Program-made: the position numbers and the translations under genes
Source of the DNA: Escherichia phage BEBK14
Reading direction: 5' to 3' (one strand)
Sequence record: MN158214.1
DNA: 50,853 bases
Shown here: positions 1-50,853 of the stretch, piece by piece
Layout: each line of letters opens with the position of its first letter
Position numbering within the stretch: position 1 is the stretch's first letter
The notes under the pieces: generated by a model
Told to the model about the DNA's origin: nothing
Databases searched by the model: none
What the model saw: the letters and a program-made list of their open reading frames with translations, nothing else

Positions 1-41
1 CCCCCCGTGCCTGACGTTGCAGCGTTCAAAAAATCTTTCAT
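1..41 (-). CDS. partial CDS, 5' end only (continues beyond window start)
   Basis: ATG at 39-41 on minus strand with AAGAGG RBS 7 nt upstream (RC of 49-54); frame open to window edge. Confidence 0.3.
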   Translation of the reverse strand, partial: MKDFLNAATSGTG

Positions 42-118
42 TTTTAGATCCTCTTTATTCAAATGTCAATAGTGATGATTGCATTTTAAACATTGTGCTG
101 AAAAAATAAATAAAAAAA

Positions 119-141
119 GGAGGCTTGTAAATTAAGCCTCC
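119..141 (-). terminator. rho-independent terminator candidate
   Basis: hairpin GGAGGCTT/AAGCCTCC with A-run 100..118 on plus (T-run on minus). Confidence 0.5.
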
Positions 142-164
142 TTATAAGTTAATGTTTTATATGG

Positions 165-335
165 TTATTCTGCTGGTGAAAAAGTCAGGTAATAGCCGTG
201 TAATGGTGCGATTATTGCACTGCCTTGCCCGTCGCGGATCTCATACATGCCGCCAGGAATTGCTACAGCCGTGTAAATCAGGCCGACGGTATAAGGCAAT
301 TGCTTAGATGTGTTTCTGGTGCAACGTACTTTCAT
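165..335 (-). CDS. hypothetical small protein (56 aa)
   Basis: minus-strand ORF starting right after stop of 336..1454; followed by hairpin terminator 119..141. Confidence 0.3.
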   Translation of the reverse strand: MKVRCTRNTSKQLPYTVGLIYTAVAIPGGMYEIRDGQGSAIIAPLHGYYLTFSPAE

Positions 336-1454
336 TTATTTCTCTGCCATCTCAGGATAAAACATAAATCTTCCGATTTCGCCGTGTTCTTTGTCGTAAA
401 TGATAACCGCAGCACGGCGACGGGAACGCCAACCGCCTCGCGCGGCGTATGCGTCTTTAGCTGCCATCGTGCTATGTACTTCAACAATGCCGAGCGATGT
501 TTCTGTTACAGTCTGATGATGAAAATGCCCTACGTGCGCATACATCGTTTTTGAGTTGCCGAAGTCCTCCCGCCAGTCTGCCGCGCACATCATTAGCAAT
601 GTTTCCGGCTTGCGGACGGTGTGACCGTGATGATATGCAAGGAAGGTTTTTCCGTACTGCGTATGGTGAACCACTCGCGGCGATACATCAACGTAAACGC
701 GCGGCTCTTTTTCATATGCCGCCGCCATAGCTGCACGTAACCAGATCATGCCGCTTTGGTCATGGTTTCCCTCAATTATCTGGATCTCTACTTCTTTGTG
801 TTTTTTGAGCATCAACTCAATGGCACGACGGACGGCGCGGATTGCCACGTAAACCAATTTTGCGTATCGGCTATCTTGATCCAGGACGTGACCGCTTGCA
901 GGCGTTACTGCTTCCAGGCCGTCACTATGAAGCATGTCACCCCCAATCAGTAGCACAGCTTTCTCGCTGAACGGTGCACAGGCCACAGCATAATCGAAAA
1001 AGTCATTCATTACTTTCTCAGCCGTGGAAGTATCCCAATTCTCGCCGCATTCGTGTTTGTGCGCCATAGCTCCCAGGTGCATATCAAAAACGGGGTAAAG
1101 GGCAAGGCTTTCGCTGTATTCGCTCGCTTCTTCCGGTGTCGGATCTACTCGCGGCAATTCTTCGGTAAAAGCGTCCATAGCTGCACGCATCAACGCTTCC
1201 AGTTGCTCTTTGTCCTTACTGGTCTTTGTCCATTTGACGATCACGTTACCTTCTTTGTCGGTCATGACCGATTCACCGTGAACACCAAAACCAGGAGTTC
1301 CGATGGTTGATATTTTACCCTGTTTTGCCAGTCGTGCCGCTCGGCGCTCGACGCTACGAACGTTAAGGCCGTATTCCTCAGCAATCTGACGATAGCTCTT
1401 ACCCTTTAATCGCTCATGCGTGAATTGCTCGTCCGTTATCTTGCTCTGACTCAT
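336..1454 (-). CDS. HTH domain + calcineurin-like metallophosphoesterase
   Basis: N-terminal HTH-like segment (SYRQIAEEYGLNVRSVERR); metallophosphatase-like motifs GDMLHSDG, GNHD, HHGH in translation. Confidence 0.55.
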   Translation of the reverse strand: MSQSKITDEQFTHERLKGKSYRQIAEEYGLNVRSVERRAARLAKQGKISTIGTPGFGVHGESVMTDKEGNVIVKWTKTSKDKEQLEALMRAAMDAFTEELPRVDPTPEEASEYSESLALYPVFDMHLGAMAHKHECGENWDTSTAEKVMNDFFDYAVACAPFSEKAVLLIGGDMLHSDGLEAVTPASGHVLDQDSRYAKLVYVAIRAVRRAIELMLKKHKEVEIQIIEGNHDQSGMIWLRAAMAAAYEKEPRVYVDVSPRVVHHTQYGKTFLAYHHGHTVRKPETLLMMCAADWREDFGNSKTMYAHVGHFHHQTVTETSLGIVEVHSTMAAKDAYAARGGWRSRRRAAVIIYDKEHGEIGRFMFYPEMAEK

Positions 1455-1554
1455 GATTTTTTCTCCTATTGGTGCATTACGATACTATATATGATAGCGG
1501 TCGCAATGATAACGGGTAACGGTAGAACAAACAAGCGCCACATGATAACCATCC

Positions 1555-1797
1555 TCACTTATAATATTTGCGAGGCTCTCGAATTTTAGCCATTGCCTCT
1601 TTGAAATCAATTTTTGTTGGTATGGCTGGAACTCGCACCATCTTGCGCGGCTTTTCCTTGAGGAAAGTCATTTTGCCGCCTCCGATCACGCTGATGTCTG
1701 CAATATCGAAATATTGCGCGATCTTCTTTATGTCGTCAGCCATCCCCATTTCGTTTATATGTTGCCAGACTGCTTCACGCCCTTGTTCAACTTTCAT
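1555..1797 (-). CDS. hypothetical protein
   Basis: ORF with GGAGG RBS before internal ATG (MKVEQ...). Confidence 0.4.
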   Translation of the reverse strand: MKVEQGREAVWQHINEMGMADDIKKIAQYFDIADISVIGGGKMTFLKEKPRKMVRVPAIPTKIDFKEAMAKIREPRKYYK

Positions 1798-1966
1798 GCT
1801 TATAATATACCTCCGCAAATTCTAATGGGTAGTGACCATATGCAACGCGAAGTAGAATCATTGCAGCGCCCCAATCAAGCTGCATATTGTTTTTCGTTCC
1901 ACCTTTTACCGCCTCGCGTGCTGTTTGTTGCGCCTGGTCAAATGCTTTCTTGCTATATACTACCAT
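1787..1966 (-). CDS. hypothetical protein
   Basis: ORF downstream of extended box element 1981..2042; RBS GAGGAA. Confidence 0.4.
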   Translation of the reverse strand: MVVYSKKAFDQAQQTAREAVKGGTKNNMQLDWGAAMILLRVAYGHYPLEFAEVYYKHES

Positions 1967-2025
1967 TTTCATTTCCTCATGTTCGTTTCGATGAAATAAT
2001 TATGCCCGACAAAATGCCGGGCGTT

Positions 2026-2042
2026 TTAACAAAAAGTGCTGT
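2026..2042 (-). promoter_or_regulatory. 17-bp box copy (extended form)
   Basis: followed on minus strand by hairpin, CATAAT (1999..2004) and TTTCATCGAAACGAA. Confidence 0.5.
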
Positions 2043-2299
2043 TAGTGGATCATTCCGTGCTGAAAATTCCACGAATCGACAAATTCTTGCATGTCATTTC
2101 TGATCTGTTCATGCCATTTTTCAAGCGGGAGTTTTTTTGTCTCCTCAAAGCTCATATCCAATGCGCTTGAAAATTCCCACGGATCGCAATCAATCATCTT
2201 TTTCACGTTAGGGTTTTTATCAAGCGCATCGCAAACCATAGCGCGATAAAGCAACCATTCGCCACACTCATTTAAATAAACGCTTCTTTCTTTTTGCAT
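2042..2299 (-). CDS. hypothetical protein
   Basis: 85-aa ORF, co-oriented and adjacent to neighbouring minus-strand genes. Confidence 0.4.
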   Translation of the reverse strand: MQKERSVYLNECGEWLLYRAMVCDALDKNPNVKKMIDCDPWEFSSALDMSFEETKKLPLEKWHEQIRNDMQEFVDSWNFQHGMIH

Positions 2300-2303
2300 G
2301 ATA

Positions 2304-3005
2304 TTAACTCCGCTTTCTTGCCCGACGCTCTGCCACGGAAGGGCAAATGTCGCTGATTTTAACGTATCGCGTTTTCTGATGCTCGCCTTCTTTCAGTTCA
2401 CGCATGATGAAAATAACGCTTCCTTTGTTGTTGCCCTGTACTGGTTTACCTGTAAGTGCGGAAGTAAACGCCAGGCGTCCGGTGCGTGAATATTCTGTTC
2501 CATCCTCTTTGTAAACTTCTCCAGTGATCCAGATTATTTCCGCCGCGTGCTGTTGCGCTTCATAAAACCATCCTGTTGATGTGTCGCATGGTAAAAGCAT
2601 GTCGATCTGGTTGTTGTGCTCCATCTGCTCAATCGCTTTCTTAACGAATGGCGTGATGTTGCTGTATGGTGGATTAAGCCAGATGTGCTTATTGCTACCC
2701 CACCAACGCTTTAAGCAATTCGTTTCCTTGCTGTAGAATTTTTCGCATACAGCATTATCTTCGCTTGCTGCCGCGTCGATGTCATAATCACCATATTCGC
2801 TTTCCATCCATGCGACAAGCTCTGATGGCGTAGACCATAAATCGCGCACAACGTCCGGCGTATTGCTTCCGTTATATCGGTTGCCAGTCACTTTGAAATA
2901 TTGATTTGACTTAACTGCCTGGTAATGGCCTCCGGTCGCTAGGGCATTACCTACAAACGTTTCTCGTTCGATTTGTTCAAAGCTGATTTCAATTTCTTTC
3001 TTCAC
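2304..3005 (-). CDS. dam: DNA N6-adenine methyltransferase (phage Dam family)
   Basis: NPPY catalytic motif (WLNPPYSN) and overall resemblance to phage Dam-type MTases; apparent GTG start. Confidence 0.7.
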   Translation of the reverse strand: MKKEIEISFEQIERETFVGNALATGGHYQAVKSNQYFKVTGNRYNGSNTPDVVRDLWSTPSELVAWMESEYGDYDIDAAASEDNAVCEKFYSKETNCLKRWWGSNKHIWLNPPYSNITPFVKKAIEQMEHNNQIDMLLPCDTSTGWFYEAQQHAAEIIWITGEVYKEDGTEYSRTGRLAFTSALTGKPVQGNNKGSVIFIMRELKEGEHQKTRYVKISDICPSVAERRARKRS

Positions 3006-3064
3006 GTTAATATCCTCGCGATTGCCTTGTTTATTTGATTATGGCTCAATCCATCGCGCCTGTT

Positions 3065-3081
3065 TTAACAAAAAATGCTAT
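3065..3081 (-). promoter_or_regulatory. 17-bp box copy
   Basis: CATAAT at 3039..3044, 22 bp downstream; box contains TAG stop of 3078..3497. Confidence 0.5.
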
Positions 3082-3497
3082 TTCAGCATGTAATCAACTG
3101 CGATCATGAATTGCTTGTAACCGTAGGTGACGGCAGCGAAGCCTCCAAGCTCACGCACGCGGCGCAAGAATGCTTTTTGCTCTTTGCTGACCGGAGAAGC
3201 CTTCCCCTTGCCGGACTTGTTGACGCGCTTCATTTCAATAGCCGCAAACGGGTAGCGGCCTTTTAATCCAATCAGGATGATGAAGTCACTCACACCCTTA
3301 ACGAGTCCGGCTTGCTGATCCATCATTGCAGTGGCGATTCCCTTGTCTCCTTCGTTTTTCGTATGCCAGGCCAGCAATTCAGGATGAGCATAAGTCACCC
3401 ATTGAAACGCACCTATCTGGTGCGATTCTTCTTTTAGTGTATCTGTTGGATCTCTTTCGTAAAACTCCAGATAGTCACCTTTATCAGTCATTGCCAT
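3078..3497 (-). CDS. VRR-NUC domain nuclease
   Basis: C-terminal segment resembling VRR-NUC (GKGKASPVSKEQKAFL...); immediately downstream of helicase as is typical. Confidence 0.5.
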   Translation of the reverse strand: MAMTDKGDYLEFYERDPTDTLKEESHQIGAFQWVTYAHPELLAWHTKNEGDKGIATAMMDQQAGLVKGVSDFIILIGLKGRYPFAAIEMKRVNKSGKGKASPVSKEQKAFLRRVRELGGFAAVTYGYKQFMIAVDYMLK

Positions 3498-5523
3498 AAT
3501 TAAACTCCTTCTTGTATAGATTATCTTCGCCCTTACTCGTCTTGCGGTGAGTTACCATCGACGGCTGCATGATGTGATTCGCATATTGCATGATTTTTCT
3601 TGCATTGCGATAGCTTGCCACCATGCCAGCAATACGGCGATCCGGTATATGCTTTAACGCGACTCTACGCCATTTATCCCTGCAAATCTGGCTTTCTGAT
3701 TCAGGGAAAAATATCTCTCGCGCCCTGAATGTGTCGATGCCGTCGGAAAGCTCATAATTGAAGATGATCCCTTTCTGATTTTTCGTCATGTCAACCGAGA
3801 AAGATTTTACCTGGAACCAGTCGTTTTTTGTGTAGTGCTTACCGCTTAACTTTTCGTTAGGGTCAATAAGCGACACATCGCAATGCCTGCACACCCTGGC
3901 CGCAATATCATTCTTAGTACCACAGCCGTGATGGATAACCTTTCTGGTGCGCTGGTCTATCCGATCCTCGCATATCTTGTATTTGAAAAACCATTCGCAT
4001 CTGTTTCCGTTTTCGTCTACGTGCATACAACGTCGAGCGTAATAGCTGTTTAACGTCTTGCATACAGGGCAAGGCTTCGGATCTTTTCCGTTTTTGAATC
4101 TCTTCTGATGCTGCGCCTGCTCCAGTATCGGATCGAAATAAAGCTCTCCTAACTCGTCCATCGTGCCGGAAAAGTCCAAAACAAGATGATCGTCTTTATG
4201 AAAGCCCTGCTCTTTGTGCCACTTTTTAAGCAGTCGCATACCGCGACCTAAAAGCTGAATCAACAAAGTTAGCGATCCAATCTTACGCAGAATAACTGAC
4301 GTATCCCAAAACGGCACGTTAACGCCAGTGGTTAGCGCCTGCACCTGGAAGATGTATTTTACTTTCCCCTCGTATGCTTCTTTCAGCCATTCTTTACGCT
4401 GATTGTCGCCAGTCTTGCCAGTGATGATCCGGTAAGTCGTGCCAGGAGGCAACGCTGCCGCCGCCTCTTTACAATGTCTTTCACCTGCACATGTCACCAA
4501 TACGCCGTTACGGTTTTTACATATTTCGTGCACCTTCTCCATGATGCGCTTAGTCATAGTGGCTTCTTCATGGATCTTCTGTTCCATTTTGCGAAGCGTT
4601 TTCGCGTCAAAATCTGCAACTCCGTCCTCGCTGGATGCCTCGAACTCTGACAGGTCATAACCGAGATCGCCAACGTCGCCAAAATTGGTTGGCACAACCG
4701 AACCGAATTTGATCAGATAGTTGGTATCTATGTTAGTAACCTGTTCTCGCCAAAATCCTTTCTGTTTTTTATCTTCAACCAGGATTGGAACCACGCCGCG
4801 AAATTCCGATCCAGTCATGCCAAATATACGCAATTCGTGACCGTATTCCTTCCTGCAACGACGCATCATTTCCATGATGATAACGGTGTACTGTGTCCTG
4901 CCTGTTCCTTCCATTGGCAAGCCATCTTCCCCAATCAGGAATTCATCACACTCATGGGCGTTCGTGATGTCGTAATCTGGATTCTTTACTTTCTCGCCCT
5001 TTTTTGTCGTCATTTGAATGAGCGATTCGTCATTCTCTATCGCGTCGGCAAGGTCTTCCCAATCCACCTGATGACACTCGTCAATCCCGATAACGTGCGG
5101 CGCGTAGTCTCCAAGTGACTTAAACAGGCCGTTAACTACAGTTCCCTCAGAACCAACAACAATAGGAAAGTATGCGCTTTTGGTTTTCAGTCCAGCACAA
5201 TAAATGGAATTTGGCACGCCGAGATTTGTGATCTCCTCTGAATCCTGATCCACAATTTCAGCCTGTCGCGCCAATACCATCATTTTCAAGCCCATTTTCC
5301 GGCATTGCGCCGCAACCATTGCAAACATCAATGTTTTGCCTGCTGATACTGATGCTTTAATAAAGAATGGATGCTGATAATTGCGCATACGCTTTGCGAT
5401 CTCAGTGTATGCAACAACCTGGTAAGGATATGGCACAATATCGCCAACCGTGAAACGCTCCTGTATTTTTCGGATCGTTTCTTCACCTAAAGCGGCTATC
5501 TGCTTTTCAATATTAGGAATCAT
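3484..5523 (-). CDS. SF2 DNA helicase with Zn-finger-like cysteine cluster
   Basis: Walker A (SVSAGKT), DECH box (GIDECHQ), C-terminal CxxC clusters. Confidence 0.75.
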   Translation of the reverse strand: MIPNIEKQIAALGEETIRKIQERFTVGDIVPYPYQVVAYTEIAKRMRNYQHPFFIKASVSAGKTLMFAMVAAQCRKMGLKMMVLARQAEIVDQDSEEITNLGVPNSIYCAGLKTKSAYFPIVVGSEGTVVNGLFKSLGDYAPHVIGIDECHQVDWEDLADAIENDESLIQMTTKKGEKVKNPDYDITNAHECDEFLIGEDGLPMEGTGRTQYTVIIMEMMRRCRKEYGHELRIFGMTGSEFRGVVPILVEDKKQKGFWREQVTNIDTNYLIKFGSVVPTNFGDVGDLGYDLSEFEASSEDGVADFDAKTLRKMEQKIHEEATMTKRIMEKVHEICKNRNGVLVTCAGERHCKEAAAALPPGTTYRIITGKTGDNQRKEWLKEAYEGKVKYIFQVQALTTGVNVPFWDTSVILRKIGSLTLLIQLLGRGMRLLKKWHKEQGFHKDDHLVLDFSGTMDELGELYFDPILEQAQHQKRFKNGKDPKPCPVCKTLNSYYARRCMHVDENGNRCEWFFKYKICEDRIDQRTRKVIHHGCGTKNDIAARVCRHCDVSLIDPNEKLSGKHYTKNDWFQVKSFSVDMTKNQKGIIFNYELSDGIDTFRAREIFFPESESQICRDKWRRVALKHIPDRRIAGMVASYRNARKIMQYANHIMQPSMVTHRKTSKGEDNLYKKEFNYGND

Positions 5524-5581
5524 AACTGTCTCTTTTAATAAGCCATTAGGCGTGTATAATACACACGTTCAAAAGCTATTT

Positions 5582-5598
5582 TTAACAAAAAGTGCTAT
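5582..5598 (-). promoter_or_regulatory. 17-bp box copy in divergent region
   Basis: TATTAT ~21 bp downstream toward helicase; opposite face abuts RBS/ATG of 5609 gene. Confidence 0.45.
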
Positions 5599-5608
5599 GA
5601 GGTGCAAA

Positions 5609-6085
5609 ATGAAAGAAAAGCGAATCGCGGCCTATACTGGTGAGATTGACAAGAGAACATTGAACGGCAACAACGGAACGCGACGCGGCAAGGACAAGAA
5701 GCCACGCAAGCCGCGCACCGGATATTACATACTGAAAGAAGAAGTAAAAGCCGGACTGACCGCTCGCCTTGATATTCTTCTGGAGTATTTCGGAGGTGTG
5801 GCAAATATGGCTCGTCGATTGGGAGTATCCCAGCAAACTGTAAATATGTGGCGCAAGCGCGGGATGATTTCAGCGATGGGCGCACAACGCGTGCATAATG
5901 ACTACAAATATAATGGCTGTAAAGGCTATCGCGCATCATTCTGTCGCCCGGATCTAAAATTCGACTCAAACGGTAAGCCGCTTGTTACACGTTGCGAACG
6001 TCGTGAGATGTTGCGAGTGGTAACGATGCGCGATTATGAACCTGGCGGAATATTTTACAAAGAACCAAAAAGCACAAATAGCTAA
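5609..6085 (+). CDS. HTH DNA-binding protein (putative transcriptional regulator)
   Basis: ATG 5609 follows box copy and GAGGTG RBS; HTH-like segment GVANMARRLGVSQQTVNMWRKRG. Confidence 0.5.
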   Translation: MKEKRIAAYTGEIDKRTLNGNNGTRRGKDKKPRKPRTGYYILKEEVKAGLTARLDILLEYFGGVANMARRLGVSQQTVNMWRKRGMISAMGAQRVHNDYKYNGCKGYRASFCRPDLKFDSNGKPLVTRCERREMLRVVTMRDYEPGGIFYKEPKSTNS

Positions 6086-6142
6086 AGTTAATTGCCTGGC
6101 GTGGTTTATCATTGCCAGGCTTTTTCTTGTATGAGGTTTACA

Positions 6143-7054
6143 ATGCACTACGACAAAGACGAAGTTTTACCGCGTATGCTTGGAATGTGGCAAACTGCAT
6201 TAATGAAACTATGCAATGCGCCTCAATCTTTCTTTAATGGCAAGCATCAACCGTGCCTGTATTGTGGTGGCAAAGATCGCGCTCGTTGGACTAACCAACT
6301 CGCAAAGAAAGGTGATGGCGGCAATATCTGCAACGTATGCGGTAACGATAGCGGGATCGGGTTGTTTATGCGATTGCGCGGGGAAAGCTATAGCGAAGCA
6401 ATTAACACGCTGGGCGACTGGCTCAATCTCGTTCCGGTCGAAGTGGTGGCAAAGGCTAACAAGATAGCGTCGCGCTCGTCAGGCTACAATTTCGGGAAGC
6501 AGGCCAGCCATGAATGCTGTGAAAGAGTAATGGCAAAGACGCTTAAATTTGATCGCACTCCTTTAAGCGTATTTGAAGGAATCTACCCGCCTGATGATGG
6601 TCATTACGATTGCGGCGTTAAGGATGGGCGATACATTCACGCGCTTCCGTGCCGACTTGTTCACGAAGACGGCGTGGATGATGAGATGTGCAATATTCTC
6701 TTTATCACCGAGGAAGGCGATAAATCATTTCTGGCAAAGGATTACACGCGCGGATCGGTTGTTGTAACTGGTAGCACAGATAAGACGATCTATTTGTGCA
6801 CTGACTGGGTAAATGCTCAGCATGTGCACCTTGCGACGGGGCAAGAAGTATGGACGTGCTACAATAACTACAATCTTGAGATGGTTGCCCACAGATACAA
6901 AGGAAATCGAAAGATGCGCGTCGTATGCCATAAAGATGATCGGGATGTAATAATCGCCGCCGATGAAAGAAACCTTGATGTTATGCTGCCGATTGGTGGA
7001 AACTTCAAAAATGGCATTGAGAAAAAACTTTACAAGCCTGAATCGCTTTTATAA
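6143..7054 (+). CDS. DNA primase (primase Zn-ribbon + Toprim-like)
   Basis: PCLYCGGKDRARWT...CNVCGN zinc ribbon typical of P4/T7-type primases; downstream acidic Toprim-like motifs; GAGG RBS before ATG 6143. Confidence 0.6.
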   Translation: MHYDKDEVLPRMLGMWQTALMKLCNAPQSFFNGKHQPCLYCGGKDRARWTNQLAKKGDGGNICNVCGNDSGIGLFMRLRGESYSEAINTLGDWLNLVPVEVVAKANKIASRSSGYNFGKQASHECCERVMAKTLKFDRTPLSVFEGIYPPDDGHYDCGVKDGRYIHALPCRLVHEDGVDDEMCNILFITEEGDKSFLAKDYTRGSVVVTGSTDKTIYLCTDWVNAQHVHLATGQEVWTCYNNYNLEMVAHRYKGNRKMRVVCHKDDRDVIIAADERNLDVMLPIGGNFKNGIEKKLYKPESLL

Positions 7055-7094
7055 GATTAGCGAGAATCCATCGTTATCACTTCCTTTATGCTTA

Positions 7095-7118
7095 CCCCGC
7101 TACGCGGGGTTTTTTTTT
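7095..7118 (+). terminator. rho-independent terminator
   Basis: CCCCGCTACGCGGGG followed by T9. Confidence 0.7.
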
Positions 7119-7149
7119 GCCTGCAAAACTGCTATTCTCAATGTTGTCA

Positions 7150-7166
7150 TTAGCAAAAAGTGCTAT
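7150..7166 (-). promoter_or_regulatory. 17-bp box copy (variant TTAGCA; no -10 partner)
   Basis: between terminator 7095..7118 and RBS/ATG of fibre gene; orientation opposite to flanking genes. Confidence 0.35.
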
Positions 7167-7183
7167 ACAGGAGAAAATTACAG

Positions 7184-9145
7184 ATGGCAATTTATCGCAA
7201 AGGTCAAGCGTCAATGGACGCTCAAGGCTATATAACTGGCTACGGGACGAACTGGCGTGAGCAGTTAACGCTGATCCGTTCCGGCGCAACCATTATTTTT
7301 CTGACTCAGCCGCTACAGGCCGCAGTTATCACCGAAGTGGTCAACGATACTAGCATTCGAGCAATCACCACTGGTGGTGCTGTTGTTCCCCGTTCAGACT
7401 ACATAATCTTGCTTCATGACTCGTTAACTGTTGATGGCCTGGCGCAAGACGTAGCGGAAACATTGCGCTACTACATGGGGAAAGAGTCGGAGCTTGCTGG
7501 ATTTATTGAGATCATCAAGGATTTTGATTGGGATAAGTTACAGAAGATCCAAGAAGACGTAAAGACAAATGCTGACGCAGCAGCAGCAAGCCAGCAGGCA
7601 GCTAAAACCAGCGAGAATAACGCGAAGACAAGCGCAACAAATGCAGCGAATAGCAAGAAAGGCGCTGATACTGCAAAGGCTGCCGCTGAATCCGCGCGCG
7701 ACGCTGCAAACACTGCAAAGACTGGCGCTGAAGCAGCAAAGTCTGGCGCTGAATCCGCGCGTGACGCTGCGAACACTGCAAAGGCAGGAGCTGAAAGTGC
7801 GCGAGATCAAGCGGAGGAATACGCAAAGCAGGCCGCAGAACCTTACAAGGACTTATTGCAACCGTTGCCGGACGTGTGGATACCATTTAATGATTCCCTG
7901 GATATGATTACCGGATTCTCGCCGTCATACAAAAAGATTGTCATAGGTGATGATGAGATCACGATGCCAGGTGACAAGATTGTTAAGTTTAAACGTGCAT
8001 CAACCGCTACTTACATTAACAAATCAGGTGTTTTTACAGTTGCAGCAATTGATGAACCACGTTTTGAAAGAGATGGATTGCTGATTGAAGGGCAGAGAAC
8101 AAACCATATGATTAATGCTTCAACTCCTGCTGGTTGGGGTCGCTCAGCTTCTGTGCAAGTGACAGCGAATACAGATTCATTTGGATTTCTTTATGGTCGC
8201 TTCGCTCCAGATCAGTCTACTGTTGGCAAAACAGATGCGCTAAACCTTGCATCTGTTATTTCTAATCACAGCCTTGATACATCTGGCAATGAAAAAAATG
8301 TTACTGCTTCATGCAGATTTAGATCAGATAAAGATGTTAGATTGAGGGTAAGATTTGCCGCTGGCGATGATATTGGTAGTATAGCATTCGCTGGAGATGC
8401 TTACATAAAACTTAAAGATCTTTCAGTTCAAAAAACTGGAGGTGCTGCAAACAGAATTAATGTTGAGGTTTACACTGATGATCTTGCTGGATGGAATATT
8501 GCAATTGTTACATTCCAGGCAATAAAAAATAAGGTAAACGCTCAGTTTCAAATATCTCCAGTCTCTGCTTATGCCGAAGGTGATTATCTTGAATTGTCAA
8601 CCCCTCAAGTTGAATTGGGATCTGGTGCTTCTTCTTATATTCAATCAGGTACGACACCAGCCACAAGGGCAAGCGATATGGTTACAGTGCCAATAAAAAA
8701 CAACCTTTACAATTTGCCGTTTACAGTTCTTGTGGAGGCTCATAAAAACTGGAGTAGAACGCCAAATGCTGCGCCTCGTGTTTTCGATACTGGAGGTCAT
8801 CAATCTGGTGCGGGAATTATTCTTGCTTTCGGGTCTGCCGAAGGCGATGCTGATGGATTCCCTTATTGCGATATAGGTAAATCAAACAGAAGGGTTAACG
8901 AGAATGCGAAACTAAAAAAGATGATCATAGGAATGAGAGTAAAGAGTGATTACAATACTTGTTGTGTAAGTAATGCCAGAATATCAAGCGAAACAAAAAC
9001 GGAATGGAGATATATAGTATCAACGGCTACTATAAGGATTGGCGGACAAACAAGTACAGGCGAACGCCATCTTTTCGGGCACGTTAGAAACTTCCGTATA
9101 TGGCACAAGGCGCTAACAGATCATCAATTGGGGGAAATTGTTTAA
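7184..9145 (+). CDS. tail fibre protein
   Basis: Ala/Lys-rich coiled-coil repeats (AESARDAANTAK x2) followed by large beta-rich C-terminal domain. Confidence 0.55.
   Translation: MAIYRKGQASMDAQGYITGYGTNWREQLTLIRSGATIIFLTQPLQAAVITEVVNDTSIRAITTGGAVVPRSDYIILLHDSLTVDGLAQDVAETLRYYMGKESELAGFIEIIKDFDWDKLQKIQEDVKTNADAAAASQQAAKTSENNAKTSATNAANSKKGADTAKAAAESARDAANTAKTGAEAAKSGAESARDAANTAKAGAESARDQAEEYAKQAAEPYKDLLQPLPDVWIPFNDSLDMITGFSPSYKKIVIGDDEITMPGDKIVKFKRASTATYINKSGVFTVAAIDEPRFERDGLLIEGQRTNHMINASTPAGWGRSASVQVTANTDSFGFLYGRFAPDQSTVGKTDALNLASVISNHSLDTSGNEKNVTASCRFRSDKDVRLRVRFAAGDDIGSIAFAGDAYIKLKDLSVQKTGGAANRINVEVYTDDLAGWNIAIVTFQAIKNKVNAQFQISPVSAYAEGDYLELSTPQVELGSGASSYIQSGTTPATRASDMVTVPIKNNLYNLPFTVLVEAHKNWSRTPNAAPRVFDTGGHQSGAGIILAFGSAEGDADGFPYCDIGKSNRRVNENAKLKKMIIGMRVKSDYNTCCVSNARISSETKTEWRYIVSTATIRIGGQTSTGERHLFGHVRNFRIWHKALTDHQLGEIV
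7685..7783. repeat. 63-bp period direct repeat inside tail-fibre gene
   Basis: GCTGAATCCGCGCG(C/T)GACGCTGC(A/G)AACACTGCAAAG at 7685..7720 and 7748..7783. Confidence 0.7.
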
Positions 9146-9423
9146 TGCGTGATTTAACATTAAAATTTGCAGACAAGGCCGATTTTTCGGCCTTTTTAGG
9201 AAAAATTAATTGGGATGATAACGAATCCATTCAGGATGCAATCCTGCTCGATGTAATCGGCAATACTTACACAGTAATTGCACGATCTGACGATGGCGAT
9301 GAGATTGCGCGAAAGAACGACGGCTATTTCGTCAATGTGCGAATCATTGATGATAAGTTTGATGCCGTAATTTTTAACGGCTACGTGGTTGAGTTAGATC
9401 AGCCGATTAGAGAATGGGCTTAA
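9145..9423 (+). CDS. hypothetical protein (fibre-associated?)
   Basis: ATG overlaps stop of fibre gene (TAATG). Confidence 0.4.
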   Translation: MRDLTLKFADKADFSAFLGKINWDDNESIQDAILLDVIGNTYTVIARSDDGDEIARKNDGYFVNVRIIDDKFDAVIFNGYVVELDQPIREWA

Positions 9424-9435
9424 GGAGTTAGGAAA

Positions 9436-10131
9436 ATGGCTACAGTAACTGTTATACCTACTGATATAACGAAGCTGAAAAATGATGTTTCTACGATAAA
9501 ACAGGATGTTTCGACACTAAAGCAGGATGTCGCCGGAAAAGCATCAACTACTGATGTTGACAATAAGTTGAAACCGTATCTAAAACAAACTGATCTATCA
9601 TCCGAGTTGAGTAGCGGAAGGTATAGTGGGAGTTTTTACCCCCTAACTGGTAACGATGCATTTTATTTATTTAATATTAACACAACCGCTCAATCAGCAA
9701 ACTTATGGCTTGATCCAAATGCTGGAGTGTCGCAAGTTTTACGCTCCACTTCCTCTTCTCGTTATAAGAGCAGCGTAGAATCGGTTATTGATGAATATGC
9801 GGATCTGATGCTTGAAATGCGTCCTGTGTGGTATCGGTCAACTTGTGAAAGCGACCGTAAAGATTGGGGATGGTACGGACTGATTGCAGAGGAAGTTGGA
9901 GAGGTTGCGCCGGAGTACGTTCACTGGCGACCGCTGCAAGAAGGAGAAGATCCTGCCATTGCTTCAAGTAATGGCATGGTGGCGGAAGGCGTTATGTATG
10001 ACCGCCTCACTGTTCCACTGATTCACCACGTCAAGAATCTGAAAGCGGAAAATGAGGAGATGAGAAAAGAAATTGACGAGCTAAAAGCGGTTGTAGCGGC
10101 ACTGGTAAACAAACCAACCACGTTAGACTAA
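9436..10131 (+). CDS. short fibre-like protein with C-terminal intramolecular chaperone (peptidase S74-like) domain
   Basis: N-terminal heptad repeats; C-terminal segment (GLIAEEVGEVAPEYV...MYDRLTVPLIHHVKNLKAENEEM) resembling endosialidase-chaperone domains. Confidence 0.5.
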   Translation: MATVTVIPTDITKLKNDVSTIKQDVSTLKQDVAGKASTTDVDNKLKPYLKQTDLSSELSSGRYSGSFYPLTGNDAFYLFNINTTAQSANLWLDPNAGVSQVLRSTSSSRYKSSVESVIDEYADLMLEMRPVWYRSTCESDRKDWGWYGLIAEEVGEVAPEYVHWRPLQEGEDPAIASSNGMVAEGVMYDRLTVPLIHHVKNLKAENEEMRKEIDELKAVVAALVNKPTTLD

Positions 10132-10137
10132 AAAAAT

Positions 10138-10159
10138 GCCCCGCATATGCGGGGCTTTT
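10138..10159. terminator. bidirectional rho-independent terminator
   Basis: GCCCCGCATATGCGGGGC flanked by A-run and T-run, between convergent genes. Confidence 0.65.
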
Positions 10160-10163
10160 GTTA

Positions 10164-10610
10164 TCAGAATGGAATGTCGTCGTCAAAATTCATTGGCGGC
10201 TGATTGCTTTTCTGTGGTTGCTGGCGAGGATGCTGCTGTTGCGGTTGCCCCCATCCACCTTGATTCTGCTGTTGCTGCTGTCCTTCGGTGCGCTGGCTGA
10301 ATACCAGTCGTGGTTGTTCCATCTGCAACGTTACGTAGTTGTTACCGTTATGCTCGCGCTGGTTGATGCGTAGAACTTCCGCAGAGATGGAAACGACTTT
10401 ACCAACCTGCAACGCGTTATCATACCACTGACGCATTGCATCGCTTGATGCGAAGAACGTTGCGCTATAGTTTGAATATATCCGTTCACCACTCTGTTTG
10501 TCTTTAATAGACTCCGACAATTCCACAATATACATCTTGTAAGCGCCGGAGTTGCTTTGTCCTTCTTTTGTGTATGGCTCTTTTCGGATCGTTCCTGTGA
10601 CTACGTGCAT
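10164..10610 (-). CDS. ssb: single-stranded DNA-binding protein
   Basis: OB-fold-like N-terminus, Gln/Gly-rich linker and acidic C-terminal tail DDDIPF; AGGAG RBS before ATG at 10610. Confidence 0.75.
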   Translation of the reverse strand: MHVVTGTIRKEPYTKEGQSNSGAYKMYIVELSESIKDKQSGERIYSNYSATFFASSDAMRQWYDNALQVGKVVSISAEVLRINQREHNGNNYVTLQMEQPRLVFSQRTEGQQQQQNQGGWGQPQQQHPRQQPQKSNQPPMNFDDDIPF

Positions 10611-10631
10611 TTTGTTTTCTCCTATGAAAAT

Positions 10632-10647
10632 GGGGCGCAAGCGCCCC
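10632..10647 (-). terminator. hairpin, terminator candidate between Erf and SSB
   Basis: GGGGCGCAAGCGCCCC followed by T-rich tract on minus strand. Confidence 0.45.
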
Positions 10648-10651
10648 GTTT

Positions 10652-11305
10652 TTATTCAAAATCGGTGATGTTAGCCGATTGTACTTGCTCAGGTTTTGCG
10701 GTGTCAACGGAATCACTTGCCAGATTCTTTTTCGGTTGCGCTGGATTAAAACCGCGAGCGCCGCAGATTTCGATTTCTGCTTTTCGTTTCTCGTAGTGTT
10801 CCTTAACGACCTGTTTACTTGCTGGATCGCTTGCGCTCCATGCTTTCTTGAATGTTTCCTGCAATTCAGGCACTGACTCGCATTTATCAAGATCACGTTT
10901 CCAGTCGTTTGCAGACTTAACAGCGATTTGCGCATCATCGTCAGCCTGGCTTAAACCGAACGCTGCCGCCGCAGAATAGCGCCTACCGTATGTAAAAGCA
11001 GATCCTACACCTTGCGGATCATTCTTCACGATTGGGATGTCAAAGAAATATTTCACCCACTGACCTGATGTGTGCATTACTGTTGTTTCGACTCGCAGCG
11101 TGTTATTTTCGATGCGGCTGCCGTCCTGCATTAGCATTAGGTCGTTATCCATCAACGCTGGAGTTATTGCATCAAGTACAGCGTCAAGTGTGGCGTAACG
11201 GTTTTTCAGATGGCTGTTTTGTCGGTCTTTTTTAACCTTCACAAACATTGAACGCGCTTTGTGTAGCGCCGGAAGTACAAGATCGAATTTCTCTGATAGC
11301 TGCAT
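10652..11305 (-). CDS. erf: Erf-family single-strand annealing protein
   Basis: resemblance to Erf recombinases ([12 protein letters not shown]...); adjacent to SSB and exonuclease. Confidence 0.6.
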
Positions 11306-11381
11306 AATTAACCCCTTATTTGTTAACCTGCGCGGCGAATTATAACACCGCGCTAATCATTTGTTTAGCTATTTGTGCGGT

Positions 11382-12443
11382 TTAAATCAGATACTGCTTG
11401 AACTGTCGGCGCACAAATTCAGGCGTATCCAAGCAAACTTCCGGCTCACCGTTTGCATACGCAGGCCATACGTCATGATGCTGGCACATAGCAAACTGTT
11501 GGATCACGCTAACATACTGGACTCGGCCTATCTTCAATTGCTCGCTGTTCATGCGGAAAGCCAACGGCAAATAAGGCTCTTTCTTCTCCTGGGCTAACAG
11601 GCGCATAACTACAGGGCGCTTCTCGTCTGGATATGCCTTCCTGAATAAATCATGTTGCAGCGCCATTTTCAGATAATAGCCGTGGTTGTAAGCCAGTCGC
11701 ATAAACTCCATCGGATTTGCGCTCATTGTGGTTTTGTAGTCAGTTATAACAACCGCTTCTGGATAGATAATATCGCGGCAAATTGGCTGACCTTTTTCGT
11801 CATAACCATCAATTAGCGTGGCGGTGACGTTTTTCACTACGTCAACGTGATCACATCGAACTTTAACTTTTACGCCGTTGATTTCGCCGAATAACGACAA
11901 TTCACGCTGTGCCGTCGGGCTGTTCATGCAGGCGTTATGTTCCGGTATGGATTCCAGAACCTGGCGCATTGCCACGCAAGCATCGTAATCTTTCGCGTCG
12001 ATTAACTGTACGCCGTCGGCTCTGGCCTGGCTTTCTGCGATCATGTCGATTAACCACATGATGTTAAGGTCTTCGCCACAATCAACCATCATTTTGATAA
12101 GGTCGGGGTAAGCCTTTCCGCTTGTCCCTTTCAGGCCAAAAGATTTCAGCTTTGCAGCCAATGCCGTTTGGCTTGTGATCAACTCTTTGAAGTCTTCCGG
12201 CGCTGGCGCACGGCGGTAAGTTTTATCAAATAGCTCCTTGCTTTCGAAGTTGGTATGCGACTGCGTACCGAAAACGAGCGCCTTGCTCTTATCGTCGCGC
12301 GGCTTGAACTTCCACGCAGCAGGGCAAGTGCTGTAAATCTCTGCCAGACTTGAACCGCTAACATATTCAGCCGTCCATGCTTCTGGATCGTGATAAAGCT
12401 CGTTGCTCATTTCTGCGCTGGTGTAAGCCATAAATTTATTCAT
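11382..12443 (-). CDS. putative recombination exonuclease
   Basis: 353-aa ORF in recombination module next to Erf; GAGGG RBS; family assignment is inferred from context. Confidence 0.4.
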   Translation of the reverse strand: MNKFMAYTSAEMSNELYHDPEAWTAEYVSGSSLAEIYSTCPAAWKFKPRDDKSKALVFGTQSHTNFESKELFDKTYRRAPAPEDFKELITSQTALAAKLKSFGLKGTSGKAYPDLIKMMVDCGEDLNIMWLIDMIAESQARADGVQLIDAKDYDACVAMRQVLESIPEHNACMNSPTAQRELSLFGEINGVKVKVRCDHVDVVKNVTATLIDGYDEKGQPICRDIIYPEAVVITDYKTTMSANPMEFMRLAYNHGYYLKMALQHDLFRKAYPDEKRPVVMRLLAQEKKEPYLPLAFRMNSEQLKIGRVQYVSVIQQFAMCQHHDVWPAYANGEPEVCLDTPEFVRRQFKQYLI

Positions 12444-12560
12444 GATTAGCCCTCATTGGTTGGTATGCCTGCATTTTAGCTATTTGATGCGTTTAGTCAA
12501 TAGGTGATTTGTTTTTTCTGTTTTCTAAACGCTTCTTTTGGGCTTAAGAACAAAATCTGA

Positions 12561-12790
12561 TTATAAGTGATTGAATATCAGGTTGTTATTTTTCTGTTCT
12601 CGCGTTCGCGTATCTGCTCAGCTTTATACATACATATGCAATACACAGTGAGCATCTGTAATTACATAAATCAATACACTCACCAAACATGCTACACACC
12701 ACAACCCAATGAAACACAGAGAACAAATAAAAACAAATATAGATACATAGATAAATAAACTCTTTATTTTTTATGTATATAGATGATTTT
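12561..12790. other. AT-rich divergent control region A with GTTCGCG repeats and poly-purine/AT block
   Basis: no ORFs; TTATAAGTG...GTTATTTT...GTTCTCGCGTTCGCG and ATACATAGATAAATAAACTCTTTATTTT blocks homologous to 43022..43350. Confidence 0.55.
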
Positions 12791-12880
12791 ACTGTCTATT
12801 GTTTGTCCAATTTGTGTTTAAGTTTTGCGCTAAAATTAAGGAGGTGTGAATTTGATAACAAGCGAGAACAGAAAAAACAA

Positions 12881-12897
12881 ATAGCACTTTTTGCTAA
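12881..12897 (+). promoter_or_regulatory. 17-bp box copy (variant TTGCTAA)
   Basis: TATAGT at 12918..12923, 20 bp downstream; precedes lipoprotein gene. Confidence 0.5.
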
Positions 12898-12954
12898 ACT
12901 CGATGTTCAAGATCTTGTATAGTTGGAAACAACAACAACTAAGGAGATACAAAG

Positions 12955-13224
12955 ATGAAAAAATTAATCGCAGTTATCGCCACCGTAGCCGCTCTGACCG
13001 GATGCGCAGCGTCGCCTACTGGCAGCTTCAAAAAGATCGATTGCACGGCAAAATTTAACGTTAAAACATTCCCTGTTAACGGATTCCATGAAGTCAAAAT
13101 TAATGCAGTACGCGAAAACAGATTCAGCCAAAAGCAATACAGGTTGAGCGTTGACAATAAAGAAGTTAAATTTATCAACCGCTGGCAAAATGAAAGTAAA
13201 TTTATTGATTTGAGGTGTAATTAA
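12955..13224 (+). CDS. lipoprotein, possible Cor-like superinfection exclusion protein
   Basis: signal peptide + lipobox LTGC; 89 aa; sits beside tail-fibre/J region as cor does in T1-like phages. Confidence 0.45.
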   Translation: MKKLIAVIATVAALTGCAASPTGSFKKIDCTAKFNVKTFPVNGFHEVKINAVRENRFSQKQYRLSVDNKEVKFINRWQNESKFIDLRCN

Positions 13225-13502
13225 TGGCGCAATATGGTTATGCAATATATGACGATCGAGGAAGGGAAGTTACAGGACTTTTAACGCCTGTTTTCTTTCT
13301 TGATAAATTCACTCAGCCATCAGGTAGCAAGACTTACCAAAACAGGCCGCCAGGTAAATCATTGAAAGCAATATATGTTGGCATGAATTCCTGGCGTGGT
13401 GGCGACCCTGGCGCACCAAACTTATCGGTAAGTGGCGACACCGTTACATGGAGTGGGCTTTCTGGATCTGATTCAAGATATATATATACTTTTTGGGGGT
13501 GA
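13224..13502 (+). CDS. hypothetical protein
   Basis: ORF translationally coupled to neighbours (ATGG/TGATG overlaps). Confidence 0.4.
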   Translation: MAQYGYAIYDDRGREVTGLLTPVFFLDKFTQPSGSKTYQNRPPGKSLKAIYVGMNSWRGGDPGAPNLSVSGDTVTWSGLSGSDSRYIYTFWG

Positions 13503-14119
13503 TGATGTACGGGATGAGCATAAAAAAATCAGACGGATCATTATGGTTAAGCCCAGATTTCACTCCGGTTAATCTAATTGATCGGGCAGTTATATCTGCT
13601 AATACCGGAACAGTTTTTACTTCGTCAATTCCTATTGATAGGGTGTGTTTTTTCTTTGTTAGATTGACTGCTAAATCATACATATCATTTACGCAATTTA
13701 ACAATGGAGGAAGACACGCAATAAGACTTGATAGATCTGATAATCAGGGGGATGTTATTGTTTATGCTTTTAGCAACATGGTTACGCCTCCTGGTAGTCA
13801 CGGGATAGCATTTTATAATGCTAGTGGTGAAATGGTTTATCATGGAAAAATGAGGCCTTTGGATGCAAAACTTGTATCTGTAAGCGGGATCGCGTTTGAT
13901 GTTAATTTGGGATACCCTTGCGCCATAATGCCATCACTGACAGCGTTAAACTCTGTTCCTAATCCGGCTTTAGGTGGATTCATGATATTTGAATCTCAGG
14001 CTGCTGCGTATGGCAACGGTGTATATTCTTTCTCTAGGCAAGTTGCACAAACTCCTGGCCCAGTTGGTATTTACACCGCTTCATCTGTTTTGGTTATAAA
14101 TACATCACACTATGATTAA
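13502..14119 (+). CDS. hypothetical protein (AT-rich, N-terminus paralogous to 13224..13502)
   Basis: ATG overlaps upstream TGA; ends at bidirectional terminator. Confidence 0.4.
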   Translation: MMYGMSIKKSDGSLWLSPDFTPVNLIDRAVISANTGTVFTSSIPIDRVCFFFVRLTAKSYISFTQFNNGGRHAIRLDRSDNQGDVIVYAFSNMVTPPGSHGIAFYNASGEMVYHGKMRPLDAKLVSVSGIAFDVNLGYPCAIMPSLTALNSVPNPALGGFMIFESQAAAYGNGVYSFSRQVAQTPGPVGIYTASSVLVINTSHYD

Positions 14120-14126
14120 AATTAAA

Positions 14127-14147
14127 GGGGGCTATGCCCCCTTTTTT
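14127..14147. terminator. bidirectional rho-independent terminator
   Basis: GGGGGCTATGCCCCC + T6, between convergent genes; overlaps J stop. Confidence 0.65.
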
Positions 14148-17100
14148 ACCAGCTTCCGGTAATCCTTCCGACTTCAACCCTCAATACTCCGTTTGCATCT
14201 TTTACCTTCAATCCCTCATTGGTGAATTTAGTAGCTCCTTCTCCTGGCGTTGATCCGTAATTCTCAAAGATTCCGTTTTTATCAAGCCTCCATCCTTGCT
14301 GGTTTTGAACAAAGTTGTTTGACTGAATAACATTACCAATCATCGCATTAGTGATTGATCCGTTCTTCACCAAAAGACTATTAATGAAAACCTGATTATT
14401 CTCAACCACGAAAGGCAAAGTGAAAGTCCCTCCAGTAGAGCTAGTCATAATGGCGAACCTGTTCGCATCAAACAAAACTTGCGAGATAAGACCGGATGAA
14501 CCCTGAGAAAGCTGCATTACCATGCCTGCGCTGTACTTCTGCCCCTTGTAAGTAAGACCCAATTTCATAGCGTACTTAGCGCCAACCGAATCAACGTTAG
14601 CCCACGAATCCAACTTTTCAACCAATGCAGATTCAACGTCGCCAAATCGTGCTGTTAATGCCTGATCGGCTTGTACTCGCGCCTCCTCTTCATTGGCGAT
14701 AGCTTGCCTTACTTCCGAAATGCTGGCCTCAACGTCAACCTTGATTGCATCATTGAGATCATTAATCTCTTTAGTAAATTTTGCATCAAGCTGTTGTACC
14801 GCTTGCGCTCGCGCTTCTGACTCGTTAGTGATTGTCTGCCTTACATCGCTAATGCTTGCAGAAGTATCCTTGCGCACACCGTCGATTTCTTTTGTGAATT
14901 TAGAATCAAGCTGCTGAATTTGAGTTGCTCGCGTCTCTGATTCAGTGGCGATTGCCTCCTGCACTGTCTTAATGCTTGATGTTATCTCGCCATCAATTGA
15001 AGCCCTCAATTCTTCGATTTGAGTTACTCGCGCCTCAGTCTCATTTGCGATCAACTGAACAGCATGACCATATTCAGCCTTTCGCTTTCCGTTCTGTACT
15101 CGCGTCCATTTCAAGTTAGCGTCAATCGCCAAAGCGTTCTGGATTATTGCCTGCGCCTGGTCTTTGATCTTGTTCGCGCTTTCGATGGCGTTCTCCTTGA
15201 TTTCTTGCCCTGCTTCGCTATCAAAAATCTTATCAAGAATATCTCCTAAAACAGATTCAACATCATCTGATGCCATGCCACGAACAAAATCAGTCCAGCT
15301 AGAAACGTTGCCGATTCTGTCAACGCTGCGGATTCTATACCAGACAACCTGACCCGCTGGTAGTGTACTGTGCCAGTATTCATATTGCGGGTATGGGATC
15401 AGCGTTAACAGGCTTGAGTTTTCAACCGTTCCGTCTGGCGACTGGTGAAGCTCAATGTAGGCCGTGTCTCCGCTTCCTTCTGGCATACCCCATTTAATAC
15501 GAATGCCGAAAACTTCATTATCTGATGCGGTTAAGTTAACTGGCGCGCCTGGCTCACCAACTTTACCAGTCAGGGATGCTGTTGCAATCTTCGACCATGC
15601 TGACGTACTGCCGGAAGCTGAAACAGATCTGACCCTTACTTGATAGTTCCCTGAATAAATCCCTTCTACTTCCGTCTCTTTGTTCGCTGTGCGCGGCGTA
15701 TTTAGCCAGTTGCCATCACCTTTTCGCCATTGCATTTCATACAGTGACGCATAAGGCACTTTATCCCACGACACAACCATCGTCTCAACGCTAACACCCT
15801 GGACAACACGGGAATATGACGACACCTGAACATTTTCCGGGGCTTGCATGATGTCCGGCTGCACGATTGAGATAGGACGATCATCAATGTTTACGCCATA
15901 ATCAATTTCGTCGTATTTGTTAGGATCGTATTCAACCGCCGTAATCGAGTAGGTAAATTCTTCCTCAGTGTCACCCTTGCTGATTCCTGTTACAACGTAC
16001 TGTTGCAACGCAAGGTCTGTTCGGTCGATTGCAAATACGGTGTCCGGTTTTACGTCGAATCCGAACCCTACGTTTAACTCAATGGTTTTTCCGTCCGCGC
16101 TGACTTTTGAGATTGTGCGCTTAACTGGTTTTCCGTCCGGTCTGTTGATGATAATGAAATCACCTGGTCTAGCGTCAATCTTAAACGGAACGAATACCTG
16201 CAATCCGGAAACTTCCATTACGCGACCTGATAGGTTGAGCGTTAAGTTGCTGCTCAGGAAGTTATCAGAAATCGCGATAACGTCACCGATAGATGGGATC
16301 ATCCCTTCCAGCCCGGTAGCAAAGTTTACCGTTTGGCTGCGCAGGTTGGTTTTCAGTATCCAGCGTCCGCGTCGATTCGCTTCGCTTCGACGGGTACAAC
16401 CAATCGCCGTGATACTTGTTGGATTGTAGCCAAAACGTAACGCCGCCTCAGTGTCAAATACGCCCTCAACGTCCTGTTGATACATGTTTTGCTCATCGTC
16501 AAACGTAACGTTGCATTGAGTGTACATGCTCTTTTCGCTGGCGCTCGTGTACTGAAAATCTCCATTAATTACGTTGTCGTTTGTAAAGATGTATGATGGC
16601 TCGCGCGGTTTATCCACCACTACAGACAAGCTCTCGCCATTCCAAAAAGTCATTCCTCGGAAGATTGAGCAAATGTCACGAATAAGCTGATAAGCCTCAA
16701 TCTGGCTTTGAATCACCATATCGCATAGGTAGCGCGGCTCTGTTCCTCCCTTGCCATCTGGAACCATCTGATCACAATACACCCCAGCCTCGTATAGACT
16801 CCACTTGTCGATCTGTATTCCCAATTCTCGTTGATCAAGTCCATAACGCTGATTAGTAACCAAATCGTAAAGAACCCATGCCGGATTATTTGACCACGCT
16901 TTTTTAAATGTTCCGTCCCATGTTCCAGAATACCGACGAGATACAGGATCGTAATTGCTGGGAACCTGAATCAACTTCCATTTCTTTTTAATTGAAATGT
17001 TAGGGATCTGGTTAGGGAACAGTTCGCTGTCAAACTCGACGTAAACAAGCCCAGTCAGTGGGTAACGGAATTTTGCATCAATTACCTCGGCGTAACTCTG

Positions 17101-17724
17101 AATGCGGATCAGATCTGTTACCTTAGACGTTGTGCTGTCAGGTGTAACACGGCGAACGCGAAGCAAAACACGCTCATTGAATTTCGGCAAGTCAATGCGT
17201 CGGCTACGGTCGTATCCGGTGCGCGTCTTGCCGTTAATGGTGTCGGTCATTACTTCTTTGTATGAATCACCATCAACCGCCATATCAACTGCATATGTAA
17301 CGGTAACGCCCACCAGGTCGCCGTTATCCTCCTGCTTAATACCCACTGGCATTAGCATTTTGATGCGTATTGCGGAAAGCGTCTTATTCGTTACCGACAA
17401 AACATATGGCGTATTTGTAGTCAAATCTCGATTGATGATCACCTCGTTTGACGTGTCAGTAAAACCCTGAATGTATTCCTGATCCTGCGTTCCTGGCCTA
17501 AACTCTGCTTTAACGCCTGGATAGTTTACAGTTCCATCGTCAGCGATAACCGGAACATCATCAAGATACAGATCACGTAATGAGAAATCCGCGTCACACT
17601 CACCATCGGATACGGCAAGCAGGATTTTAATTTTGTTTATTGAAATCAGGTTATCTTCAAGGTCTTTAGGCACGTAAGGTTTTTTCGACCCACCCTTACT
17701 GCCAGTTATAATATTTTTAGCCAT
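14146..17724 (-). CDS. central tail fibre / host specificity protein (lambda J-like)
   Basis: 1192 aa; N-terminus GSKGGSKKPYVPKDLEDNL resembles lambda gpJ start; C-terminal coiled-coil repeats. Confidence 0.8.
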   Translation of the reverse strand: MAKNIITGSKGGSKKPYVPKDLEDNLISINKIKILLAVSDGECDADFSLRDLYLDDVPVIADDGTVNYPGVKAEFRPGTQDQEYIQGFTDTSNEVIINRDLTTNTPYVLSVTNKTLSAIRIKMLMPVGIKQEDNGDLVGVTVTYAVDMAVDGDSYKEVMTDTINGKTRTGYDRSRRIDLPKFNERVLLRVRRVTPDSTTSKVTDLIRIQSYAEVIDAKFRYPLTGLVYVEFDSELFPNQIPNISIKKKWKLIQVPSNYDPVSRRYSGTWDGTFKKAWSNNPAWVLYDLVTNQRYGLDQRELGIQIDKWSLYEAGVYCDQMVPDGKGGTEPRYLCDMVIQSQIEAYQLIRDICSIFRGMTFWNGESLSVVVDKPREPSYIFTNDNVINGDFQYTSASEKSMYTQCNVTFDDEQNMYQQDVEGVFDTEAALRFGYNPTSITAIGCTRRSEANRRGRWILKTNLRSQTVNFATGLEGMIPSIGDVIAISDNFLSSNLTLNLSGRVMEVSGLQVFVPFKIDARPGDFIIINRPDGKPVKRTISKVSADGKTIELNVGFGFDVKPDTVFAIDRTDLALQQYVVTGISKGDTEEEFTYSITAVEYDPNKYDEIDYGVNIDDRPISIVQPDIMQAPENVQVSSYSRVVQGVSVETMVVSWDKVPYASLYEMQWRKGDGNWLNTPRTANKETEVEGIYSGNYQVRVRSVSASGSTSAWSKIATASLTGKVGEPGAPVNLTASDNEVFGIRIKWGMPEGSGDTAYIELHQSPDGTVENSSLLTLIPYPQYEYWHSTLPAGQVVWYRIRSVDRIGNVSSWTDFVRGMASDDVESVLGDILDKIFDSEAGQEIKENAIESANKIKDQAQAIIQNALAIDANLKWTRVQNGKRKAEYGHAVQLIANETEARVTQIEELRASIDGEITSSIKTVQEAIATESETRATQIQQLDSKFTKEIDGVRKDTSASISDVRQTITNESEARAQAVQQLDAKFTKEINDLNDAIKVDVEASISEVRQAIANEEEARVQADQALTARFGDVESALVEKLDSWANVDSVGAKYAMKLGLTYKGQKYSAGMVMQLSQGSSGLISQVLFDANRFAIMTSSTGGTFTLPFVVENNQVFINSLLVKNGSITNAMIGNVIQSNNFVQNQQGWRLDKNGIFENYGSTPGEGATKFTNEGLKVKDANGVLRVEVGRITGSW
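14690..15060. repeat. imperfect ~114-bp period repeats encoding C-terminal coiled coil of J-like protein
   Basis: repeated ESEARxQAxQQLDxKFTKEI segments in translation; repetitive shadow ORFs on opposite strand. Confidence 0.5.
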
Positions 17725-17779
17725 GTTTTTTTTACCTTTTGTGCTATTTGCGTGTTTACATTATACGGACGAAAAAAAA

Positions 17780-17797
17780 GCCGCGCAACGCGCGACT
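17780..17797. terminator. hairpin, terminator/attenuator candidate between I-like and J-like genes
   Basis: GC-rich inverted repeat flanked by A8 and T5. Confidence 0.4.
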
Positions 17798-17805
17798 CTT
17801 TTTGT

Positions 17806-18405
17806 TTATGCTTTATCTTCCGCGTAGCTTCCAGCCGACCAGATCGCACCACCAACGGTGCGCAATCCGTAAGGTATTGGAAGTGGATAGCCAGCCGCAG
17901 AAGTGTTTACAGCCCCACCAAAGGCATATGACGGTTTGTTCTCTGTGGCTGTTGCCTGCATTTTTGCCCCTCCTGGTTGCGGTGATAGCATTTGCGTTAC
18001 CCCTCCCAATGCCATAGCGCCACCCATAAGGAAAGCAGACGATGCAAACGAACTAGCCATCATTGCTGCTACGCCGCCAGTTGCAACCACTGCCACTGCC
18101 ATGATTGTAACACCCAAGATGGATTGGAACAGGCCGCCGGACTTCGACCCCGTGGGAATTGGAATTATCCTGATCTCTTTCGCGCATTGCCAGGTGCGAT
18201 CGTCATGCTGGCTAATCTCTTTGCCGTCAACAATAACAGCGTAACGCATACGCGATCCCACCTCGCTTTGCATGTAATCCTTGAATCCTTCAATCTGTGA
18301 AGAAAGGGCGCGGATTGCTTCGGGGTATGAGTCAACGGCTAATTTGTGAAATACACCAAAACGACGGCCTAACGACCCCGACAATTTAATTGTTTTCAAT
18401 GTCAT
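17806..18405 (-). CDS. tail assembly protein (lambda I-like)
   Basis: size, Gly/Ala-rich C-terminus and position after K-like gene. Confidence 0.6.
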   Translation of the reverse strand: MTLKTIKLSGSLGRRFGVFHKLAVDSYPEAIRALSSQIEGFKDYMQSEVGSRMRYAVIVDGKEISQHDDRTWQCAKEIRIIPIPTGSKSGGLFQSILGVTIMAVAVVATGGVAAMMASSFASSAFLMGGAMALGGVTQMLSPQPGGAKMQATATENKPSYAFGGAVNTSAAGYPLPIPYGLRTVGGAIWSAGSYAEDKA

Positions 18406-19117
18406 ATTTTAGATCCTTATGCCTACATACCATTACCGCATGTTCCTGATACCAGCCTGAATACAGATCAATTTTTGATAGCTTACCAAAAGCGTGATGC
18501 AATAGCTGGTTGTTGCCTAAGTATATTCCGGCGTGATTCCAGACTGGCGATGATAGCTGAAAAATCACCATGTCGCCTGCCTTCGGATCCTGATTGGTTG
18601 GTATGAACCCCTCTTTCAGATAGTTTTCCTCATAGAGATTCTCGCCGTATTCAGGCTTCCACCATTCGTAAGGTTTTCGGAAGTCGTTCAGTTCTACGCC
18701 ATTCTCTTTGTGCCAGGCCATAACAAGCCCCCAGCAATCATAAGAACCAAGCGACCAGGGGCGACCAGTCAGTGGGCGTGTTTCCGGCTCTATTATTCGC
18801 ATATCGCCTTCCGGCCAGGAAACGATAACCCATGATACGCCTGTTTCGTCACACATACATGTGTCGTGCGCGCTGGGTATTGTACTTGCCCCATCGCCAG
18901 TGTGTGAATGCACAATAGCAATAAGCTCGCCACTGTCGCACGCTTCGACGTATTCCATCGTATCCATTTCAAAGTGATTTTCTGGATCATCATGAACATT
19001 TGTTATGTGGTGATATTTCTGTACCCGCGATTTTTGAGTGATAACCCCGCACGCCTCGCGCGGGTATTCGTCTTTAACGTGCTGCATTATTTCAAGTTTA
19101 ATCTTTGCACTAATCAT
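18386..19117 (-). CDS. tail assembly protein K-like (MPN/JAMM + NlpC/P60)
   Basis: HSHTGDG JAMM-like motif and Cys/His NlpC/P60-like region; position between L and I. Confidence 0.7.
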   Translation of the reverse strand: MISAKIKLEIMQHVKDEYPREACGVITQKSRVQKYHHITNVHDDPENHFEMDTMEYVEACDSGELIAIVHSHTGDGASTIPSAHDTCMCDETGVSWVIVSWPEGDMRIIEPETRPLTGRPWSLGSYDCWGLVMAWHKENGVELNDFRKPYEWWKPEYGENLYEENYLKEGFIPTNQDPKAGDMVIFQLSSPVWNHAGIYLGNNQLLHHAFGKLSKIDLYSGWYQEHAVMVCRHKDLKYDIENN

Positions 19118-19875
19118 TATTGATTTCTCCTTAACAGGCTTGCCACTGGTGCGCCGCCAAAATCAAGCTCGTTTTCCGCGCCAAATCGAAGTTTGCACGC
19201 GTTCACCGTTCCGGCGCAAAAGTCTTGCGATGGATCAGTTACCGGATTGTTGTCTTTGTCGAACATTCGCGATCCGTTATAGCTGCAACCTTTACCGCTG
19301 CGATACCAGTTACGCTGCGCCCAATAGCAGACGCTTTGTGTCACTCGCGGCGGGATCATGATTCCGTCCATATCGTATGGAGATGTAAGGTCAAACTTTG
19401 CCAGAGTTCGGTTAAACTGACTCGGACGCTCAATGTAATAAACCATTCGCCGGAAAGCACCATCTTTGATGTTCCCATCCTCGCCCAGCAATTCAGCCGG
19501 AATAACGTATATGGTAACTTTCGCCTGCATCATGCCGTTGTAATTTCGGATCATTGCGCTAACCTGGCTATCAAGGTTGGACAAGATTAATTGCGGCTTG
19601 TCTGCCTTTCCGTTACTGGTAAAGTTAATTCCGGTGATTCCAAACGGTCGCGCCCCGTATTGCTCACCACGAAAAGTAATTTCTTTCGGTGGCAATATTC
19701 CTGTTTGCTGCGCCTGTAATAATTCTTCCGGCGTGTAGCGTATATTCTCGCCGTGTAAGCGGTAAACGCGAGCGCCAAACTTCGTTCCGTCAATCTCAAT
19801 AAGCGTGATGATTTCTCCTGGATACAGGCTTTGTAAGCAGTTATGTAGATCTTGTCTTCCGGTTGTTTCAGCCAT
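19117..19875 (-). CDS. minor tail protein (lambda L-like)
   Basis: start MAETTG... with GGAGGA RBS; track ORF extension upstream crosses a hairpin and is rejected. Confidence 0.65.
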   Translation of the reverse strand: MAETTGRQDLHNCLQSLYPGEIITLIEIDGTKFGARVYRLHGENIRYTPEELLQAQQTGILPPKEITFRGEQYGARPFGITGINFTSNGKADKPQLILSNLDSQVSAMIRNYNGMMQAKVTIYVIPAELLGEDGNIKDGAFRRMVYYIERPSQFNRTLAKFDLTSPYDMDGIMIPPRVTQSVCYWAQRNWYRSGKGCSYNGSRMFDKDNNPVTDPSQDFCAGTVNACKLRFGAENELDFGGAPVASLLRRNQ

Positions 19876-19916
19876 AATAAGTCCTCCTGTTTGCTGCATT
19901 GTAACACCAATAAAAA

Positions 19917-19936
19917 GGCCGCACAAAAGCGGCCTG
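19917..19936 (-). terminator. hairpin, attenuator candidate between M-like and L-like genes
   Basis: AGGCCGC...GCGGCCT with flanking A/T runs. Confidence 0.4.
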
Positions 19937-19940
19937 TGTT

Positions 19941-20291
19941 TTATCCCATTGATGTAAATTGCTCCGTGAAAGTAGCTTTGACTTCCTGAACGGTTGCAGA
20001 AATCGGAGTTGCGCCAACGCTGCCTCCCTGCACCCTGAATAACCCCAATTGACCGTCCGGCATTTCCCAAACAAACGGTTTTAATCTGTGATTATGCAGA
20101 AAGTTCAGCACCTCCCTGTAATCACGTCCGGCGTACACGATGGTAAACTCTCGCCGCACCGTGTTAAATCCGCCGGATGCTACTTGCGTGTATCCGTTAC
20201 CAAAAACGACCTCCCTGTCGTTGTTGGATGTGGTCATTGCTCCGCCGCCTCCTTGCGTTTGCGTGCACCATTTGAATCTTTCCAGCTTCAT
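19941..20291 (-). CDS. minor tail protein (lambda M-like)
   Basis: 116 aa, immediately downstream of tape measure. Confidence 0.6.
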   Translation of the reverse strand: MKLERFKWCTQTQGGGGAMTTSNNDREVVFGNGYTQVASGGFNTVRREFTIVYAGRDYREVLNFLHNHRLKPFVWEMPDGQLGLFRVQGGSVGATPISATVQEVKATFTEQFTSMG

Positions 20292-20293
20292 GA

Positions 20294-23218
20294 TTAGCCT
20301 CGCTTGCTCATAACAAATTCGTAAACTTCGCCGCCCTGCGTACAGGAACGTTTAATCATATCGGTGAAAATCATCTTAACGCCAGTTTCTATACCTTTCG
20401 GATCGCTACCGTTGTTAATATCAACGCTAATACCGCCGATATTGAATTGCGCCGCGCCAGCATTGATGCCACCGCCGCTATAGCTGGAACCACCAACCAC
20501 GCCGCCGTTAGCATAACCGCGCATCAACTTGTAAAGGTTGCCGACTCCGATCCGCTTCGTTGCCTCCTTCGTCATGACAAATTCACCCTTGTGAACCACT
20601 CCAGCCGCTTCATATTTCCCGCCGTCGCCAGTGTAACCGCCATCAGAGAAGCCGCGAGGACGGAATGACGGAACGGGGAATGACTGACCAGATCCGCCGC
20701 CAGTTTTAGGACTTCCGCTAACCCATCCCATCGCTGCCTGAATTGCGTAGGCAATACTCAACTGCGTAATGATGTTCATAATCATTTTGATGATTGAAGA
20801 TGCGAAGTCTTTAAAACTGCTTTTTCCTGTGCTCAATAGCTCCACAAACTGATCGCTGATTCCGTTTAATGCGTTGGTCATTACGTTACCAAATTGACCG
20901 CCCAAATCCATAGCCGAATCAATCCAGTTTTTCGTAGAGCGTTCAATCCCTGCGATTGAGTTCATGCTCAACTCATCTTGCATTGCGTAGACTTCGTTGA
21001 TCTTATCAATCATCTCGGCGAGTCTTGCATCAGTAAGCTGACCGCCTTTTGCCAGCCAGTCAGTGACGATGCGTTGCCGTTCAAGCTCCCTTTGCGTCTC
21101 TCGGTCGCTCATGCCTTTTTGCTGTAGCTCAAGCGATTGAAGCGTTTCCTTTTGACGATGCAAGAATTTAATTGATGTATCCTGCAACTGGATCTGGTCG
21201 CCAAGTATAGCCCGCTGCTCTGCCAGCGAAAGGATCTTATCCTTGTTGGCAATAATGCTTTTTTCTTCGTCAGTAAGCTGGCGTTTCTGTGATGCTTCCT
21301 GCAAGACCTGGATTTTTGCTTGCTCAGTCCATAACGCCCGGCGCTGCTGGCTGATTGATGCAATGACAGTTTCGTGCTCCTTCAATACTCGCAATTGAGT
21401 CTCCAGTGCAACAATGTCTCGCTGATACTGATCCTCAATCCTGTCTCCAGCCGACACTTTGACCTTTTGAGAACGTGCTTTGTCACGCTTCGCCAGTTCT
21501 TCGGCCTCTTTCCTGATTGCTTCGCGCGTCTTCTCTGAATACTGCTGCTCTGTCGCCGCGCGTTCACGCATCATTTCAATGTAACCCATCTCGCCCTTTC
21601 TGACTCGCGCGTCGCGTTCTTCGATGGACTTCGCCAGTTCTTCGTTTTCCTTCTTGCTCTTGTCGATGATTTCCTGCTGCTGCTTGATAAATTCATCGCC
21701 AACACCGCTAAGTCCTGGGATGTTCTGCATCGCTTTAGTGGCAGAAATAACAAACTCACCGATCAGAATATCACCCTGATTAAGCAAGTAGCGAACCTGC
21801 TCAACCGTTGCCGCCACAACGTCAGTGATCAGGTTAAGCGCACCAATTGTGTGATCGCCTACCCATCCCCAGGCGTCAGAAGCCCACTTGCGCACGTCGT
21901 CCCACATCTTTTCTAACGGCGTTGCCGAATCGGCAAGGTTGGCAAGGCGTTGCTCCATTACATCGGCGAATAGCTCGGTCGCCCGTGTTACTGCCGCAGT
22001 TTTGCCGCTGGTTTTTTCAAGGTCGGCGATATAGGTTAGCTGTCCTTGTTTCAGGAAGTTAAATTCTTCGTTTAGCTTAGCCAGACCTTTGACCGGATCA
22101 TCAGCAATCTTGTTAAAGTATTCCGTAATCTTTCCGCTTGATTCGCCCGTTACCGCTGACCATTGCGCAGTCGTTTTGGTGATTGCCCTGATTTGGGTAA
22201 TCGTAAACTTACCGGATCTTGCAAGCTCGGTTGCAATGTTGCGGATACTTCCAATCGTTGCATTCGTGCTACTGTTGATGTCCTGCGCCATCTTTTCGAA
22301 TTGCGCCGCGTTAGTTCCGGCATAACCTCCAGTCAGGACTAACGCCTCATGCAAGTTTCGTTGCGAAGAGTAGGAATCATAACCCGCTTTCACCAAAGCA
22401 CCCAGGGAAACAACAAGCGCACCAACGCCAACATTTACCGGATTAAGGTACGACAACAACGCTTTGAACGTGTTAGAGATTCCACCGAATGAATCCTTAA
22501 TCTGCCCGCCCTGCTGGATTGCAACCAACCATACAGGCATACCAGAAGCAAGCGAAGTGACAACATCAGTGATCTGCGCCGGAAGCATTCTCATAGCCTG
22601 CCGATATTGTCCCATTGAGATGCCTAATTTTTGGGCTTGCTTATCCTGCGCTTTCATCTGCGAGATAAATGGCGCTGCCTCAGCACTTACCCCTAGTTGT
22701 GCGGCGCGAATCTCCAGCAATTCCTCTCTGGTTTTCCCTGCTGCCTCAGCTTGCTGTTGCAATGCAGAGATGAATTTACGCGCCTCAGCCTCTGCACGGG
22801 CTTTCTGTTTCGCTTCCTCTGCCGCTGCTCGGCCTTCTTCGGTTAATGCTTTCTTTGTGGCGATCAGCTTATTCTGCTGCGTTTCCAAGATAGCGCCAAG
22901 CTCAAAGAAAGTATCATCAGGCACTACGCCTTTTTTCCAAAGGGAATCAAGCTGTGATGCCGCTTGTCGCAACTTATCCATTTTTGCCGATGTCGGATCA
23001 ATGGAGTCCTGAATTTTTCTAAACTCCGCTCTCTGCCTGCGCAATTCCTCGGCAAGCTGTTTAGCCTGCTGTCGTGCTATTGCCTCAGTATCAACGAATC
23101 CCTCGACGCTGCTCTTTGCGTCGTCGTTGGCCTTCTTGAACTGCTGCAATGATTTAACAGCATTCGTGACCTGCGACACGTCAACGCCAAGTGTTAAGCC
23201 TGCGTATTTATCAGCCAT
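20294..23218 (-). CDS. tail tape measure protein
   Basis: 974 aa, long coiled-coil, Gly-rich C-terminal region. Confidence 0.8.
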   Translation of the reverse strand: MADKYAGLTLGVDVSQVTNAVKSLQQFKKANDDAKSSVEGFVDTEAIARQQAKQLAEELRRQRAEFRKIQDSIDPTSAKMDKLRQAASQLDSLWKKGVVPDDTFFELGAILETQQNKLIATKKALTEEGRAAAEEAKQKARAEAEARKFISALQQQAEAAGKTREELLEIRAAQLGVSAEAAPFISQMKAQDKQAQKLGISMGQYRQAMRMLPAQITDVVTSLASGMPVWLVAIQQGGQIKDSFGGISNTFKALLSYLNPVNVGVGALVVSLGALVKAGYDSYSSQRNLHEALVLTGGYAGTNAAQFEKMAQDINSSTNATIGSIRNIATELARSGKFTITQIRAITKTTAQWSAVTGESSGKITEYFNKIADDPVKGLAKLNEEFNFLKQGQLTYIADLEKTSGKTAAVTRATELFADVMEQRLANLADSATPLEKMWDDVRKWASDAWGWVGDHTIGALNLITDVVAATVEQVRYLLNQGDILIGEFVISATKAMQNIPGLSGVGDEFIKQQQEIIDKSKKENEELAKSIEERDARVRKGEMGYIEMMRERAATEQQYSEKTREAIRKEAEELAKRDKARSQKVKVSAGDRIEDQYQRDIVALETQLRVLKEHETVIASISQQRRALWTEQAKIQVLQEASQKRQLTDEEKSIIANKDKILSLAEQRAILGDQIQLQDTSIKFLHRQKETLQSLELQQKGMSDRETQRELERQRIVTDWLAKGGQLTDARLAEMIDKINEVYAMQDELSMNSIAGIERSTKNWIDSAMDLGGQFGNVMTNALNGISDQFVELLSTGKSSFKDFASSIIKMIMNIITQLSIAYAIQAAMGWVSGSPKTGGGSGQSFPVPSFRPRGFSDGGYTGDGGKYEAAGVVHKGEFVMTKEATKRIGVGNLYKLMRGYANGGVVGGSSYSGGGINAGAAQFNIGGISVDINNGSDPKGIETGVKMIFTDMIKRSCTQGGEVYEFVMSKRG

Positions 23219-23240
23219 TTCATTTACTCCAGGTATTAAA

Positions 23241-23258
23241 AAAGCGCCCGTAGGCGCT
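23241..23258 (-). terminator. hairpin terminator candidate
   Basis: AAGCGCCCGTAGGCGCTT with A-run on plus (T-run on minus). Confidence 0.45.
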
Positions 23259-23265
23259 TTGATTG

Positions 23266-23457
23266 CTATTTTTGGTGCATCATTTCTAATGCTTTTTGTT
23301 CCATGATTCGCAAATCGTTTAAGGCCATTTCTTCATCTTCTATTTTATAGATTCTGAACAACATCGGCAAAACATTATAGTCAAATCCGTAAGCACCAGA
23401 TCCGGCGCTTCTCCACTGCGTTTGCATTGCACAAAAAACATCCCATGACTGCATCAT
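23266..23457 (-). CDS. tail assembly chaperone T-segment (likely expressed by -1 frameshift from G)
   Basis: frame is open upstream into the end of 23577..23891 in the -1 frame. Confidence 0.4.
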   Translation of the reverse strand: MMQSWDVFCAMQTQWRSAGSGAYGFDYNVLPMLFRIYKIEDEEMALNDLRIMEQKALEMMHQK

Positions 23458-23576
23458 GCTTTCATCGAAAATAACCTCCGGCGGCTCCTCGCCTTCGTAG
23501 TCGGCGCGTGTTAATCCGACCGCTTCAAGCTCTGCGTCTGTCGGTGGCTTCTGGTAAAACAGGTAAACCGCGCGCC

Positions 23577-23891
23577 TTAACCCTTTACGCGCTGACCAGC
23601 CAGAGCGCCTAAGTAGGATTGAACGAGCGCCAACGCTGACCCAGGGTAATAATCGACTAACAGTTTTGCGTTTTCGTGGTTAAATTCTTCTTCAAGATCC
23701 CAACCCGTCGCAATGTTCATGATAAAGTCGGAATCTTTGATCCCCTCTTTCCGGTAAAGCTCCTGGACTTCCGTCGCTTTCTTGTGCTTCACGGTGAAAA
23801 TGATTTTCTGTTCGCTCCCGTCAGGCATAACGAAGTTTACTGGTAGCTTGAAGTCCGGCAGTGGGCCAAGTGTTAATTTCATCTTTGCCAT
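23577..23891 (-). CDS. tail assembly chaperone (lambda G-like)
   Basis: 104 aa between major tail and tape measure genes; AAGGAG RBS. Confidence 0.5.
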   Translation of the reverse strand: MAKMKLTLGPLPDFKLPVNFVMPDGSEQKIIFTVKHKKATEVQELYRKEGIKDSDFIMNIATGWDLEEEFNHENAKLLVDYYPGSALALVQSYLGALAGQRVKG

Positions 23892-23907
23892 TTTAATTTC
23901 TCCTTAA

Positions 23908-23924
23908 ATAGCATTTTTTGTTAA
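23908..23924 (+). promoter_or_regulatory. 17-bp box copy
   Basis: between major-tail terminator and G-like gene RBS; TAGATT 22 bp away on plus strand (antisense to late genes). Confidence 0.35.
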
Positions 23925-23967
23925 AAGTCTGAATGACTTGTTTGATAGATTCTACAGGAACGAAAAA

Positions 23968-23984
23968 AGGGGCGCAATGCCCCT
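23968..23984 (-). terminator. rho-independent terminator candidate after major tail gene
   Basis: AGGGGCGCAATGCCCCT preceded by A6 on plus. Confidence 0.55.
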
Positions 23985-23989
23985 TGTAA

Positions 23990-24652
23990 TTACTGAACAT
24001 CGGAAGGAAGGAAGGTGAATCGACCTTTCAGAGAAACGGAAAGGGAAACTGTTTCCATTTCGTTGACGGTCGTCTGCGGGATCTCGTTAAACGAAAGAAC
24101 ACCAGCCCAGCAACGCATTTCTTTCGCCTTTGGAACGAACATTCGCAACGCCGTAACCTCACCTCCTTCATCAGCTTTTCGAAGCAATGGATAAATTGGA
24201 TTATCGAACTCATGCGCGAAAGTGTAGGTAAGAGATACCGCGCTTTTATATGTTGGTAGCTGCTGCTCCTGGTCGTCAGATAAACACTGATAAGTGTAAT
24301 ATTGCTGTTCGCCGCCGTCCTGTGACAGATCCTGAACGCATGGAATTTCAACCCATGAATTGATTTTCGCAAACGATGCAGTACCACCGGAAGGGAAGAT
24401 ATTCTGATCTGTAGTATCAATACCCTCAAGCGTTACGCTAGTTTCTTCGCCATTCTGCTTGACGCGAAGAACGCGATCAACCATCTTACCCCATGAGGAA
24501 GTAGTGATAATTACATAATCACCTTTCTTAAACTCAGTGCCGCCTGATGCAACTGTAAATACAGGATCTGCTGCGTTAGAAATAGCCGTTGCTTGCACAT
24601 CAGTAGCTCGATTGCTTTCAATAAAAATTTGAGAACCGTTAGGAAGGTGCAT
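23990..24652 (-). CDS. major tail protein
   Basis: 220 aa, position upstream of G/T chaperones; terminator hairpin follows. Confidence 0.65.
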   Translation of the reverse strand: MHLPNGSQIFIESNRATDVQATAISNAADPVFTVASGGTEFKKGDYVIITTSSWGKMVDRVLRVKQNGEETSVTLEGIDTTDQNIFPSGGTASFAKINSWVEIPCVQDLSQDGGEQQYYTYQCLSDDQEQQLPTYKSAVSLTYTFAHEFDNPIYPLLRKADEGGEVTALRMFVPKAKEMRCWAGVLSFNEIPQTTVNEMETVSLSVSLKGRFTFLPSDVQ

Positions 24653-24658
24653 AGTAAA

Positions 24659-25057
24659 TTACTCCTTTGTTTCAATTCGAACATAGAACCTGATCGGAAT
24701 CAACCAACCAGTTTCACTTTTTTGTAGCTTATGGACTTTCGCCCCTTCGCTAATATAGCCAGTTTCTAAGATTTTACCATCATAGAAAAAACTGGCAATC
24801 TCTTTAGCAAGTTTTCTACCTTTGTCAGATCCAGCACCTGGAGGAATAATAACGCCAATCTGAACCATCCCAATATAAGAAACACATCTACGGTCAATTG
24901 AGAAAAACTCCTTGTCAACTTCTGTATAATCGAACCGCAACCACATAGAACCATCGGCAGGCGGTACAAACTCGACGTTTTCATAAGCGATTTTAAATCT
25001 GCTTTCAAATTCACCAGTAAGCGCCTTGCGCGCTGCCAACATCAATTCATAGTCCAT
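24659..25057 (-). CDS. tail terminator / tail completion protein
   Basis: position between neck genes and major tail gene. Confidence 0.45.
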   Translation of the reverse strand: MDYELMLAARKALTGEFESRFKIAYENVEFVPPADGSMWLRFDYTEVDKEFFSIDRRCVSYIGMVQIGVIIPPGAGSDKGRKLAKEIASFFYDGKILETGYISEGAKVHKLQKSETGWLIPIRFYVRIETKE

Positions 25058-25487
25058 TTTTTTTCCTCGACTCTTTGATTGCTTCTGCTATATACGTTCT
25101 TAACTTCGCTGCAACAATTCCCAGCACACCCGCTGGCGCTTGCTTTGAATGCCCGTACTCTAGGGCGTTAGCATAAATCAACATATTGGAAAAATAAATC
25201 GACCTTACCGCGCCGCCGCCACGCATGATGGCAAAGATTGCCCGCTTGCCTTCCGCAATAGTCTTATCTCCGTGCTTATCATATTGATTCAGTGCGTACA
25301 GTGGCGGGGAATTTGCTGTCACCTGCCAGTTTCCCCGATAGCGCCCCGTATCAACTGGCGAGCGTCTTACCAGATCTGTGTGTACCTTAACGGCGAACAA
25401 TTCTATGCAATCCTCAAGACCATCATTTACGGCGTTAATCCAGCGGTCAATGTCGCCGTGAAATTCCTTGATCTTGTAGTTAGCCAT
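25047..25487 (-). CDS. neck protein, HK97 gp10-like
   Basis: YANALEYG-type motif; start set at MANYKIKEF after AGGAGGG RBS. Confidence 0.5.
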   Translation of the reverse strand: MANYKIKEFHGDIDRWINAVNDGLEDCIELFAVKVHTDLVRRSPVDTGRYRGNWQVTANSPPLYALNQYDKHGDKTIAEGKRAIFAIMRGGGAVRSIYFSNMLIYANALEYGHSKQAPAGVLGIVAAKLRTYIAEAIKESRKKNGL

Positions 25488-25860
25488 GTACCGCAACCCT
25501 CCTAAGTATTGGCCTGTAGGCGACCGTGATGTTTGTCTGTCTGACTGGTCGCGCTTCAACTACTATATAACGCTCACCATCAACATCAATGTGATACCCG
25601 TTCTTAATTTCTACGGAATTAGTGAAAACTCCCAGCTTGTCGGTTACGCGGATTGTTTCGCCGTCCACCTCACGCGTTCGAGGCGACCGGATCAGACCTT
25701 TAATCATTACGCTTACTTCCGGCTTCTCTACCTCCTCGCCTCCCACAATATCTACGCTACCCTGTTGCGTGATACACTTAAACTCACCAGCGCCATCGCT
25801 GAAAAAGTTAATTCCAGCCGTAGCCAATCGTGCGATCTCATTGTAGTTCATCGGCAACAC
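25480..25860 (-). CDS. head-tail joining protein
   Basis: position and size in neck module. Confidence 0.45.
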
Positions 25861-26330
25861 CTCCGGCGCAATCCAGTTACCAGGCCAAATCCGCCACCAT
25901 GCTTACGGTTTAGCGCCTCGTACATTTTTCCCCACGGTGTCTGGCGGATCATCTTTCCGCTTGCGTCATTGGTCACGCGGTCAAACGTCTGACTAAATTC
26001 TCCAGTCAGGGAAAACGACGCAATACGGCGTGAGTAACTCTCCACGCTCTCACCTTCCTGTTTCATAGCTCCGTCCAACGTCATAAGGTGCAAGGTGTAA
26101 AGAGCAACCGCTTTAGGGTATGAGTTTTTAAACCGCTTTTTGCAAACAAACTCTTTAGCAAGCTCAATCCATGCCACAATTAAATCGGGATCAACTTGTT
26201 GCATTGGCGGCGCTAACTTCACGATTTGCTGCATGATTTCAGCGTCTGTGTAAAATTCATCTACCATTTTGTTTTCTCCAGATGTGACAAGGGGCGCATA
26301 AGCGCCCCAATTATTAATATTCGCCGCCAT
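25848..26330 (-). CDS. head-tail connector / head completion protein
   Basis: position after capsid module. Confidence 0.45.
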
Positions 26331-26589
26331 CCTCTAGCTCTTTGCGGCTCTTACCCTCGGTAGGATCTTTTTTGCGCTTCTTCTCCGCTTTCTCCTTGAT
26401 TTGCTCGTTAATTTCTGAATTGTCTTTAACTTCCACATCTCCGCGAGCGATCAGGTATTCAATTGCGGAATCATTAATGCGATCAGATTCAATTTCAATT
26501 TCATCACCAGGATGATAACGCTTACCATCCATAATAATCATGCAAACGCCAGTTACTTTAAGTTTTAAATTTTTGCTCATTTTGCGCAC
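26314..26589 (-). CDS. hypothetical protein
   Basis: 91-aa ORF between capsid and connector genes. Confidence 0.4.
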
Positions 26590-26635
26590 TCCATAAATAA
26601 AAAGGGGAACCCTTAAGGCTCCCCATGTTATCTAA

Positions 26636-27610
26636 TTACACAGCCTTTTTCAAGCCAGTAATTAGAACCATCGTAAACGGACGGTAAATTGTAAGGCCAG
26701 TGCACTTTGAAGTACAAGGAACTTTAAAATGCAGATCTTTCGGCTGTGCAGGCAGCATATTGAATGCCTCCGGGATCTCAATACTCATGTTCATTGGATC
26801 TTTTTCGTAAACCAGGCAGCCTTTAGTGCCTTTGCCGTCAATATCCTCAAGCTCTGCAATGGAGTCGATGGTGATACCGTCGTTTTGCTTCTGGAAGTAT
26901 TCCAAATAGCTTTCAGTGGTATTTTCCATTCGAACCGTAAGGACTTTACGCATAGACGGCGGAATCAGGATGTTGGTCGCGCGATGCTGACCTTTGGTTA
27001 CTTCCTCGATCGTTTCGATTGCAGTCTCCAGTTCATCGCTTGCAACTTTTGGAAACTTGGTGTTTCCGTCGTTACTCAGCCATCCTTTTGACGTGATTTT
27101 AGTCAGGTTTGGATGATCGAAAACGGAAACGATCTTATGAGGCTTGGAACCTTTGAAAACCAGGAAGTTAATAAGCTGATCATGTGCATTCTGCGCTGCG
27201 TTAGCCTTGCGAGTAGAAAGGCTTTTGCCAGTTCGCTGACCTGCTTTGATTTCGTCAATTGAGATCAGGAAAGCGTTACCCATGCGGAACACTTTGCCAA
27301 ACTCAGAAGTCATAAGAGCGTCAACGGTCGGCAGGTCGTCGGTGTAGTCTGCAATAATTTTCGCGTAACCAACTTTATCAAAAGTCTGATACTCGAAAGT
27401 TTTGTCGGTGTCGCTCAGTTCATTGGTGACAGGGAAGACGCGAAGCGCAGAACCCGCTGGGTACTCTTTTTCGTAAGCAGTGGATCGGATTTTGTGTAAC
27501 TCCTGCGCAGTCCAAATACCCATGTCGGAAGCGTCACCCTTGATACCTTGCAATTGCAGGTGATTAGACACAATGGAAGCGTCTAGCTCATCATATTTTT
27601 TCTTTGTCAT
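26636..27610 (-). CDS. major capsid protein
   Basis: 324 aa; start MTKKKYDELD after AGGAG RBS; preceded by hairpin and box copy. Confidence 0.7.
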   Translation of the reverse strand: MTKKKYDELDASIVSNHLQLQGIKGDASDMGIWTAQELHKIRSTAYEKEYPAGSALRVFPVTNELSDTDKTFEYQTFDKVGYAKIIADYTDDLPTVDALMTSEFGKVFRMGNAFLISIDEIKAGQRTGKSLSTRKANAAQNAHDQLINFLVFKGSKPHKIVSVFDHPNLTKITSKGWLSNDGNTKFPKVASDELETAIETIEEVTKGQHRATNILIPPSMRKVLTVRMENTTESYLEYFQKQNDGITIDSIAELEDIDGKGTKGCLVYEKDPMNMSIEIPEAFNMLPAQPKDLHFKVPCTSKCTGLTIYRPFTMVLITGLKKAV

Positions 27611-27629
27611 GATTTTTCTCCTATAAAAA

Positions 27630-27652
27630 AGGCTGTTAACAAGTAACAGCCT
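27630..27652 (-). terminator. hairpin + T-run between box copy and capsid RBS
   Basis: AGGCTGTTAAC...GTTAACAGCCT with A-run on plus. Confidence 0.45.
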
Positions 27653-27656
27653 CATG

Positions 27657-27673
27657 ATAGCACTTTTTGTTAA
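27657..27673 (+). promoter_or_regulatory. 17-bp box copy
   Basis: upstream of capsid-gene hairpin/RBS; TATTCA 22 bp away on plus strand. Confidence 0.35.
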
Positions 27674-27700
27674 AGGTGCAAATCTATTTTGTGGTATTCA

Positions 27701-28543
27701 TTAAGTGCCTACTGTTTTCCTGAACACTATGTCAAACTGATCAGCAACTCCAGAACCGTCGTTTGCAGTCCAGTTAACATTAACATGACCACCTACTCCA
27801 GTAGGAACTACAAGACCAGTGCGACTAACGCTTGCAACCTTTGGATCTTGCTCGTTTGTAATCGTCCACTGCCCCGTTTTGTCGTCAGCCCATGTTGGAA
27901 CAACGGTTACTTTTAGCTGAACGTTGTCAATTGTTTCTGTTCCCTCTACATAACCATTTTCGGCCTCAATGATCGCACCAGTAAGAAGGTATTTTCTATG
28001 ATGAAGCGGCGTTATTCTGACTCCGACTATGTTCATTGTTTCATCAAACTTGTAAAAGTCACCAGTAAAAATCCAGCCATCGACGATTTCATCCCCATCA
28101 CTACTTGCTACAAAGCCATCATTGTTAACATAAACAAGATCGCCATGTTCAGGCGCAGACTCAATCGTTTGAGTTAAGCACCATACAACCCCTCTTGTTA
28201 AAATGTTGATAGAATCTCCTTCCTTATAGTCAGAGTATCCGTCTTCCTCGTTAACCGTTGTCGTGATATTGCTCCTTATGGCAACACCAGCAACCACAGC
28301 ATCACCCTCTTTGTGATCAACAAATATGTTGTAACCTTCAACTCTTTCTTTAAAGAAAACAACCTTTCCAGCAATGATGGATTCAGAACCGCAAACTCCA
28401 ACTCTTTCTTTAAAGAAAACAACCTTTCCAGCAATGATGGATTCAGAACCGCAAACTCCAGTGCCATCAATGTTGTAGCGAGTAGAATCAACCAGGCATC
28501 CAGGACAGGAAAGCCCCATAACAGATGAGTAATCTTTAGCCAT
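27701..28543 (-). CDS. structural (head decoration-like) protein with C-terminal Ig-like domain
   Basis: N-terminus paralogous to 28595..29104; Ig-like C-terminal segment; contains 60-bp tandem duplication. Confidence 0.5.
   Translation of the reverse strand: MAKDYSSVMGLSCPGCLVDSTRYNIDGTGVCGSESIIAGKVVFFKERVGVCGSESIIAGKVVFFKERVEGYNIFVDHKEGDAVVAGVAIRSNITTTVNEEDGYSDYKEGDSINILTRGVVWCLTQTIESAPEHGDLVYVNNDGFVASSDGDEIVDGWIFTGDFYKFDETMNIVGVRITPLHHRKYLLTGAIIEAENGYVEGTETIDNVQLKVTVVPTWADDKTGQWTITNEQDPKVASVSRTGLVVPTGVGGHVNVNWTANDGSGVADQFDIVFRKTVGT
28341..28460. repeat. perfect 60-bp tandem duplication (2 copies), in-frame within 27701..28543
   Basis: 28341..28400 identical to 28401..28460; duplicates 20 aa GVCGSESIIAGKVVFFKERV. 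Confidence 0.9.
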
Positions 28544-28568
28544 CTCATTTCTCCTTACATAATAAAAA

Positions 28569-28588
28569 AAGGCGCTCAAGCGAGCGCC
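28569..28588 (-). terminator. rho-independent terminator candidate
   Basis: AGGCGCTCAAGCGAGCGCCT preceded by A7 on plus. Confidence 0.55.
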
Positions 28589-28594
28589 TTAATT

Positions 28595-29104
28595 TTAGCT
28601 TGGGAAGACTTGAACTTCAAACAAAGTCAACAAATCGCTACCAGTACCAAAAGTGGTTTTATCTCCAGTGTAGATCCAGTTCGTATTGATGGCACCAGCA
28701 CTTTTCACCTTGCCAGTGTTTTCATCAATTTTCACAGGCTCGCGATATTGTGGAGTTTTTGATTTATCAGAATCATCGCCAACCATCCAGACTCTGCCCT
28801 CGGTCATAACGTTGATTCCGCCGCCAGCCTCATAAACCATTCGCCCATTATCAGCCGTGGTTTGAAAGTGCGAGCGGATGCCAACGCCATAAGGAACATC
28901 ACCACCACCAGAAATAACGTCGATCAGCTTATTACCCATTGAGTCAACGCCTTTTAGCTTAACAGCCACGCCAACGAGGATTGGGATGCCGTCTTCCTTG
29001 TCAAGAACGCAAGCGCCGTCGATGTTATAAGCGGAAGTGTCAGACACCTGACCAGGAAGTGCGCGCGCCATTACGTCAAAGTAACTTGCTCCAATTTTAG
29101 CCAT
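28595..29104 (-). CDS. structural (head decoration-like) protein, paralog
   Basis: shares YNIDG...VAGVA N-terminal region with 27701..28543. Confidence 0.45.
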   Translation of the reverse strand: MAKIGASYFDVMARALPGQVSDTSAYNIDGACVLDKEDGIPILVGVAVKLKGVDSMGNKLIDVISGGGDVPYGVGIRSHFQTTADNGRMVYEAGGGINVMTEGRVWMVGDDSDKSKTPQYREPVKIDENTGKVKSAGAINTNWIYTGDKTTFGTGSDLLTLFEVQVFPS

Positions 29105-29120
29105 TTTATTTCTCCTTTGA

Positions 29121-30233
29121 TTATTTCAGTTTAGCAAAGCGAGCGTTTGGATTAAGAGGCTTGTCTTCGTCTTCCTTATTGGAACAGAAAGAGTCACCCT
29201 TAACTGCTTGTCTCTGCGCTGCCATTTTATCAGAAGTCTTCGCAATATCGAAAGCGGTTTCGATGTAAGCGTCAGCCTTGTCTGATACGTCCGCACCAGT
29301 AACCTCTTTGATGTAAGCAACTTTGATTGCTTTTGCGTCCAGGCCGTCGCACTTGATGCCAATCTCTGTAGCGTCAGCAACAAGCGCGGCGTGCGCTTCT
29401 GCGTCAGCTTTGGCCTGCTTCACAGCTTCTTCAATCTTAGCCGGAATGCCATCAACCTTAGCCTGCAATGCGTCGCGCTCTGCCTCAAGTGATGCAGCCT
29501 TGTCTTTCTCAGCTTTGGCATCAGCTTTCAGGTTGTCAATGTGCGCAGCAACTTCTTTCGGCACATCAAATTCTACAGCTCCATCAAGTTTAATTTTAAC
29601 GTTCATTTTTTCATCCTCTTTGTTTGAAATATCCTCGTCACTATACGGAAAATCTTGCTCACTATCAAGGTTTAGTTTAGCGACTCCGGCACGACCACGG
29701 AAAACTAGCGCGATATGATTAACTCTGATGTTCGTCTGAATGGCATCGAACTTAACCCAATCAGGAGAATCCGGTTTCCAATCTTCTTTCATATCTTCTT
29801 CAAAGATATATTCTCCTGTTTGATTATTTCCCCAGCCTGGCTTATCAATATCAACGGAAGTGTAACCCACAGAGATTTCCGCAGTGGCGCGCTTCTTCGC
29901 GCTGTCAATCGCGCGTTTAGAGTAAATGCTTAACGGCACTTCTACCCCGATCCCGTTTGGAACGCCAGCGCCAGCACAGGAACCAACAACCACTTTTTCC
30001 GCGTTCTCAGGCGTGACGGTAACATGCCCGATAGTGATCGGCTTGCCTGCGAACGTCTCCAGGGAGTCGGCCTTGAATACCTCTGACGCTGGGCGAAATT
30101 CACGTCGAACGCCGAAAGGAGTTTGGTACTCCTGCAAACCGATACGCGCCACAATTGGGCGATCCACTAAAAATCCGTTATCGTCAAAGTGCGCTTTGAC
30201 GCGCACACTATCAAACCTTTGTTTTGCCTTCAT
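29121..30233 (-). CDS. prohead protease / scaffolding protein
   Basis: N-terminal domain resembling DUF2213-type prohead proteases, C-terminal Ala/Lys-rich coiled coil. Confidence 0.55.
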   Translation of the reverse strand: MKAKQRFDSVRVKAHFDDNGFLVDRPIVARIGLQEYQTPFGVRREFRPASEVFKADSLETFAGKPITIGHVTVTPENAEKVVVGSCAGAGVPNGIGVEVPLSIYSKRAIDSAKKRATAEISVGYTSVDIDKPGWGNNQTGEYIFEEDMKEDWKPDSPDWVKFDAIQTNIRVNHIALVFRGRAGVAKLNLDSEQDFPYSDEDISNKEDEKMNVKIKLDGAVEFDVPKEVAAHIDNLKADAKAEKDKAASLEAERDALQAKVDGIPAKIEEAVKQAKADAEAHAALVADATEIGIKCDGLDAKAIKVAYIKEVTGADVSDKADAYIETAFDIAKTSDKMAAQRQAVKGDSFCSNKEDEDKPLNPNARFAKLK

Positions 30234-30247
30234 TAATTAGTCTCCTG

Positions 30248-30994
30248 TTAATCCCATTTTGGAATAGCCCAACAACGACAACCAAATTCCTCGCCAGGGA
30301 AAACATGGTTTTCACTCAGCCGAATCAGTTTACCTTCCCACTGGACGTGTTTCAATCGCTCGCGCTCGTCTAACATCCCGTGCCAGTAATAGGCAGACAC
30401 TCCGGCATCATAAAGGCGCTGGCGCATTAGACGACTGTTCCATGCGCCAACCATATTTTCCGCCCTGGTCTTTCCCCATGAACTATAGACGGCGAATCGT
30501 TTCTCAGCCAGTTCATTAACCTGTTTGTCACTGCTTCCTCGAAAGTTGGCGCTGCGTATATTTGTTGACCAGTCAGAAACGATGTTAGTAAACAGCTTTC
30601 TCAGGGATGATTCAGTAAGTCCGATCCATTGACCGTATAACGTCCTATACCATTCCTCTTGTGCGTTAGCGCCGACCGCGATCAGAACAATGACAGCTAC
30701 GTTATCTTTGCCGCCAGTAGCGCGCGCGATGTTAATAAACTGCTGCGCATTGAATTTGTAGATCGCCAGTGCGATAGCCGGAAGGCTTGAAACGATGGCG
30801 CTGATTAAGTCGGTAGACAGATTGTTGATCTCATCCTCTGCCGCGTTAATCTCTGCGTCGCTTGCGTCAAATTTCATTGCCTTTGTCCGGCGGCGCATCA
30901 GCACAACCAGATCTCGAATCGCCTCCTGAATTGAGCGGCTTAATTGCCGCTCGCTGGCTTCAGGAAAGCGCCATTGTTTAACGGCGCGTTTCAT
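30248..30994 (-). CDS. head morphogenesis protein (SPP1 gp7 / Mu F-like)
   Basis: position directly after portal; 248 aa. Confidence 0.6.
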   Translation of the reverse strand: MKRAVKQWRFPEASERQLSRSIQEAIRDLVVLMRRRTKAMKFDASDAEINAAEDEINNLSTDLISAIVSSLPAIALAIYKFNAQQFINIARATGGKDNVAVIVLIAVGANAQEEWYRTLYGQWIGLTESSLRKLFTNIVSDWSTNIRSANFRGSSDKQVNELAEKRFAVYSSWGKTRAENMVGAWNSRLMRQRLYDAGVSAYYWHGMLDERERLKHVQWEGKLIRLSENHVFPGEEFGCRCWAIPKWD

Positions 30995-30996
30995 GA

Positions 30997-32280
30997 TTAT
31001 TCTCCCTCAGTGCCTGGCTCCGGCTCCACTGGCTCCGGCTCCGGCAATTTGATGTTGTTGGTGTCTTTCAGTTTAACTTTCGGCGCGATAGCTCGCAATG
31101 TGTCGCGTGCTTCGTCTGCGTCAATAAATTGGCCTTCGATAGCTGCTTTCAGAGAAGTAATATTTTTGTTAAGGATTTCAGCCTCGTCCTTATCGCTCGG
31201 CACGCTCAACGGCGCAAAGTCGATGCTCCACTCGTTTTCAGTGATCAGGAACGGCAGGAGAAATTCCAGGATTGGCTTGTAGTCCTCAATGCGTTTTCGT
31301 TCGATCAGTTTGTAGAACGTTTCAAGCGCGGTGTTTTGACTGGCGCTCACGCCGCCGACGTTTTTATTTTTCAGAATGATTTCATGGATACCTGACAGGG
31401 AAACAATACGATCAAGTTTCTTCTCCAGGAAGGCATCCACGCCTGAAATGTCAGAATTAAGAACGTCGTATTCTTCATCTTCCGCGTCAATCCCGATTGC
31501 ACGGCCTACACCGCTTTCATCGTCAACCTGCGCTAGTCGCAAGCGTGCCGCCTGTTCACCTTCGTTGTCGTCGCACAGGTCAGCCAGTCCGCGTGCTTTC
31601 CATACCGCCTGTTGTTTGCGGCGTAGTAGCTGTGTCGCCAGTTCTTCACAATAGTTGTAATCAACGATGGCCTCAATCAGCCGCTTATTGAGAATTGACT
31701 CGCCCCATCCATCGTTACGTCGTCTCTGCGCGTTAGGAATACGTTCACCGTCGATAACACAAATTCGTGTGTAGTGTACTTGATATTCCGGCATATCATC
31801 GCCAGGTTGGATGGTGTAAAGCACTGGCTCACCGTAGCGGACGTTTCGGGGATTTGTTTCACGTTTTTCTACTCGGATCTGGAAGCGGTCATATACGCGG
31901 ATGTCTTCAAGCATTGCGCCTTCGCGGACGGCTGACTTTAACGCTCTCCCGTCGTTGACTATTGCCACAATTGCAGCGCCACCGAACAATCGCGACCAGC
32001 ACAGGGCATCAATGATTTTTGCATTAAGGCGCTTCTCATCCCAAATAGAGCGGAAAGCGGCCTCATCTTCTATGCCATCAATATTAAACCCAGGCGTCAC
32101 CATCTCTTCCGGCACAACGTCGATGATTCTTTTTGCCATGCCATCAACGGCGTAAAAGTCGGCAAGCGTTCGCTGTTCCAGTCCTTGCATGTAAAATGGC
32201 TGATCGACTCGTTGGTTTTGGCTTCGCTTGAAAATATCGTTGTACCCGTCGTACTTTATGGTTTTATTTTTCTCACTCAT
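30997..32280 (-). CDS. portal protein
   Basis: 427 aa immediately downstream of large terminase; acidic C-terminus. Confidence 0.75.
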   Translation of the reverse strand: MSEKNKTIKYDGYNDIFKRSQNQRVDQPFYMQGLEQRTLADFYAVDGMAKRIIDVVPEEMVTPGFNIDGIEDEAAFRSIWDEKRLNAKIIDALCWSRLFGGAAIVAIVNDGRALKSAVREGAMLEDIRVYDRFQIRVEKRETNPRNVRYGEPVLYTIQPGDDMPEYQVHYTRICVIDGERIPNAQRRRNDGWGESILNKRLIEAIVDYNYCEELATQLLRRKQQAVWKARGLADLCDDNEGEQAARLRLAQVDDESGVGRAIGIDAEDEEYDVLNSDISGVDAFLEKKLDRIVSLSGIHEIILKNKNVGGVSASQNTALETFYKLIERKRIEDYKPILEFLLPFLITENEWSIDFAPLSVPSDKDEAEILNKNITSLKAAIEGQFIDADEARDTLRAIAPKVKLKDTNNIKLPEPEPVEPEPGTEGE

Positions 32281-32300
32281 GATTATTCTCCTAATAAAAA

Positions 32301-32320
32301 AGGCTGGAAAAATCCAGCCT
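32301..32320 (-). terminator. hairpin + T-run between terminase and portal
   Basis: AGGCTGGAAAAATCCAGCCT preceded by A-run on plus. Confidence 0.5.
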
Positions 32321-32335
32321 TGATTATACTTTCTT

Positions 32336-32352
32336 TTAGCAATTCGTGCTAT
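32336..32352 (-). promoter_or_regulatory. 17-bp box copy (variant CGAATTGCTAA)
   Basis: contains TAG stop of terminase; TATAAT 32323..32328 only 7 bp downstream, then hairpin + T-run, then portal RBS. Confidence 0.45.
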
Positions 32353-33917
32353 TTATTGCGTAGACCTGCCAGTTTTTTCATGCGAGCAACCGGATCATCT
32401 GCCATATTCATTTCAAGGTTAACGGCATCAACCAGTGTGTCGACAATATCATCATGTGGATGGCTATCATCGAACGTAAAAGCCGCAACCTCTGAAAGTA
32501 TCTCATCAAGCATGGGGTGTGATTCAGGTAATGCCACACGTCCAGCCTTCATTACTGGCGCTGCGTCCATAGCTCGCGTTACCTTGTCCTTGTCGCGCTG
32601 CACCGGATTGATGGCAATTGGCAACTTTTTAGCTGCACTCTGGATCAGGCCAGTTCCCGATGATTTGTCTTCTACGTGTATGCGGCGCAACGTTCCGCAC
32701 TCCTTGTTTCGCTTCCAGCATTGATTAACGAACGCTACAAAATTTGTTTCCAGTTCCGGCGCTTCCCACTTTCCGCGAACGCCATCAATGAAGTAAACGC
32801 GGTTTTTATACATCCCCCAATAGCAGATCACAGAATAGTCGTTAAGTTCTCCTGTTTTCTGAGCGGTATCAACGGTAATGAATGTGTATTCAAAGCGATC
32901 TGGCTTCTGAACGGTTGCCCTATCCCCGCCGCCGTAATATTGGAACCACTCCACCTTAAACACGTTTCCACCAAGCGCGATAGGATGCTGCTGGTACTGG
33001 CTTGCGAACGTGTAAGGATCTGCATTCCGCAGGGCAAGCAATTCCTCCGCGCTTTCCTTTGCAGGCCAGAAGGAGTAATGCGCCACGCCATCAATATACA
33101 CGGGCTTGCTGCTTAACACGTCGCGGTCAAACTCAGGTTTCAACCAGTCAGGCAACGTTTCCCGATAATCCTCGGTAACGAGCGCCGGAATGCTCACGAC
33201 CTTAAACTTGATGCCGCCCATACCGCCATTCGTCATAAACCAAGTCGAATCATTGACGTGTAGCCGCTGCTGAACCATTACAATCGGCGTGGTGTCTTTC
33301 ATTCGACGTGATCGCACGGTGTTTTTCAGGCGCATGTGTCCGGCTTCGCGCTTAACCTTTGATAACTGGTCGTCTGGTTTATCTGGATCATCAAGAACCA
33401 GCATACCAGTAAAGCCATCATCCATGTAGCCGCCGCGCAAGCCAGTTACCTGTCCACCAATAGAGCGGGAATTAACCTGCAATTTAACTTTCCCTTTCTC
33501 AGTGACTATCAGGTCTTTTGCGCTGGCCTTAGCCAGTTTGCCAGGCCATAGTTCCTGCCATTCCGGAGATCCAATAATCTCCTTAATCCTGTTGCTATTC
33601 TGCTGCACAAGTCCGTCACTAAACGAAAGATTCAGATTTCGCACCTTCTTGCTTTTTAGTGACGCATAAGGTGACATATGGATCGAAAATATCTCGGTTT
33701 TACCACTGCCAGGGGTTATATTGAAAATCACGTTTTGTGATTCGCCTTTGATGATTTTCTCTACTTCGCTGCACAGGTAGCTGAAATGCCAGTTACCTAA
33801 AAACTTTTGCCCCTGGAGTAGCTGGAACCAGATTCGAATCATCTTTTCGAATGAATGCTCGCTCATTTCCTTAATGGCGCGTTTCTGCGCCGCTGTTAAA
33901 TCTTCCCAAATAAGCAT
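32349..33917 (-). CDS. terminase large subunit
   Basis: Walker A-like GSGKT and nuclease-domain acidic residues; 522 aa. Confidence 0.85.
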   Translation of the reverse strand: MLIWEDLTAAQKRAIKEMSEHSFEKMIRIWFQLLQGQKFLGNWHFSYLCSEVEKIIKGESQNVIFNITPGSGKTEIFSIHMSPYASLKSKKVRNLNLSFSDGLVQQNSNRIKEIIGSPEWQELWPGKLAKASAKDLIVTEKGKVKLQVNSRSIGGQVTGLRGGYMDDGFTGMLVLDDPDKPDDQLSKVKREAGHMRLKNTVRSRRMKDTTPIVMVQQRLHVNDSTWFMTNGGMGGIKFKVVSIPALVTEDYRETLPDWLKPEFDRDVLSSKPVYIDGVAHYSFWPAKESAEELLALRNADPYTFASQYQQHPIALGGNVFKVEWFQYYGGGDRATVQKPDRFEYTFITVDTAQKTGELNDYSVICYWGMYKNRVYFIDGVRGKWEAPELETNFVAFVNQCWKRNKECGTLRRIHVEDKSSGTGLIQSAAKKLPIAINPVQRDKDKVTRAMDAAPVMKAGRVALPESHPMLDEILSEVAAFTFDDSHPHDDIVDTLVDAVNLEMNMADDPVARMKKLAGLRNK

Positions 33918-33929
33918 AAAACACCACCA

Positions 33930-34457
33930 TTAGATATTATCCAGAATATCGCGTACAGCCTCGCGCACTTCCTCAGCCGTCACGGATTCGATGCTGGAAT
34001 CAGCCGTGGCCTCAACGTTGATGCTTGCTGGCTTGTCTATTCCGATCTCTTTGCCGATTAAGCCAGGGTTAATCATGTTGTGAGCGGCAAGCTGAAATTT
34101 TTGCTCAAATACAACGGAATCAATAAACGCCATAACATCGCTGTAACCTGGGAGTTTTCGCAGTCTCTGGATGTTGCTGTCAGAGATACCGGAAAACAAA
34201 GAAAATCCGGTCAGCGTAAACACTCGCGGCTTATGCACTTTGCTTTCATACACATCGCCCTGGAAAGATGCCGTTTCTGCCGCCTGGATGTGGTTTTGTT
34301 CTGCCCAGGTGAAGTAACGCACAGCCAGATCGAAAATCTGTTCCGGTGTGTATCGGCTGCTGGCCTGCACGGTGACAATATCTCCGTATTTCTTGTTATA
34401 TAGTTCCTTGAAGTTTTGAACCTTCACTACTGGCTCAGGATTGCGTGCCATAATCAT
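33930..34457 (-). CDS. terminase small subunit
   Basis: position upstream of TerL; start set at internal ATG after AGGAG RBS. Confidence 0.5.
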   Translation of the reverse strand: MIMARNPEPVVKVQNFKELYNKKYGDIVTVQASSRYTPEQIFDLAVRYFTWAEQNHIQAAETASFQGDVYESKVHKPRVFTLTGFSLFSGISDSNIQRLRKLPGYSDVMAFIDSVVFEQKFQLAAHNMINPGLIGKEIGIDKPASINVEATADSSIESVTAEEVREAVRDILDNI

Positions 34458-34510
34458 TTCTCCTTTTTGATAACAGGGCATCATTATAGCAAATAACAGG
34501 CAATAAAAAA

Positions 34511-34535
34511 CCCGCCATAAAGGCGGGCTGTTTTT
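34511..34535. terminator. bidirectional terminator candidate
   Basis: CCCGCC...GGCGGG flanked by A6 and T5. Confidence 0.5.
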
Positions 34536-34537
34536 CG

Positions 34538-34780
34538 TCACTCAAGCAATTTGTATTCCACTTTTCCGTCCATTGCTTTGATGTGCTTGTGAATTTCCTG
34601 TCCGATCCGCAGGTATCGACCGCGAACATGCCATTTCTCATCCTTGCTTGAGTAAATGGCAAACGCCGCCTTGCCTTTACGTGCAAGATGAGCTATTGCG
34701 ACTGACGTCAGGCATCCCCATGCAAATGCGCCAGCAATAAAGGTGAGGATATAACTTAAAACAAATAGTAACGTACTCAT
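34538..34780 (-). CDS. small membrane protein
   Basis: N-terminal hydrophobic segment; terminator follows. Confidence 0.4.
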   Translation of the reverse strand: MSTLLFVLSYILTFIAGAFAWGCLTSVAIAHLARKGKAAFAIYSSKDEKWHVRGRYLRIGQEIHKHIKAMDGKVEYKLLE

Positions 34781-34918
34781 GACATTTCCTTTACAAAGTT
34801 AATGGAAAATTGATGTGTTTCAGGATTCGCCCCTGAAAGGCGTTTTGCAAGGTTAACGGCGTGCTCTGCATTAAAGGCCGCAACCTCACATTCAAAATCT
34901 TGTTTGCAAGATGAGCAA

Positions 34919-35152
34919 TTACGCCCCATCCGTCGAATCGTTAGTTTCACCTTGTAAATCACTGGCGATAACCTCACGCTTAATGCAAGTAATATTATGA
35001 ATCGGGTAGGCAACATCACCGATAGAAATACACGTATCATCACCATTAAGCTGATTTTCTGTGACTTCTACCGTAAAGCATTTATCAAAGCTACCGTAGA
35101 AAGGATGAATGACCTCATCGCGAAAGGCAATTGTAAGTTTGAACTTTTGCAT
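34919..35152 (-). CDS. hypothetical protein
   Basis: 77-aa ORF. Confidence 0.35.
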   Translation of the reverse strand: MQKFKLTIAFRDEVIHPFYGSFDKCFTVEVTENQLNGDDTCISIGDVAYPIHNITCIKREVIASDLQGETNDSTDGA

Positions 35153-35297
35153 TTTATTTGCTCCGTAAAAAAGGCGCTACGTCTTACAGTGTCCCAGCAT
35201 AGCGCCGTTGTTTGTGACTATCGCGTCACGCGTTCGGCAGCAAGGCCGCTCTTACGTTTACGGGATTGATGCTATCCAATCATGACAACGTTGTCAA

Positions 35298-35528
35298 TCA
35301 TTCGCGGTCGAAAGCATTACCCCACCTCCCGCGCAAGTAACCGCACAGCCAGATAAATTGCGTGATCGTCAACATTGGCGCGATTGGTTGGTAGTGCTCT
35401 GCAATGATGCTCTTCATTACTTCATCAACATACTTCCCGCGCTTTTCTACATCCGCTTTCATCGCCTCGCCGCACTTTTTAGCCTGGCGTTTAGCTGCGT
35501 TGAATTGCGCCTCATTCATGCCGAACAT
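35298..35528 (-). CDS. hypothetical protein
   Basis: start at internal ATG overlapping stop of small upstream ORF (ATGA-type coupling). Confidence 0.35.
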   Translation of the reverse strand: MFGMNEAQFNAAKRQAKKCGEAMKADVEKRGKYVDEVMKSIIAEHYQPIAPMLTITQFIWLCGYLRGRWGNAFDRE

Positions 35529-35656
35529 CAGTATCCTCTCCCCTTCCATTCTTCCGCAAGTTTGAAATAGTTCATAGCTTCTTCTACATCTCCGCGCTCC
35601 AGTGCTTCCTCCTGCTTCTCTTTGCACCACTGCGAAGGCTGCTTGTACTCACCCAT
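35528..35656 (-). CDS. hypothetical small protein (42 aa)
   Basis: AAGGTGA RBS; below ORF-track size cutoff; translationally coupled to downstream gene. Confidence 0.3.
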   Translation of the reverse strand: MGEYKQPSQWCKEKQEEALERGDVEEAMNYFKLAEEWKGRGY

Positions 35657-35726
35657 AAAATCACCTTACTTAAAAAATAGCTCGTTAGAATGCTATTGAG
35701 GCGCTCTAGCGGCTATGTGTTTTTAA

Positions 35727-36041
35727 TTAAAAACCGTCGAGAATCTCCCGAAAGTTGTTTAGCGTCTTAACTTTTGCCTTGTCCCACGTTACAGATCCTG
35801 CATCTTCCCACGGGGAACCAGGGCCGTGATTTGTCATATCGTCAATCAAGCAAGAGATCTCATCAATGACAATATCTTTTAAATGATCGCGGTGCTCAAT
35901 ATCTTCTACAGGCTCAAAAGCCTGAATGACACCGCCTAAAACCTGTTGCTGCGCCTGTGCCTTGTCAAAATCATCATGAATGAAGCGATGCTCTTTTTTG
36001 TTCTCGTTTGTTCCGATTTGGTAGTAGTGAATGTAAATCAT
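35727..36041 (-). CDS. hypothetical protein
   Basis: 104-aa ORF in tightly packed early cluster. Confidence 0.4.
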   Translation of the reverse strand: MIYIHYYQIGTNENKKEHRFIHDDFDKAQAQQQVLGGVIQAFEPVEDIEHRDHLKDIVIDEISCLIDDMTNHGPGSPWEDAGSVTWDKAKVKTLNNFREILDGF

Positions 36042-36346
36042 TTGTATTTCTCCGATACATGATTTGCAACTGATTGAACGTAATCAGCAAATGCCGACTC
36101 CATGCTTTCATTCTTTCGCTTCCAGTCCTCAATCTGCTGATCTCGGTAGCCATTCTCACCAAACCATGCCGCTGTTTCTGCCTGATCAGAACCAGCGGGA
36201 ACAAATGCGTGTTCAAGCTGGTTAAAAACTTCACGCGCTACAGACTCAGGAATTTTAACCGTTGCCTGAATACCGTTATCATCTCGCCAACCAAAGGCCG
36301 CTAACATAATTCGCGCTTGCTCTTCTGAAAGGTTGATCGTAATCAT
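36038..36346 (-). CDS. hypothetical protein
   Basis: overlapping start/stop coupling with neighbours. Confidence 0.4.
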   Translation of the reverse strand: MITINLSEEQARIMLAAFGWRDDNGIQATVKIPESVAREVFNQLEHAFVPAGSDQAETAAWFGENGYRDQQIEDWKRKNESMESAFADYVQSVANHVSEKYK

Positions 36347-36594
36347 TCGATAATCTCCGCTTCTTCGTTTGTCAAACTAAACCAATCTGTTTCCTTCACT
36401 TCGCCAAATTCGCCGCTACGGTTAACGCCAGCCATAGCCCACATCTCACCGTCTTTGTAAAGCTCTACTACCATTTCCTTTCCATTTTCGAATCCAGCCC
36501 ACTCGCGCAATGTGGGTGATTCTGGATCTGGACGATAGTCAACATTGATTAACTTAACGCGAACATGGCCTACAAAACTTTTATCTTTCATCAC
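36343..36594 (-). CDS. hypothetical protein
   Basis: overlapping start/stop coupling with neighbours. Confidence 0.4.
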   Translation of the reverse strand: MMKDKSFVGHVRVKLINVDYRPDPESPTLREWAGFENGKEMVVELYKDGEMWAMAGVNRSGEFGEVKETDWFSLTNEEAEIIE

Positions 36595-36780
36595 TTATCC
36601 CTCAAACTGAAATTGTGGATTCTCGCCGCCTAGCGCATTACCTATTGTCACCACTTCAAGTTGTCGACCTTCTTTGTCGTATGTAACCAGCGTTCCGAAG
36701 CTGCCACCTTTCTTGTAATTGTATTGCTCACATTCGAACTTCATAACGGAAAATTTTGTTTTAACTGTCAGCGTTGCCAT
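36595..36780 (-). CDS. hypothetical protein
   Basis: GAGGAGG RBS before ATG (MATLTVK). Confidence 0.4.
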   Translation of the reverse strand: MATLTVKTKFSVMKFECEQYNYKKGGSFGTLVTYDKEGRQLEVVTIGNALGGENPQFQFEG

Positions 36781-36837
36781 GTTCCGGCCTCCTCTGTTGT
36801 CGATGCGCATATAATACAAAACCAGCCGAAGCTGGTT

Positions 36838-36854
36838 TTAACAAAAAGTGCTAT
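36838..36854 (-). promoter_or_regulatory. 17-bp box copy
   Basis: contains TAG stop of 36851..37147; hairpin 36821..36836 then TATTAT 36811..36816. Confidence 0.5.
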
Positions 36855-37147
36855 TTATATAGCGCACATTCGATTTCCCAGTGCGCAAACTCATCAAAAT
36901 CATGTTGCGTCAGTGGGCGATCTTGAGTTGCGGCCTCTTCCATCATTTCGGTTAGCGTTTCGTTCATGAACGGGAAAGGGTGCTCCAGGTCGTAGCATCC
37001 AGCCAGGCATCGTGCAAAATGTCGAACTGATTTATACTCTCCGCGATTGATAGTGTAAGGTGAATTTTTAGAATCATCCCAGCCTCGACGGCGAATTTCT
37101 CTTTCAAAGCCATTGATAAGCATTTTGCGCATAGTTGCCATTTTCAT
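36851..37147 (-). CDS. hypothetical protein
   Basis: stop TAG lies inside box copy 36838..36854. Confidence 0.4.
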   Translation of the reverse strand: MKMATMRKMLINGFEREIRRRGWDDSKNSPYTINRGEYKSVRHFARCLAGCYDLEHPFPFMNETLTEMMEEAATQDRPLTQHDFDEFAHWEIECALYK

Positions 37148-37161
37148 TCTCCTATAGAAAA

Positions 37162-37180
37162 CGCCACCTTGCGGCGGCGC
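37162..37180 (-). terminator. hairpin terminator candidate
   Basis: CGCCACC...GGCGGCG imperfect stem with flanking A/T. Confidence 0.35.
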
Positions 37181-37185
37181 GTGTT

Positions 37186-37386
37186 TTACTTTTTCTTTCC
37201 GGTCAGCACATAACGCTTTCCGTTTTCGAATCCGTCACAATAGCCAGCATAACCGCCAGCCATGAAGATAATCAACCCGCCGATTGACTCAACAATGCCG
37301 CTATAATTATAAGCAAGGTAGCAACCAGCGATAAGGGCAATAAAAGTGATAATTGCTATCTTCATTCGTGATCCTATACATCGCAC
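37186..37386 (-). CDS. small membrane protein
   Basis: two hydrophobic segments in 66 aa. Confidence 0.35.
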   Translation of the reverse strand: MRCIGSRMKIAIITFIALIAGCYLAYNYSGIVESIGGLIIFMAGGYAGYCDGFENGKRYVLTGKKK

Positions 37387-37625
37387 TTATTAACAACAAG
37401 CAAACGAAGGCGTGATTTGCGGAATCGGTGCGCTGTTTTCGCATACATTGCCGCCGAACTGTATCGGGCAAACTCCATAGCGAACAGGCCGAATGAATCC
37501 TCTGTCAGATATTCCCAGCGACCGCGCCAGGTGCTACGACGTTGCAGATAGTAAACCTTGCATTCAGTGCAACACACGATCCGGTATTCTGGACGAATAA
37601 GCCGCTTTAGTGCATTGATAACCAT
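37374..37625 (-). CDS. hypothetical protein
   Basis: 83-aa ORF. Confidence 0.35.
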   Translation of the reverse strand: MVINALKRLIRPEYRIVCCTECKVYYLQRRSTWRGRWEYLTEDSFGLFAMEFARYSSAAMYAKTAHRFRKSRLRLLVVNKCDV

Positions 37626-37724
37626 AATCCAAACCTCAAACAGTGAAAAATTAACAGAACGAATAGTATCACAGCCATCGCCTTATGAAAATCAAATGGC
37701 GGCTTTGGATTAGTCGAATCGACG

Positions 37725-38120
37725 TTATTTGCCAGCATTGCGCGCTATCCCCTGGTAGGTTTTGTAAAAATCATCGCCAGTCTTCTTGAACTTACAGGCG
37801 TTGCGAGCAAGTCGGCGCATACGTCGCGCATCGTATCTGGCATTCTGGAATGGAGTTTTCATGGTCTTTACGTGGCAGCCGCGATGGTTGCGAATGCGTT
37901 TAAGGTCTGCAATCACCCCCTTAGTAGACTTGATCACATAGTTGTCGAACCCCAGTCGATCGGTAATGATATAGCCAAACTTAATGCGCGGACGTTTAAT
38001 CGTCATGCCAATGTAACGTGATTGAACTGTTACAACCTCTCCTTTACGAAGACCGCTTTTTTCGTCTGCCCAGGTTACGCGAAATTTTGTTCCGATGCGG
38101 ATATTGTTAAGCTCTAACAT
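37725..38120 (-). CDS. hypothetical protein
   Basis: ATG preceded by box copy and TATAAT. Confidence 0.4.
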   Translation of the reverse strand: MLELNNIRIGTKFRVTWADEKSGLRKGEVVTVQSRYIGMTIKRPRIKFGYIITDRLGFDNYVIKSTKGVIADLKRIRNHRGCHVKTMKTPFQNARYDARRMRRLARNACKFKKTGDDFYKTYQGIARNAGK

Positions 38121-38178
38121 TGTTGATTCCTATGTTTACTGAACGGGGTAAATTATAGCGGAGCATTGCGCCCCGCGT

Positions 38179-38195
38179 TTAGCAATTCGTGCTAT
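38179..38195 (-). promoter_or_regulatory. 17-bp box copy (variant CGAATTGCTAA)
   Basis: contains TAG stop of kinase gene; TATAAT at 38152..38157, 21 bp downstream. Confidence 0.5.
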
Positions 38196-38782
38196 TTGAT
38201 TTTTGTGAAATACCACTGCACGGTTTCGATGATTTCCTCTACCGTCTTTTCTGGCTCGCCATCGTGCAATGTGAAATCGTAATGCTTGAGGCGGTGATGA
38301 TAGTCGCCCATGTCGATATAGTTTCGCGAGTCGCCATCGAACGTGTACCCCTCGCGATGCAGTCGGCAAATGTGCACTTTGTGACCTGCTTTAATCAGTG
38401 GCTTGATTTCTTCTGGAAAGCCGCCGTCTGTTACGATAATTGCAAGGTCGCGGTACATTTCGTGAATCTGCTCAACCATTCTCCAGCCGAAATACTGTTC
38501 CCCAAATGCTGGCTTCATTACCTCCTCGCTAATCCAGATCATGAACTGGCGCGGTGATTTTCCCTGCAATATCACCTGAGGCTTTTCTTTCTGTTCCCGG
38601 TCGTTGTACAAGTCCATAAATTCATCGTATCTGTACACACCAAGCATGGAGAACGCAATATCGAACATTGGCTGTTTGAATGATGCCTTAACTGCTGGGT
38701 ATCGGTGTCCGGTAAGGTATGCCGCAATGGTGTCCTTTCCCACTCCAGGTGGCCCATTCAGGATAATGATGTCTCTTTTCAT
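38192..38782 (-). CDS. P-loop kinase (polynucleotide/nucleotide kinase-like)
   Basis: Walker A GPPGVGKDT near N-terminus, 196 aa; stop TAG lies inside box copy. Confidence 0.55.
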   Translation of the reverse strand: MKRDIIILNGPPGVGKDTIAAYLTGHRYPAVKASFKQPMFDIAFSMLGVYRYDEFMDLYNDREQKEKPQVILQGKSPRQFMIWISEEVMKPAFGEQYFGWRMVEQIHEMYRDLAIIVTDGGFPEEIKPLIKAGHKVHICRLHREGYTFDGDSRNYIDMGDYHHRLKHYDFTLHDGEPEKTVEEIIETVQWYFTKIK

Positions 38783-39105
38783 TTTCTGCTCTCCACAAAA
38801 GTAATAGTCTCAACAAGTTTTGGATTAATCATGTCGCTTCGTCTAGGCTCTATGCTTGAGTCTTTATGCAAGCATCGGCCTTGCATAGCAATTTTATCTG
38901 CAAACTTTTTGCGCACACAGTCGAAGCTGTATTCATCCAGCTCTACGTTGTAGGCGACGTCTTCGCCATCAATGGACTCAATAGCGAATAGTGAATCCCT
39001 CATGTCGATTCTGTCTATGGCCTGGAATATTTCAATTTTGCGTGTCATTTCTTCGTCTCCTCGTCTGCTGTAACAACATGAATGCTGATTTCTTCCCTTG
39101 AGCAA
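38779..39105 (-). CDS. hypothetical protein
   Basis: 108-aa ORF. Confidence 0.35.
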   Translation of the reverse strand: MLKGRNQHSCCYSRRGDEEMTRKIEIFQAIDRIDMRDSLFAIESIDGEDVAYNVELDEYSFDCVRKKFADKIAMQGRCLHKDSSIEPRRSDMINPKLVETITFVESRK

Positions 39106-39239
39106 CCGAAATCAACAACGGTTTTTAGTGCCTCGACTCGCTCTATGAATGCCTCGCCATTTTCGATCTTGTCTGCAAGGTCGCGCAAGTAGTTAACTGC
39201 TTTTTCCTGCAATGGATGCATTGATGGAAGTTTATACAT
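39045..39239 (-). CDS. hypothetical protein
   Basis: 64-aa ORF. Confidence 0.3.
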   Translation of the reverse strand: MYKLPSMHPLQEKAVNYLRDLADKIENGEAFIERVEALKTVVDFGCSREEISIHVVTADEETKK

Positions 39240-39251
39240 CGGTTTCCTCTA

Positions 39252-39551
39252 TCACTTGCGCGCCATTTTGCGAAGCTGGCGACTTGTTAGTTTGCGCGGA
39301 TCGACTACGTGGCTGGCAACAATTCGGCCTCCTGCAACCAATACTTTATACCAGTGGTTATGGTTGCTTTGTTCCGTTGCATACCATCTAAACATGAAGA
39401 ACGCAGGTGAAATTCTGCCACGAAGAGAAGGTCTGCACTTCCCGCGAGCGTCGCGATACATCGCGATTGAGATGTGGCCTTGATGGTTTACGTGGTAAAG
39501 GTGAACCCCCATCTCGTTTGTGAATTTATAAATCGCGTTACGAACCAACAT
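39252..39551 (-). CDS. hypothetical protein
   Basis: ATG preceded by box copy, TATAGT and GAGGAA RBS. Confidence 0.4.
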   Translation of the reverse strand: MLVRNAIYKFTNEMGVHLYHVNHQGHISIAMYRDARGKCRPSLRGRISPAFFMFRWYATEQSNHNHWYKVLVAGGRIVASHVVDPRKLTSRQLRKMARK

Positions 39552-39609
39552 GATGTTTTCCTCTTTCGTTGTTGATGGGCTTACTATACCGCAAGCCCGA
39601 TAATCTGTT

Positions 39610-39626
39610 TTTGCAAAAAGTGCTAT
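39610..39626 (-). promoter_or_regulatory. 17-bp box copy (variant TTGCAAA)
   Basis: TATAGT at 39583..39588, 21 bp downstream. Confidence 0.5.
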
Positions 39627-39780
39627 TTACGAACGCATAACGCTGTTACATCCTTCCCACTATCTGACATGTGGAGAATAACTTGCTTTCGCGCCTCCTG
39701 GCATCTTGATTCGCCGTGGAACTCCTGCGACTCAATAGCTGCGGAGTTGTAACTTGTGACAAAGATTAAAAGCAACCAAG

Positions 39781-40320
39781 TCATTTTAAACACTCCACGC
39801 CGTGAGATTGCAGGTGAGCGTGTGGCTTGTCGTATTCCGTGACCTGATAGGTTGTGATCCCCAGGCTTCGGAAGTGCTTAACCACATTCGGAGAATCGTC
39901 AAAGGCGCAAACAATGTTGCCCAATCCAATAGCGCGCAAGGCTTCTTCTTTAATAACCGTATCCTTTCGGTTGTCCTCCTGGCGGCGCATGATGATTTCG
40001 TCAAACTTCACGCCGTTCTCATTCAACCATTTGCAGGTTTCATAGCGAACCTCGTCGCTGCGTCCGGTAAGAATAACGACGGCAAAGCCAGATACCCACA
40101 AACCATTGATAACAGCAATCGTGCTCTTAATCGGTGAATCTCCGGCGGCTGCCCTGTTAAATTCGCTCCACGATTCCGTAAGGTGCAAGTTTTCGGTTGG
40201 CAGCAAGTGCAAACGATGCGATCCGTCCGATAGCGTGCCATCCAGATCAACGATAACAATAGGCTTGCTGGTAATTAATTCGTATTTCTTTCCCCATAGT
40301 TCGAAAGTGTATTTTTTCAT
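39781..40320 (-). CDS. HAD-superfamily phosphatase (polynucleotide 3'-phosphatase-like)
   Basis: DxDGT motif (VIVDLDGTLSDG) near N-terminus and downstream HAD-like motifs. Confidence 0.55.
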   Translation of the reverse strand: MKKYTFELWGKKYELITSKPIVIVDLDGTLSDGSHRLHLLPTENLHLTESWSEFNRAAAGDSPIKSTIAVINGLWVSGFAVVILTGRSDEVRYETCKWLNENGVKFDEIIMRRQEDNRKDTVIKEEALRAIGLGNIVCAFDDSPNVVKHFRSLGITTYQVTEYDKPHAHLQSHGVECLK

Positions 40321-40330
40321 ATATTAATCC

Positions 40331-40513
40331 TTAAAATGTTTTATGGATGTATTCAGCAGTAGCCACAAGCAAAATGATCCATCCTGGAATACTGAAGCAG
40401 GTCATAACGAATGAATTATCATAGCTCAGTCTGAATTTATGCCTCGCACAGTGGATAAGCCACGCAAAAAGAAACACAATCCAGCCGAGAACAAGCCGAG
40501 TAAAATCATCCAT
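40331..40513 (-). CDS. small membrane protein
   Basis: hydrophobic 60-aa ORF. Confidence 0.3.
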   Translation of the reverse strand: MDDFTRLVLGWIVFLFAWLIHCARHKFRLSYDNSFVMTCFSIPGWIILLVATAEYIHKTF

Positions 40514-40731
40514 TATTTCACTTCCTCAAATTCAGCAATTACCATCGCGTGCGCCATAACCTTAGTTCCTTCGCCGCCGTTCAGGAACATGCGATGCCCT
40601 TTGCTATTGCTCACGTAAAAAGATCCGGTTGATGATTTCAACTTTTGCGCCGTATAGATTTCACCAGGCGTGAACATGCCAACGCAACCATAACCAACGG
40701 AAACGCATTTCATCTTCTTGTTAACGTACAT
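40513..40731 (-). CDS. hypothetical protein
   Basis: AAGGAG RBS before internal ATG (MYVNKK). Confidence 0.35.
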   Translation of the reverse strand: MYVNKKMKCVSVGYGCVGMFTPGEIYTAQKLKSSTGSFYVSNSKGHRMFLNGGEGTKVMAHAMVIAEFEEVK

Positions 40732-40787
40732 AGTTTTATCTCCTTCGTTGAAAGTGAGGCCATTATACCTGGCCCCACATTTGAGTT

Positions 40788-40804
40788 TTAACAATTCGTG
40801 CTAT
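40788..40804 (-). promoter_or_regulatory. 17-bp box copy (variant CGAATTGTTAA)
   Basis: abuts TAA stop of 40805..41770; TATAAT at 40761..40766, 21 bp downstream. Confidence 0.5.
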
Positions 40805-41770
40805 TTACACTTTGACCTTCCACTTAACCATCGTTCCGCGCTTGATGCTGATCTCACCTGCAACCGTCCGGTTTTTAGCGCCGCCATAGTGAAGCAGGAG
40901 GATAACAACATCATCATGAATTTCGATCGTCTTTGGTGTAGCCGTTAATTCATACCATGTACCATCATCAAGCTGGACTCCTTTTAGCTTAGAGGCAAGC
41001 GGCATTGACTCAATGCGCCCAATAGTAACCACTTCACCTTTTTCGACGCGTACAGTCTTGCAACGGTCGGCTAATGACTGTTTAAACTGATCGCGAAGCT
41101 CGTTTATAGACTCAACTCGCGCCTGCGTTTCGTTAGCAATTGCAGTTTTTAGTTCATCAACCAATTCATGAATTGCTTTACCATTATTTTTAATAGCGTC
41201 TCCATCCTTGTTGATCTTCCAATAATCTGGAATCGAAAAAATGTGTTTTGCAATGTCTTCCACGTAATACACCTTATCTTTTTCATTGTGTGGGTTGAAT
41301 CTATTGTGACCATTAACAAAGAAATCAACTTTTAGCTCTGATTTCTGACCATCGCTATAAACGCCGTTATCTCTTGATGTATATGTTATCGTGCTATCAC
41401 CAGTGGCTCGGAACGTGATCGGATACTTGATATTGTCCACGTTTAAGCACCACAGCTTTTTATAGTCGCATGTTTTCATCTCGACCATAGGAATCTCTGC
41501 GCGTTCCGGCGAGCGCACTGGTAACACTTGGCCTTTATATGGCTTGTAGTGGAGGCTGGTATATCCTGGCATTGCGTAGCCATAGTCTTTAAGGGCGTTG
41601 TAGTGCGTATTGTGTGCATCAATAAAGTGTTCAATCTCAATTGTTGATGGGCTTAGTTTGTCGCTATTCATATCAACCTTATGGCATGTTTTTTCATCGG
41701 TAAAAATGTAATGACCAATGCCGCGAGATTCGAATGTGATCGGGAATTTAATGTCAGCAAGTTTTAACAT
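40805..41770 (-). CDS. hypothetical protein with internal duplication and coiled coil
   Basis: two IKxPITF... repeats in translation; AGGAG RBS; stop TAA abuts box copy. Confidence 0.45.
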   Translation of the reverse strand: MLKLADIKFPITFESRGIGHYIFTDEKTCHKVDMNSDKLSPSTIEIEHFIDAHNTHYNALKDYGYAMPGYTSLHYKPYKGQVLPVRSPERAEIPMVEMKTCDYKKLWCLNVDNIKYPITFRATGDSTITYTSRDNGVYSDGQKSELKVDFFVNGHNRFNPHNEKDKVYYVEDIAKHIFSIPDYWKINKDGDAIKNNGKAIHELVDELKTAIANETQARVESINELRDQFKQSLADRCKTVRVEKGEVVTIGRIESMPLASKLKGVQLDDGTWYELTATPKTIEIHDDVVILLLHYGGAKNRTVAGEISIKRGTMVKWKVKV

Positions 41771-41838
41771 GGTGCTTTCTCCTGATTGGTTTAACAAAAT
41801 TATTTCTGGTTATAGGCCGGATTTTACGGCCTGGATTA

Positions 41839-42021
41839 TTACTTAATTCTTACCTCAACATTAATATCTGCGTTGGGGGCGAATAGCTGCGCCTTGCCGT
41901 TAACGCGAATGGTGAGAATGTTCTCTTTGCGGCAGTTATCCAGCACCAGGCGATATTTGCCAGCAAACTTAACCATCATTCCCGGTTTGACTTCGCTCAT
42001 TTTGATGATTTTATCCATCAT
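41839..42021 (-). CDS. hypothetical protein
   Basis: 60-aa ORF after ~200-nt GC-rich leader. Confidence 0.35.
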   Translation of the reverse strand: MMDKIIKMSEVKPGMMVKFAGKYRLVLDNCRKENILTIRVNGKAQLFAPNADINVEVRIK

Positions 42022-42240
42022 TAACCCCTTTCACATAAATAACCGTTTAATCTTTGGTGACGGGCTTCACTTCGTCGGTAGCCTCAGTTCAGTGACCTAT
42101 CTAGCGTTCTGCCTGGTGGCGAGTGTGATAGTTCTGGCCTCACGGTTGGGAATCCTGACACTTCGATCAAGCCCCTGCGTCGCTCCTCTCCCGCAGCAAT
42201 CCTTGCCGCCCGTCTATGTGTGTATTATGCCTGGTTATCG
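42022..42240 (-). ncRNA. GC-rich ~200-nt untranslated leader / candidate structured RNA
   Basis: lies between -10-like CATAAT (42224..42229) and gene 41839..42021; no ATG-initiated ORF; GC-rich with multiple inverted repeats. Confidence 0.3.
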
Positions 42241-42250
42241 TTTTTGAGTT

Positions 42251-42267
42251 TTAACAAAAAGTGCTAT
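42251..42267 (-). promoter_or_regulatory. 17-bp box copy
   Basis: contains TAG stop of lipoprotein gene; CATAAT 42224..42229, 21 bp downstream; followed by long GC-rich leader. Confidence 0.5.
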
Positions 42268-42527
42268 TTCACGTTTGTTGTGTTCTGGTAGTGACTAACC
42301 GACTTACCTTCGTTAGTTGACCAGTTTGCGCTACCCTGGCAGTTGGTAAAGTACACGTATCGGCTATCGCTGAACCTGTACACATCGCAACCATCAACTG
42401 TAAATAGTTTTCTGACGTTGTAAGTATCGGCAGGGTTAGCCATTTGTGCATCGACGTAAGCACCATCACCATTGCATCCGGTCAGGAATGCTGTTGCCAT
42501 AAAAACCGCCATTAATGCCTTATTCAT
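42264..42527 (-). CDS. lipoprotein
   Basis: signal peptide + lipobox LTGC; GAGGAG RBS; stop TAG inside box copy. Confidence 0.45.
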   Translation of the reverse strand: MNKALMAVFMATAFLTGCNGDGAYVDAQMANPADTYNVRKLFTVDGCDVYRFSDSRYVYFTNCQGSANWSTNEGKSVSHYQNTTNVK

Positions 42528-42528
42528 T

Positions 42529-42990
42529 TCATTTCTCCTCGTTAACAAGATTGCGGATCATTTCCTGGTAGCGGCTTATTCCTTCGCAAGCTCCAGCCAG
42601 TTTATCGCCTTGCATATCGGTAACGTTTGGCATTGATGCAAGAATGCGAGCGGCGAACTTTTCTACCGCCTTTGCCTGGACGGCTGGCAAGTCTTCGCTC
42701 GTGATCACCTTGCGCTTAACGTCGCGATTCAGGCTGAAAACGTAAAACTTATCGTCTTCCGTTTCTTCCGTTCTGATTCGCACCTTTCCAACCGCTTTCA
42801 CTTCCGGCACGCGGTTGATTATTGTGCGGCTGTATGCCTGATTCTTTGTCACCTTGTAGTAGTCGTCGCCGTTTAACATTCCGGCAAGGTCGAGAACTGA
42901 CATTTTATGCTCTACAATCTCGCCGCTTGCAAGGCGTCGACCAAGCTCTCGCAACCAGTCGCAATAGTCTTTCGATGTTTTCTGACTCAT
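42529..42990 (-). CDS. hypothetical protein
   Basis: AGGAGG RBS; first gene of leftward early transcript from divergent region. Confidence 0.45.
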   Translation of the reverse strand: MSQKTSKDYCDWLRELGRRLASGEIVEHKMSVLDLAGMLNGDDYYKVTKNQAYSRTIINRVPEVKAVGKVRIRTEETEDDKFYVFSLNRDVKRKVITSEDLPAVQAKAVEKFAARILASMPNVTDMQGDKLAGACEGISRYQEMIRNLVNEEK

Positions 42991-43021
42991 TGTCATTCCT
43001 CCTGTTGGTCAGTTGCAGGCC

Positions 43022-43430
43022 ATTATAAGTGCTATTTTATGCGTGTCAATGTTTATTTTGTCCGTATAACGTTCGCGTCCTGTTCGCGTTGCCGAAGTTT
43101 TGAGAGAATCACTACATAACCACATGATTTGCAATAAGTTTTTACCGCTTGTTTTCTTTCTGTTCGCGCTGTTAGCGCAATATCGCAATAAAAGTATATA
43201 TACATACTCATTCCACCAGGCGCGCAACTATCCATATATATACCAACAAAGCGACACCGCAACCATCACATACCACACTAACAACGCTAACAAGAAATAA
43301 CACATAAATATATACATAAATAAATATTCTTTATTTTCAATGTATTATAAGGGATTTATTTTGTTTTTTGCGTTCGCAATACATTGAAAAACAGCGCGGA
43401 AACATGTCGCCCTGAAACGCGAACACGCAC
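43022..43430. other. AT-rich divergent control region B with GTTCGCG repeats (possible origin/operator region)
   Basis: GTTCGCG at 43071, 43082, 43162; CGCGAAC at 43418; ATACATAAATAAATATTCTTTATTTT block; no convincing ORF over ~720 bp. Confidence 0.55.
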
Positions 43431-43643
43431 GAACAAAATAAACAGCTTCTGTTTGCTGACGCCACCAGGACGAGGCGAGAGGGCAACTACTTTCTATACA
43501 CCCCGCCCCACATGATTAATCACATACGCAATCAATCGAAAAACCTGGTAAACGCATATCACACTAACCAATTTAACAGTTAAGCAACTTATTCCGATTA
43601 TTCTTTGAGCGTGGAATAACTGGAATAATGCACCAGGCATGGA

Positions 43644-43660
43644 ATAGCACTTTTTGTTAA
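43644..43660 (+). promoter_or_regulatory. 17-bp box copy
   Basis: TACATT 43682..43687, 21 bp downstream, then ACACACATCGAAAC; precedes first rightward early gene. Confidence 0.55.
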
Positions 43661-43722
43661 AACCGAATCATTCTGATCGGGTACATTACACACATCGAAA
43701 CAAACCGCTCAGGAGATAGCAA

Positions 43723-43995
43723 ATGAACATCAGTAAAACCACTTTCAATTTCGCTAAGCGTCACGGTCTGGATCTGACTGTTGAGAACTTAGGCGATGTT
43801 CTGCAACTCTGCATTTGGGAAGCAGATAACGATTGCGAGTGGCTTTGCTCTTATCGTATCAACTACGATTGCTTGACCTGGCACGGCAATATCTATCTGC
43901 CGCAAGAGGTGAAAGAAGAATTGCCAGCGACTATCAACAACGAAGTTTTCTTGCGCCGGGTGCTGAAATTTATCAGTGAGGAGATCAAGAAGTAA
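43723..43995 (+). CDS. hypothetical protein
   Basis: first gene of rightward early operon; GGAG RBS. Confidence 0.45.
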   Translation: MNISKTTFNFAKRHGLDLTVENLGDVLQLCIWEADNDCEWLCSYRINYDCLTWHGNIYLPQEVKEELPATINNEVFLRRVLKFISEEIKK

Positions 43996-44261
43996 TGGCG
44001 GTGATTACCGAAAATGATTTAGATCTGGCGGAGGCATTTTGCAGGGCGGCCAGGTCTAACCTGGATGTGACTACTAAATTTATTCCGGTGCGCCCACTCT
44101 TTTCATGTGCGCCCGTGAATAAACCGACTCGCGTAATGATCGTGATTGAAGGTGATGGCCTGTACGCTGAAAAGACTTTCCACATCAGCAACATTAAAGG
44201 CCGCGCTGATTTTATCAATGATGTTTGCTTATTGCAGGAGAAGAAAAAATGCTTAATGTGA
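43995..44261 (+). CDS. hypothetical protein
   Basis: TAATG coupling with upstream gene. Confidence 0.4.
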   Translation: MAVITENDLDLAEAFCRAARSNLDVTTKFIPVRPLFSCAPVNKPTRVMIVIEGDGLYAEKTFHISNIKGRADFINDVCLLQEKKKCLM

Positions 44262-44461
44262 TCAAGAAAGCCCGTGAGATGGGTATGGATGTTTCAATCT
44301 GCGACGCGTCCGCGCGTCACCCGTTAGCGCCGGAAAATATGGTTGTAGTCATTGTGCATAATCACCGCTATGAGTGCCGTGCGATGTTTGATAAGCATGA
44401 TAAAGAGGCGCAACGCTGTTTTATCAACGAAGTTTGCGATCTGTATGGGAGAATCAACTGA
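44249..44461 (+). CDS. hypothetical protein
   Basis: GGAG RBS before ATG 44249. Confidence 0.4.
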   Translation: MLNVIKKAREMGMDVSICDASARHPLAPENMVVVIVHNHRYECRAMFDKHDKEAQRCFINEVCDLYGRIN

Positions 44462-44727
44462 TGGCACGTATCAATGCACCTATTCCAGTAAAGCGCAAAG
44501 CACGTTTGCTCAATAAAGGATGTTACGCCCTGATGCCTGCATTTAAGGATCGCACCTTTCCGGTTATCGTTAACGTGTCTCACGTAAGCCGTAGCGGAAA
44601 CCTGGTATTCGTTAAAGGTGAAGATCTGGCGGCGCTTGGATTCTATGGCGGTGTTTACGGCGAACCGCTCGGCTTCTGGCTTGTAGATCCGTTAACTGGC
44701 GAGCGTGAAATCGAATTTCTGGACTAA
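44461..44727 (+). CDS. hypothetical protein
   Basis: stop TAA abuts box copy. Confidence 0.4.
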   Translation: MARINAPIPVKRKARLLNKGCYALMPAFKDRTFPVIVNVSHVSRSGNLVFVKGEDLAALGFYGGVYGEPLGFWLVDPLTGEREIEFLD

Positions 44728-44744
44728 ATAGCACTTTTTGTTAA
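44728..44744 (+). promoter_or_regulatory. 17-bp box copy
   Basis: TATATT 44766..44771, 21 bp downstream; abuts TAA stop of upstream gene. Confidence 0.5.
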
Positions 44745-44802
44745 AAACGATGTGCGCCTGAATGGTATATTACATCCATCGACAACAAACGAGGATTTAA
44801 AG

Positions 44803-45000
44803 ATGGAAAATCAGGTTGATGTTAAAGTTGTTAAGCGCGACAAGTCTCACGAAAAAGGTTTGTTTAAGAAAGGTGCTGAAATCACCATTGACCTTGATGA
44901 TATGGAGGCGTACCACTCAGGGCTAACTTGGAACGTGCGCAAATGTGAAAACGGCATGTTCAAGTTAAATGGCTTTGAAACATACATGGAGATCATCTAA
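44803..45000 (+). CDS. hypothetical protein
   Basis: GAGGA RBS before ATG 44803. Confidence 0.4.
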   Translation: MENQVDVKVVKRDKSHEKGLFKKGAEITIDLDDMEAYHSGLTWNVRKCENGMFKLNGFETYMEII

Positions 45001-45212
45001 TGGCAAAGCAATTAAAACTTAAATGCGTTGAAACTTACGACTCGGTTTGGCGTTTTACGCTAGGCAAAGAATACACTCTAAAGGGCGATCTCAAATATGA
45101 TCCGCATGTTATTTCTGATAACGGCCATCACCTTTATTTGATGGAAGACAACGACTCATATATTGGCGCTGGAGTGCAAGGTCATAAATTTAAGCTGGCA
45201 AATAAAAAATGA
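45000..45212 (+). CDS. hypothetical protein
   Basis: TAATG coupling. Confidence 0.4.
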   Translation: MAKQLKLKCVETYDSVWRFTLGKEYTLKGDLKYDPHVISDNGHHLYLMEDNDSYIGAGVQGHKFKLANKK

Positions 45213-45320
45213 GGCTGGTAATATTCCGCAACGCCTGGATGTTGGCTGTTGCAAATGACCATTACGGCGGCGGCGGTAAACGCGCCGCTCTACACTCTTA
45301 CTTTAACTGAGGAAAATATA

Positions 45321-45560
45321 ATGACTGCTAAATCAATCAAGGTTGAAAATATTCTTGCTGCTGTTAAGGCGCACCACCGCTTAATTGTTCGACTTGATAA
45401 AACAAGCGGAATCAGCCAATTAACCATCACTGAGGGTAAAGGCGGTTACACTGTTGGCATTCATCCAGGCGGCAAGCTGCGAAAATTCAGCGAGGCCGGA
45501 TTAAAAGAAATGCTGAATGAATACTCTTTTTACATTCAAAGTTGGAAGGATGCAAAATAA
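45321..45560 (+). CDS. hypothetical protein
   Basis: GAGGAA RBS before ATG 45321. Confidence 0.4.
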   Translation: MTAKSIKVENILAAVKAHHRLIVRLDKTSGISQLTITEGKGGYTVGIHPGGKLRKFSEAGLKEMLNEYSFYIQSWKDAK

Positions 45561-45605
45561 TGCTCCACGGGCGCCATAATGCGCCCACAAATACAGGAAA
45601 CAACC

Positions 45606-45716
45606 ATGAATAAGTTTTTAGATATTACTTTTGCGTGCGTTTCTGGAAGCATTGGATTGGCGTTAATCGCTGCTGGCGCTGCTTTGATTTACATTTCTTT
45701 TGAGGTGATTTCATAA
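45606..45716 (+). CDS. hypothetical small membrane peptide (36 aa)
   Basis: AGGAAA RBS; single hydrophobic helix; TAATG coupling to next gene; below track cutoff. Confidence 0.25.
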   Translation: MNKFLDITFACVSGSIGLALIAAGAALIYISFEVIS

Positions 45717-45940
45717 TGAGTCAGGACGGATTTTTTGAACGCCTTCAAATGGCAGAAGATGCCGGACTAAATAAAGAGGCGGCGCTTGAAGTTGCATATA
45801 AGATTAAGACTCTTGATGAGGCGCTAGGTGATATGGATATGAATCTTGAATCAAGCGCAATATTTGCAGATCCCACTATGATTGTTAATGATTGTGGATG
45901 CGATTTCGATCCTAGCTGTCCTCGCTGTTTTCCGTTTTGA
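45716..45940 (+). CDS. hypothetical protein
   Basis: 74-aa acidic ORF. Confidence 0.35.
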   Translation: MSQDGFFERLQMAEDAGLNKEAALEVAYKIKTLDEALGDMDMNLESSAIFADPTMIVNDCGCDFDPSCPRCFPF

Positions 45941-45950
45941 GGTAATGACG

Positions 45951-46655
45951 ATGTATAAAGGTTTAATATTCTCCCTATTTGATGGGTCTGGTAAAGCCGT
46001 TAAAGATTGGGCTGATAATGGCTATAAGTGCATTTGCTTTAATGCTGACGGTGGCGATCACGGTGATTACCAGTCAGTGCGCATAAAGCATGAGAATATC
46101 GAATATGTTAACGTCTGGATTGACGATGCTTTTTATGTTAAGGCAATAAATAATGAGTGGGGCAATCCTGATTTTATTATGGCCTTCCCACCATGCACTG
46201 ACCTTGCAAATAGCGGATCTCGCCATTGGGCTAAAAAACGCCTTGAGAATCCATCGTTCCAGGATGATGCCGCCGACACTTGCAGAATCGCGGCTGATAT
46301 AGCTGATTATTTCGGTGTTCCTTACATGATCGAAAATCCGGTTGGCAAGTTGTCAACGTTATGGCGAAAGCCTGATTATACGTTCCATCCGTGCGATTAC
46401 GCTGGCTATCTGCCGGAAGATGATAAGCATCCAGACTTCCCTGATATTATTCCGGCGCGTGATTGCTACTTTAAGAAAACATGCCTTTGGACTGGAAACG
46501 GCTTTATCGTTCCACAGAGAAAACTGGTATTGCCAACCGAGAAGGATAACCCAGGCTGGGCTAAAACTGGTGGCAAATCATCCAGAACAAAGATGATACG
46601 CTCCCTCACTCCGCGAGGATTTGCTCGCGCCGTATTTGAGGCAAACTCAAAATAG
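45951..46655 (+). CDS. putative DNA (cytosine-5) methyltransferase-like protein
   Basis: motif I-like FSLFDGSG, PC motif (PPCTDL), ENV-like (IENPVG); short for a complete C5-MTase. Confidence 0.45.
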   Translation: MYKGLIFSLFDGSGKAVKDWADNGYKCICFNADGGDHGDYQSVRIKHENIEYVNVWIDDAFYVKAINNEWGNPDFIMAFPPCTDLANSGSRHWAKKRLENPSFQDDAADTCRIAADIADYFGVPYMIENPVGKLSTLWRKPDYTFHPCDYAGYLPEDDKHPDFPDIIPARDCYFKKTCLWTGNGFIVPQRKLVLPTEKDNPGWAKTGGKSSRTKMIRSLTPRGFARAVFEANSK

Positions 46656-46668
46656 CACTTTTTGTTAA
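46652..46668 (+). promoter_or_regulatory. 17-bp box copy (extended form)
   Basis: contains TAG stop of MTase-like gene; hairpin 46672..46690, CATAAT, GTTTCAACGAAAAC. Confidence 0.55.
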
Positions 46669-46727
46669 AACGCCCGACCTTGAGTCGGGCATAATGCGTT
46701 TCAACGAAAACAACTGGAGAAAATCAA

Positions 46728-47114
46728 ATGAAAGTTATCCGCAATTCCGACAACAAATTGATGAACGGTCGCTATAAAACTGTTTACACAAAAGTAGCTG
46801 GCAGCGACGACGTGATCGAGATGGAGGAATTTCAGGTTAAGGCGCTGGCTAAGGGCGCGAAGTGGGAATCAGCCAACCAGGACGAATACCGCACTATCAA
46901 GGCAAAGACGATTCTATGTACGTTTGTTGATCACCGGATGGCAACCAAAAAAAGTTTTAAAGCTGGAAAGCGTTACCAGGTCGAACAGGGTCGCGCTCTT
47001 GGGGCAGTTGCTGGTTACGTCTTCGATGAGGACGGCGACCGATGGACGCTCTACCGCGAGGAGGTCGGATTCTCTGCTGGTTACTCTTATCTTTTTGAGG
47101 CCAAATATTCATGA
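46728..47114 (+). CDS. hypothetical protein
   Basis: preceded by extended box element. Confidence 0.45.
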   Translation: MKVIRNSDNKLMNGRYKTVYTKVAGSDDVIEMEEFQVKALAKGAKWESANQDEYRTIKAKTILCTFVDHRMATKKSFKAGKRYQVEQGRALGAVAGYVFDEDGDRWTLYREEVGFSAGYSYLFEAKYS

Positions 47115-47332
47115 TCCGCAGTGAATACCGATATAAAGTAACTCACGCCACAACTGCAACTTTCAAGCCTGGCGATATTGTCAGGCCAATAAAGAGAACT
47201 GCGGAAGGTTGGCTGATTGGGTATTCATATCACAAGTCGCTTTACTTCACTTTTAAGGATGATGTAACCGGAGAATGCTACAGCGACCGCCAGCCGGATC
47301 GCCTACTGGTTGCAATCGAGCGGATCAAATAG
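47111..47332 (+). CDS. hypothetical protein
   Basis: ATGA coupling; stop TAG inside box copy. Confidence 0.4.
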   Translation: MIRSEYRYKVTHATTATFKPGDIVRPIKRTAEGWLIGYSYHKSLYFTFKDDVTGECYSDRQPDRLLVAIERIK

Positions 47333-47345
47333 CACTTTTTGACAA
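47329..47345 (+). promoter_or_regulatory. 17-bp box copy (variant TTGACAA)
   Basis: contains TAG stop; TTGACA within box, TAACAT 47367..47372, 21 bp downstream. Confidence 0.5.
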
Positions 47346-47399
47346 ATAAGGGTAGTATTGGTGCGGTAACATACACTGCACCAAATAGGAGTCGATTTA

Positions 47400-48983
47400 A
47401 TGAATTTTTCATTTGAAACAAGTCAGTTATCACCGAAACAAATCATTGAAACCGCCGAATCTCAAGGTATTTCCCCTGTTCGTGTATCCATTCAGGCCAA
47501 CGGATACCGCCAATCTTCAAGCTATTGGGGTCAGGTGGAAGATATTAACGGCGGTAACGACCGCTACCCTGTCATTTCACTTGGGAATGATGTTGATGTA
47601 GTTGGTAAGCTGGCGCGCAATCTTGCGAGATCTGTTCAATTCCCTGAATCATCGGCCTACATGCACTTTATCGGATGTATTTCTGCCGCTATGCTTGGTC
47701 GATTCACAGTTGACTACCACGGAACAGATCAGCCGACCGCGCTTTACGTTGTGACAAGCCAGCCTCCGTCGGCAGGTAAATCCGCGATTAACAGTCTGGC
47801 TATTGCTCCTATGGTTGCAGAGGTTGATCGCATCAACGAGCAACGCAAGAAAGATCGAAAAAAGATACAGGCAAAACTTGCCGGACTACTAAAGGAGATG
47901 AAAAGCGAACGCTCCGGCGCAGATATGGAGATTCTATATCAAGAAAAAGAAGATCTGGAAGAAAAACTAAGCAAACTTTGCGATGTTGTTTTCCCTGTTT
48001 CCGACACAACGCCTGAGGGATTGGCAAAGATAAATAACAGGCAAGGCAACTTCGCGGTTATTTCTGATGAAGCAACCAGTATTAACAGTCTGCTTGGTCT
48101 GACTTACGCTAATAGCGAGCGCAAAACTAACAGCGAACTTGTGTTAAAAGCATGGGATCACGGCCATGTTTCTATCGCCCGTTCTAATGCAGACAATAAC
48201 ATGAGTTTTTTTGCGCTTGGATGTATGAGTGTTATCGCCCAGGATGAAACCATTAATGGCATCATGGATGCAGGATCTCGTGGCATCGGTGTAAGCGAGC
48301 GTTTTCTACTGGTGCGCGAACAGCCGTTAATCGGTACGCGTGTATTTGTGGATGAGAATGGTGATTCAACTTACGAACCAGTAGACGGTGAATTGAAAGC
48401 GCAATACTTTCAGTTGGTGCATAACATTATGAGCGAAATTAACGTTTCTCTGAAAGTTAGCCGTTCTGCAATGCGCGTGCTGAACATTGCACGCCAGGAT
48501 ATGGAACCGCATCTTGCCGACGGCGGAAAGTATTCGCATACGATGCTACGCGGTGCGCTGGGTAAAATGGATAAGCAGGTGATCCGCATTGCTGCCGTTC
48601 TGCATGTGATACGCAATTGGTTTAATCCTGCTGGATACCCGCAAAAGTCTAGAGAGATTGACGTTGACACGATGCAAGAAGCCTTGCTGATGTTCCATGA
48701 ATTGAGCAAAACGTATATCAGCGCGGCGAACGCGTCAGGCTATGCTGGTGATGATGCCGAGATGTCAAAACTGATTGAGTTAATCACCCGCCACGGTAAG
48801 GCAAATAAAGGCGTATTGAATGTCCGCGCTTTGTATGAGGCAGCACGCAAGGTAAAACCTTTCCTGGGGCAAGCTGGCGTGATGAAGCGCATAGAATCGC
48901 AACTGCTTCCGATGCTTGAGCAAAAAAACTACGTTTGTGTTATTAATGGTGTTATTTTTGTGAATCCTGTGTTAATGGGGTAA
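47400..48983 (+). CDS. P-loop NTPase, DUF3987/YfjI-like
   Basis: Walker A-like QPPSAGKS and Walker B-like VISDE; 527 aa. Confidence 0.45.
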   Translation: MNFSFETSQLSPKQIIETAESQGISPVRVSIQANGYRQSSSYWGQVEDINGGNDRYPVISLGNDVDVVGKLARNLARSVQFPESSAYMHFIGCISAAMLGRFTVDYHGTDQPTALYVVTSQPPSAGKSAINSLAIAPMVAEVDRINEQRKKDRKKIQAKLAGLLKEMKSERSGADMEILYQEKEDLEEKLSKLCDVVFPVSDTTPEGLAKINNRQGNFAVISDEATSINSLLGLTYANSERKTNSELVLKAWDHGHVSIARSNADNNMSFFALGCMSVIAQDETINGIMDAGSRGIGVSERFLLVREQPLIGTRVFVDENGDSTYEPVDGELKAQYFQLVHNIMSEINVSLKVSRSAMRVLNIARQDMEPHLADGGKYSHTMLRGALGKMDKQVIRIAAVLHVIRNWFNPAGYPQKSREIDVDTMQEALLMFHELSKTYISAANASGYAGDDAEMSKLIELITRHGKANKGVLNVRALYEAARKVKPFLGQAGVMKRIESQLLPMLEQKNYVCVINGVIFVNPVLMG

Positions 48984-49378
48984 TGATGTTCATTCTGGAT
49001 CTCTACAGATGGTGTGAGTCTTACGACTGGTTTACTCGTCAGCACATTGCAAAATTTATCTATCAGCACAGAGAATGTGAACGCCTGGCGAAGCAGGCCG
49101 GATTCACCCCGCGCATGTTCGCTTCCATGCTATCGAAAGAGTTTTGCGCAAGAATGATGGGCGCTGGTTATCTGGATGGCGTTGAAGGTAGATTTTGGTG
49201 CATTGACGGATCTGCCCGTAGGCCGTTCGGATTCGAATTTTACACCTTTGAGGGAATGCAAAATGAATGGATAAGGGATATGGCACGGATAGGAGAAATG
49301 AGTGATGATGAACTCTTTGGAGCAAAGTCTAATAGACAAGATATTGAAATTTTGCGCCGTAAATTCAATATCACATGA
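48983..49378 (+). CDS. hypothetical protein
   Basis: 131-aa ORF coupled to upstream gene. Confidence 0.4.
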   Translation: MMFILDLYRWCESYDWFTRQHIAKFIYQHRECERLAKQAGFTPRMFASMLSKEFCARMMGAGYLDGVEGRFWCIDGSARRPFGFEFYTFEGMQNEWIRDMARIGEMSDDELFGAKSNRQDIEILRRKFNIT

Positions 49379-49499
49379 TGATTTCATTCATGCGTTACTT
49401 ACGCTGCTTTTATCGGATATGCGTGCCTTTGACACTTCCGAACACAATTTATGTGATGATGATGGTGTCTTGCTGGTTACGGTGAAGCGGATGGAATAG
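49305..49499 (+). CDS. hypothetical protein
   Basis: AGGAGA RBS; stop TAG inside box copy. Confidence 0.3.
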   Translation: MMNSLEQSLIDKILKFCAVNSISHDDFIHALLTLLLSDMRAFDTSEHNLCDDDGVLLVTVKRME

Positions 49500-49512
49500 C
49501 ACTTTTTGTTAA
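49496..49512 (+). promoter_or_regulatory. 17-bp box copy (extended form)
   Basis: contains TAG stop; hairpin 49516..49534, TATATT, GTTTCATCGAAACGAA. Confidence 0.55.
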
Positions 49513-49571
49513 AACGCCCGGCTTATAGTCGGGTATATTTGTTTCATCGAAACGAATATGAGGAAAACAAA

Positions 49572-49790
49572 ATGAGCAACAAATTTTTTACCGTGGCGCT
49601 GATTATCAAACATGAAAACGGCACTACCACTGAGATCCCTACAAAATTCCCAGCCGACTCCTGGACTCACGAGCAAGCTGTCGGATATGTTGAGGAAATG
49701 GCTAAACGCGTAATGGCTGGTCATTATGATATTGAATTTCAGGAAAACCAGAAGCTAACAAATCATTCACACGAATGGCCTGATGCTTAA
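49572..49790 (+). CDS. hypothetical protein
   Basis: GAGGAAA RBS; followed by terminator. Confidence 0.4.
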   Translation: MSNKFFTVALIIKHENGTTTEIPTKFPADSWTHEQAVGYVEEMAKRVMAGHYDIEFQENQKLTNHSHEWPDA

Positions 49791-49795
49791 AAATA

Positions 49796-49821
49796 AAGGA
49801 GGCTTTAAGCCTCCTTTTTCT
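49796..49821. terminator. rho-independent terminator between early operon and lysis cassette
   Basis: AAGGAGGCTTTAAGCCTCCTT + T5; near-identical stem to 119..141. Confidence 0.65.
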
Positions 49822-50191
49822 TTGTCCAGAAGTAGATAGCAAGCATTACGGCGAATGTGGCAAAACATACGATTATCGGGTCGTACCATCTGCCGTTATC
49901 ACCCTGCACAACCTGGATTTTTTCCGCATTGATGGTATTGGCCTGAATGGTTGATGCCTTAACCGTCTTCTTGCTGGATGTATCCACCTTTTCGACCTTC
50001 GATTCTTTAAAGGTGTTTTCCTGCTTGCTGCTGGAGTCTTTTTTTGCGGTAATACCAACGGCCTGCTTCACGTTCTCCGCGCCAGCCTGGGCGCTAATAT
50101 CTGGCTTACTTCCGGTCAGTAGGCCAACTGGACTTATAGCAGAACAGCCGGACAATAAAACCGCCAGTGCAATAGCTGTGATTCGTTTCAT
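49805..50191 (-). CDS. unimolecular spanin (lipoprotein with C-terminal TM helix)
   Basis: lipobox LLSGC at N-terminus plus C-terminal hydrophobic helix; follows endolysin. Confidence 0.6.
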   Translation of the reverse strand: MKRITAIALAVLLSGCSAISPVGLLTGSKPDISAQAGAENVKQAVGITAKKDSSSKQENTFKESKVEKVDTSSKKTVKASTIQANTINAEKIQVVQGDNGRWYDPIIVCFATFAVMLAIYFWTKKKEA

Positions 50192-50679
50192 TACAGATCC
50201 CTCATGCAGTATTTAAACTCAACCGCGCGACGGTTGCGTAAACCTTTAGAGCGTTCTTTCTTTCCGGTTTTAGGATTCGTGAATTTATCCCACCGCCATA
50301 ACTGCTGGCACGCTTCCGGCAATCTGCCCTGATTAATCAGTTTAAGCATTGTCGAATTGCGGAATGCACCCACACCAGCGTTAAAAGTGAAACTATACAT
50401 CGCCGCTCTCATCGTGGCTGGGATTTCAACCTTCACGCGCTTGTCTACTTCATCCTTCGCCACCTTGATATGTTTTGCCAGTAGCGCATCGCATTCGCGC
50501 TTTGTGTAGGTCTTGCCGATAATCACATCTTTTCCGGTGATTCCGGCGCATACCGTCCAGACTCCGGCAATATCTTTATATGGCGTGTATCTGATCCCTT
50601 CGATTTCCTCAAGAAGTGGAGAAGTAAGAGCAAGCGCAGCGCCGATGGCGACGGCGACGACGCTATTTCTTGCGCTCAT
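50191..50679 (-). CDS. endolysin, GH24 lysozyme with SAR-like N-terminus
   Basis: lysozyme-like core; weakly hydrophobic Gly/Ala-rich N-terminal segment. Confidence 0.7.
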
Positions 50680-50853
50680 TATTTACCCCTAATTTCAATT
50701 GCTTTTTTAAAGTCACCACTATCAAGCGCCTTCTGGAAGGCTTTACTATCACGCCACCGCAGATAAGCGCCCCACACGCCGAAAATAGCCATCAATACGA
50801 AGCTGGCAATTGCAATTGCAGTTTGTCCGGTTACTGCTCCCGTGATTGATGCA
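50679..50853 (-). CDS. holin, partial (N-terminus beyond window end)
   Basis: frame open to window edge; hydrophobic segment then charged C-terminus; stop overlaps endolysin ATG (TAATG). Confidence 0.5.

Follow-up and report, generated by a model that had tools for sequence, protein, structure and literature searches.

T1-like phages carry a predicted cis-acting module of about 320 bp twice per genome, at both of the nodes from which transcription diverges. We located the two copies, modules A and B, in a window of 50,853 nucleotides that comprises the whole genome of a T1-like phage (Drexlerviridae). Judging from their sequence layout, the modules may act as paired replication origins of the iteron type that lie within early control regions, a tentative reading to which we assign a probability of roughly 45%; they are the best available candidates for the unmapped replication origins of T1-type phages. 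T1 belongs to the seven T phages of Delbrück, and members of the Drexlerviridae often contaminate laboratories and industrial processes and are candidates for therapy. A module conserved at two sites per genome provides a precise target of ~320 bp for origin, binding, and engineering work, the last including amplifiable vectors that depend on the phage and phages defective in replication. Our analysis also distinguishes it from two neighbors, a candidate pac region and the still enigmatic promoters with the 21-nt repeat.

Two homologous modules at divergent nodes

Region A is the gap between two divergently transcribed genes, as an earlier note on this DNA had described; region B is the second divergent gap. 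Each holds one module:

11382-12443, minus strand: exonuclease VIII homologue, left neighbor of region A
12955-13224, plus strand: lipobox protein, right neighbor of region A
12565..12891, plus strand: module A (nhmmer E 4e-34, model positions 9-323 of 326)
43150..43456, plus strand: module B, in the same orientation as module A (nhmmer E 2.6e-26, model positions 29-323 of 326)

The earlier note had pointed to strings in region A that recur in region B. These are present in region A (TTATAAGTG at 12561-12569, GTTATTTT at 12585-12592, GTTCTCGCGTTCGCG at 12596-12610, and an AT block at ~12743-12783), as are the counterparts in region B (TTATAAGTG at 43024-43032, GTTTATTTT at 43050-43058, and an AT block at ~43312-43351). 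Local alignment of the two regions, the check proposed for this claim, gave a Smith-Waterman score of 49, compared with 12.6 ± 1.5 (maximum, 19) in 300 dinucleotide shuffles and 27 for a reverse-complement control; the best alignment pairs A 12583-12802 with B 43149-43371. Counterparts in region B therefore do exist, but the matching of blocks had to be revised: the best partner of A 12560-12610 is B 43133-43177, not 43024-43088. The TTATAAGTG copy at 43024 is the −10 element (TATAAT, minus strand) of a perfect sigma-70 promoter. A third block common to both regions, at 12879-12899 in A and at 43642-43662 in B, corresponds to the 21-nt repeat already known from T1-type phages. What the regions share is therefore partly a homologous module and partly promoter material, namely, sigma-70 hexamers and the already described repeat.

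We built an nhmmer profile (model length, 326) on 11 modules taken from other phages, leaving the window out; it has exactly two matches in the window, both on the plus strand. The module pair is also found in six other Tempevirinae genomes (A/B scores of 32 to 74 versus about 13 ± 1.5) and, more diverged, in T1 (35 versus 14 ± 1.7), and the profile recognizes the module in distant relatives that were kept out of its construction (L013, L024-L026, L033, and L055-57). Exactly two syntenic copies occur in every genome examined, and both are retained across subfamilies, down to identities of ~45 to 60% between neighboring proteins. A plasmid search with the module gave no match. The A and B copies show signs of having exchanged sequence. 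Both divergent gaps are true homologues kept as a pair across the phage family, in agreement with the duplicated control module that had been proposed. That architecture and physical properties are kept while the sequence drifts indicates selection on the module.

Cumulative GC skew, also suggested as a check, reaches a minimum near region B, at 43 to 44 kb, but follows the coding strand everywhere and is therefore uninformative on origins. Small open reading frames in the region A gap (12567-12758, and short coding sequences of the MatMar record) are not conserved in haarsle-type sequences and were dropped as a function of the gap.

Organization of the module

The features of region A are as follows.

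12473..12500, minus strand: promoter P1 (TTGACT-16-TAAAAT), sigma-70 type, reading into the exonuclease/Erf operon
12560..12589, minus strand: promoter-like P2 (ATAACA-18-TATAAT), overlapping the IHF-like TAAGTGATTGAAT at 12564-12576
12589-12603: left arm of a perfect 15-bp inverted repeat (TTTTTCTGTTCTCGC / GCGAGAACAGAAAAA) that pairs in folds
12594..12610, plus strand: left box pair, CTGTTCTCGC plus GTTCGCG
12670..12739, plus strand: A/C-rich arm, with G and T nearly absent from this strand; it contains an inverted box, CAGAGAACAA, at 12717-12726
12731..12781: AT-rich centre, an imperfect palindrome ATACATAGATAAATAAA-ctc-TTTATTTTTTATGTAT
12784..12830, plus strand: G/T-rich arm (G+T 0.65, C 0.09)
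12854..12876, minus strand: right tandem box pair, CTGTTCTCGC TTGTTATC, holding the right arm of the 15-bp inverted repeat
12879..12923, plus strand: rightward promoter, with the 21-nt repeat AAATAGCACTTTTTGCTAAAC at 12879-12899 and a −10-like TATAGT at 12918-12923

Region B contains the following.

43022..43049, minus strand: leftward promoter (TTGACA-16-TATAAT), the sole 12/12 consensus match in the genome
43071..43088, plus strand: extra GTTCGCG pair (spacing, 11 bp), outside the profile-defined module
43160..43177, plus strand: left tandem box pair, CTGTTCGCG CTGTTAGCG, period 9
43205..43305, plus strand: A/C-rich arm (A+C 0.73), with an inverted box ACGCTAACAA at 43284-43293
43301..43351: AT-rich centre, with the lowest duplex stability of all 50-bp stretches in the genome (dG −48.7)
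43335-43346 and 43378-43389: inverted repeat (TTTCAATGTATT / AATACATTGAAA), its left arm overlapping the AT-rich centre
43418..43435, minus strand: right box pair, TGTTCGTGC GTGTTCGCG
43440..43460, plus strand: decayed 21-nt repeat AAACAGCTTCTGTTTGCTGAC (14/21), where region A has the intact repeat
43461..43640: B-specific insert of ~180 bp, absent from A and outside the shared module
43642..43662, plus strand: functional-looking 21-nt repeat promoter

From left to right, the general module thus runs from leftward sigma-70 promoter(s) through two tandem TGTT(C/A)NC(G) boxes (plus strand), an A/C-rich arm of ~100 bp that carries one inverted box, an AT-rich palindromic centre, a G/T-rich arm, and two or three inverted tandem boxes (minus strand) to the T1-type 21-nt promoter repeat. 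Outward-facing promoters bracket it, canonical sigma-70 on the left and 21-nt repeat on the right.

The centres are ~50 to 80 bp long, ~85% AT, and partly palindromic. Within the window, they are the least stable (B) and second least stable (A) duplex stretches, more than 4 standard deviations from the mean; the centre of A has a dG of −49.3 compared with a mean of −68.9 (standard deviation, 4.6). In T1, the corresponding centres are likewise the two least stable duplex stretches, by more than 5 standard deviations. The left arm of A has an A+C content of 0.72 and a G content of 0.09, and the arms are conserved in composition, not in sequence. Module A is bracketed by its perfect 15-bp inverted repeat, and its central hairpin forms in folds of both strands. 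The inverted repeat of B is annotated in the record of phage Jahat_MG145 (99.8% identical to the window over the 1.1 kb compared), which opens at window position 43363.

The sigma-70 promoters are predicted by hexamers conserved in relatives. Region A has two 10/12 sigma-70 matches, one of which is 12500..12473 (P1); in a nine-phage alignment the hexamers of P1 are conserved and those of P2 poorly so. An A-rich stretch upstream of P1 (12507-12525, plus strand) resembles one upstream of the rightward promoter. The 21-nt repeat, a family of intergenic repeats reported in the TLS paper (PMC11447400), where they are placed about 76 nt ahead of the start codon, has 19 copies in the genome against 0.6 expected. 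Positions 12881-12898 and 43644-43661 have 0 mismatches to aaATAGCACnnnTTGnTAAAA, the right-end copies of A and B are oriented with the downstream gene and lie about 60 to 76 nt 5' of its start codon, and in T1 the repeat is intact at the position of B's decayed copy. Promoters of this type have a good −10 hexamer, and a TTGnTA 21 to 23 nt upstream of it replaces a spaced −35. Promoters inside the AT-rich centre were rejected as its main function: only −10-like hexamers occur there, lacking a −35 and not consistently conserved.

The earlier note had named GTTCGCG as the repeat shared by the two regions. Five of the 10 copies in the genome do fall within the 1.2 kb of A plus B (those in B at 43071, 43082, and 43162 on the plus strand and at 43418 on the minus strand), but 8.9 copies are expected genome-wide, so the heptamer is not enriched. 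We dropped it as the repeat unit in favor of TGTT[ACG]NC, of which it is one variant. In 14 Tempevirinae regions this box occurs 71 times against about 12.5 expected, with some of our enrichment statistics resting on mononucleotide shuffles. Box positions are conserved at about −160 to −135 (plus strand), −35 to −10 (minus strand), and +85 to +125 (minus strand). Although the boxes are degenerate, with two or three per flank, they form tandem pairs at 9 to 10 bp on both flanks. Strict tandem TGTTVNC pairs (8 to 11 bp apart) occur only twice in 50.8 kb, once in A (12854..12876) and once in B (43160..43177), compared with a shuffle mean of 0.27. Part of the box signal may be compositional, because TGTTMNCG is enriched genome-wide (36 found, 13.8 expected). 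A shared box flavor between A and B within a genome is suggestive in two genomes and discordant in another.

In relatives, the strict IHF consensus WATCAANNNNTTR occurs at 16 sites in 16 regions (1.4 expected), at conserved positions. The window itself contains no strict consensus; its closest block, TAAGTGATTGAAT at 12564-12576, has one mismatch, and in relatives the same block is a strict consensus (TATCAATCACTTA, minus strand). The shared operator, iteron, or IHF-like sites proposed earlier are borne out for the iteron-like box layout and for IHF consensus sites in relatives, but not for strict IHF sites in the window.

Origin reading and its rivals

If the modules act as origins, or as an origin and a cis-acting partner like ori and crr of P4, a phage protein would bind the phased boxes on both flanks. 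The candidate for box binding is the winged helix of a DUF3987 helicase, possibly assisted by a P4-alpha-like primase or a Cro-like protein:

5609-6085: helix-turn-helix (HTH) protein, Cro/YdaS-like
6092..7054, plus strand: primase (Pfam Zn_Ribbon_Prim), homologous to the N-terminal primase domain of P4 alpha
47400..48983, plus strand: MCM-like AAA+ helicase of the DUF3987 family, ending in a winged helix (residues ~450-527) and a candidate initiator/helicase for binding the boxes

IHF would bend the DNA, the AT-rich centre would then open, and the unstructured A/C-only strand would serve as the loading and priming zone. Nearby early promoters may aid opening by transcriptional activation, and the boxes may also tune the flanking promoters; the roles of control region and origin are compatible.

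The AT-rich DNA-unwinding element (DUE) that such a scheme calls for is found in the centres of B and A, and short repeats at helical spacing are found as tandem pairs on both flanks. The candidate origins of the earlier note have origin-like physical properties; the modules may act as origins or as operators. Weighing against the origin reading, many divergent promoter regions are AT-rich without serving as origins. Recent genome papers report finding neither an origin nor iterons in T1-like phages (PMC11447400, PMC7718038); in TLS, no iteron-like repeats were found, and the ~320-bp module is absent from that account (PMC11447400). Our literature search, of limited reach, turned up no mapping of transcription starts, origins, or protein footprints in T1-like phages.

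The primase matches residues 13-248 of P4 alpha (phmmer E 4e-10). Searches against PDB sequences returned no match for the primase or the helicase and weak Cro/XRE matches only for the HTH protein. The MCM-like DUF3987 helicase family has been described (PMC4889955); here, its winged helix is of a generic kind and lies on a protein separate from the primase. By analogy with P4, the modules could form a cooperating pair, one an origin and the other an enhancer in the manner of ori and crr, recognized by the DUF3987 (SF6) winged helix and served by the separate P4-alpha-type primase. This more specific scheme is unlikely; if true, it would provide the first defined bacterial-virus origin for the widespread MCM-like DUF3987 family and would also reveal where replication of the classical phage T1 begins.

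The main rival to the origin reading is pure transcriptional control, which we regard as possible but doubtful. The modules would be duplicated control units for early genes, and a phage regulator would use the TGTT boxes as operators or activator sites; one example is the Cro/YdaS-like HTH protein, which the phage does encode. This regulator would coordinate the sigma-70 and 21-nt-repeat promoters, and the AT-rich centre and IHF would provide bending, looping, or insulation. Indeed, the strongest canonical promoters of the genome lie at both sites (12/12 at 43049..43022 and the two 10/12 matches in A), and box arrays adjoin the promoters on both sides, sitting directly upstream of outward promoters where activator or UP sites would be. 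An A-rich GA(G/A)AACAGAAAAAACAAAT is common to P1 of A and the rightward promoter, and the 21-nt repeat is a promoter-associated element throughout the genome. However, the ~250 bp conserved between the promoters, with strand-asymmetric arms and the least stable duplex, exceeds what promoters need, and the other 17 copies of the 21-nt-repeat promoter lack the module. In region B, the right box array has been kept even though the ~180-bp insert and the decayed repeat separate it from the working promoter. Tandem direct repeats at 9 to 11 bp are also unusual for Cro-type dimers.

A role in packaging or recombination is improbable for the shared module. The modules would serve in terminase (pac) recognition or as hot spots for Erf/RecE, with repeated boxes on either side of a zone of cleavage or pairing, much like P1 pac. 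Region A adjoins recombination genes, the signs of exchange between A and B copies fit such a role, and T1-type record ends fall in region B, namely, position 1 of T1 and, at 43363, the start of Jahat_MG145, which is probably arbitrary or reference-based. One report locates the pac site in this untranslated stretch (PMC7718038). Position 1 of the T1 record is the start of an annotated 2.8-kb repeat region and maps into the equivalent of the B-specific insert; in record coordinates, if these reflect a real end, it lies outside the shared module, to its right. In the window, this insert contains TTATTCC/GATTATTC (43589-43603) facing two copies of GGAATAA (43613-43628), and we propose positions 43461-43640 as a candidate pac region. 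Region A has the module without the insert, and to our knowledge only one pac site has been reported for T1-type headful packaging.

Still less probable are noncoding RNA genes, for example, a regulatory RNA rich in A/C (or in G/U if read from the opposite strand) that would act as a sponge for an RNA-binding protein such as Hfq. The length and strand asymmetry of the A/C-rich stretch and folding energies below those of shuffles would suit such a gene. The folding z-scores (about −3.1 to −3.7) are alike on both strands, which points to dyad symmetry at the DNA level (inverted repeats), not an RNA gene; the arms are conserved only in composition, the regions contain no conserved inward promoter and no terminator, and the flanking promoters point away from the module. 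No Rfam family matched at the gathering threshold in the whole window, and at E ≤ 1 both regions gave only a spurious match (E 0.28). We give almost no credence to a selfish or neutral duplication, either MITE-like with terminal inverted repeats (as the 15-bp repeat around module A and the two copies per genome might suggest) or the relic of a segmental duplication with no function of its own, given syntenic retention across subfamilies and in T1, no copies elsewhere in the genome or in plasmids, and an architecture and physical properties that outlast sequence drift.

Comparison with known systems

Two known promoter types resemble the flanks of the module. The T1-type 21-nt repeat aaATAGCACnnnTTGnTAAAA (PMC11447400) accounts for the rightmost shared block alone. 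MotA-dependent middle promoters of T4 likewise swap the −35 for a conserved element while keeping a good −10; unlike T4, this phage has no MotA/AsiA homologue, and the likeness concerns the flanking promoters, not the module core.

Among origins, the two-origin arrangement oriL/oriR reported for Bacillus phage SPP1 is similar in that an element is duplicated within one pac-type siphovirus genome. Iteron-plus-DUE origins with IHF sites, as commonly described for pSC101, R6K gamma, and lambda ori, also place phased repeats next to the most meltable DNA and have IHF sites, as the relatives of our phage do by consensus. They differ in that the phage boxes lie on both flanks and point inward instead of forming a single array, the arms are strand asymmetric (A/C and G/T), and no initiator gene is adjacent to the modules.

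Close parallels exist with satellite phage P4, whose alpha primase-helicase binds type I iterons; box binding by a phage protein would be its candidate equivalent. Alpha joins primase, SF3 helicase, and winged helix in one protein. In this phage only the primase domain is homologous and the helicase is the separate MCM-like DUF3987 protein; there is no alpha-type SF3 helicase, and none of the open reading frames in the window matches the C-terminal origin-binding domain of alpha (phmmer, all ORFs). The window boxes are also more degenerate and fewer per array than those of P4, and the modules lie 30 kb apart, between divergent promoters. In the P4 record, TGTTCACC carries the annotation 'ori type 1 repeat' in both ori and crr, and the window boxes TGTTCGCG, TGTTCTCG, and TGTTAGCG are identical to it at 5 to 6 of 8 positions; one relative (L020) carries exact TGTTCACC and TGTTCACG as well as CTGTTCACG CTGTTAACG. 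Both P4 and the phage have two separate cis regions per genome, 8-bp boxes that start with TGTTC or TGTTA and are commonly preceded by C, tandem spacing of 9 to 11 bp in both orientations around an AT-rich stretch, and a primase homologous to the alpha primase domain.

Two homologous modules in divergent gaps

In a megablast search with 12200-13300, Escherichia phage Jahat_MG145 matched the entire query at 99.8% identity, and ~110 further T1-like phages (Drexlerviridae; Tempevirinae, Warwickvirus) matched at ≤83%; the window (50,853 bp) is therefore essentially a whole T1-like genome, circularly permuted. Two divergent non-coding gaps, regions A and B, each contain a homologous core of ~320 bp (module A, module B).

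11382-12443 (-): exonuclease VIII homologue, left neighbour of region A
12444-12954: region A
12565-12891 (+): module A, profile match E 4e-34
12955-13224 (+): small protein with lipobox, right neighbour of region A
42529-42996 (-): DUF7174 gene, left neighbour of region B
42997-43722: region B
43150-43456 (+): module B, profile match E 3e-26
43723-43995 (+): 90-aa gene, right neighbour of region B

The strings quoted from these regions in an earlier note are all present where it placed them or close by, and its proposal that A and B share homologous blocks is borne out: their local alignment scores 49, compared with 12.6±1.5 (maximum 19) for 300 dinucleotide-preserving shuffles and 27 for a reverse-complement control, the best path pairing 12583-12802 with 43149-43371. 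The same pairing is seen in six other Tempevirinae genomes, in which the gaps upstream of the exonuclease gene and of the 90-aa gene on the same contig score 32-74 (versus about 13±1.5). T1, whose modules are barely alignable, scores 35 (versus 14±1.7), mostly from the TA-rich centre. A nucleotide profile trained on 11 modules from other phages, with the window excluded, has exactly two significant matches in the window, both on the + strand and nearly full length, and also detects the module in loci outside the training set whose neighbouring protein shows just 45-72% identity. Blastn with the module matched 155 places in 111 phage records, all T1-like phages and many with two places per record, and did not find it in plasmids. 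The left two-thirds of module A (12565-12790) is closer to region B of tunus-, swan01-, and SECphi27-type phages (~69-70% identity) than to their region A, a pattern suggesting that the two module copies once exchanged sequence or underwent gene conversion.

Anatomy, duplex stability, and boxes

Reading left to right on the + strand, the main elements are as follows.

12500..12473 (-): predicted leftward sigma-70 promoter of A, TTGACT-16-TAAAAT, adjoining the leftward gene
12589..12560 (-): second, weaker leftward promoter-like site of A, ATAACA-18-TATAAT
43049..43022 (-): predicted leftward sigma-70 promoter of B, TTGACA-16-TATAAT
12594-12610 (+): left tandem boxes of A, CTGTTCTCGC plus GTTCGCG
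43160-43177 (+): left tandem boxes of B, CTGTTCGCG CTGTTAGCG
12731-12781: centre of A, -49.3 kcal/mol, second least stable 50-bp stretch in the genome
43301-43351: centre of B, -48.7 kcal/mol, least stable
12854-12876 (A) and 43418-43435 (B) (-): right tandem boxes, two or three

The leftward promoter of B is the sole 12/12 sigma-70 consensus match in the genome; TTATAAGTG of the earlier note is, in B, the -10 of this promoter. After the leftward promoters comes a conserved block, TAAGTNATTGAT, which in relatives is a strict IHF consensus on the - strand; its version in the window, at 12564-12576, has one mismatch, and the window has no strict IHF site. The left boxes are followed by an A/C-rich arm of ~70-100 bp (A+C 0.72-0.73, G 0.09) that holds a single inverted box close to its end, the AT-rich, partly palindromic centre, a G/T-rich arm, the right boxes and, at the right end, a T1-type 21-nt repeat and -10-like hexamer preceding the rightward gene. 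In A, the core lies between the arms of a perfect 15-bp inverted repeat, TTTTTCTGTTCTCGC / GCGAGAACAGAAAAA. Some relatives (regions L025, L033, L055, and L018) have an additional GC-containing palindrome about -470 to -420 before the gene, within module B's A/C-rich arm (e.g., ATGGGGGGTATCCCCAT, and ATACCCAT/ATGGGTAT pairs); module B of the window lacks it.

Nearest-neighbour duplex energies of 50-bp stretches average -68.9 (sd 4.6) over the genome, and the least stable stretch after the two centres reaches -53.4; 80-bp windows leave the ranking of B and A unchanged. T1 shows the same: its two least stable 80-bp stretches fall at 210-290, in region B, and at 29999-30079, in region A, and both deviate from the mean by >5 sd.

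The GTTCGCG repeat flagged by the earlier note is one variant of a broader box, TGTT[ACG]NC, and is not enriched genome-wide (10 found versus 8.9±3.2 expected), with 5 of the 10 copies falling in A plus B. The broader box occurs 71 times in 14 Tempevirinae regions (about 12.5 expected), its positions and orientations kept relative to the AT-rich centre: ~-160 to -135 (+), -35 to -10 (-), and +85 to +125 (-). Strict tandem pairs, defined as two boxes 8-11 bp apart on the same strand, number just two in the whole window, one in A and one in B, compared with a mean of 0.27 in shuffles. These boxes are short and degenerate, and part of the enrichment tests is based on mononucleotide shuffles. The variant TGTTMNCG is enriched genome-wide too (36 versus 13.8±3.7); composition or codon usage therefore contributes to the box signal. 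Box "flavour" shows no clean co-variation between A and B.

Promoters with the 21-nt repeat

The T1-type 21-nt repeat, ATAGCACnnnTTGnTAAA, has 19 copies in the window versus 0.6 expected.

12881-12898, 36837-36854, 38178-38195, 40787-40804, 46652-46669: example copies
7149-7166 (-), 23908-23925 (+), 27657-27674 (+): copies against the surrounding genes

A good -10 hexamer (TATAAT, CATAAT, TATTAT or TATAGT) comes after most copies, with exceptions that include 6069 and 7149; in the four copies counted it lies 21-23 nt past TTGnTA, so the TTG element is not a properly spaced -35. The spacer often contains a GC hairpin or GATC site. Lying at about -30 to -50, the repeat resembles an activator box, for which T4 MotA boxes offer a comparison; this bears on a question left open in PMC11447400. 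In the T1-type phage TLS, all intergenic copies point with transcription (PMC11447400); the three opposed copies in the window may act as antisense promoters or serve another purpose.

An 80-nt inverted repeat (1964-2043 / 49495-49574; 88% complementary, 47 kb apart) contains the 21-nt repeat, GC hairpin, -10, and leader; whole promoter-leader cassettes are therefore duplicated before different genes. Tandem duplications lie within a coding region at 28333-28452 (2 x 60 nt, 97% identity) and in a 661-aa tail-fibre-like gene at 7655-7780 (2 x 63 nt, 86% identity).

Readings of function and the parallel with P4

According to two genome papers, neither an origin nor iterons could be identified in T1-like phages (PMC11447400; PMC7718038). 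From the observed anatomy, conservation, and physical properties of the modules, we tentatively infer that they serve as paired replication origins, or as one origin and a partner acting in cis, lying between early promoters (probability roughly 0.45). This reading is favoured by the phased, inward-pointing boxes on both flanks, the IHF consensus sites of relatives, centres that are the genome's most meltable DNA, strand-asymmetric and structure-free arms, the presence of exactly two copies in every genome, and the phage's own primase and MCM-like helicase, which need somewhere to load. In the main rival, which is less probable, the boxes would be regulator sites for the flanking promoters that they directly abut; the two readings are not mutually exclusive. 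Any protein named as binding the boxes is a guess. A 372-aa protein (336-1454, -) with a sub-threshold N-terminal sigma-70 region-4-like HTH (22.8 bits versus a cut-off of 25.7) is a possible further DNA-binding candidate for repeats or boxes.

Relevant to packaging are three elements at and beyond the right end of module B.

43440-43460: decayed 21-nt repeat at the right end of module B, 14/21 positions
43461-43640: B-specific insert, ~180 bp
43642-43662 (+): apparently working 21-nt repeat of B

T1 has intact copies of both repeats, with position 1 of its record falling between the two; the T1 equivalent of region B spans the record ends and includes this position, the start of an annotated 2.8-kb repeat region (terminal redundancy). 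The insert carries TTATTCC and GATTATTC (43589-43603) facing two GGAATAA (43613-43628) as inverted repeats, a pattern kept in relatives and T1. Because T1 position 1 maps into the equivalent insert, 43461-43640 is a candidate for pac or for small-terminase binding, and a better pac candidate than the shared module, for which packaging is unlikely since region A lacks the insert. There is little support for an RNA gene, as each module folds better than shuffles equally on both strands (z -3.1 to -3.7), which is expected for DNA-level dyad symmetry and argues against a strand-specific RNA, and Rfam gave no match for the regions; a selfish element likewise finds little support.

For the origin reading, the closest comparison is satellite phage P4, in which TGTTCACC iterons lie in two cis-acting regions named ori and crr. 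The P4 record bears this out: it lists 16 "ori type 1 repeats", each TGTTCACC or close to it and frequently with C directly before, at 9-11-bp tandem spacing in both orientations, with an AT-rich stretch separating the arrays in ori. T1-like boxes share this core and layout; one relative, L020, carries CTGTTCACG CTGTTAACG in its left flank and TGTTCACC in its right flank. The window primase (6092-7054; Pfam Zn_Ribbon_Prim) is homologous to the primase domain of alpha, the P4 primase-helicase (E 4e-10). Among the window ORFs, however, none resembles the alpha helicase or C-terminal origin-binding domain, and the T1-like phage has in their place a DUF3987 protein (47400-48983; Pfam E 2.8e-40), encoded 3.7 kb downstream of region B with its own 21-nt-repeat promoter at 47329. 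Its AlphaFold model (pLDDT 84.9) has an AAA+ core and then a helix-strand-helix-helix-strand-strand winged helix, with MCM2-7 subunits as top Foldseek matches; as modelled, it would be an AAA+ helicase of MCM-like type that ends in a winged helix at the C-terminus. Kazlauskas et al. likewise place DUF3987 proteins among the SF6 replicative helicases related to MCM, and describe a C-terminal wHTH and, as usual partner, a primase (PMC4889955).

Follow-up and report, generated by a model that had tools for sequence, protein, structure and literature searches.

The window, a 50,853-nucleotide stretch of DNA (sequence record MN158214.1), is 100% Escherichia phage Jahat_MG145 (Drexlerviridae, Warwickvirus). 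Three small genes, directly downstream of its J-like central fibre gene (J), separate J from the exo/recombination operon, as they do in all relatives (Table 1). All three are labelled 'hypothetical protein' in the GenBank entry of Jahat_MG145. The locus is 90.8% identical to that of Bas04 at the nucleotide level, and its three open reading frames are joined by overlapping stop and start codons (TAATG and TGATG).

Table 1. Coordinates of the genes, signals and exchanged segment at the locus
Feature	Position	Strand	Remarks
Promoter box ATAGCACTTTTTGCTAAA	12881..12898	+	-10-like TATAGT at 12918-12923; RBS AAGGAG at 12941-12946; would drive the three-gene operon
Lipoprotein gene, 89 aa	12955..13224	+	Lipobox LTGC; Cys17, Cys30, Cys88; distant Cor-like exclusion candidate
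Exchanged cassette	13009..14143		Mature lipoprotein, small protein and RBP; limits from blastn junctions
Small beta-rich protein, 92 aa	13224..13502	+	PHROG 557; 'Ig-like' small protein of Matusiak et al.
Putative terminal receptor-binding protein (RBP), BtuB allele, 204 aa	13505..14119	+	PHROG 425, 'hand-like'; alternative start at 13502 gives 205 aa
Terminator-like hairpin	14124..14144		AAAGGGGGC-TAT-GCCCCCTTT; -15.8 kcal/mol; 9-bp stem; T-runs on both sides
J-like central tail fibre gene	14146..17724	-	Context; conserved C-terminal tip is the putative RBP docking platform

Genes and signals of the locus

The first gene encodes a small lipoprotein, as the original prediction had stated: its N-terminus (MKKLIAVIATVAALTGC...) carries the lipobox at residues 14-17, and it alone among the three locus proteins has a hydrophobic N-terminus. 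Under the +2 rule, alanine at +2 after the lipid-bearing cysteine suggests sorting to the outer membrane. The predicted match to Cor-type exclusion proteins is a more distant one. In its favour, the gene occupies the position of T1 cor, with the promoter box of cor and a signal-peptide coding sequence homologous at the nucleotide level, and its product matches PHROG 1119 weakly and over the full length (E=1e-7, against 3e-30 for T1 Cor). Yet it stays below the cut-off of the NCBIfam Cor model NF047972 (18.6 bits versus 31, E=1.4e-3), and once the signal peptide is removed, hhalign against Cor returns E=0.01 and a probability of 4%. Against the Cor proteins of FhuA alleles, the N-terminal ~21-34 residues align, covering the signal peptide and no more than the start of the mature protein, while the mature lipoprotein has no significant similarity to them and is unalignable by BLAST. 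The three-cysteine pattern matches, with cysteines at 17, 30 and 88 compared with 17, 25 and 73 in Cor of T1, Bas05 and Bas07. We rejected the assignment as a bona fide Cor, given a score under the curated cut-off and a pairwise similarity to T1 Cor confined to the signal peptide. The lipoprotein is 98% identical to its counterpart in Bas04 and 55% to that in Bas06; Cor-like proteins in BtuB Tempevirinae had already been noted in the KanT1 paper.

A homology search, proposed originally as a check on the two downstream genes, assigned both to families, which turned out to be those of likely virion tip genes and not of moron cargo. The gene 2 product matches PHROG 557 (E=1.6e-20, residues 3-92 against profile positions 2-92 of 100), and gene 3 matches PHROG 425 (E=2.3e-50, residues 1-205 against profile positions 2-224 of 224), a profile that its relatives T1 gp31 and the TL-2011c homologue match at 9e-68 and 4e-81. 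Pfam, NCBIfam and PDB sequence searches with the two proteins gave no match. Neither has a signal peptide or a transmembrane segment, the maximum 19-residue hydropathy being 0.55 and 1.36. Gene 3, first read as 13502..14119, is a real open reading frame with a likelier start at 13505, because all homologues begin with MYG and GenBank annotates that position. Its product is predicted to share the fold of a solved RBP from this locus; the likeness to this LptD-binding protein is structural only, with 16% identity and a Foldseek TM of 0.33. Towards the RBPs of FhuA alleles there is weak sequence similarity (E=0.006 to 1e-8), and an N-terminal YG and a C-terminal ...YD motif are common to both allele types. 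The predicted model of the gene 2 protein is mediocre (pLDDT 69), and a fold search with it produced generic beta-sandwich matches and no specific structural match. The model weakly resembles lectin and fibre-tip sandwiches.

Genes 2 and 3 share an N-terminal YG motif (MAQYGYAIYDDRG in gene 2, M(M)YGMSIKKSDG in gene 3), and here the original prediction was right. In six-frame translation, the pattern [YF]G..[IFL]...G turns up at ~1e-4 per residue; chance does not account for two copies at neighbouring N-termini, and the motif is kept in BtuB, FhuA and Stx-phage alleles. The further claim that the two genes are paralogous did not hold up as a demonstrated fact: a whole-protein comparison by BLASTP is not significant (E=1.7), and hhalign of the family profiles recovers only a 15-residue hairpin motif, at a probability of 5-9% in local and global mode and with either half of gene 3. 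We keep paralogy as a weak possibility. Only in fused homologues, and in some of these, does the profile of the small protein reach ~50 residues into the first domain of the RBP, as a weak match.

The genome contains 16 copies of the box found upstream of the lipoprotein gene, against an expectation of 0.12. A -10-like hexamer comes ~21 nt after almost all of them, and in most of these cases an RBS and a start codon on the same strand come next; the copy at this locus is kept in Bas04-07, in both alleles. Its reading as a promoter rests on the alignment of the 16 copies, and a sigma-70 consensus scan made no plus-strand call at this site. The hairpin lies between the convergent genes 3 and J and is common to the operon and J. 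Its fold stands out modestly from shuffled sequences (z-score -1.8; 11 of 200 shuffles fold as well), and a terminator consensus scan flagged the minus strand and not the plus strand. From sequence and fold it is apparently bidirectional. The box and the terminator-like hairpin of the predicted bracket are both real. An Rfam search of 12300-14300 found nothing credible.

In composition, gene 3 has 39.3% GC, compared with 45.9% in J and 45.7% in the genome, which places it at the 2.5th percentile of same-size windows, and its GC3 is 0.29 versus 0.47 in J. The whole unit, at 40.5% (3.5th percentile), is modestly AT-rich. The proposed GC and codon-usage analysis thus did show a deviation for gene 3 and for the unit; gene 2, which had also been described as AT-rich, is at 44.1% (34th percentile). 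AT content peaks upstream of the genes, in the intergenic region 12444-12954 (32.3% GC), and not within them.

Receptor alleles and cassette exchange

In the published framework for this locus, dedicated RBPs are encoded downstream of gpJ together with cognate exclusion proteins, and the allele present predicts the receptor. In the S5 table of Maffei et al. 2021 (PMC8594841), Bas04 and Bas06 are listed as BtuB-dependent and Bas05, Bas07 and T1 as FhuA-dependent. The proteins of the window side with the former: the gene 3 RBP is 96% identical to that of Bas04, 63% to that of Bas06 and 26% to that of Bas05, and the gene 2 protein 98%, 72% and 33%, respectively; of the lipoprotein, only the N-terminal ~34 residues align with Bas05. 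Against Bas05, Bas07 and T1 together, identity of the RBP and the small protein is at most 33%. The proteins of Bas04 and Bas06 fall into one family with those of the window by the preprint definition (>30% identity, >99% coverage). Allele follows receptor rather than phage taxonomy, as in modular exchange: Bas05, a Warwickvirus, carries the FhuA allele, and Bas06, from another genus, carries the BtuB allele. Other phages agree. Phage Arnold requires BtuB according to TraDIS and a knock-out; it is 97% identical to G3B1, which carries the locus at 93%. PTXU06, with an RBP 60% identical, is listed as BtuB-dependent, and the JLBYU Warwickviruses with the locus are not FhuA-dependent. On this allele comparison, we infer that the receptor of Jahat_MG145 is BtuB, not FhuA; others have modelled a BtuB-RBP interaction with AlphaFold3.

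The limits of the allele are sharp. In blastn against Bas05, identity is 93.5% up to 13008, there is no match over 13009-14143, and homology resumes at 82.8% from 14144 on; Bas07 has the same break points. Position 13008 is the end of the lipoprotein signal peptide and 14144 the terminator and J stop, so the two breaks delimit a swapped cassette of 1.1 kb. Together with the lower GC inside, they bear out the horizontal acquisition that had been suspected from composition, and the boundaries 13009-14143 supply homology arms for receptor swapping.

What Jahat_MG145 carries downstream of gpJ is the BtuB version of the published "RBP locus", and as such an unexceptional representative of a known type. 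We are confident, short of certainty, that the unit from 12881 to 14144 is the BtuB-specific form of a modular host-recognition cassette of T1-like siphophages (Drexlerviridae and relatives), comprising an RBP, a small partner and a Cor/Llp-type lipoprotein. The three 'hypothetical proteins' of Jahat_MG145 can now be named and its receptor predicted as BtuB. Through its choice of outer-membrane protein, the locus determines the host range of a T1-like phage and the way in which bacteria become resistant to it; it probably also sets which competitors the infected cell shuts out.

How might the parts work together? The gene 3 RBP would be a soluble two-domain beta protein, attached non-covalently to the conserved C-terminal tip of trimeric J, and by binding BtuB, the vitamin B12 transporter, on its extracellular side it would bring about irreversible adsorption and DNA ejection. 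Gene 2 may supply a small beta-sandwich protein in physical partnership with the RBP, either built into the tip complex or serving as an adaptor during assembly. The gene 1 lipoprotein, of the Cor/Llp type, would leave the cytoplasm, receive its lipid anchor and end up in the inner leaflet of the outer membrane. There it could attach to BtuB from the periplasm, so that phages of that receptor class can no longer use the transporter; such a block would prevent superinfection and keep progeny from being lost on debris. In this scheme, the three genes would be translationally coupled, transcribed from one of the 16 box promoters and terminated at the hairpin shared with J, and the cassette would be exchanged as a block, with recombination taking place within the conserved signal-peptide coding region at the left and within the 3' end of J at the right.

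Tip proteins, chaperone or cargo

Is the small protein a subunit of the tip at all? Genes of the two types are always adjacent (T1, Bas04-07, Stx phages): gene 2 lies directly upstream of gene 3, with overlapping codons, and PHROG 557 next to PHROG 425. The statement of the KanT1 paper that PHROG 557 is absent from BtuB Tempevirinae needs correction in view of the gene 2 match. In other phages, fused proteins of ~315 aa join the small protein and the RBP, and in at least 10 fused proteins the small-protein profile is collinear with the N-terminal ~80 residues. Within the BtuB/Stx group the small protein is much more conserved than the RBP (72% versus 63%, and 52% versus 45%). We think it unlikely, though worth keeping in mind, that the 92-aa protein is instead an alternative receptor-binding tip (hypothesis 1 of Matusiak et al.), which would mean two virion subpopulations or two receptors, or an assembly chaperone absent from virions. 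In favour of these readings, AF2-multimer work by others could put either the small protein, as a trimer, or the hand-like protein at the tip of the spike, phi24B gp55 was not detected by proteomics, and the small-protein fold weakly resembles lectin and fibre-tip sandwiches. In many homologues, however, the small domain is fused to the RBP at its N-terminus, which argues for one complex rather than alternative tips, and the higher conservation of the small protein is easier to reconcile with an adaptor or structural function than with contact to the receptor. The PHROG 557 protein is a putative partner of the RBP, or its adaptor, at the tip of the tail fibre.

The original prediction had the unit as a candidate exclusion or host-range moron. 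Spelled out, this would be a Cor-type lipoprotein that blocks FhuA against T1-, T5- and phi80-type phages, with two acquired non-virion paralogues. That the locus bears on host range stands, but as a whole we give this account very little credence. It can point to the place of the lipoprotein at the T1 cor position with its weak Cor-model matches, and to a box promoter of its own, a terminator-like hairpin and lower GC (40.5% versus 45.7%). Yet phages with this allele depend on BtuB, several of them explicitly not on FhuA, and the mature lipoprotein lacks significant similarity to FhuA-type Cor; because its cognate phages use BtuB, the lipoprotein is not expected to exclude FhuA-dependent phages. 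Solved examples exist of exclusion lipoproteins that act on their cognate receptor from the periplasm (Llp-FhuA and Rtp45-LptDE); the target of this one is most likely BtuB. As for accessory cargo, gene 3 has the predicted fold of a solved RBP and a Stx-phage relative found in virions. Over the last 80 aa of J, phages with the BtuB and the FhuA allele share 81% identity, and identity to the C-terminus of the Stx-phage needle is 42%; since the J C-terminus is of a generic docking type shared with FhuA phages, the phage would be left with no terminal RBP if gene 3 were taken away. Genes 2 and 3 would thus encode a terminal RBP and its small partner, virion components and presumably essential, rather than moron cargo: as the sole terminal RBP source of a virulent phage, they would not have the dispensability of a moron, which is plausible for the lipoprotein alone.

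[quoted passage not shown] In Stx phages the pair occurs with no Cor-like gene beside it, directly after the needle gene; moreover, gene 3 has the predicted fold of a solved RBP, and gp54 is in the phi24B virion.

The RBPs of the locus could form one ancient, diverged 'hand-like' superfamily, binding FhuA (T1), BtuB, BamA (Stx podophages) and LptD (Oekolampad), with a shared YG hairpin, a terminal ...YD, a plug for the J or needle tip and, in PHROG 557, a duplicate domain; we regard the chances as evenly balanced. If true, this would contradict a recent description of the locus RBPs as unrelated families. The PHROG 557 domain, which is sometimes fused, would be a distant duplicate of the first RBP domain, siphoviruses and podoviruses would have a universal plug-and-play tip adaptor in common, and the closest relatives of the BtuB allele would sit in Shiga-toxin phages.

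Comparison with known systems

The nearest known system is the BtuB locus of Bas04 FritzSarasin and Bas06 KarlJaspers (PMC8594841; bioRxiv 10.64898/2026.04.02.716166), with the same position, gene order and orientation, and 96-98% and 55-72% protein identity, respectively; nothing substantive differs. The BtuB dependence of both phages was established by experiment. The FhuA-type cassette (T1 gp32, gp31 and Cor; N15, HK022, phi80, Bas05, Bas07) has the same PHROGs 557, 425 and 1119 at the same locus, the same promoter box and a lipoprotein signal peptide conserved at the nucleotide level. Its receptor is FhuA, and its RBPs are 22-26% identical to that of the window. The layout also differs: in the FhuA allele, the genes for the small protein and the RBP follow J in the same direction and converge on cor, whereas in the BtuB allele of the window all three genes are on one strand, with the RBP genes co-transcribed with the exclusion gene and converging on J.

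Short-tailed Stx phages have an 'Ig-like'/'hand-like' pair, gp55/gp54 in phi24B and its counterpart in TL-2011c, that is proposed as a BamA-binding tip (PMC12309495; bioRxiv 10.64898/2026.04.10.717836). The TL-2011c pair is the closest relative outside the siphophages: its proteins are 52% (small protein) and 45% (RBP) identical to those of the window. The pair directly follows a needle gene, and the C-termini of needle and J are homologous. Proteomics and low-resolution density place phi24B gp54 in virions; gp55 was not detected. Unlike Jahat_MG145, these are podoviruses with BamA as the reported receptor, which lack a Cor-like lipoprotein and have lom next to the pair instead. The solved system of RBP_Oeko (Bas18) with LptDE and Rtp45 (PDB 9rpt; bioRxiv 10.1101/2025.07.07.663478) is further away: the RBP has 254 aa compared with 204 and 16% identity, and its receptor LptD is not a TonB-dependent transporter. 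A functional analogue is found in T5 pb5/Llp and the BF23-type BtuB system (Demerecviridae), where a monomeric RBP on a straight fibre targets a TonB-dependent transporter and a small lipoprotein blocks it from the periplasm; according to the literature, the fold family of this RBP and its genomic position differ from those of the cassette described here.

A BtuB allele of the receptor-binding cassette

The three genes downstream of and convergent with the J-like central tail fibre gene (J) belong to a known type of locus, the Drexlerviridae cassette of a receptor-binding protein (RBP) and an exclusion protein, here in its BtuB allele. Escherichia phage Jahat_MG145 (MK552105.1; Drexlerviridae, Tempevirinae, Warwickvirus), in which GenBank labels all three genes 'hypothetical protein', matches 12700-14400 at 100% identity; about 65 other T1-like coliphages match it at 90-97%. 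The stop codon of each gene overlaps the start codon of the next; because all homologues of gene 3 begin with MYG and GenBank uses 13505, its true start is probably there and not at 13502. Genes 1, 2 and 3 match the profiles of PHROG 1119 (Cor, E=1e-7), 557 (E=1.6e-20) and 425 (E=2.3e-50), the same three families as T1 Cor, gp32 and gp31, which directly follow J-like gene 33 in T1. Maffei et al. (2021; PMC8594841) named it the 'bona fide RBP locus'. In their proposal, it encodes dedicated RBPs that attach to J non-covalently, along with cognate exclusion proteins, and each allele matches one terminal receptor. [quoted passage not shown]

The predicted receptor follows from comparison with the BASEL phages Bas04-07, whose terminal receptors were determined experimentally (BASEL S5 table). 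The window's RBP, small protein and lipoprotein are 96%, 98% and 98% identical to those of Bas04 (Warwickvirus, BtuB) and 63%, 72% and 55% identical to those of Bas06 (Hanrivervirus, BtuB). For the FhuA-dependent Bas05 (Warwickvirus) and Bas07 (Hanrivervirus), identity is 26% and 22% in the RBP and 33% and 32% in the small protein, and the lipoprotein aligns over its N-terminal ~34 residues only. Across these four phages, the allele tracks receptor rather than genus. Three independent sources agree: phage G3B1 carries this locus at 93%, and phage Arnold, 97% identical to G3B1, requires BtuB according to TraDIS and knock-out; JLBYU Warwickviruses with this locus are not FhuA-dependent; and the Dhillonvirus PTXU06, listed as BtuB-dependent, has an RBP 60% identical to the window's. 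The original prediction was therefore wrong to assume FhuA as the receptor, while the host-range relevance it gave the unit is borne out.

Over its last 80 residues, J shows 81% identity across BtuB- and FhuA-allele phages and 42% to the C terminus of the Stx-phage needle, which fits a tip serving as a generic docking platform. In a sample of only six phages, one residue of the J C terminus changes with the allele: the BtuB phages (the window, Bas04 and Bas06) have GRITG, the FhuA phages (Bas05, Bas07 and T1) GRLTG. This agrees with a k-mer result of the 2026 preprint.

Coordinates of the cassette, its regulatory elements and other features, with GC content (percentile among same-size windows in brackets)
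Feature	Position	Strand	Product or detail	GC
Gene 1, lipoprotein	12955-13224	+	89 aa	39.3% (6th)
Gene 2, small protein	13224-13502	+	92 aa	44.1% (34th)
Gene 3, RBP	13502/13505-14119	+	205/204 aa	39.3% (2.5th)
Whole unit				40.5% (3.5th)
J-like gene	14146-17724	-	convergent with genes 1-3	45.9%
Genome				45.7%
Predicted lipoprotein promoter, box	12881-12898	+	from box alignment	
Predicted lipoprotein promoter, -10	12918-12923	+	TATAGT	
Lipoprotein gene RBS	12941-12946	+	AAGGAG	
Box copies (7 of 16, as examples)	2025-2042, 5581-5598, 12881-12898, 36837-36854, 43644-43661, 46652-46669, 49496-49513		18 nt	
Hairpin	14124-14144		-15.8 kcal/mol	
Inverted repeat, exo-proximal arm	12507-12525	-	19 nt	
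Inverted repeat, other arm	12864-12882	+	19 nt	
J C terminus with covarying residue	14149-14170			
Tandem repeat	28333-28452		2 copies of 60 nt	
Periodic repeats	7655-7806		63-nt and 21-nt	
TL-2011c small ORF (record L003)	5720-5998		TTG start	
TL-2011c partner RBP (record L003)	6004-6621			
Vid5 fusion gene (MG948468.1)	20891-21868			

Junctions, control elements and composition

Against Bas05, the window aligns at 93.5% identity from the exo operon across the 511-nt intergenic region and 54 nt into the lipoprotein gene, to 13008, has no blastn match over 13009-14143, and aligns again at 82.8% from 14144 through J; Bas07 gives the same two break points. Since homology is lost over this interval against both phages, the swapped block comprises the mature lipoprotein and genes 2 and 3, and the signal-peptide coding sequence and the 3' end of J are the homology arms. 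These sharp breaks uphold the modularity proposed for the unit. The two alleles differ in orientation: the FhuA allele reads J> small> RBP> <cor, the BtuB allele J> <RBP <small <lipoprotein.

The 18-nt box ATAGCACTTTTTGTTAAA occurs 16 times in the window, on both strands, against 0.12 expected. Because nearly all aligned copies have a -10-like hexamer about 21 nt downstream, and most of these hexamers in turn precede a Shine-Dalgarno sequence and start codon on the same strand, the box looks like the conserved upstream part of a promoter that is standard for this phage. The same box promoter precedes the lipoprotein gene in both the BtuB and the FhuA allele. The T1 genome also holds many copies, and a GC-rich hairpin lies between box and -10 at several. 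Of the proposed bracketing by a box and a bidirectional terminator, the box stands; the hairpin between gene 3 and J has T-runs on either side and modest support, with a fold z-score of -1.8 against shuffles and a terminator scan that flagged the minus strand only. Upstream, the arms of an inverted repeat, GAGAACAGAAAAAACAAAT, which differ by one mismatch and are unique in the genome, lie on either side of the divergent intergenic region (32% GC) that separates the exo and lipoprotein operons. A promoter-like site adjoins either arm, Bas04-07 retain the exo-proximal arm, and the pair may be operators for divergent promoters.

Judged by GC percentiles and third-position GC (GC3 0.29 in gene 3 versus 0.47 in J), the reported AT-richness is genuine but modest, and does not extend to gene 2. 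Elsewhere in the window, a 60-nt tandem repeat (97% identical copies) lies within a minus-strand ORF of the structural region, and the lateral tail fibre protein contains an Ala-rich, AKxxAExARDAANTAK-like segment whose coding sequence consists of periodic repeats.

Products of the three genes

The downstream genes had been taken for accessory paralogues, which is incorrect: gene 3 encodes the RBP, and gene 2 its constant neighbour. The AF2 model of gene 3 (15-sequence alignment; pLDDT 87, pTM 0.82) has two beta domains. This assignment agrees with the description of PHROG 425 as 'hand-like' proteins capping tail spikes without Ig domains (Matusiak et al. 2025) and with phi24B, whose 204-aa gp54 was detected in the virion proteome and whose needle tip showed extra density by cryo-EM (bioRxiv 10.64898/2026.04.10.717836). 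The RBP C terminus, ...(I/V)(N/K)T..YD, is kept across alleles. RefSeq/PHROG product names that are widespread in phage records (about 290 records) call PHROG 557 an 'outer membrane protein' and PHROG 425, placed in category 'moron', a 'membrane associated protein'; such labels are unsupported, because neither the gene 2 nor the gene 3 product has a signal peptide or transmembrane segment. Proteins of both families appear to be tail-tip components.

The only hydrophobic N terminus among the three is that of gene 1, MKKLIAVIATVAALTGC, a typical lipoprotein signal peptide whose lipobox is LTGC, as originally predicted. Its Cor-type nature is partly supported: it shares with Cor its position, promoter, nucleotide-level signal peptide and cysteine pattern (the lipid Cys with a further Cys towards either end of the mature chain), but its full-length match to Cor models is weak, scoring 18.6 bits against an NCBIfam cut-off of 31 bits. 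Without signal peptide, it aligns to T1, Bas05 and Bas07 Cor with an hhalign E-value of 0.01. In two solved cases, Llp-FhuA and Rtp45-LptDE, a cognate lipoprotein blocks the receptor that the phage itself uses, acting from the periplasmic side; by this analogy and by linkage, we somewhat favour BtuB-directed exclusion as the role of gene 1.

The small-protein gene always adjoins the RBP gene. The KanT1 paper states that it is missing from BtuB Tempevirinae; contrary to this, the PHROG 557 match shows that the BtuB allele has it. Among 160 RBP relatives from a profile search of 1.84 billion representatives, about 15 proteins have ~315 aa, with the RBP part beginning near residue 100 (examples are P0183, P0128, P0113, P0105, P0125 and P0083; one such fusion is encoded in Pantoea phage vB_PagS_Vid5). 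In at least 10, the N-terminal ~80-95 residues are collinear with the small-protein profile, at up to 28 bits. This Rosetta-stone link argues for joint action of the two products in one complex.

The N termini of genes 2 and 3, MAQYGYAIYDDRG and M(M)YGMSIKKSDG, do share the YG-type motif noted originally. It is not chance, since a motif of this form has a frequency of about one in 10,000 residues in the six-frame translation and is kept at both N termini in BtuB-, FhuA- and Stx-phage relatives. The two proteins have no whole-protein similarity. A YG hairpin, [YFH]G-x-x-[IF]-x(3-5)-G, occurs three times (small protein residues 4-13; RBP ~3-13 and ~100-112), at the apparent starts of three beta domains; the FhuA, BtuB and Stx alleles all retain it. 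The small-protein profile further matches an opening stretch of ~50 residues in the RBP part of several fused homologues. A distant domain duplication between the two proteins is possible.

Comparison with known systems

Beyond the published accounts of the locus that we found, this analysis places the cassette junctions exactly, identifies a PHROG 557 gene in the BtuB allele, describes fusions of the small protein to the RBP, and adds a structural link between BtuB/FhuA/BamA-type and LptD-type RBPs; the 2026 preprint calls the four receptor-linked RBP families (FhuA, BtuB, LptD, YncD) unrelated. Outside siphophages, the closest relatives of the BtuB allele are found in short-tailed Shiga-toxin phages (Sepvirinae; TL-2011c), which encode a small protein and an RBP, 52% and 45% identical to those of the window, immediately behind the needle/tail-fibre gene and ahead of lom, although the reported receptor there is BamA. 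In TL-2011c, the small ORF is unannotated in the RefSeq record. Among characterized phages, Bas04 carries a cassette nearly identical to that of the window.

What the first reader, a model, noticed from the sequence alone, without database searches (positions are those of the whole stretch)
23266..23891. Probable programmed -1 frameshift joining the G-like and T-like chaperone ORFs
The reading frame of 23266..23457 stays open upstream in the -1 frame relative to 23577..23891 across the whole intergenic stretch and into the 3' end of the G-like gene, the conserved arrangement of siphophage tail assembly chaperones. No canonical XXXYYYZ heptamer was identified by eye near the end of G (sequence there is CGCGTAAAGGGTTAA), so the slip site may be non-canonical.
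Basis: partly seen in the sequence, partly recalled or inferred. Interest (0 to 1): 0.4.

Follow-up and report, generated by a model that had tools for sequence, protein, structure and literature searches.

The report
Phage tail chaperone G/GT frameshift site
This is the ordinary, widely conserved ribosomal -1 frameshift that lets a T1-like coliphage make a short (G) and a long (GT) tail-assembly chaperone from one message; the only twist is that this phage clade uses the slippery sequence A_AAG_GGU where nearly all its relatives use A_AAA_AAC.

Summary
The window is Escherichia phage BabyEgg, a Warwickvirus-like member of Drexlerviridae. On the minus strand, between the tail tube gene and the tape measure gene, lie G (23891..23577, Pfam Phage_TAC_4) and a -1 frame reading frame carrying DUF1799. 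That frame is open from 23679 to its stop at 23266.

Its statement that there is no canonical heptamer is wrong. The sequence it quoted, CGCGTAAAGGGTTAA, contains A_AAG_GGT (23586..23580) in the correct X_XXY_YYZ phase. These are the last two sense codons of G, directly before TAA.

In 116 of 118 related loci a slip motif sits at exactly this position, and the -1 frame then runs 102-112 codons. Substitution patterns switch from G-frame to -1 frame third positions exactly at the heptamer. The -1 frame protein is conserved from its first codon. Whole clades have essentially no start codon there for 50-74 codons.

Published E. coli reporter data give A_AAG_GGU 0.13-1.6% frameshifting, at least as much as the family consensus A_AAA_AAC.

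The predicted product is GT, 208 aa, with junction ...AGQRVKG|LRRAVY.... This is a known kind of recoding. It is not annotated in this phage's own record, and the heptamer is a rare variant. Interest is low.

The parts
23577..23891 (-). Gene G: tail assembly (tape measure) chaperone, 104 aa plus TAA stop; the product of standard decoding
   Evidence: ORF list. Pfam PF08748 Phage_TAC_4: 124.5 bits against a cut-off of 21.1, E=3.8e-36, full length. phrog_17368 positions 1-107. AAGGAG Shine-Dalgarno at 23905..23900, 8 nt before the ATG.
23580..23586 (-). Slippery heptamer A_AAG_GGT (X_XXY_YYZ in the G frame); codons 103-104 of G (Lys-Gly)
   Evidence: Sequence. It is the only in-phase heptamer in G. 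The same position carries a slip motif in 116 of 118 related loci. AAAGGGU gave 0.134/0.368/1.598 % -1 frameshifting in E. coli reporters and has an in-phase z-score of -10.05 (PMC4066793 Table S3).
23577..23579 (-). Zero-frame stop codon TAA of G, immediately 3' of the heptamer; its first two bases are bases 2-3 of the first -1 frame codon (TTA, Leu)
   Evidence: A stop directly abuts the motif in all 116 intact family loci. The first -1 frame codon is Leu in all 101 distinct sequences.
23266..23580 (-). T segment: -1 frame coding sequence read after the slip, 104 codons plus TAG; DUF1799 domain
   Evidence: Translation. Pfam PF08809 DUF1799: 47.7 bits against a cut-off of 26. The match starts at residue 23 of the segment, 20 residues upstream of the first ATG. 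phrog_17368 positions 109-211, E=1.2e-56. Third-codon-position variation follows this frame from the G stop onward.
23266..23891 (-). GT fusion, complement(join(23266..23580,23580..23891)), 208 aa, junction ...LAGQRVKG|LRRAVYLFYQKPP...
   Evidence: Constructed. tblastn of this fusion covers at least 80% of the query in 1080 phage records. The exact fusion is absent from the 15-billion-protein collection, so it has never been deposited.
23266..23457 (-). The 63-aa ATG-started ORF that GenBank records annotate as a separate gene; judged to be an artefact of gene calling (the 3' part of T)
   Evidence: The nearest GGAGG is 17 nt upstream of the ATG. This ORF truncates the DUF1799 domain. Relatives have the ORF called at 54-102 aa.
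23542..23574 (-). Weak, partly degraded hairpin downstream of the slip site; a possible minor stimulator
   Evidence: -7.4 kcal/mol in the window, against -15 to -19 in many relatives and about -2 to -4 in others. The named helix is 76% paired against about 44% for slid controls. RNAalifold predicts nothing, and the single-sequence fold has z=+1.1.
23990..24652 (-). Upstream neighbour: major tail (tube) protein gene
   Evidence: Pfam PF08813 Phage_tail_3, E=1.1e-64; phrog_584.
20294..23218 (-). Downstream neighbour: tape measure protein gene (974 aa)
   Evidence: Pfam TMP_2 and Tape_meas_lam_C; phrog_24, E=1e-259.

Best explanation
Ribosomes translating gene G mostly terminate at TAA (23579..23577) and release the 104-aa chaperone G. 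A small fraction, probably of the order of 0.1-2%, slip back one nucleotide on A_AAG_GGU (23586..23580). tRNA-Lys re-pairs from AAG to AAA, and tRNA-Gly re-pairs from GGU to GGG. Alternatively tRNA-Lys slips alone and GGG is then decoded afresh; both routes give the same peptide. Translation continues in the -1 frame through TTA AGG CGC... to the TAG at 23266. This yields the 208-aa GT protein, in which the DUF1799 'T' domain is appended to a complete G.

By analogy with lambda, many copies of G and a few of GT coat the tape measure protein. The T domain recruits the tube protein, so the frameshift frequency fixes the G:GT ratio needed for tail assembly.

Shown here: the frame geometry, the in-phase heptamer, its positional conservation, the coding-register switch at the heptamer, and the domain identities. 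Inferred: that slippage actually occurs, its efficiency, which tRNAs slip, any stimulatory role of the adjacent stop codon or the weak hairpin, and the assembly function.
For: 1. Gene order is tube protein, then G, then T, then tape measure, with Phage_TAC_4 and DUF1799 hits above the Pfam cut-offs.
2. T is in the -1 frame and open across the gap and 100 nt into G.
3. A_AAG_GGT is in phase and forms the last two codons of G.
4. In 116 of 118 related loci from Drexlerviridae, Dhillonvirus, ~100-kb contigs I take to be T5-like, Ralstonia phages and others, G ends with a slip motif directly before its stop. The counts are A_AAA_AAC 51, G_GGA_AAC 17, A_AAA_GUY/GCC 39, A_AAG_GUC 6 and A_AAG_GGT 3. 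The -1 frame then runs 102-112 codons.
5. In Dhillonvirus the -1 frame is open for only 7 nt before the stop, which pins the shift to the heptamer.
6. Among 24 distinct Tempevirinae/T1 sequences, variable columns follow G-frame position 3 upstream of the heptamer (9, 7, 18 of 18 each) and -1 frame position 3 downstream (15/39, 14/40, 38/40). Window against U136B differs at 2, 2 and 22 sites by codon position.
7. The -1 frame protein is conserved from its first codon. Webervirus has no ATG/GTG/TTG until codon 50 (one locus has a lone TTG at codon 22), and most Dhillonvirus loci have none until codon 67-74.
8. Homologous phages U136B and KLPN1 carry annotated joins, and Hafnia phage Pocis76 has a deposited 210-aa fusion.
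9. A_AAG_GGU frameshifts at 0.134/0.368/1.60 % in E. coli reporters, against 0.163/0.189/0.74 % for A_AAA_AAC, and it is strongly avoided in phase in E. coli genes, z=-10.05 (PMC4066793).
10. A3G3 is not a homopolymer run, which argues for ribosomal rather than transcriptional slippage.
Against: There is no direct protein evidence for GT in this phage or, as far as I found, in any T1-like phage. PMC5313236 lists experimental confirmation only for lambda, P2, L5, TM4, phiC31, HK022 and HK97.

GGU is a poor A-site slip codon according to the Sharma et al. rules. No convincing stimulator is present in the window: the fold z-score is +1.1, the hairpin is only -7.4 kcal/mol, and there is no RNAalifold consensus. 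The efficiency could therefore be near background.

An in-frame ATG (23457) exists, and GenBank records annotate a separate 63-aa protein.
Confidence: 0.9

Rival explanations
1. T is an independent gene translated from the ATG at 23457 into a 63-aa protein, as annotated in the BabyEgg, Jahat_MG145 and BEK12A records, and no recoding occurs.
For: An ATG-started ORF of 63 codons exists. Three GenBank records annotate it as a CDS.
Against: The nearest Shine-Dalgarno-like GGAGG is 17 nt upstream of the ATG. The 41 codons upstream of the ATG show a clear coding signature in this frame and are 33-39/41 identical at the protein level in Tempevirinae relatives that differ at about 22-29 of the ~119 nucleotides in this stretch (24/41 against the T1-like Sfin-2). 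The DUF1799 match begins 20 residues upstream of that Met. Webervirus and Dhillonvirus homologues have essentially no start codon until codon 50 to 74. Gene callers give 54-102 aa for the same ORF in relatives.
Confidence: 0.05
2. The -1 shift occurs elsewhere in the 100-nt overlap, for example at the tetramers A_AAC (23673), A_AAA (23667) or C_CCT (23646), and not at A_AAG_GGT.
For: These Z_ZZN tetramers lie inside the open -1 frame overlap. A_AAA and C_CCU have weak activity with a strong pseudoknot (PMC4066793 Table S2).
Against: Variation upstream of the heptamer follows the G frame, not the -1 frame. The length of the -1 overlap is not conserved (7-208 nt), and in Dhillonvirus it leaves only the heptamer available. 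Those tetramer positions are not conserved motifs. All three have little or no activity without a stimulator.
Confidence: 0.02
3. The fusion arises by transcriptional slippage (RNA polymerase stuttering), or the split is a sequencing error or pseudogene of an originally single ORF.
For: The family consensus motif contains an A6 run that could in principle support polymerase slippage.
Against: The window's motif, AAAGGG, has no long homopolymer. The two-frame arrangement is reproduced in more than 100 independent genomes with different motifs. BabyEgg, Jahat_MG145 and BEK12A share the identical junction. G alone is a complete Phage_TAC_4 domain ending at a stop.
Confidence: 0.02

Closest known systems
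Phage lambda G/GT tail assembly chaperones (Levin, Hendrix and Casjens 1993; Xu, Hendrix and Duda 2004, 2013, 2014, as summarised in PMC5009743)
   Same: Two ORFs lie between the tube protein gene (V) and the tape measure gene (H). The second ORF is in the -1 frame without its own start. A low-level -1 ribosomal slip near the 3' end of G gives a G-plus-T fusion. tRNA-Lys is involved at the slip site.
   Different: There is no detectable sequence similarity (best BLASTP E=7.7), and the Pfam families differ (Phage_TAC_4 and DUF1799 here). Lambda uses G_GGA_AAG with AAG in the A site, 5 codons before the G stop. Here AAG is the first (P-site) codon, GGU is the A-site codon, and the stop follows immediately.
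T1-type (Drexlerviridae) tape measure chaperone frameshift as annotated in Escherichia phage U136B, Klebsiella phage KLPN1, Hafnia phage Pocis76 and Citrobacter phage Stevie (PMC4319613)
   Same: The G and T proteins are homologous. The G protein is 82% identical to U136B's, and the 208-aa fusion is about 86% identical to other Tlsvirus-like phages such as phSE-2. The slip position is the same (the last two codons of G, abutting the stop), and T has the same length.
   Different: Those phages use A_AAA_AAC, or A_AAA_GUU in KLPN1. Many have a -15 to -19 kcal/mol hairpin 6 nt downstream. The window has A_AAG_GGU and a hairpin weakened to -7.4 kcal/mol. The join is not annotated for BabyEgg or the Warwickvirus relatives I inspected (Jahat_MG145, BEK12A).
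IS1 insAB' and other low-efficiency bacterial -1 frameshift sites on weak heptamers (Sharma et al. 2014, PMC4066793)
   Same: A weak X_XXY_YYZ heptamer working at roughly the 0.1-2% level. A_AAG_GGU was measured in that study as frameshift-prone and is counter-selected in phase in E. coli genes.
   Different: The biological purpose differs (transposase against chaperone ratio). In that genomic screen the only A_AAG_GGT cluster listed was yaiS, not a phage gene.

Membership tests
Long-tailed phage G/GT tail assembly chaperone pair with programmed -1 frameshift (Xu, Hendrix and Duda 2004) | The pair of ORFs is located between the major tail/tube protein gene and the tape measure protein gene | tested here: met
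   Tube protein 24652..23990 (PF08813), G 23891..23577, T to 23266, tape measure protein 23218..20294 (PF06791, PF09718).
Long-tailed phage G/GT tail assembly chaperone pair with programmed -1 frameshift (Xu, Hendrix and Duda 2004) | The downstream ORF is in the -1 frame, overlaps the 3' end of G, and lacks its own conserved start and ribosome binding site | tested here: met
   The -1 frame is open 23679..23266. The first start codon is 41 codons after the slip and has no properly spaced SD. Start positions are not conserved, and starts are absent for 50-74 codons in whole clades.
Long-tailed phage G/GT tail assembly chaperone pair with programmed -1 frameshift (Xu, Hendrix and Duda 2004) | A slippery sequence in the overlap, in the zero-frame phase X_XXY_YYZ | tested here: met
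   A_AAG_GGT at 23586..23580. Its activity was measured in E. coli (PMC4066793 Table S3).
Long-tailed phage G/GT tail assembly chaperone pair with programmed -1 frameshift (Xu, Hendrix and Duda 2004) | The arrangement is conserved among relatives, with protein-coding constraint continuing in the new frame from the slip site | tested here: met
   116 of 118 loci. The codon-position switch occurs at the heptamer.
Long-tailed phage G/GT tail assembly chaperone pair with programmed -1 frameshift (Xu, Hendrix and Duda 2004) | Both G and GT proteins are made at a fixed low GT:G ratio, both are required for tail assembly, and neither is in virions | not testable with these tools
   This needs western blotting or mass spectrometry and genetics. 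The literature found lists no T1-like phage among the experimentally confirmed cases (PMC5313236).
Long-tailed phage G/GT tail assembly chaperone pair with programmed -1 frameshift (Xu, Hendrix and Duda 2004) | Spiral tail-assembly-chaperone fold of the G domain (Pell et al. 2013) | tested here: inconclusive
   The single-sequence AlphaFold2 model of GT had mean pLDDT 39.7 and pTM 0.27, so it was unusable for fold search. No PDB sequence relative was found.
Pfam Phage_TAC_4 (PF08748) + DUF1799 (PF08809) T1/T5-type chaperone family | G matches PF08748 and the -1 frame segment matches PF08809, both above the gathering thresholds | tested here: met
   124.5 bits against 21.1, and 47.7 bits against 26. 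phrog_17368 covers both halves as a single 213-position profile.
Pfam Phage_TAC_4 (PF08748) + DUF1799 (PF08809) T1/T5-type chaperone family | The slip motif forms the last two sense codons of G, directly followed by the stop | tested here: met
   GTA AAG GGT TAA, the same position as in 116 of 118 loci. [quoted passage not shown]
Lambda gpG / gpT protein families proper (sequence homologues of lambda G and T) | Detectable sequence similarity to lambda G or T | tested here: not met
   BLASTP of the window's GT against lambda GT gave a best E of 7.7. The Pfam scan (E <= 0.01) returned only Phage_TAC_4 and DUF1799 for G, T and GT. The pair works like lambda G/GT but is not a sequence-level member.
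Stimulator-dependent high-efficiency bacterial -1 PRF (dnaX / IS3 / IS911 type) | A stable hairpin or pseudoknot 5-9 nt downstream and/or an SD-like element upstream of the motif | tested here: inconclusive
   The window hairpin is -7.4 kcal/mol, and the 133-nt fold has z=+1.1. Relatives range from -19 to about 0 kcal/mol. The named helix is 76% paired but was derived from the consensus and overlies conserved codons. RNAalifold predicts no structure. No upstream GGAGG was seen by eye.

The most novel reading that the evidence does not exclude
The Warwickvirus clade has swapped the family's near-universal A_AAA_AAC for A_AAG_GGU and has at the same time lost most of the downstream hairpin. This may represent natural re-tuning of the G:GT ratio through a trade-off between motif and stimulator. 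More generally, the invariant zero-frame stop codon directly 3' of the motif (116 of 116 intact loci, including clades with only an A_AAR tetramer and no second slippery codon) may itself be the stimulator in this family. Slow termination with the stop in the A site would then drive P-site/E-site slippage of tRNA-Lys, a 'shifty stop' used for -1 recoding.
Probability: 0.3. Interest if true: 0.35.

Novelty: new member of a known kind. Interest (0 to 1): 0.2.

Why it matters
Mainly for annotation. The deposited records I inspected for this phage and its close relatives (BabyEgg, Jahat_MG145, BEK12A) list G and a truncated 63-aa 'T' as separate genes. BabyEgg's record mislabels them as 'tail length tape measure protein'. 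The real 208-aa GT protein is absent from a collection of about 15 billion protein sequences.

The family-wide tabulation has modest mechanistic interest. [quoted passage not shown] That makes it a convenient natural series for testing what sets low-level -1 frameshift efficiency in enterobacteria.

Tried and rejected
- Single-sequence AlphaFold2 model of GT: mean pLDDT 39.7, so no fold search was run.
- PDB sequence search with GT: only a spurious hit at E=0.47.
It was replaced by three single-protein scans.
- IMG/VR exact-pattern scan for CGYGTAAAGGGTTAAGG: two hits, both unrelated chance matches with no G-like ORF. The variant is therefore seen only in GenBank Warwickvirus genomes.
- RNAalifold on 18 downstream regions: no consensus structure. 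The single-sequence fold of 133 nt was no better than shuffles.
- A second in-phase A_AAG_GGT at 1407(-): the -1 frame stops immediately, so it is not a recoding site.
- The review PMC5009743 gave no explicit support for stop-codon stimulation of -1 shifts, so that idea is kept as inference only.
- Two paper-tool calls failed on term syntax.

Full report
**Identity of the window.** The 851-nt region around the finding is 100% identical to Escherichia phage BabyEgg (PP925846.1). It is 97-99% identical to MatMar, WaterSpirit, Jahat_MG145, BEK12A and BEK26, of which Jahat_MG145 and BEK12A were checked and are classified as Drexlerviridae, Tempevirinae, Warwickvirus. All genes of interest are on the minus strand.

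**Checking the observation.** Reading the minus strand, G runs 23891..23577 (104 aa plus TAA) and is preceded by AAGGAG 8 nt upstream. The ATG-started ORF 23457..23266 is in the -1 frame relative to G. That frame is open without interruption from 23679 to the TAG at 23268..23266. This is 137 sense codons, spanning the 119-nt gap and the last 100 nt of G. By composition alone the probability is about 0.0016.

In the G frame the sequence reads CGC GTA AAG GGT TAA. This contains A_AAG_GGT (23586..23580), an X_XXY_YYZ heptamer in the correct phase. It is the only in-phase heptamer in G.

**What the proteins are.** G is a full-length Pfam Phage_TAC_4 'phage tail assembly chaperone' (124.5 bits, cut-off 21.1). 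The -1 frame segment is DUF1799 (47.7 bits, cut-off 26), and its match starts 20 residues upstream of the first ATG. PHROG 17368, a single 213-position profile, matches G over positions 1-107 and the -1 frame segment over positions 109-211. Fused proteins of this kind are therefore already present in phage databases. The neighbours are the tail tube protein (PF08813) upstream and the 974-aa tape measure protein (TMP_2, Tape_meas_lam_C) downstream. This is the classical tube, G, T, tape measure module.

**Comparative evidence.** I collected 118 related loci from GenBank phages and IMG/VR. In 116 of them G ends with a slip motif as its last two sense codons, directly followed by a stop. The -1 frame then continues for 102-112 codons, while the +1 frame closes much sooner in all but one locus (the Ralstonia phage L035).

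| Last 7 nt of G | Loci | Where |
|---|---|---|
| A_AAA_AAC | 51 | most Tempevirinae, T1-like, Dhillonvirus, HK639, eiAU |
| G_GGA_AAC | 17 | ~100-kb contigs I take to be T5-like, Ralstonia phages |
| A_AAA_GUY / A_AAA_GCC | 39 | Webervirus |
| A_AAG_GUC | 6 | Rogunavirus JLA23-like |
| A_AAG_GGT | 3 | the window, its own GenBank record BabyEgg, and Jahat_MG145 |

BEK12A also has A_AAG_GGT. The two exceptions are a broken contig and a truncated contig.

In Dhillonvirus the -1 frame opens only 7 nt before the stop, so the shift can occur only on the heptamer.

Among 24 distinct Tempevirinae/T1 sequences, variable alignment columns upstream of the heptamer follow G-frame codon position 3 (9, 7 and 18 of 18 each). 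Directly downstream they follow -1 frame position 3 (15/39, 14/40, 38/40). The window and U136B differ at 2, 2 and 22 sites by -1 frame codon position, with 37 of 41 amino acids identical. The coding register therefore changes exactly at the heptamer.

The -1 frame protein is conserved from its very first codon (L-[KRI]-[RE]-A...). Webervirus has no ATG/GTG/TTG in that frame until codon 50, apart from one locus with a lone TTG at codon 22. Most Dhillonvirus loci have none until codon 67-74. Those positions lie next to or beyond the conserved TQWR motif. A tblastn of the reconstructed 208-aa fusion covers at least 80% of the query in 1080 phage records.

**Prior annotation.** The U136B and KLPN1 records carry joined CDSs labelled as the frameshift product. 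Hafnia phage Pocis76 has a deposited 210-aa fusion...QRVKKLKRAVY.... [quoted passage not shown] By contrast, BabyEgg, Jahat_MG145 and BEK12A list two separate CDSs. The exact 208-aa GT of this phage is absent from a collection of about 15 billion proteins. The T ORF is called at anything from 54 to 102 aa in relatives.

**Is A_AAG_GGU a credible slip site?** Sharma et al. 2014 (PMC4066793, Table S3) measured all 64 heptamers in E. coli.

| Heptamer | No stimulator | IS911 stimulators | IS3 pseudoknot |
|---|---|---|---|
| A_AAG_GGU | 0.134% | 0.368% | 1.60% |
| A_AAA_AAC (family consensus) | 0.163% | 0.189% | 0.74% |
| G_GGA_AAC | 0.164% | 0.222% | 0.89% |

The in-phase z-score of A_AAG_GGU in E. 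coli genes is -10.05, which means strong avoidance. The window's motif is thus at least as good as what its relatives use.

GGN codons are generally poor A-site shifters. A_AAG, however, is by far the best tetramer, at 5.6% with a pseudoknot (Table S2). Slippage of tRNA-Lys alone is therefore a real alternative to tandem slippage. It is the only option in the Rogunavirus and Webervirus variants. Both routes give the same product...AGQRVK-G-LRRAVY....

Because AAAGGG is not a homopolymer, transcriptional slippage is unlikely here.

**Stimulators.** The 133 nt from the slip site downstream fold no better than shuffled sequence (z=+1.1). Many relatives have a 9+3-bp hairpin starting 6 nt after the heptamer, at -15 to -19 kcal/mol. 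It is nearly absent in others (about -2 to -4) and is reduced to -7.4 kcal/mol in the window by GGGCGG to GCGCGG and CCGCC to CCACC.

The named helix is 76% paired against about 44% for slid controls, with a few double changes. However, I derived it from the consensus, and it overlies the conserved codons R-A-V...K-P-P. RNAalifold predicts no consensus structure. I regard it as an optional modulator.

The one invariant context feature is the stop codon abutting the motif. A stimulatory role, by pausing for release factor, is my inference and is not shown. The review PMC5009743 discusses 'shifty stops' mainly for +1 events.

**Comparison with lambda.** In lambda, G_GGA_AAG lies 5 codons before the G stop. 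The window's GT shows no BLASTP similarity to lambda GT (best E=7.7). The system works like lambda G/GT, whose function is summarised in PMC5009743. G and the G part of GT bind the tape measure protein, T binds the tube protein, and the ratio is about 30:1. At the sequence level, though, it belongs to the separate Phage_TAC_4/DUF1799 family.

A fold-level test failed, because the single-sequence AlphaFold2 model had pLDDT 39.7 and no PDB relative exists.

**Verdict.** The finding is real and its interpretation is essentially right. It is the well-known programmed -1 frameshift of siphophage tail assembly chaperones. The slip site is canonical in form (A_AAG_GGU, 23586..23580) but is a rare variant for this family. 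Confidence is 0.9 that GT (208 aa, complement(join(23266..23580,23580..23891))) is made by -1 ribosomal slippage at this site. No protein-level evidence exists. I rate it a new member of a known kind, with interest 0.2.

Noticed in passing
window 23967..23985 (minus strand): A terminator-like GC hairpin followed by a T-run lies between the stop of the major tail protein gene (23990) and the start of G. The HK639 record annotates a terminator at the equivalent place. It may attenuate transcription after the abundant tube protein gene.
   Followed up: partly
window 23241..23260: The hairpin AAAGCGCC-TACG-GGCGCTTT lies between the T stop (23266) and the tape measure start (23218). The scan called it on the + strand only. 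On the coding strand it is followed by TTTTTTAA and looks like a terminator or attenuator. The same hairpin is present in U136B.
   Followed up: partly
L030, L038-L075 (Webervirus); L031, L076-L080 (Rogunavirus): At the family slip position these clades have A_AAA_GUY/GCC or A_AAG_GUC. These are not full heptamers, so only tRNA-Lys can re-pair. L081 has a G protein 99% identical to JLA23's but carries A_AAA_AAC, so the motif turns over at very short evolutionary distance.
   Followed up: partly
window 23578..23580 and all related loci: The first -1 frame codon after the slip is Leu in all 101 distinct sequences, because it overlaps the zero-frame stop (YUA or YUG). Either the stop or the Leu is constrained.
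   Followed up: no
L001 (BabyEgg record PP925846.1) 1501..2235, corresponding to window 24000..23266: The GenBank annotation labels G and the 63-aa T ORF as 'tail length tape measure protein'. It also contains a 35-aa 'hypothetical protein' CDS lying over the terminator hairpin upstream of G, which is probably spurious.
   Followed up: no
window 1401..1407 (minus strand), in ORF 1484..336: A second in-phase A_AAG_GGT heptamer lies near the 5' end of a 383-codon ORF. The -1 frame hits a stop immediately, so it is a chance occurrence and not a recoding site.
   Followed up: yes
L027 (IMGVR_UViG_2706796530_000001): The G homologue is interrupted and does not end at the family slip motif. This is probably an assembly indel or a defective copy.
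   Followed up: no
one search hit list (e.g. MG065675.1 'Campylobacter phage A118'): Twenty-one records named as Campylobacter phages carry a GT matching the window's T1-like coliphage GT; the one listed, A118, is 79% identical. The host labels look doubtful and may reflect contamination or mis-assignment.
   Followed up: no

Follow-up and report, generated by a model that had tools for sequence, protein, structure and literature searches.

Does the perfect 60-bp tandem duplication in the genome of Escherichia phage BEBK14 reflect a real mutation in a capsid gene, or was it introduced when the genome was assembled? BEBK14 has a complete, circularly closed, Warwickvirus-like (Drexlerviridae, Tempevirinae), T1-like coliphage genome, which we analyzed as one stretch of 50,853 nt (the window). 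The first-pass annotation had offered a very recent event, a population polymorphism and an assembly artifact as explanations; these are still the right ones, and the sequence alone cannot separate them. On balance, the evidence presented here somewhat favors a real, very recent, strain-private and tolerated tandem duplication, which has reached fixation, or at least high abundance, in the lysate that was sequenced.

Results

The tandem repeat

Positions 28341-28400 and 28401-28460 match at every base, both by direct reading and by script, and Tandem Repeats Finder reported a repeat at 28339-28460 with a period of 60, 2.0 copies, 100% matches and a score of 244, which bears out the perfect tandem identity noted previously. 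The period-60 identity spans 62 positions, and related phages possess 62 nt in place of 28339-28460; hence, the duplication is 60 bp in length, with a 2-nt CA microhomology at its junction. The units are given below in codon register, which shifts them by one base from the coordinates first reported, an offset that is immaterial because the repeat is periodic.

28339..28460, no strand assigned: whole periodic stretch, 2 x 60 nt plus the 2-nt CA microhomology (Tandem Repeats Finder, period-60 run, alignment)
28400..28459, minus strand: copy 1 of the 60-nt unit in codon register, aa 29-48, GVCGSESIIAGKVVFFKERV
28340..28399, minus strand: copy 2 of the 60-nt unit in codon register, aa 49-68, identical peptide GVCGSESIIAGKVVFFKERV

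Both copies translate to the same peptide, and the proposal of an in-frame duplication of 20 residues was thus correct. The sequence across the duplication junction is GCAAACTCCAACTCTTTC, and the junction tryptic peptide VGVCGSESIIAGK is exclusive to the two-copy protein. Identity of 60 adjacent bases cannot arise by chance, and a script found this to be the sole long perfect direct repeat in the window, the next longest being 25-26 nt. Within each unit lies a perfect palindrome of 14 nt, TTTCTTTAAAGAAA (28345-28358 and 28405-28418), and the duplicated palindromes are able to pair with each other in single-stranded DNA. Because pairing between the two palindrome copies dominates the structure obtained by folding the DNA around the repeat, the folded DNA is uninformative about the ancestral sequence.

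A second, imperfect tandem repeat is found elsewhere in the window, at 7655-7796 within the ORF 7160-9145 (plus strand), where a 63-nt unit is present in 2.3 copies with 83% identity. The encoded repeats are rich in alanine (…AKTGAEAAKSGAESARDAANTA…) and fall in the N-terminal portion of a tail-fiber-like protein of 661 aa, whose C-terminal portion (about 8117-9113) diverges from that of phage BabyEgg.

The gene and its product

The repeat lies within a gene with an ATG at 28543 and a stop codon at 27701-27703, the product of which is 100% identical to GenBank QGH77343.1, a 280-aa "hypothetical protein [Escherichia phage BEBK14]".

27701..28543, minus strand: T1 gp48-type minor cement/decoration protein gene, 280 aa (260 aa in relatives)
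28019..28534, minus strand: Phage_cement (PF22758) beta-tulip domain, aa 4-175, which holds the duplication (Pfam, Foldseek)
27746..27925, minus strand: Big_2 Ig-like domain, aa 207-266 (Pfam; 27.2 bits, cut-off 22.8)

Pfam assigned the Phage_cement domain with a score of 73.2 bits against a cut-off of 27, along with a match of 67.6 bits to PF23982 (XM1_gp53_minor_capsid). Sequence searches of the PDB matched the T1 and FCWL1 capsid entries (9kmg/9kzj), in which the matched chains are the 158-aa "cement protein II" (T1 gp49) and the 255-aa "BIG2 domain-containing protein" (T1 gp48, 9kzj_H). Residues 13-266 of the BEBK14 protein align with T1 gp48 up to residue 237 of the latter, and phmmer E-values for T1 gp48 and the FCWL1 decoration protein gp29 were 5e-12 and 3e-10, respectively. 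An AlphaFold model of a one-copy orthologue (pLDDT 85.4) matched the T1 and FCWL1 cement proteins in Foldseek with TM scores of 0.77-0.84, including 0.77-0.78 to T1 gp48 and FCWL1 gp29, and gave weaker matches to Pam3 gp6 (8hdt_G) and the XM1 minor capsid protein (7kmx_a). In this model, residues 1-23 form a low-confidence, non-globular segment ahead of the beta-tulip. Based on the Pfam, PDB and fold matches together with gene order, the gene encodes a gp48-type minor cement/decoration protein; it is the orthologue of phage T1 gp48 and an ordinary member of the T1 gp48/Phage_cement family. The prediction of a capsid-associated structural protein with an Ig-like domain was therefore sound, as was the placement of the duplication (aa 29-68) within the N-terminal domain.

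Genes of this type are variously labeled "putative scaffolding protein" or "hypothetical protein" in related genomes. Public assemblies often carry truncated gp48-type alleles of 118-188 aa, without the Ig domain; one of 180 aa (P0131) occurs on 255 contigs, and another of 188 aa (P0007) is carried on a 50-kb contig. These alleles hint that the Ig-like part, perhaps even the whole protein, is dispensable, and some of them may represent truncations at record starts or contig edges.

Genomic context

The gene order (head maturation protease, gp49-like, gp48-like, major capsid protein [MCP]) is identical in the relatives of BEBK14.

28595..29104, minus strand: T1 gp49-type major cement protein, 169 aa, upstream paralogue and presumed trimer partner (Phage_cement, 82.9 bits)
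26636..27610, minus strand: MCP gene, directly downstream (PF09950, 180.6 bits; PHROG 264)
28569..28590, minus strand: terminator-like hairpin between the gp49-like and gp48-like genes, outside the duplication
27629..27653, minus strand: terminator-like hairpin between the gp48-like and MCP genes
26604..26624, minus strand: terminator-like hairpin after the MCP gene

The gp49-type paralogue consists of a cement domain only and matches "cement protein II" of 9kmg/9kzj. In relatives, its gene has been labeled "putative zonula occludens toxin", "HtjA" or "putative preneck appendage protein". By analogy with T1, the gp48-type and gp49-type proteins of BEBK14 may assemble as 1:2 heterotrimers.

Terminator-like hairpins bearing T-runs flank the gp48-like gene on both sides. 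An attenuator preceding this gene would fit the 360:60 ratio of gp49 to gp48 in T1. A terminator immediately before the gene of the most abundant protein, MCP, is odd, although transcription might resume ahead of the MCP gene from promoter-like hexamers at 27682-27654 and 27639-27612.

Copy number in related phages

BEBK14 is 98-99% identical to phages Jahat_MG145, MatMar, WaterSpirit and BabyEgg. The comparison of one-copy and two-copy alleles among relatives, which had been put forward as a check on the duplication, revealed one copy in every relative. Each of the 19 phage records spanning this site carries a single copy (~1041 nt, vs. 1101 nt in BEBK14), and the same records annotate the gp48-type gene as 783 nt, encoding 260 aa. 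Alignment with BabyEgg, MatMar, Jahat_MG145 and PeterMerian showed an exact 60-nt gap and otherwise no local difference.

Protein searches led to the same result. In a search of 5.8 billion protein clusters, full-length orthologues were 258-262 aa in length, with one of 271 aa, and no length variation was observed at the duplication site among orthologues down to 44% identity. Clustering at 90% identity would conceal a two-copy allele, and the members of such clusters were therefore listed individually; among the members listed, only QGH77343.1 was 280 aa and the others were single-copy (260 aa). The exact one-copy protein was found on nine contigs from ENA, Logan and NCBI, and eight independent contigs from these sources have a single copy. 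The closest contig, Logan SRR11808702, is 99.67% identical to BEBK14 over 20.8 kb and possesses one copy.

A junction-specific 30-mer had no match in IMG/VR, JGI metagenome contigs or GTDB genome contigs, with two degenerate positions allowed in the JGI and GTDB scans. The exact 280-aa protein was absent from the contig index, as was its gp49-like neighbor, used as an anchor. The fragment from K60 to the C-terminal end, which would be expected if a k=31 assembler broke at the repeat, was likewise absent from this index. The duplication is already present in the deposited BEBK14 record, where it is unremarked, and is private to that record. Because all of the relatives are one-copy, it is younger than the split of BEBK14 from its 99.67%-identical relative.

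Our literature search found no paper naming BEBK14 or the MN1582xx accessions, a Belgian GenBank batch that includes BEBK14, BEK7, BEK12A, BEK1-23, BEC3, BEK12B and BEK2-2. Several records named "Campylobacter phage A1xx" (MG0656xx, host given as C. jejuni) are 77-90% identical to BEBK14, which suggests a misassigned host or contamination.

Structure of the duplicated block

In the one-copy AlphaFold model, the first strands of the beta-tulip comprise residues 24-31, 35-37, 41-48 and 51-55. The duplicated block (residues 29-48) lies just past the N-loop and takes in the final three residues of b1 followed by b2 and b3 in full. With strand b1 cut by its breakpoints, the block is neither a clean hairpin nor a clean structural unit. 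It also holds residues that are invariant in the orthologue alignment and belong to the core (C, E, S, G, K and V).

A profile search of 1.84 billion representatives recovered 83 family members, which we aligned to the profile. The stretch from C31 to G39 is the main length-variable site of the family in this region, ranging from 6 to 21 residues, with 7 in the BEBK14 protein, and the block thus contains a site that tolerates insertions. Loop insertions were found in P0034 (+14), P0030 (+10) and three other representatives (+7), and these are unrelated sequences rather than repeats. The length of residues 23-31 is almost fixed across the representatives. Perfect internal repeats occur in two representatives. 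In P0061, 48 aa covering the N-loop and the first strands of the beta-tulip are duplicated in tandem, and the C-terminus is garbled and aberrant; in P0033, a 60-aa repeat recurs at a spacing of 99 aa and resembles a looped short contig. Both of these repeats are probably assembly products.

In the two-copy AlphaFold model, copy 2 occupies the native position (pLDDT ~84-90) and residues 28-46 are disordered (<50), an arrangement that is not evidence of which copy is used, because it partly reflects alignment gapping. Mean pLDDT fell from 85 in the one-copy to 76 in the two-copy model, and four of the five two-copy models scored 58-67, with the caveat that AlphaFold is no predictor of stability. 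The models fit a two-copy protein that could fold with a floppy bulge and might be destabilized, and it is plausible that the extra 20 residues bulge out.

Discussion

Origin of the duplication

Slippage or unequal annealing between two imperfect sites 60 nt apart, GTAACCTTCA and GCAAACTCCA, may have caused 60 nt to be copied a second time. The two sites match at 7 of 10 bases and have a common CA end; this quasi-homology at the breakpoints has an empirical p of ~0.04 for a statistic that was picked after the data had been seen. The 2-nt microhomology by itself is uninformative, since 18% of breakpoints would be expected to show it by chance. Relatives annotate an Erf-like annealing protein and exonuclease VIII, which could aid both the formation of the repeat and its reversion. 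Because 60 is a multiple of three, the frame is kept and a 280-aa protein would be made, in which the end of b1, b2 and b3 of the beta-tulip would be present twice. Any in-register combination of the identical copies could rebuild the native fold, and the 20 redundant residues would then protrude as a bulge, for which the C31-G39 loop is the most plausible site. The protein belongs to the low-copy accessory parts of the head (60 per head in T1, where gp49 homotrimers take up the remaining threefold sites), and for this reason the phenotype would most likely be neutral to mildly deleterious, without gain of function.

Real event, mixed population or artifact

Several features of the record are as expected for a real event. 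The length of the repeat is in frame, the repeat is internal and away from the contig end, and in comparison with its closest relative BEBK14 shows only two single-base homopolymer indels, both apparently intergenic by sequence context. A probable sister study, which does not name BEBK14 and which we connect with it from the matching country and hosts, used 2x250 MiSeq reads and CLC Genomics Workbench (PMC7494930). Reads of 2x250 would span the 122-nt array. Conversely, the two-copy number comes from a single deposited assembly and searches of very large collections turned up no second instance of the allele. The invariant core residues inside the block, the cut through b1 and the drop in pLDDT also count against a real and tolerated duplication.

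The main alternative is that the phage is single-copy and that contig ends sharing a 60-nt overlap, possibly the two ends of a circularly assembled contig, were joined without being merged, perhaps with later rotation of the sequence. Perfect identity and strict uniqueness among all relatives would be expected of such an assembly or finishing error, the junction is carried by no independent assembly, and an in-frame length has a one in three probability by chance. In addition, the other perfect internal repeats of public family members (2 of 83 representatives, P0061 and P0033) look artifactual, and the probable sister study itself cautions that repeat regions are prone to assembly mistakes (PMC7494930). 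Against this origin, the repeat lies ~22 kb from the nearest record end, and the rest of the genome is without assembly-type errors. A length of 60 is also unusual for an assembler overlap; overlaps from SPAdes have odd k values, e.g. 55, 77 or 127. By reasoning, a de Bruijn assembler cannot generate junction k-mers that are absent from the reads. A check for an overlap left by circularization was negative: the ends of the window neither overlap each other nor coincide with the start of any related record, and they are contiguous on BabyEgg (42985/42986), inside the holin gene. The linear record therefore interrupts the holin gene (50679-50853 plus 1-41, minus strand), and the BabyEgg holin gene (42945-43160) maps across the ends. 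Because the start within the holin gene is arbitrary, the ends are contiguous and no relative starts there, we see no sign of deliberate re-orientation. The sibling records BEK7, BEK1-23 and BEC3 are each 51,031 nt in length with differing start points, which suggests that circular sequences were trimmed consistently in this batch. We regard an assembly or finishing artifact as unlikely, although it carries real weight, and we favor a real event over it.

A real duplication could also be limited to part of the lysate. The two-copy form would then be a sub-population that arose during propagation, the assembler would have taken the longer path, and the type of the phage would be one-copy. A perfect 60-nt tandem repeat is expected to be genetically unstable, and the Erf-like annealing protein and exonuclease VIII annotated in relatives are in keeping with such a mixture. 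By reasoning, the de Bruijn graph would be identical for a mixed population and for one with two copies throughout, and the two-copy allele is absent from every natural sample examined. Consensus callers that rely on read mapping would normally favor the majority allele, however, and we consider this mixture improbable. Copy-number variation of a contingency or VNTR type, by which a surface protein is varied, is suggested by the surface exposure of the decoration protein and by the overlap of the block with the length-variable loop of the family. Exactly one copy is nevertheless found in all relatives, from 99.7% to 44% identity, with no length variation at the site within the genus; a 60-nt unit present in at most two copies in one genome is no repeat array, and the loop insertions of the family are unrelated in sequence and non-repetitive. 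Because every relative is one-copy, this possibility is rejected as effectively refuted.

Consequences

A real, recent and tolerated duplication, which we prefer, would belong to an ordinary one-off type of mutation. Whether this or possibly an assembly error, the duplication represents no new system or mechanism, and its importance is small beyond curation. If it is real, it constitutes a natural experiment in which 20 residues of the beta-tulip are duplicated and tolerated by a T1-type cement/decoration protein. Such tolerance would be of some use for engineering display sites on capsids, and the duplication would hint at how the loop insertions of the family start. A bolder version, in which the duplication is real, fixed and functional and represents the birth of a beta-tulip loop insertion by tandem duplication before divergence, appears quite doubtful; were it true, 60 gp48-type subunits would gain an exposed 20-residue hairpin, and capsid stability or surface adhesion could change. 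If the repeat is an artifact, QGH77343.1 and the BEBK14 genome contain an error that needs correction.

Comparison with known systems

The T1 head contains 80 gp49 homotrimers and 60 heterotrimers of one gp48 and two gp49 at the threefold and quasi-threefold axes; both proteins are beta-tulips, and gp48 is on the outer surface, with a flexible C-terminal Ig part that points outward and possibly aids adsorption (PMC11945409). T1 gp48 (9KZJ chain H) and FCWL1 gp29 (9KMH) share with the BEBK14 protein the plan of N-loop, Phage_cement beta-tulip and C-terminal Big_2 domain, and their genes stand in the same order (protease, gp49-like, gp48-type, major capsid protein). They are ~28% identical to the BEBK14 protein and, as in every other homologue, their b1-b3 segment is single. 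Pam3 gp6 contacts the capsid mostly through an N-loop of 23 residues, and three subunits form a head-to-tail trimer through the beta-tulip, a general protein-protein interaction module (PMC9942802). Pam3 gp6, E217 gp24 and XM1 gp53 (PF22758, PF23982) belong to the same family as the BEBK14 protein according to Pfam scores well above the cut-offs and Foldseek matches, and the BEBK14 duplication begins five residues past the equivalent of the Pam3 N-loop. Unlike the arrangement proposed for BEBK14, these three proteins form homotrimers only, and they possess neither an Ig domain nor an internal duplication.

The untrimmed-overlap duplications of circular phage assemblies resemble the BEBK14 repeat in being perfect direct repeats of tens of nucleotides that are seen in a single record. 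They are located at record ends or at the point of re-orientation, whereas the BEBK14 repeat is internal, and the record that contains it has clean ends and starts at an arbitrary point. A likeness on the protein side is the engineered tandem-repeat insertion in T4 lysozyme from the Matthews laboratory, in which one copy is reportedly native and the redundant copy loops out. There, an exact duplication is accommodated in a folded domain, much as AlphaFold suggests for the BEBK14 protein. The T4 lysozyme case concerns a helix in an engineered enzyme, whereas that of BEBK14 concerns beta-strands in a natural capsid protein, which is known from its sequence and a model.

Follow-up and report, generated by a model that had tools for sequence, protein, structure and literature searches.

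The window analysed here, 50,853 nucleotides of Escherichia phage BEBK14 (MN158214.1), is an essentially complete genome of a T1-like (Drexlerviridae) coliphage. It encodes a P-loop kinase and a HAD phosphatase, the two activities that are fused in T4 polynucleotide kinase-phosphatase (Pnkp), as separate genes. The question raised by this locus is whether the pair is a Pnkp in two pieces or a couple of enzymes for nucleotide metabolism. A first-pass annotation of the sequence put forward the former, an end-healing module without a ligase that could serve tRNA repair, and kept the latter as a fallback. Annotations of T1-like phages routinely include both genes, and that they occur together has already been reported in print. 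What we add is that the gene order is conserved across phage families, that there is a three-gene cassette, that the two genes are naturally fused in some phages and that the phosphatase gene is misannotated.

The locus and its genome

The kinase ORF (38192..38782, minus strand, 196 aa) begins MKRDIIILNGPPGVGKDT, which carries the Walker A motif, and the HAD phosphatase ORF (39781..40320, minus strand, 179 aa) contains VDLDGT, a DxDGT motif (IVIVDLDGTLSD). Translation confirms that the Walker-A kinase and the DxDGT phosphatase are separate genes. The first description placed them in an early cluster, which is plausible given that they lie in a series of small ORFs upstream of the terminase on the same strand. 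With 298 database homologues for the kinase and 546 for the HAD ORF, both are well-supported genes. Across the region 37500-41900, 137 phage records match, and the closest annotated relative, Escherichia phage BabyEgg (50,849 bp), shares 96.7% identity with the window. In close relatives, the kinase ORF is annotated as 'deoxynucleoside monophosphate kinase' and the HAD ORF as 'polynucleotide kinase'.

The two genes had been described as three small ORFs apart, but we count four between them, all on the minus strand: a signal-peptide-like ORF (39784-39623), a member of phrog_8382 (39551-39252), a third ORF (39239-39045) and a fourth (39047-38779). ATGA coupling is seen at three junctions, i.e., between the HAD stop and the start of the first small ORF, between the third and the fourth, and between the fourth and the kinase. 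In other lineages HAD and kinase either overlap or are separated by 2-190 nt, so the four small ORFs (span 38779..39793) are insertions into an ancestrally adjacent pair. A terminator-like GC-rich hairpin (38158..38176, minus strand), a consensus match only and with a weak T-run, lies directly 3' of the kinase stop; in Klebsiella phage KpV522 a rho-independent terminator is annotated after the kinase gene. A promoter scan of the window returned fewer sites than shuffled sequence and gives no information on transcription units.

The absence of a ligase, also part of the first description, was borne out: with T4 DNA ligase, Rnl1, Rnl2 and two podophage DNA ligases as queries, neither tblastn nor phmmer gave a significant hit in the window. 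The BabyEgg annotation includes a primase, helicases, exonucleases, Erf, SSB and methylases, and lists neither a ligase nor a DNA polymerase. ARAGORN found no tRNA genes in the window and no protein matched the defence-system models of PADLOC. With no RNA ligase, no tRNA genes and no PADLOC match, a role in tRNA-repair counter-defence is unsupported.

Families of the phosphatase and the kinase

The HAD protein scores 75.5 bits against the Pfam family HAD_PNKP (PF25109; E 6e-21, profile positions 3-140 of 143), above the gathering threshold of 27.6 bits, and belongs to phrog_415 (E 1e-65). The best solved relatives of its family profile are the phosphatase domains of T4 Pnkp (5uj0, 1ltq) and of Capnocytophaga Pnkp1 (4xrp), the latter being the top sequence match in PDB (E 3e-14). 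With T4 Pnkp the family is aligned by hhalign at 96% probability over residues 201-298. When T4 Pnkp is used as the query, the window is matched only via residues 152-300. In the AF2 model of the HAD protein (mean pLDDT 76) the core is confident and residues 29-59 are modelled poorly; the top Foldseek hits of this model are the T4 Pnkp phosphatase and Pnkp1. Judged by the PF25109 score and the solved relatives, the phosphatase half of the proposed split enzyme is indeed of the Pnkp type.

The protein shares with T4 Pnkp (PseT; PDB 1LTQ, 5UJ0) the HAD/DxDxT family, the nucleophile, the acid-base Asp, the Mg2+ ligands, the Ser/Thr and Lys contacts and the Pnkp-specific Arg/Asp residues. In the alignment, T4 D165/D167/T169/R176/D187/S211/R213/D254/K258/D277/D278 correspond to D25/D27/T29/R36/D61/T85/R87/D120/K124/D141/D142, and all eleven positions are invariant or nearly so across the HAD family. 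R176, D187, R213 and D254 of T4 Pnkp are essential. For D165, D167, S211, K258 and D278 catalytic roles have been described, and the T4 enzyme hydrolyses 3'-dTMP at 24 per second but not 3'-rNMPs (PMC3592404).

Unlike T4 Pnkp, the window phosphatase stands alone, with neither a fused Pnk kinase nor an RNA ligase partner. Compared with the T4 enzyme it adds an N-terminal beta-hairpin, a flap past motif I (residues ~30-60, highly conserved, low pLDDT) that is ~14-20 residues longer, and a conserved His-rich C-terminal tail, KPHAHLQSHGVE. Homologues of 236 aa were considered to have an N-terminal extension; their extra domain proved to be C-terminal. The HAD protein is a stand-alone Pnkp-type HAD (DxDxT) phosphatase. 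Because it has no kinase domain, the label 'polynucleotide kinase' on its gene is a misnomer. The correction of this label, or of 'kinase-phosphatase', to a stand-alone Pnkp-type phosphatase applies to hundreds of T1-like, Webervirus, Kagunavirus and podophage genomes.

The kinase is a different matter. Its motifs are a GKDT Walker A, SFKxPMF, NDRExKE, SPRxFMIWISE, DGGF and a GDSRNY lid, and the alignment of its family to T4 Pnkp by hhalign covers 25 columns, the P-loop only. The essential residues of Pnk are K15, S16, D35, R38, D85 and R126, with D35 as the general base and R38 as the 3'-phosphate clamp (PMC2831316). The corresponding D-x-x-R motif (Asp35/Arg38) is absent from the kinase family alignment, and where Pnk has its general base Asp35 the kinase has an invariant Lys36, 20 residues past the P-loop Lys. 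Thus the kinases of T4 Pnkp and of the window belong to different families, and this half of the split-enzyme proposal does not stand.

The nearest fold is instead that of the T4 gp1 dNMP kinase, with a gp1-like P-loop core, a helical NMP-binding subdomain and a lid. The kinase is a member of phrog_139 (E 2e-50), which also takes T4 gp1 (E 2e-65) and T5 Dnk (E 1e-51), and its structural neighbours in BFVD are mostly annotated as dNMP kinases, one of them fused to a nucleoside deoxyribosyltransferase. However, it differs from gp1 and Dnk (1DEK) in being ~45-55 residues shorter, in lacking the gp1 insertion and in falling below the threshold of Pfam DNMK (PF21448), where it has no match up to E 0.1 while T4 gp1 scores 358 bits. 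Neither is there a match near the cut-off in NCBIfam.

The dNMP-binding residues of 1DEK are K37, R68, R132 and R177 for the phosphate, M135 for the sugar, and D175, E181 and T140 for the base (PMC10653934). According to the sequence alignment, which is not a superposition, gp1 R68/R132/M135/W152/D175/E181/R197 are kept as kinase R62/R78/M81/F98/D119/E125/R140. In the same alignment K37 is replaced by F40, with the invariant K36 nearby, R177 by an invariant G121 and T140 by E86, so that two of the four dNMP-phosphate contacts (K37, R177) are altered. The D-x-R of gp1 and Dnk has become an invariant D-G-G-F, the dNMP-phosphate Lys has moved, and the family has gained an invariant lid Arg within GDSRNY. 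The idea that D-G-G-F is a functional switch of the HAD-linked kinases was dropped, as the motif is family-wide and includes kinases in dUTPase, RNR and ThyX contexts.

The kinase therefore looks like a short, divergent relative of the phage dNMP kinases and not of Pnk. Since its family has neighbours in nucleotide metabolism, its acceptor residues are gp1-like and it lacks a general base, dNMP kinase would be the most economical assignment. A placement of the kinase among dNMP or adenylate kinases and of the HAD protein among sugar phosphatases had been named beforehand as evidence against the split enzyme; the kinase does group with dNMP kinases in phrog_139, while the HAD protein groups with Pnkp. 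Our literature searches found no experimental work on either the HAD or the short-kinase subfamily. Where a 'dNMP kinase' is mentioned in retron and DefensePredictor studies, T7 gp1.7 or a bacterial defence gene is meant, and not the kinase family described here.

Combinations of a HAD 3'-phosphatase with a P-loop kinase are also found in mammalian PNKP and in Capnocytophaga Pnkp1 (of the Pnkp1-Rnl-Hen1 system, 4XRP). Their kinases are of the Pnk type, acting on 5'-OH ends with an Asp general base, which the phage kinase is not.

Gene order, overlaps and fusions in other phages

By tblastn, 1467 phage records contain the kinase; for the HAD protein the number is 2997, which includes fused Pnkp enzymes. 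HMMs were built for both families and ~160 loci from IMG/VR and GenBank were scanned. In every scanned locus carrying both genes, HAD lies upstream of the kinase on the same strand, and the kinase is downstream in all 80 of the 80 HAD-seeded loci. The gap between the two ranges from -1 nt to ~2.2 kb and is 1007 nt in the window; among the 148 IMG/VR loci with both genes (not deduplicated) it is at most 10 nt in 57 and above 700 nt in 60. Overlaps of 4 nt recur in at least four phage groups, as in the Klebsiella Webervirus KpV522 and the Aeromonas podophage LAh1 (Autographiviridae).

An exhaustive profile search yielded 4200 representatives at E <=1e-3 and brought to light two divergent natural fusions, P0255 (403 aa) and P0265 (461 aa), both with HAD_PNKP at the N-terminus, the kinase at the C-terminus and a common linker motif, GPELHG. 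Phosphatase followed by kinase is also the domain order of mammalian PNKP. P0255 occurs on phage contigs of two independent samples.

A third gene, the phrog_704 'DNA repair exonuclease', often accompanies the pair. It is found immediately upstream of the HAD gene in PP99, RP180 and KpV522, immediately downstream of the HAD-kinase fusion in L177, and directly downstream of P0255. In Raoultella phage RP180 (Guernseyvirinae) the phrog_704-HAD-kinase cassette sits among the tail genes in opposite orientation. The overlapping ORFs of Pectobacterium phage PP99 run exonuclease, endonuclease VII, phrog_704, HAD, kinase and DNA ligase. The window homologue (348..1454, minus strand) has an N-terminal HTH and metallophosphoesterase motifs, and is 62% identical to KpV522 gp58 (E 6e-156, tblastn). 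It lies ~37 kb away from the HAD-kinase pair. Searches with the phrog_704 protein against PDB and NCBIfam gave uninformative matches only; PdeM, a ligase-associated endonuclease, was matched at 15.9 bits, well short of its cut-off, and this match was discarded.

From these comparisons, the two genes belong to a widespread phage cassette in the order phrog_704 metallophosphoesterase, Pnkp-type HAD, short gp1/Dnk-type kinase and, where the phage encodes one, DNA ligase. The window pair is probably a derived, dispersed copy of it, because its phrog_704 gene is ~37 kb off while the pair is adjacent or fused in other lineages. In many Drexlerviridae, genes annotated as 'PNK' and dNMP kinase have been reported to follow a DNA repair exonuclease and were proposed to enhance the nucleotide supply (PMC13164509, 2026).

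Could the two genes be neighbours with separate tasks, the kinase serving dNMP salvage and the HAD protein independently repairing 3'-phosphate ends during replication or recombination? In the window 1 kb with four unrelated ORFs separates them, several lineages (4E8, OY1, ULIP33, Y2) have the kinase without this HAD gene, and the T4 homologues of both are at distant loci. Against this, the order is invariant wherever both occur, the 4-nt overlaps recur in at least four groups, and the two divergent fusions share a conserved linker. We regard such mere co-location as very improbable. That the two proteins work together, as first suggested, is strongly supported by the conserved order, the overlaps and the fusions.

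Possible roles in nucleotide salvage or end healing

The notion of a split T4 Pnkp is thus half right: the phosphatase family and the functional linkage (order, overlaps, fusions) agree with it, the gp1/Dnk-like kinase family does not. The fallback, a nucleotide-metabolism pair, fits best with the kinase family and its neighbours.

These neighbours are clearest where the kinase occurs without this HAD gene. In K1-ULIP33 and CPP1m it adjoins a DNA ligase and a metallophosphoesterase, in Erwinia Y2 a ligase and a dUTPase, in BUCT696 a ligase and RNR, with a YfbR-like HD 5'-deoxynucleotidase close by, and in phiWec191 an NT5C-type HAD deoxynucleotidase and ThyX. The active-site signature is identical across all neighbourhood types, which argues for one shared kinase activity. 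The rV5-like phages with NT5C and BUCT696 with its YfbR-like HD protein resemble the window in that the same kinase family stands beside, or occurs along with, a nucleotide phosphatase within a nucleotide-metabolism cluster. However, their phosphatases are of other families and are predicted 5'-nucleotidases, while the window phosphatase is of the Pnkp 3'-phosphatase type. T5 Dnk and Dmp are a kinase/deoxynucleotidase pairing of the same kind.

We suggest that the pair is a salvage couple that turns DNA breakdown products into new deoxynucleotides, a reading that we consider slightly more likely than not. The HAD protein would work through an Asp25-phosphate intermediate, with Asp27 as acid-base, Mg2+ on Asp25 and Asp142, and Thr85 and Lys124 on the phosphate. 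It could strip 3'-phosphates from deoxynucleotides such as 3'-phosphorylated DNA fragments, deoxynucleoside 3',5'-bisphosphates or 3'-dNMPs. The kinase would then use ATP to convert 5'-dNMPs to dNDPs, which may pass through host Ndk and DNA polymerase III into phage DNA synthesis; the phage itself encodes neither a polymerase nor a ligase. The comparisons show the homologies, the conserved catalytic residues, the conserved order and coupling of the genes, the fusions and the nucleotide-metabolism neighbours of the kinase family; the substrates of both enzymes, a 3'-specific action of the phosphatase and a connection with the recycling of host DNA are, like every functional statement here, inferred. 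Phages T1 and TLS degrade the host DNA and reuse its nucleotides, and the authors of the TLS study could not identify the genes responsible (PMC11447400). The HAD and kinase genes, often together with phrog_704, are candidates for the early genes behind this degradation and reuse.

Several observations count against salvage. The kinase stays below Pfam DNMK even at E 0.1 and has two of four phosphate contacts changed. The short flap and the lack of a real cap domain in the HAD protein favour macromolecular substrates, and the 3'-phosphorylated deoxynucleotides would need a source, for which no nuclease of E. coli or of a phage was identified. A phosphatase and a kinase acting on one mononucleotide pool would need different specificities (3' versus 5') if they are not to run a futile cycle. 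Finally, DNA ligase, nucleases and endonuclease VII adjoin the pair or the kinase in several podophages, which fits the processing of DNA ends equally well.

The main rival to salvage is accordingly a PNKP-like pair for the healing of DNA (or RNA) ends, in which HAD removes 3'-phosphates and a gp1-like kinase has been recruited for 5'-OH ends. The phrog_704 nuclease could help to clean the ends, and a phage ligase (PP99-type) or host LigA (T1-like phages) could seal them, for instance as an answer to nucleases whose cuts have 3'-P/5'-OH ends. The HAD domain is of the Pnkp type with all catalytic residues, and the fusions have the domain order of mammalian PNKP. Further, PP99 has overlapping genes for HAD, kinase and DNA ligase, the kinase lies beside a ligase in ULIP33, CPP1m, Y2 and BUCT696, the cassette contains a metallophosphoesterase 'DNA repair exonuclease', and the two lost gp1 contacts are to the dNMP phosphate. 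On the other side stands the kinase itself, which has no general base and has gp1-like acceptor residues. That HAD and the short kinase, whether separate, overlapping or fused and often flanked by phrog_704 and ligase, form an independently assembled polynucleotide kinase-phosphatase is in our view unlikely, at perhaps a fifth of our belief. If true, it would make the unit a DNA end-healing system that is widespread among phages and had gone unrecognised, one that in T1-like phages would depend on host LigA and that may act against nucleases leaving 3'-P/5'-OH breaks. P0255 and P0265 offer single polypeptides in which salvage can be tested against a new kind of end-healing enzyme.

Nucleotides could also be the target in another sense than salvage. 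HAD might be a (deoxy)nucleotidase that rids the pool of unwanted or harmful mononucleotides such as dUMP, methylated dNMPs from host DNA or defence-activating nucleotides, with the kinase pulling useful dNMPs forward, so that the pair would be a selective substrate cycle or a counter-defence. A defence system has been described that is triggered by m6-dAMP from phage-induced degradation of host DNA (PMC12871103, 2026 preprint), and removing such dNMPs could pay off. This is purely circumstantial, no protein of the window has a PADLOC match, and the closest relatives of HAD are 3'-specific polynucleotide phosphatases, not 5'-nucleotidases; we consider such editing of the pool quite unlikely. 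It is in line with two further observations: with 39 bits against PF03767 (cut-off 27) the HAD protein also passes for a class B acid phosphatase/nucleotidase, and the kinase family is paired with 5'(3')-deoxynucleotidases, NT5C in phiWec191 and the YfbR-like HD protein in BUCT696.

Fusion and separation of the HAD and kinase genes

A Pnkp-type HAD phosphatase and a gp1-like kinase are joined on a single polypeptide in P0265 and in the product of positions 8001-9212 of L177, a 60.8-kb Logan contig from ERR14657200. The linker GPELHG is conserved and common to both proteins. As far as our searches show, this fusion is a bifunctional architecture without an earlier description.

In the window, four small ORFs of unknown function (38779-39793, minus strand) are found between the HAD and kinase genes, and one of the four is signal-peptide-like. 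The T1-like phage tonijn carries an HNH endonuclease at the same interval, and the legend of the KanT1 figure also places an HNH endonuclease there. The intergenic space between the two genes is an insertion hot spot.

Variation in the HAD phosphatase and the kinase

The near relatives of the HAD protein (P0122, P0123, P0137, P0149 and P0154; 84-97% identical) are 206-264 aa long, their greater length being due to added C-terminal modules, which the window protein (C-terminus at 39781-39800) lacks. One of these modules is a domain of ~57 aa, ITKRARFVGSKDSL...DGDFVNA, while a second, present in some relatives only, is a Cys-rich insert, CxxxC...CxxC. Gain and loss of domains seem to have a hot spot at this end of the HAD protein.

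One member of the kinase family, the 518-aa BFVD match A0A7S6HV70 from Escherichia phage JEP1, is annotated with a homing endonuclease domain of the DOD type. Such a domain would point to an intein, or to an inserted homing endonuclease, inside the kinase gene of some phages. Kinases with 86-87% protein identity to that of the window (tblastn) are found in MG065643 (E6), MG065636 (A16a) and about 20-39 other ~50-kb T1-like genomes labelled as Campylobacter jejuni phages. These records are probably contaminants or host-mislabelled entries in the public collection.

Other genes of the window

The phrog_704 "DNA repair exonuclease" (348-1454, minus strand) combines an N-terminal sigma70-region-4-like HTH with the metallophosphoesterase motifs DxH, GD, GNHDE and GHxH; no solved relative was detectable by sequence. 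In several phage families phrog_704 accompanies the HAD-kinase pair, and we propose the protein as a candidate for the host-DNA-degradation function of T1.

Directly upstream of the cluster is a 330-aa ORF of phrog_7116, function unknown (40805-41797, minus strand). Its product aligns to phrog_7116 over two separate stretches, and this match therefore suggests an internal duplication. The counterpart in BabyEgg, the closest annotated relative, is annotated as longer, 398 aa.
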